Of a stretch of DNA of 6,175 nucleotides, positions 1 through 6,175 are shown one piece after another. The translations under genes and the position numbers were made by a program. How positions within the stretch are numbered: the stretch's first letter is position 1; each line of letters begins with the position of its first letter. The notes beneath the pieces are model-generated. The model searched no databases. It was not told the origin of the DNA and worked only from the letters and a program-made list of their open reading frames with translations. Source of the DNA: a virus; IMG/VR virus record IMGVR_UViG_3300014540_000001, positions 1 to 6,175 of that record. The stretch is one strand, 5' to 3'.

Positions 1-78
1 CCCGAAGAGTTGGCCGTAACTTAGCGTTGCTCCGTTTTCCTGGATTTCAGCTATTTCTCTTTTTATGTCATTCAGCCA
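1..78. repeat. Terminal redundancy, copy 1. Bases 1-78 are identical to 6098-6175, so this is the overlap of a circular 6,097-nt genome.
   Basis: Base-by-base comparison of both ends: cccgaagagttggccgtaacttagcgttgc...tatgtcattcagcca occurs at 1-78 and at 6098-6175 with no mismatch. A minus-strand reading frame runs through the junction in phase. Confidence 0.95.
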
Positions 79-783
79 GTTCTGGAACTCTATTGTTTTC
101 TTTTCTTCCCTTATTTTCCCGATGTTCTCGTTGATTTCTTCGTTGGTACTCTTCAGATTTTGTAATTCCTGTTCTGCCTTGCTTGTATTTACTTCACTTC
201 CTTTGTTTGCCAGCATTTTCCCTACCAGGTCGAGTCCTGCACTTGCCATGTCTGCGGTAACTTTCTTCATCGTGTCTGCTTTGATGGAGTTGGTTTGTGC
301 CTTGGTCAGTTCTATTTGCGCCTTTTGTGCTTCCGCCTGCAGGGCCACTTGTATTCCCATCGGTTGCATCGCTGTTACTGGTGACATCTGTCCCCCCGAA
401 CTTGTTGCGCTTGTGCTTTGTCCCCCTGCTCCTCCGCCACCGTATAGCAGTGCCGGATTTAGACCCGCTGCTTCGTATCTTGCCTTTTCTGCTGCCGGGT
501 TGTTGTATGCGTTTTGTTTGTCAAACGTATAATCGTACATTTCCCTTGCCAGGTTTTGGTTGTACGCTGCTGTCTGTTTGTTGTAGTCAAACTGTAACCC
601 CATTCGCTGGAGTTCTGCCTGATTCTGCTTTTCCATCATTTCCCGTCCGTATTCAAATGATGCTTCCTGCATTTCTTTCTGCGCCTTGGCATTTATTGCG
701 CCTCCGATCAATCCCATACCACCTCCTAGTACTGATGATATGATACCACCGCCGCCACCCTTTAAAAAATTTAGAAATCCCAT
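1..783 (-). CDS. VP2: Minor capsid / DNA pilot protein VP2 (phiX174 H-like), N-terminal 261 codons. It continues across the circular junction into 6097..5813 for a total of 355 aa.
   Basis: ATG at 783..781 is preceded by an in-frame stop (TAG, 804..802). Plus-strand triplets in phase 1 from 1 to 783 contain no tta, cta or tca, so the minus frame is open to base 1. My translation is MGFLNFLKGGGGGIISSVLGGGMGLIGGAINAKAQKEMQEASFEYGREMMEKQNQAELQRMGLQFDYNKQTAAYNQNLAREMYDYTFDKQNAYNNPAAEKARYEAAGLNPALLYGGGGAGG..., followed by a Q/K/E-rich coiled-coil-like region. A Gly-rich N-terminus plus the YxxAGLNPxL block is typical of microvirus VP2/pilot proteins. The segment is missing from the ORF track because it has no stop codon inside the window edge. 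Confidence 0.8.
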   Translation of the reverse strand, partial: MGFLNFLKGGGGGIISSVLGGGMGLIGGAINAKAQKEMQEASFEYGREMMEKQNQAELQRMGLQFDYNKQTAAYNQNLAREMYDYTFDKQNAYNNPAAEKARYEAAGLNPALLYGGGGAGGQSTSATSSGGQMSPVTAMQPMGIQVALQAEAQKAQIELTKAQTNSIKADTMKKVTADMASAGLDLVGKMLANKGSEVNTSKAEQELQNLKSTNEEINENIGKIREEKKTIEFQNWLNDIKREIAEIQENGATLSYGQLFG

Positions 784-793
784 ATCCTTTTCG

Positions 794-901
794 CGCTTTT
801 TCTAAAAGCGGTAAACTCTAACTTGATATATATGTACAGTTGCGTAAAGGTTACGCAACCAATTTTATTGTGATAGTATTAGAGGGGAATTGCTCCCCCT
901 C
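794..901. other. Three inverted repeats (potential ssDNA/RNA hairpins) in the intergenic region upstream of VP2.
   Basis: Three stems are present. (1) 794-800 cgctttt pairs with 804-810 aaaagcg: 7 bp, 3-nt loop. (2) 839-847 gttgcgtaa pairs with 851-859 ttacgcaac: 9 bp, 3-nt loop. (3) 882-887 gagggg pairs with 896-901 cccctc: 6 bp, with an alternative 5-bp register. No U-run follows any of them on the gene-sense strand. Confidence 0.6.
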
Positions 902-906
902 CTTCA

Positions 907-1254
907 TCATGTACTCGGTGCACCTTTTTCATCAGGTGACACCGTAGGCGTCTCCGTTTTCCTGGTTGGTTCCAGTCCTTTTGCTTTCAGAATCTTTTGC
1001 CGGTTGGCCGGTTCCATTTTTTCCTGGACTAAATCCCACTTGTCTGTTCTGATGTTGTATTGAGGCAATACGCCGTCTGCTTTCCTTGTATAAACCAGTG
1101 GTGCTGCATCCTTGATTGGTTCCTTGTTTTCTGTGAGTCTCTTGACCTTGTTTTCAATAATCTCACCTTCGTAGGCATCAATTTTTTTGATACCTTTCAT
1201 TTTTTTAAATACTGGTATTCTTCTCATATTACATAATTGGAATTTGTTTTGCAC
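907..1254 (-). CDS. Small hypothetical protein between VP1 and VP2 (115 aa maximal; more likely 106 aa from the ATG at 1227). It may be a scaffolding-type accessory protein, but its function is not recognisable from sequence.
   Basis: The ORF sits on the gene-sense strand and ends with TGA at 909..907. The ATG at 1227..1225 lies 1 nt after the VP1 stop (TAATATG), which suggests translational coupling. The protein is charged and K/E-rich and contains KADGVLPQYNIRTDKWDLVQEK. The positional analogy to small structural or scaffold genes of microviruses is only an inference. Confidence 0.6.
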   Translation of the reverse strand: MQNKFQLCNMRRIPVFKKMKGIKKIDAYEGEIIENKVKRLTENKEPIKDAAPLVYTRKADGVLPQYNIRTDKWDLVQEKMEPANRQKILKAKGLEPTRKTETPTVSPDEKGAPST

Positions 1255-3142
1255 CCATTACACGTCTTGCTTGTATCCTGAATCCGATTTGTACCCAGAA
1301 ATCCATGTTGTTGAGTTCATTTGTTGCGAAAATCCCGGTAAACTCTTTAGGATTTATATAGGTAGTCGCATTCTCGATTTGACCTTTATTTACTGTATAC
1401 TGTCTGTTCAGGCACATGAATCCCTCGCTTTCTCCTGCGGCGAAATTGCCGTATGTCCTGTTCACGTTTGTCATGTAGTTAATCCATGCGATTGTTTTGC
1501 CTAATGCTGCGTTTTCATCTGCGTCCGCGTGCATCCATTTCTCCATCAGGTCCTGGTACCCGATACCGTCCAGCTGCGGTTTGTGAATGTCATTTAATGT
1601 GTCAAGGTCATTATCCCAGTCATTTCCCTGTGAGTAGTCTATGCGCGGCGTAATGCTTGCTATTCCGATAATATAGGATGGTTCTGATATTTTGATTGTG
1701 ATTGTACCTCCTTTCTTGTTCGAGTTGTATCCTTTGCCTGCCAGTGTTCCTAACGGTTCATTTCCTTGAATTTCTGTTGCTGATGTGCTGACAATTTCTC
1801 CGAATTCAATTTCGCCTGATAATCCGCCTTCATATACCGGTGTTTCAGCCCTGAAGTAATAGTCTGTAGTATATACTGTTTCAATCCAGTCCTTGTAGCT
1901 TCCTCCGCTTACTGCGATTCTGTTCAGTAAGTTGTAGACCTTCTGGCTTAAGTTGAGTGTGTCGATTGTAAAGCTTCCGCTTGATGTATCGATTGCCGTT
2001 AATGCTGTGATGCCGTTGTCTCCGTCAATCCATTCCTTGTTTACCCAGTTGTTGAATATATCTGAGAAGTGTGTTTTTAGCGGAAGTCCGTACAGTTGTC
2101 CTCCGCTCGCAATATCCGTAACCATTTCGTTTATTGACGCTACTTCGCAGTTTTGTCCGGAATTCCCGATTATGTATTCTGCTCTTCCTTTGCTTAGGAT
2201 GTCCTCCCGAAGGCTGTCCAGGTCTTCCAGTTTGTAGTCTCCCAGCGTGATGTCTGACTTGTACTTGATATGCACGGTTCCGCCGTTGAATGTGATGATT
2301 GCGGTTGGGTCGGCGCTCTCCCCTCTTTGTAATACGAAACCCGCTCCGTAGCCTATTTTTATCGTTAGCGTTTTGTTTTCGTATCCCAGTTCGCAGTCTG
2401 ACAGTTTTACCCTGCCTCTCATGTATTGCGTGATTTCGCTTCCCTCTGTCCAGCTTTTGGGTGATAAATCTATATAGCTGTCTTCTTTGTTGATGTCGTT
2501 GGGTAAAATTCCGGTGATTATTTCTACTATTGCGTTTTTTTCTTCAATGGTTCCGGTGGTGTTTGTTATCATTTCCCCGTTCATGTTTTTCCCGTTGACG
2601 ATTGCCATATCGCTGGTTTTTACAGCGTTTTTAATCATATAGAATGATTCTTCCTGTTTGTTGGCGTAGTAATTTTTGAAGATGTCCCAGACTCCTAGAA
2701 ATGGTACCGCGTTTACTTTCTTTCCGTTCTTGAATTTTTTGATTCCTAGATAGTTGAAGATACTGCTTGATGATGTCTTGACGTCTTGGTTGATACATAG
2801 CTTGGGTAACTTTACCTTGGACATGTCCAGCCCGATATTCAGTGCATTGTTGTGCAGCATTGCGTTGTACAGTCTGATAGGTACTGTAAATACATCCATT
2901 TGAAATTTGAAACTTCCCAGTAATGGCCCTAATGTCGGATGTGTCATTATCTTGTCTTCCGCTTCGATTGCAAATGTATCGCCGGGCATTCCTAGCAGTT
3001 TAAGACATGGAACCAGGGTTCCTACCCCCATGCTGCTTCGCCACGCGTAGGATAAGTCATGTGTACTTCTGTCATATTCCCTTAGGCTTACCGACATTTT
3101 GTTGTTGTCGCCCAGTGTGTTTTTACCGATGTTTACTTTCAT
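1229..3142 (-). CDS. VP1: Major capsid protein VP1 (microvirus F/VP1 jelly-roll capsid), 637 aa.
   Basis: ATG at 3142..3140 and TAA at 1231..1229. The N-terminal signature is RSTHDLSYAWRSSMGVGTLVP...MPGDTF...GPLLGSFKFQMDVFTVPIRLYN. Later blocks, LNLSQKVYNLLNRIAVSGGSYKDWIE and ITPRIDYSQG...LDGIGYQ, are also characteristic of Microviridae major capsid proteins. It is the longest ORF in the genome. Its start overlaps the stop of the upstream ORF (ATGA). Confidence 0.95.
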   Translation of the reverse strand: MKVNIGKNTLGDNNKMSVSLREYDRSTHDLSYAWRSSMGVGTLVPCLKLLGMPGDTFAIEAEDKIMTHPTLGPLLGSFKFQMDVFTVPIRLYNAMLHNNALNIGLDMSKVKLPKLCINQDVKTSSSSIFNYLGIKKFKNGKKVNAVPFLGVWDIFKNYYANKQEESFYMIKNAVKTSDMAIVNGKNMNGEMITNTTGTIEEKNAIVEIITGILPNDINKEDSYIDLSPKSWTEGSEITQYMRGRVKLSDCELGYENKTLTIKIGYGAGFVLQRGESADPTAIITFNGGTVHIKYKSDITLGDYKLEDLDSLREDILSKGRAEYIIGNSGQNCEVASINEMVTDIASGGQLYGLPLKTHFSDIFNNWVNKEWIDGDNGITALTAIDTSSGSFTIDTLNLSQKVYNLLNRIAVSGGSYKDWIETVYTTDYYFRAETPVYEGGLSGEIEFGEIVSTSATEIQGNEPLGTLAGKGYNSNKKGGTITIKISEPSYIIGIASITPRIDYSQGNDWDNDLDTLNDIHKPQLDGIGYQDLMEKWMHADADENAALGKTIAWINYMTNVNRTYGNFAAGESEGFMCLNRQYTVNKGQIENATTYINPKEFTGIFATNELNNMDFWVQIGFRIQARRVMGAKQIPIM

Positions 3143-3447
3143 TTTTTGTTCTCTTTATATGTTATTGCTCTTTCAAATGCTCCTGCTACGATTTTACACA
3201 CTCTTTCAAGTGTGACGTTTTCCAGATTTTCAATGAGGTCTTTTTTTGTGTCGTATGCTCCGTCTGACACCAGCTGGTTCCCCACTGTTCCGAACCATAC
3301 ATCTTTTTCTTCTGATTTTCCTTTTCTTAGTGAAATTATGCCGTGTAGTGCTTCTGTGAAATCTTGTTCTTTCATTTCCGCTCTGTTTTCACACGTTTCC
3401 CCGACTTTTACTGCCATTTTACATGATTCATTTTCACATTTTTCCAT
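3139..3447 (-). CDS. Hypothetical protein, 102 aa, acidic, ORFan.
   Basis: ATG at 3447..3445 lies 1 nt after the stop of the preceding ORF (TAAAATG). Its own TGA overlaps the VP1 ATG (ATGA at 3142..3139). It is on the same strand and packed like the core genes. I recognise no motif in it. Confidence 0.6.
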   Translation of the reverse strand: MEKCENESCKMAVKVGETCENRAEMKEQDFTEALHGIISLRKGKSEEKDVWFGTVGNQLVSDGAYDTKKDLIENLENVTLERVCKIVAGAFERAITYKENKK

Positions 3448-3448
3448 T

Positions 3449-3649
3449 TTATTTCATTTTAAAGTTAAACATTGTACTGTCATTCTCCTGGTCTGCACTT
3501 GCGTTCTGGTCTACCTTCTGATCGCTGTTGCTGTTGTTTTTCTGAATGTTAAGGCTTATCACGCATCCTCCTAGTGTTGCTGCTAATATCCATACAAGCA
3601 CTAGCATCTTCATTAGTTTTCTTTCCTTGTTACTTTTAGCATTTTCCAT
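3449..3649 (-). CDS. Small putative secreted lipoprotein (66 aa; 54 aa if it starts at the ATG at 3613).
   Basis: The translation is MENAKSNKERKLMKMLVLVWILAATLGGCVISLNIQ.... It has a basic n-region, a hydrophobic core and a lipobox-like LGGC, with the Cys codon TGC at 3565..3563. The tail is 38 aa, polar and rich in N/Q/D/S. The internal ATG at 3613..3611 overlaps the upstream stop (TAATG). Confidence 0.6.
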   Translation of the reverse strand: MENAKSNKERKLMKMLVLVWILAATLGGCVISLNIQKNNSNSDQKVDQNASADQENDSTMFNFKMK

Positions 3650-3798
3650 TGTTTTTTTCCCATTTCGGTTAAATACTTTCCTAACTCTCTATAGCTGCCG
3701 ACTGTGGTTGTCAGGCTGACCACTTGCCCGGTACATTCGTTTACGAATTCGATTTCAAAAATAGTAAATAATGTTGTTCCTTTGTTTTGTGTATTCAT
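3613..3798 (-). CDS. Hypothetical protein, 61 aa, ORFan.
   Basis: ATG at 3798..3796 follows an A-rich leader. TAA at 3615..3613 overlaps the next ATG. It is on the gene-sense strand inside the tightly packed cassette. I recognise no motif in it. Confidence 0.5.
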   Translation of the reverse strand: MNTQNKGTTLFTIFEIEFVNECTGQVVSLTTTVGSYRELGKYLTEMGKKQWKMLKVTRKEN

Positions 3799-3814
3799 TT
3801 TTTTTTATTTTTAG

Positions 3815-4084
3815 CTATCTTTTTCCTTGACACAGTGCGAATACTGTCCTTAGTAATTCTGTCACCGCTTCAAGGCATTCTTTTTTTGTCCCTTGTATCA
3901 TCTTGTCCAGTCTGTCCCCTCTTCTTGCTATGTAATAGTCGTGTACGCTTTCCATAACTGTATAGTTTGAGTATTTCCAGTCTTCCGTACCTGCTATCCT
4001 GTAGTTTATATTTCCGTTTTTTTCTAGTTTTATTTCTAAACTTAAACTGTCGTTGACTGCTGTCAATTTTATCATTTCTCTCAT
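3815..4084 (-). CDS. Hypothetical protein, 89 aa, the first gene after the promoter. The 107-aa form in the ORF track starts at a TTG inside the promoter.
   Basis: The first ATG of the frame is at 4084..4082 (MREMIKLTAVND...). The track start at 4138 is TTG and coincides with the -33 TTTG element, and the -7 box lies within the supposed extra 18 codons. I recognise no motif in it. Confidence 0.55.
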   Translation of the reverse strand: MREMIKLTAVNDSLSLEIKLEKNGNINYRIAGTEDWKYSNYTVMESVHDYYIARRGDRLDKMIQGTKKECLEAVTELLRTVFALCQGKR

Positions 4085-4108
4085 AATTCTTTGTTTTTGA
4101 TTACATTG

Positions 4109-4139
4109 CAAATATACGATTTTTTTTTGAAACTTCAAA
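4109..4139 (-). promoter_or_regulatory. Bacteroides-type sigma-AB promoter: -33 TTTG, 19-nt spacer, -7 TATATTTG (TAnnTTTG).
   Basis: The minus strand from 4139 to 4109 reads TTTG AAGTTTCAAAAAAAAATCG TATATTTG. It is followed by a 24-nt A-rich leader and the ATG at 4084. This is the only place in the window where I found both consensus elements at the correct spacing. Confidence 0.6.
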
Positions 4140-4220
4140 TTTTCATCGTTTTTTTATTATTATTATTTCATTTATTTCTATAGATAAAAACTTATTATAA
4201 TGATGATAGCCTGTTGAAAC

Positions 4221-4317
4221 TGTTTATAACTATGTTAATTCATTCATTTTTAGATATTTATCCTGTTCATAACTTTGTTCATAACTTTTCATTTATTTAT
4301 TTGCATTGTTCATAACT
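4221..4317. repeat. Four direct copies of TGTTYATAACT in the AT-rich intergenic block.
   Basis: tgtttataact is at 4221-4231. tgttcataact is at 4264-4274, 4276-4286 and 4307-4317. Start-to-start spacings are 43, 12 and 31 bp. Confidence 0.85.
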
Positions 4318-4365
4318 ATTTTCTGTAGCAAAACATTTCAATATTCCAAATTTTAAGGCATTTTT

Positions 4366-4429
4366 TTATTAACAACTTATCAACATGTTTATTAACCGAT
4401 TTTGGCAGGTTATCAACAGGTTATTAACA
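4366..4429. repeat. Five phased iteron-like direct repeats, TTATYAAC(A/C).
   Basis: The copies are ttattaaca 4366-4374, ttatcaaca 4377-4385, ttattaacc 4389-4397, ttatcaaca 4410-4418 and ttattaaca 4421-4429. Spacings are 11, 12, 21 and 11 bp. The last two are embedded in an 11-bp tandem (caggttatcaa / caggttattaa). Confidence 0.85.
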
Positions 4430-4433
4430 TCCA

Positions 4434-4548
4434 CAAGCCGAATACCTGGAGGCTTGCACATAGTTGGCAGCATGACCACCCGGGAGTGCTGTCCCGGGTA
4501 GCGAGCTAGCCTCGCGTAGTCATGTTGATAAGCGCGGCCTGTGGCCGC
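4434..4548. other. GC-rich hairpin cluster (island A) downstream of VP4, including a three-way-junction fold.
   Basis: A hairpin pairs 4434-4439 with 4451-4456 (6 bp). An outer stem pairs 4468-4476 with 4519-4527 (9 bp, including one G-T). That outer stem encloses two hairpins: 4478-4485 with 4492-4499 (8 bp, acccggga/tcccgggt) and 4501-4505 with 4511-4515 (5 bp). A further hairpin pairs 4534-4539 with 4543-4548 (6 bp, gcggcc/ggccgc). Hand count gives 73 G+C in 4441-4560 (61%). Confidence 0.7.
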
Positions 4549-4573
4549 CTACCTTCTGGCCAACCAGGGATTA

Positions 4574-4618
4574 GCGAAGCTGGCGAAGCTGGCGAAGCTG
4601 GCGAAGTTAGCGAAGCTT
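4574..4618. repeat. 9-bp tandem repeat GCGAAGYTN x5, overlapping the last codons and the stop of VP4.
   Basis: The units are gcgaagctg at 4574-4582, 4583-4591 and 4592-4600, gcgaagtta at 4601-4609, and gcgaagctt at 4610-4618. The VP4 stop TAA is 4609..4607. Confidence 0.9.
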
Positions 4619-5557
4619 TCTGGACTTTAGCCTTGCCTTGCGCATTTTGGCCAGTCTCTTCTTCTGTTTTTCCATTTCCCACTTTACAGGGTCTATTTTC
4701 CATACATTCTCGCTTATTCCTTGGTAATATTTTGTCAGATTTGTCCATTCTTCCTCGTTGTCCATGTTTACTCGCTCTCCGCCTATATATCTGTAACCTC
4801 TTTCCTGTTTTTCAATCCATAGTTTTTCCTTCTCTTCATCCGTATAGATATGGTTTCTGTAATATTGTGGCAGTGGTATTTCTGCCCCGCTTGGCAGTTT
4901 GTAATTTTCATTTGTTCCACGTGGAACATATTTGTTTCGTTTTGCATTGTAGCTTTTCCAGTATCCTCTGCCTATACCTTTGGAAGTTATTATTTTCCCT
5001 ATGAATTCAGGATTTTTTTCAGGTATTTTTAGCATGTATTTTGTGATGTAGTTGATGGTTTTTTCATTTACGTAATCACCCTTGTACCAGTACCCGTATT
5101 TCCAGTGCTTTAGCAGTGCAGGATTTCCCCATAGTATCCCGTGCATGTGTATTCTTTCGAAATCTTCTCCCAGTTCCGTTATGAACCAGTATTTGGGGTA
5201 TTTCCCTTCATTGTATTTTCTGTACAGTTCCATGTAATGTCTTAGTGCGTAGTAGCATATCATATTCAGTTCTTCGTAGCTTGGATTTTCCTTTATCGCT
5301 AGTTTGTTACTTATTTCTTTCAGCCGATAGTCTGAAAATGTGAAAGTTACGAAAGTCGCTGGAACTGTTGCATTTTTCATTTCTTCGTTCAGTCTGATAC
5401 ACCAGTTTCTTTTTTTTTCTTTACGGCATTCTATACAGACACCGCATGATGCTGGTACGTATCTCAGTCTTTCATCCTCGCATTTTGGTGGATTGTAACC
5501 GTTGTTCTTGTTTGGCAGATACTTTGGATTCAGTATATATTTTGTATATAGACACAT
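4607..5557 (-). CDS. VP4: Rolling-circle replication initiation protein VP4 (HUH endonuclease, phiX174 gpA-like), 316 aa.
   Basis: RCR motif 1 is FVTFTF (aa 69-74). The HUH motif is HMH (aa 137-139, nt 5149..5141, verified as CACATGCAC). The double-tyrosine motif is YITKY (aa 170-174, nt 5050..5036, verified). An N-terminal Cys cluster CGVCIEC is typical of microvirus VP4. ATG at 5557..5555 and TAA at 4609..4607. Confidence 0.93.
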   Translation of the reverse strand: MCLYTKYILNPKYLPNKNNGYNPPKCEDERLRYVPASCGVCIECRKEKKRNWCIRLNEEMKNATVPATFVTFTFSDYRLKEISNKLAIKENPSYEELNMICYYALRHYMELYRKYNEGKYPKYWFITELGEDFERIHMHGILWGNPALLKHWKYGYWYKGDYVNEKTINYITKYMLKIPEKNPEFIGKIITSKGIGRGYWKSYNAKRNKYVPRGTNENYKLPSGAEIPLPQYYRNHIYTDEEKEKLWIEKQERGYRYIGGERVNMDNEEEWTNLTKYYQGISENVWKIDPVKWEMEKQKKRLAKMRKARLKSRKLR

Positions 5558-5583
5558 AATTTTAAAATTTGGTTATAAAGAAT

Positions 5584-5644
5584 GAGAGGTCGCAAACCGC
5601 CTGCCTGGATGTTACTCCTCAGGAGGTCCGACCTCTCTTTTTTT
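5584..5644. terminator. Long-loop GC-rich hairpin flanked by an A-rich stretch and a T7 run. It looks like a terminator on the plus (antisense) strand and could act as a weaker attenuator on the gene-sense strand just upstream of VP4.
   Basis: gagaggtcg (5584-5592) pairs with cgacctctc (5629-5637): 9 bp with a 36-nt loop. T7 follows at 5638-5644. On the minus strand the stem is followed by ATTCTTTAT. An internal competing copy, gaggtccg, lies at 5623-5630. Confidence 0.35.
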
Positions 5645-5648
5645 ATAA

Positions 5649-5810
5649 CCCTAGCCGCGCGGCGATTGAGCGCCACATAGTAGCGAATTCTGCATAGCGC
5701 GTTAGGGATTGCAGGCGAGTATGCCCGCAGGGCATTTGTTTGAGCCGGAAAGCCCGACCCTTCAGGGTAACGCCCAAAATAAAAACATCGTGCGTGCGAT
5801 TACGCGTGCG
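5649..5810. other. GC-rich structured intergenic island B between the VP2 stop and the VP4 start.
   Basis: A composite stem pairs 5649-5653 plus 5656-5660 with 5697-5701 plus 5703-5707 (cccta..cgcgc / gcgcg..taggg). It encloses a hairpin pairing 5661-5664 with 5671-5674. There is a 10-nt palindrome gccgcgcggc at 5654-5663. A further hairpin pairs 5721-5726 with 5730-5735 (atgccc/gggcat). An imperfect hairpin at 5791-5810 carries the direct repeat gcgtgcg at 5792-5798 and 5804-5810. Hand count gives 68 G+C in 5641-5760 (57%). Confidence 0.6.
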
Positions 5811-5812
5811 CG

Positions 5813-6097
5813 TCATTTTTTATTGGCGAAGTACCTGATGATTGCCAATAGTAGCTTGCTGTATTTGCTGTCTGTTCCTAATTCATTTAGCAGGTCTCCG
5901 AATGCCTTGTCGTTCTTCAGATTCCAGTCCATTTCTTCGTATTTCTTGCTGCTGATTCTGTAGCCGTCTGTTTCTCCCTTGACTATTGCTTCAAGGTTGT
6001 TGAACAATGCTGTTATTTTATTCTGGTTGAAGTCCGCTTCGTCGAATTTCAGTCCCAGTTCTTTAAGTTCGGTTTTCAGGCCTTGCAGTTCTTTCAT
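5813..6097 (-). CDS. VP2: VP2, C-terminal 94 codons plus stop. In the linear window the same frame stays open up to 6175, which duplicates 1-78.
   Basis: Position 1 equals 6098, and 783-1+1 = 783 nt = 261 full codons. The next codon is therefore 6097..6095, the ATG that the ORF track used as the start of its 94-aa ORF. The two pieces are in the same frame. The stop is TGA at 5815..5813. Confidence 0.75.
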   Translation of the reverse strand: MKELQGLKTELKELGLKFDEADFNQNKITALFNNLEAIVKGETDGYRISSKKYEEMDWNLKNDKAFGDLLNELGTDSKYSKLLLAIIRYFANKK

Positions 6098-6175
6098 CCC
6101 GAAGAGTTGGCCGTAACTTAGCGTTGCTCCGTTTTCCTGGATTTCAGCTATTTCTCTTTTTATGTCATTCAGCCA
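6098..6175. repeat. Terminal redundancy, copy 2 (identical to 1-78).
   Basis: Same comparison as copy 1. The repeat begins immediately after ctttcat at 6091-6097. Confidence 0.95.

What the first reader, a model, noticed from the sequence alone, without database searches (positions are those of the whole stretch)
3449..3649. A small lipoprotein-type ORF in a 6-kb microvirus: candidate lysis or superinfection-exclusion effector
The ORF reads MENAKSNKERKL-MKMLVLVWILAATLGG|CVISLNIQKNNSNSDQKVDQNASADQENDSTMFNFKMK. It has a basic n-region, an unbroken hydrophobic core and a lipobox-like L-G-G-C (Cys codon at 3565..3563). That is the layout of a signal-peptidase-II substrate. The predicted mature part is only 38 aa, polar, with no second hydrophobic segment. 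The internal ATG at 3613 overlaps the upstream stop (TAATG), so a 54-aa form is equally plausible.

To my knowledge no lysis gene has been defined for microviruses outside the phiX174 group. phiX174 E is an MraY inhibitor, and I see no counterpart here. In other phage families, small lipoproteins act as outer-membrane spanins (Rz1) or as receptor-masking exclusion factors (T5 Llp). A genome this small rarely carries dispensable genes, so this ORF deserves a functional test.
Basis: partly seen in the sequence, partly recalled or inferred. Interest (0 to 1): 0.7.

Follow-up and report, generated by a model that had tools for sequence, protein, structure and literature searches.

The report
Conserved small lipoprotein of gut microviruses
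A 66-codon gene in this 6.1-kb single-stranded-DNA phage encodes a small lipid-anchored peptide that is conserved in thousands of related gut phages, belongs to no described family, and is the best candidate for the phage's unknown cell-bursting (or host-surface-blocking) factor.

Summary
The ORF is exactly as described: 3449..3649 on the minus strand, 66 aa, Cys29 codon at 3565..3563, TAATG overlap at 3613.

A lipobox ORF of this kind turns up in 21% of shuffled genomes, so the motif alone proves little. Comparison makes it a real gene:
- 3743 protein clusters match the family profile, almost all on ~6-kb microvirus contigs.
- 220 of 222 retrieved homologues keep the lipobox Cys.
- The first mature segment has pN 0.08 against saturated pS 0.77-0.90.
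- Synteny is fixed: o61, lipoprotein, o102, VP1.

The family has no Pfam, PHROG, NCBIfam or PADLOC match, and I found no paper describing it.

The 66-aa start is the conserved one; the internal ATG is absent in about 30% of homologues. A conserved Bacteroides-type promoter and leaders without a Shine-Dalgarno motif point to a Bacteroidota host. No surface-export signal is present.

Function is unproven. This is the only hydrophobic ORF on the gene strand. Among 153 related genomes, 54 carry a small lipobox ORF, 10 carry a peptidoglycan enzyme, and none carries both. I favour a lysis effector (about 0.4) over Llp/Cor-type exclusion (about 0.25). A spanin role is unlikely.

The parts
3449..3649 (-). 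Lpp66: 66-aa prolipoprotein gene (stop codon included)
   Evidence: ORF found. Homologues. Purifying selection. Gene callers in at least 7 independent assemblies call the 66-aa form.
3566..3649 (-). Signal peptide, residues 1-28. A basic n-region (MENAKSNKERKLMK), an h-region (MLVLVWILAAT) and lipobox residues L-G-G.
   Evidence: Fits the PROSITE-type rule. The h-region varies but stays hydrophobic. AlphaFold2 gives a confident helix, pLDDT 74-91.
3563..3565 (-). Cys29 codon, the predicted lipidation site and first residue of the mature peptide
   Evidence: Cys is invariant in 119 of 119 homologues and present in 220 of 222. pN is about 0 across the lipobox while pS is 0.29-0.37.
3452..3562 (-). 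The 37 residues after Cys29. They hold two conserved motifs with alternating hydrophobic residues, V-I-S-L-N-I-Q-K-N-N and D-S-T-x-F-N-F-K, joined by an Asn/Gln/Asp-rich linker.
   Evidence: Column conservation. Residues 30-42 have pN 0.08 against pS 0.77-0.90. The motifs recur in distant subfamilies. AlphaFold2 finds no confident independent fold, pLDDT 45-59. No Asp or Glu at +2..+6 in 219 homologues.
3613..3798 (-). o61: conserved 61-aa ORF of unknown function. Its last 12 codons overlap the first 12 codons of Lpp66 in another frame.
   Evidence: It is 66-87% identical across the clade and always lies directly 5' of the lipoprotein gene. pS is lowered in the overlap.
3139..3447 (-). o102: conserved ORF between the lipoprotein gene and VP1. 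Its start lies one base after the Lpp66 stop.
   Evidence: Relatives of it precede VP1 throughout the wider lineage.
4109..4139 (-). Bacteroides-type promoter TTTG-N19-TATATTTG, which probably drives o89, o61, Lpp66, o102 and VP1
   Evidence: The same ~30-nt block occurs once per genome in 13 of 17 relatives, always 5' of o61 and the lipoprotein gene. No terminator-like site was found in 3300-4600.
1229..3142 (-). VP1 major capsid protein (context, same transcription direction)
   Evidence: Pfam Phage_F, E = 1.4e-17.

Best explanation
Lpp66 is a real phage gene for a small signal-peptidase-II lipoprotein. I think it most likely serves as the phage's lysis effector.

Proposed course:
1. It is transcribed with the capsid genes from the single conserved Bacteroides-type promoter (the motif is shown; its activity is inferred).
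2. The precursor is exported by Sec, lipid-modified on Cys29 and cut by LspA after Gly28 (inferred from sequence rules and the invariant Cys).
3. It has no Bacteroidota surface-export signal, so the 38-residue mature peptide stays tethered to a periplasm-facing membrane leaflet (inferred).
4. Its two conserved motifs with alternating hydrophobic residues, which do not fold confidently on their own, bind a conserved host envelope component. This disturbs peptidoglycan or outer-membrane integrity until the cell bursts (hypothesis).

The effect could come from blocking a periplasmic step of wall synthesis, as the single-gene-lysis 'protein antibiotics' do. It could also come from activating host lytic enzymes, as colicin-release lipoproteins do with OmpLA. 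The target is unknown.
For: Real, selected gene:
- 1173 candidate homologues; the 120 listed are all 80-100% identical, and 119 of them are 66 aa.
- 3743 clusters match the family profile.
- The lipobox Cys is kept in 220 of 222.
- Residues 30-42 have pN 0.08 against pS 0.77-0.90, so the constraint is on the protein and not on the DNA, and recent transfer does not explain it.
- It is as conserved as the VP1 core. The mature part is 54-95% identical to the window's across relatives whose VP1 variable region is only 10-27% identical (L001, the closest, is 65%).

Envelope-directed:
- It fits the PROSITE lipoprotein rule.
- No acidic surface-export signal.

Pointers to lysis:
- It is the only ORF of at least 20 aa on the gene strand with a hydrophobic segment. 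Pfam and PHROG find no peptidoglycan hydrolase or holin in the genome.
- In relatives, the region between Rep and VP1 where it sits holds other cargo instead. This is a DUF5675/YkuD-like enzyme (L016, L019), an M15-like peptidase with a small TM ORF (L072, L101, L102, L132), or a small TM protein alone (L017, L018, L052, L064).
- Among 153 near-complete genomes, 54 have a small lipobox ORF, 10 have a peptidoglycan enzyme and none has both (hypergeometric P = 0.011, uncorrected for phylogeny).
- Lipobox or signal-anchor mini-ORFs with no demonstrable sequence relationship sit in the same slot: the 56-aa, 49-aa and 'CNVTRT' types. Repeated invention of this kind is typical of lysis genes in very small phages (PMC7693330).
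- It is co-transcribed with the capsid genes.
Against: - No experiment and no homology link it to any known lysis protein.
- The exclusivity with peptidoglycan enzymes rests on a handful of independent evolutionary events. Seventy-one of the 153 genomes have no recognisable envelope-directed gene at all, so absence of an enzyme is common anyway.
- The slot between Rep and VP1 holds all accessory genes, so position alone is weak evidence.
- Single-gene lysis proteins usually evolve fast, and here the mature peptide is unusually conserved.
- To my knowledge no known single-gene lysis protein is a lipoprotein.
- Soluble lysis proteins without a membrane segment exist (Qbeta A2), so another gene could do the job.
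- The known phage lipoproteins with this layout that act without a partner (T5 Llp, Cor) are exclusion factors.
Confidence: 0.4

Rival explanations
1. It is a superinfection-exclusion or receptor-masking lipoprotein of the T5 Llp / phi80-N15 Cor type. The tethered peptide would bind the phage's outer-membrane receptor from the periplasmic side. That would block entry of further phages and stop progeny being lost on cell debris.
For: - It has the same architecture as Llp and Cor: a small SPII lipoprotein with no partner gene.
- The predicted periplasm-facing location is compatible with this role.
- Strong conservation of the mature peptide suits a specific protein-protein contact.
- An integrated prophage of the wider lineage (L075, in a Paludibacteraceae genome) also carries a small lipoprotein gene next to VP1.
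Against: - No sequence relationship to any exclusion family in Pfam, PHROG or PADLOC.
- The peptide does not track the capsid surface. Its mature part is 54-95% identical to the window's across relatives whose VP1 variable region is only 10-27% identical (L001, the closest, is 65%).
- No Lpp66-type gene was found in 185,579 species-representative genomes, so this clade shows no sign of lysogeny.
- Exclusion does not explain why genomes with a peptidoglycan enzyme lack such a lipoprotein.
- It leaves the phage with no lysis candidate.
Confidence: 0.25
2. It has some other periplasmic or envelope role that is neither lysis nor exclusion. Examples are damping an envelope-stress or defence response, altering capsule or outer-membrane vesicle output, or helping release without killing (a carrier state).
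For: - The exported, tethered and conserved peptide has no fold of its own, which fits many binding roles.
- 71 of 153 related genomes manage without any recognisable envelope gene.
- Carrier-state microviruses are documented (PMC9753089).
Against: - Nothing specific supports any one of these roles.
- A 6.1-kb genome under tight size limits keeps this gene in every complete close relative examined, which argues for a core step of the cycle.
Confidence: 0.17
3. It is an outer-membrane spanin-like disruptor (Rz1 or u-spanin type) that acts after the wall has been degraded by something else.
For: It is a small phage lipoprotein whose gene overlaps the upstream gene, an arrangement reminiscent of overlapped spanin pairs.
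Against: - No partner with an N-terminal membrane segment exists. o61 has no hydrophobic stretch, and no other gene-strand ORF of at least 20 aa has one.
- There is no C-terminal membrane segment, which rules out the u-spanin type.
- There is no periplasmic Cys, whereas cysteines are reported as ubiquitous in two-component spanin systems (PMC6139136).
- The genome has no endolysin or holin.
- In relatives that do have an endolysin, the lipoprotein is absent.
Confidence: 0.05
4. It is exported but is not a lipoprotein. The N-terminus would be an uncleaved signal anchor or a signal-peptidase-I substrate, and the conserved Cys would serve another purpose.
For: - No SignalP or LipoP run and no experiment.
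- The positional analogue in the 5.6-kb clade has an atypical E-Q-G-C box after a 17-residue hydrophobic stretch, which looks more like an anchor.
- Gly at position -2 lies outside the narrow [LVI][ASTVI][GAS]C consensus quoted in PMC6139136.
Against: - Leu at -3 and Gly at -1 with an invariant Cys at +1 is the hallmark of signal peptidase II and a poor signal-peptidase-I site.
- In 211 of 219 homologues that keep the lipobox, the lipobox Cys is the only Cys in the protein.
- The lipobox variants seen (LGG, MGG, AGG, AGS, FGG; also VQS, GVS and LTS in the other types) all keep a small residue at -1.
Confidence: 0.1
5. It is a chance ORF with no product.
For: A lipobox-type ORF arises in 21% of shuffled genomes.
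Against: Thousands of homologues, fixed synteny, an invariant Cys, and pN well below pS with saturated synonymous sites.
Confidence: 0.01

Closest known systems
Colicin lysis proteins / bacteriocin release proteins (Pfam PF02402 Lysis_col)
   Same: Very small SPII lipoproteins with a polar mature part of about 28-38 residues. They have no partner gene and no enzyme domain. They cause lysis or leakage of the producing cell (the BRP facts are from my own knowledge).
   Different: No sequence similarity: no Pfam hit at E <= 0.1. They are plasmid-borne, not phage-borne. They act in Enterobacteria through OmpLA, and whether Bacteroidota offer an equivalent route is unknown. The function of Lpp66 is untested.
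Phage T5 Llp and phi80/N15 Cor exclusion lipoproteins
   Same: Phage-encoded small SPII lipoproteins that act alone on the host envelope from the periplasmic side.
   Different: No sequence similarity. The Lpp66 mature part (38 aa) is shorter than Llp's, which I recall as about 60 aa, and has no confident predicted fold. It shows no covariation with the capsid surface. This phage has no other lysis candidate.
Lambda Rz1 and other o-spanins; T1 gp11 u-spanin
   Same: A lipobox, small size, and a gene overlapping its upstream neighbour.
   Different: No i-spanin partner, no C-terminal membrane segment, no periplasmic Cys, and no endolysin or holin in the genome.
phiX174 E and the ssRNA-phage single-gene lysis proteins (Sgl; targets MraY, MurA, MurJ)
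   Same: A single small, membrane-targeted product in a minimal phage genome that has no muralytic enzyme. Non-homologous versions arise repeatedly in related phages.
   Different: E and most Sgls are membrane-spanning or soluble proteins, not lipoproteins. E is embedded inside another gene, whereas Lpp66 has its own slot. Lpp66 would act from the periplasmic side. Its mature peptide is much more conserved than is typical for Sgls.
Predicted M15 peptidase endolysins of microviruses (Roux 2012; Kirchberger 2022; Bacteroides phage phiHBP1)
   Same: Accessory genes of gut microviruses presumed to serve lysis. In relatives of this phage they sit in the same Rep-to-VP1 region.
   Different: They are enzymes of 110-135 aa, often followed by a small TM ORF. 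They never co-occur with the lipoprotein in the 153 genomes examined.
Entericidin B (NCBIfam NF007487)
   Same: A roughly 48-aa bacteriolytic lipoprotein toxin.
   Different: Lpp66 gives no hit. Only the unrelated L075 prophage lipoprotein gives a sub-threshold match (E = 0.015, 15 bits against a cut-off of 94), which covers its signal peptide and the first residues after the Cys.

Membership tests
Bacterial-type SPII lipoprotein precursor (PROSITE PS51257 rule) | Lys or Arg within the first 7 residues | tested here: met
   Lys5.
Bacterial-type SPII lipoprotein precursor (PROSITE PS51257 rule) | An uncharged hydrophobic stretch followed by a lipobox, with the Cys at position 15-35 | tested here: met
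   VWILAA-TL-G-G-C with Cys29. It is the only six-frame match in the window. Gly at -2 lies outside the narrower [LVI][ASTVI][GAS]C consensus.
Bacterial-type SPII lipoprotein precursor (PROSITE PS51257 rule) | The lipobox Cys is conserved in homologues | tested here: met
   119 of 119 and 220 of 222; the two exceptions are N-terminally aberrant fragments or fusions.
Bacterial-type SPII lipoprotein precursor (PROSITE PS51257 rule) | Acylation and globomycin-sensitive cleavage; SignalP or LipoP call | not testable with these tools
   No predictor or experiment was available.
Bacteroidota surface-exposed lipoprotein | Acidic export signal just after the Cys (C-X-K-(D/E)2 or SDDDD) | tested here: not met
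   The sequence after the Cys is V-I-S-L-N. None of 219 homologues has Asp or Glu at +2..+6.
Two-component spanin, o-spanin (Rz1 type) | An adjacent, overlapping or embedding i-spanin gene with an N-terminal membrane segment | tested here: not met
   No other gene-strand ORF of at least 20 aa has a hydrophobic segment.
Two-component spanin, o-spanin (Rz1 type) | Periplasmic cysteine for disulfide-linked dimers (reported as ubiquitous in two-component spanin systems) | tested here: not met
   The mature part has no Cys apart from the lipidated one. o61, the overlapping neighbour, does contain a Cys, but it has no membrane segment and so is not an i-spanin.
Two-component spanin, o-spanin (Rz1 type) | Works alongside an endolysin and holin | tested here: not met
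   Neither is detected in the genome. The lipoprotein is absent from relatives that have such enzymes.
Unimolecular spanin (T1 gp11 type) | An N-terminal lipobox plus a C-terminal membrane segment | tested here: not met
   The C-terminus is polar...DSTMFNFKMK.
Colicin lysis protein (Pfam PF02402) | Match to the family profile | tested here: not met
   No hit at E <= 0.1.
Colicin lysis protein (Pfam PF02402) | Causes lysis or leakage when expressed | not testable with these tools
   Needs an expression experiment.
T5 Llp / Cor exclusion lipoproteins | Sequence or profile similarity | tested here: not met
   No match in Pfam, PHROG or PADLOC.
T5 Llp / Cor exclusion lipoproteins | Covaries with the phage's receptor-binding surface | tested here: inconclusive
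   The mature peptide is 54-95% identical to the window's where the VP1 variable region is mostly 10-27% identical (65% for L001). The correlation (Spearman 0.47) is what shared ancestry would give. Which part of VP1 binds the receptor is unknown.
phiX174 E-type lysis protein | An N-terminal membrane-spanning helix; gene embedded in a scaffold gene; MraY as target | tested here: not met
   Lpp66 has a lipobox signal rather than a spanning helix followed by a cytoplasmic tail, and it has its own genomic slot. The target is not testable.
Entericidin (NF007487) | Match to the family profile | tested here: not met
   No hit for Lpp66.

The most novel reading that the evidence does not exclude
Lpp66 founds a class of lipoprotein single-gene lysis proteins. 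It would be the long-missing lysis gene of a large group of Bacteroidota-infecting gut microviruses. It would also be the first 'protein antibiotic' that needs signal peptidase II and acts from the periplasmic face on a conserved envelope target of Bacteroidales.
Probability: 0.3. Interest if true: 0.85.

Novelty: new variant of a known kind. Interest (0 to 1): 0.62.

Why it matters
Microviruses are among the most abundant phages of the animal gut. Outside the phiX174 group, how they get out of the cell is known only as a guess, and only for the minority that carry a peptidase.

This work defines an unannotated protein family that is very widespread (3743 clusters at 90% identity) and strongly constrained. 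It is the only envelope-directed product of these genomes, and it occurs as an alternative to peptidoglycan-enzyme cassettes.

- If it is the lysis factor, its 38-residue peptide points to a conserved, druggable weak spot in the Bacteroidales envelope. It would also add a new mechanism to single-gene lysis.
- If it is an exclusion factor, it identifies the receptor pathway of phages that have resisted cultivation.

Either way the question can now be tested directly with one small synthetic gene and a Cys-to-Ala control.

Tried and rejected
- Family libraries. Pfam, PHROG, NCBIfam and PADLOC scans of Lpp66 and four analogues gave nothing above noise.
- Structure. AlphaFold2 on a 20-sequence alignment gave only the signal helix with confidence. 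The mature part had pLDDT 45-59, so no fold search was run because the matches would be meaningless.
- Breadth. phmmer against 1.84 billion cluster representatives found only 12 clusters, so single-sequence search does not reach the distant subfamilies.
- Deep homology. hhalign between the Lpp66/QSC family and the 56-aa family gave 59% probability over the signal region only. Their homology is not shown, and I treat them as positional analogues.
- Host search. Looking for Lpp66 in 185,579 reference genomes found nothing, and the family alignment was too variable to seed that scan. A VP1 profile found one true prophage, L075 in Paludibacteraceae, plus binned ~5.6-kb contigs of doubtful host assignment: Acinetobacter, Christensenellales and Bathyarchaeum labels.
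- More peptidase-bearing microviruses. Using the L072 peptidase or the L019 DUF5675 protein as bait returned only tailed-phage contigs or the same two loci.
- GenBank peptidase microviruses. Hydrophobic-ORF scans of them were swamped by off-frame ORFs from their T-rich coding strands. They were useful only for showing a small TM ORF next to the peptidase and no Lpp-family gene.
- RNA and transcription signals. Rfam gave no hit. The sigma-70 promoter and terminator scan was uninformative. TAnnTTTG alone is at chance frequency; only the full two-box motif together with its conservation carries weight.
- Literature. Searches combining microvirus terms with lipoprotein, lipobox or single-gene lysis found no description of such a protein.
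Full report
**1. The observation**

The window is a circularly permuted microvirus genome. Bases 1-78 repeat at 6098-6175, so the true circle is 6097 nt with 41% G+C. All recognisable genes lie on the minus strand:
- VP2 pilot protein, 783 across the junction to 5813
- Rep, 5557..4607
- o89, 4084..3815
- o61, 3798..3613
- the ORF in question, 3649..3449
- o102, 3447..3139
- VP1, 3142..1229 (Pfam Phage_F, E = 1.4e-17)
- o106, 1227..907

Cys29 is encoded at 3565..3563, and the TAATG overlap with the o61 stop is at 3615..3611. It is the only ORF in six frames that satisfies a PROSITE PS51257-type lipoprotein rule. It is also the only ORF of at least 20 codons on the gene strand with a hydrophobic segment.

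Taken alone this is not significant. The same rule is met by at least one ORF in 21% of 500 dinucleotide-preserving shuffles.

**2. It is a real gene under selection**

A search of 5.8 billion proteins gave 1173 candidates. The best 120 are 80-100% identical, 119 of them are exactly 66 aa, and where the contigs are long they are ~6 kb. A profile of ten diverse members found 3743 clusters at E <= 0.01. The window's own genome has been assembled independently in at least seven samples, and gene callers call the 66-aa form.

The column profile looks like that of an exported protein. The hydrophobic core varies but stays hydrophobic, L-G-G-C is invariant, and the mature part is the most conserved region. 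Across all 222 retrieved proteins, 220 keep the lipobox Cys. In 211 of the 219 that matched the lipobox motif in the scan, it is the only Cys.

In 18 related genomes, Nei-Gojobori counts for residues 30-42 give pN 0.08 against pS 0.77-0.90, which is saturated. For the lipobox, pN is about 0 with pS 0.29-0.37. The constraint is therefore on the protein. It is not on the DNA, and recent transfer does not explain it.

The order o61, lipoprotein, o102, VP1 holds in every complete genome of the clade. The lipoprotein (63-83% identity) and o61 (66-87%) are better conserved than whole VP1 in most relatives (about 50%), and better than VP2 (about 33%) and Rep (about 56%).

**3. Start codon**

Met13 is present in only 138 of 199 close homologues; the rest have Ile, Val or Thr. 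It is absent from most related loci, whereas Met1 and the MENxK...KL n-region are kept. The first 12 codons overlap the end of o61 in another frame, and synonymous change is lower there (pS 0.34), as expected for dual coding. The 66-aa form is therefore the conserved product. In this particular genome the 54-aa form could be made as well.

**4. Family breadth**

Clear relatives carry the motifs C-[VT]-x-S-[LM]-[NST]-[IV]-x-K-N-N ... D-S-T-x-[FI]-N. Examples:
- L014, L046/L049 and L077
- L189 and L191-L195
- GenBank records annotated only as 'hypothetical protein' or not annotated at all: Dulem virus 232, where the gene precedes Rep in a different gene order, and Tortoise microvirus 13

Other clades have different lipobox or signal-anchor mini-ORFs at or near the same position:
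- a 49-aa type in L015 and L023
- a 56-aa type with E-Q-G-C in about 30 genomes of 5.6 kb
- a 'CNVTRT' type in L073 and in the integrated prophage L075

Profile-profile comparison does not demonstrate homology between the 56-aa type and Lpp66; the probability is 59% and covers the signal region only.

No Pfam, PHROG, NCBIfam or PADLOC family matches. No paper that I could find mentions a microvirus lipoprotein. Kirchberger et al. note only that small peptides of about 65 aa with unassigned function link microvirus families.

**5. Host and expression**

A perfect Bacteroides-type promoter, TTTG-N19-TATATTTG, lies at 4139..4109 on the minus strand, 25 nt before the o89 start. The consensus is from my own knowledge of Bacteroides promoters.

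The two-box pattern by itself occurs in 39% of shuffles. However, the same ~30-nt block (TTTGyGTTTTCAAAAAAAATGCSTATATTTG) occurs once per genome, on the gene strand and 5' of o61 and the lipoprotein gene, in 13 of 17 relatives whose proteins are only 50-60% identical.

No gene has a Shine-Dalgarno motif; all have A-rich leaders. No terminator-like site lies between the promoter and VP1. A VP1 profile found one true prophage of the wider lineage. It sits between lon and an aminotransferase gene on a 104-kb Paludibacteraceae contig.

Together these results point to a Bacteroidota host and to co-transcription of the lipoprotein gene with the capsid genes.

The Bacteroidota surface-export signal (C-X-K-(D/E)2 or SDDDD; PMC5080379) is absent. 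The residues after the Cys are V-I-S-L-N, and none of 219 homologues has an acidic residue at +2..+6. The mature peptide is therefore predicted to face the periplasm.

**6. Structure**

AlphaFold2 on a 20-sequence alignment models the signal peptide as a confident helix (pLDDT 74-91). It gives pLDDT 45-59 for the mature part. The peptide probably has no fold of its own.

The conserved residues alternate hydrophobic and polar in two short stretches (V-I-S-L-N-I-Q and F-N-F-K-M). That is the pattern of amphipathic beta-strands that could pair with a partner. This reading is my inference, and it is not what AlphaFold2 modelled: the model runs a low-confidence helix through both stretches.

**7. 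What it does**

Several results bear on function.
- The genome has no peptidoglycan hydrolase, no holin and no other membrane protein.
- In related genomes that lack the lipoprotein, the Rep-to-VP1 region holds one of three things. These are a DUF5675/YkuD-like enzyme (L016, L019; E = 8e-13 and 6e-16), an M15-like peptidase followed by a small TM ORF (L072, L101, L102, L132), or a small TM protein alone (L017, L018, L052, L064).
- Peptidase-bearing microviruses from GenBank, and the cultured Bacteroides fragilis microvirus phiHBP1, likewise have no Lpp-family gene.
- Among 153 near-complete genomes, 54 have a small lipobox ORF, 10 have a peptidoglycan enzyme and none has both. The hypergeometric P is 0.011, but it is not corrected for shared ancestry, and only a handful of independent events are involved.

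I read this as moderate support for the lipoprotein being an alternative solution to the same task as those cassettes, namely host lysis. Repeated appearance of non-homologous mini-lipoproteins in the same slot fits the way lysis genes arise in minimal phages (PMC7693330).

There are also points against this reading.
- 71 of the 153 genomes have no recognisable envelope gene.
- The slot holds all accessory genes.
- The peptide is far more conserved than typical single-gene lysis proteins.
- The known stand-alone phage lipoproteins, Llp and Cor, are exclusion factors.

Exclusion remains a serious rival. It is weakened by the lack of covariation with the VP1 surface, by the absence of any sign of lysogeny for this clade, and by its failure to explain the exclusivity.

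A spanin role fails every defining test: no partner, no C-terminal membrane segment, no periplasmic Cys and no endolysin.

**8. Comparison and novelty**

In layout and possibly in effect, the closest known things are the colicin-release lipoproteins. In origin, the closest are T5 Llp and Cor. It is a member of none of these families. It is a new protein family and a new variant of a known kind, the small phage- or plasmid-encoded lipoprotein that acts on the producer's envelope. If it proves to be the lysis gene, it would be a new mechanistic class of single-gene lysis.

**9. Verdict**

- The gene is real (confidence about 0.99).
- Exported and Cys-dependent, most likely lipidated: about 0.85-0.9.
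- Lysis effector: about 0.4.
- Exclusion: about 0.25.
- Other envelope role: about 0.17.
- Spanin: about 0.05.
- Interest: 0.62.

Noticed in passing
window 1-78 and 6098-6175: There is an exact 78-nt terminal direct repeat, so the window is a circular assembly of a 6097-nt genome. The VP2 pilot gene (355 aa, Gly-rich N-terminus) runs across the junction, 783..1 then 6097..5813 on the minus strand.
   Followed up: yes
window 4109-4139 (-): A canonical Bacteroides-type promoter, TTTG-N19-TATATTTG, lies 25 nt before the o89 start. The ~30-nt block is conserved once per genome in 13 of 17 relatives. This is a useful host indicator for uncultured microviruses.
   Followed up: partly
window 4221-4322 and 4377-4422 (intergenic gap 4139-4505): There are four iteron-like copies of TGTTCATAAC, three of them 43 nt apart. 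There are also two copies of TTATCAACA, with an inverted copy at 4521-4530. On the minus strand, a GC-rich CCCGGG...CCCGGG hairpin lies near 4495-4475. This may be an origin or a Rep-binding region.
   Followed up: no
window 5600-5784 (non-coding, between VP2 and Rep): This stretch is 86.6% identical in DNA to a rat microvirus (ON840019) whose VP1 is only 52% identical in protein. It is a strongly conserved non-coding element of unknown role, and Rfam gives no match.
   Followed up: no
window 3613-3798 (-), o61: This 61-aa protein has no family match and is among the most conserved proteins of the clade (66-87% identity). It always lies directly upstream of the lipoprotein gene and overlaps it. 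It has no signal or membrane segment. It may be functionally coupled to the lipoprotein.
   Followed up: partly
window 3815-4084 (-), o89: The first ORF after the promoter has no homologue in the 71 related viral contigs and only a weak PHROG hit (phrog_4746, E = 9e-4). Relatives carry unrelated ORFs at this position, so this is a variable accessory slot.
   Followed up: no
L016 1748-2131; L019 2388-2765; L124, L133, L156: Some related microviruses encode a DUF5675 protein, which also scores weakly against the Tlde1 and YkuD (L,D-transpeptidase) Pfam models and carries the H.G...S.GC motif. It is a probable cell-wall enzyme, and none of the microvirus papers I read mentions it.
   Followed up: partly
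L072 2759-3243; L087 4553-5021; L088 4525-5053; L101, L102, L132: In microviruses, M15-type peptidase genes are repeatedly followed by a 34-48-aa ORF with one membrane segment. This looks like a minimal endolysin-plus-holin cassette.
   Followed up: partly
L075 about 4600-10400: A microvirus prophage is integrated between lon and an aminotransferase gene on a 104-kb Paludibacteraceae MAG contig. It carries its own 67-aa lipoprotein (LTSC lipobox) directly before VP1. A relative of that lipoprotein sits after VP1 in L073.
   Followed up: partly
window 4506-4748 (-), o80: This 80-aa ORF overlaps the 3' end of Rep in another frame and contains an ASPASPASPAS repeat. Similarity to relatives is weak and patchy (39-54% over 33-58 aa). 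It is probably not a gene.
   Followed up: no
P0016, P0202 (homologues of the ORF): Automatic names in JGI records for this 66-aa protein include 'galactokinase' and 'outer membrane murein-binding lipoprotein Lpp'. Both are unsupported by any similarity found here.
   Followed up: no
L080 (14-kb gut metagenome contig): A complete microvirus gene set, including the lipoprotein gene, is joined to about 7 kb of unrelated small phage-like ORFs. This could be a chimeric assembly or an unusual composite element.
   Followed up: no
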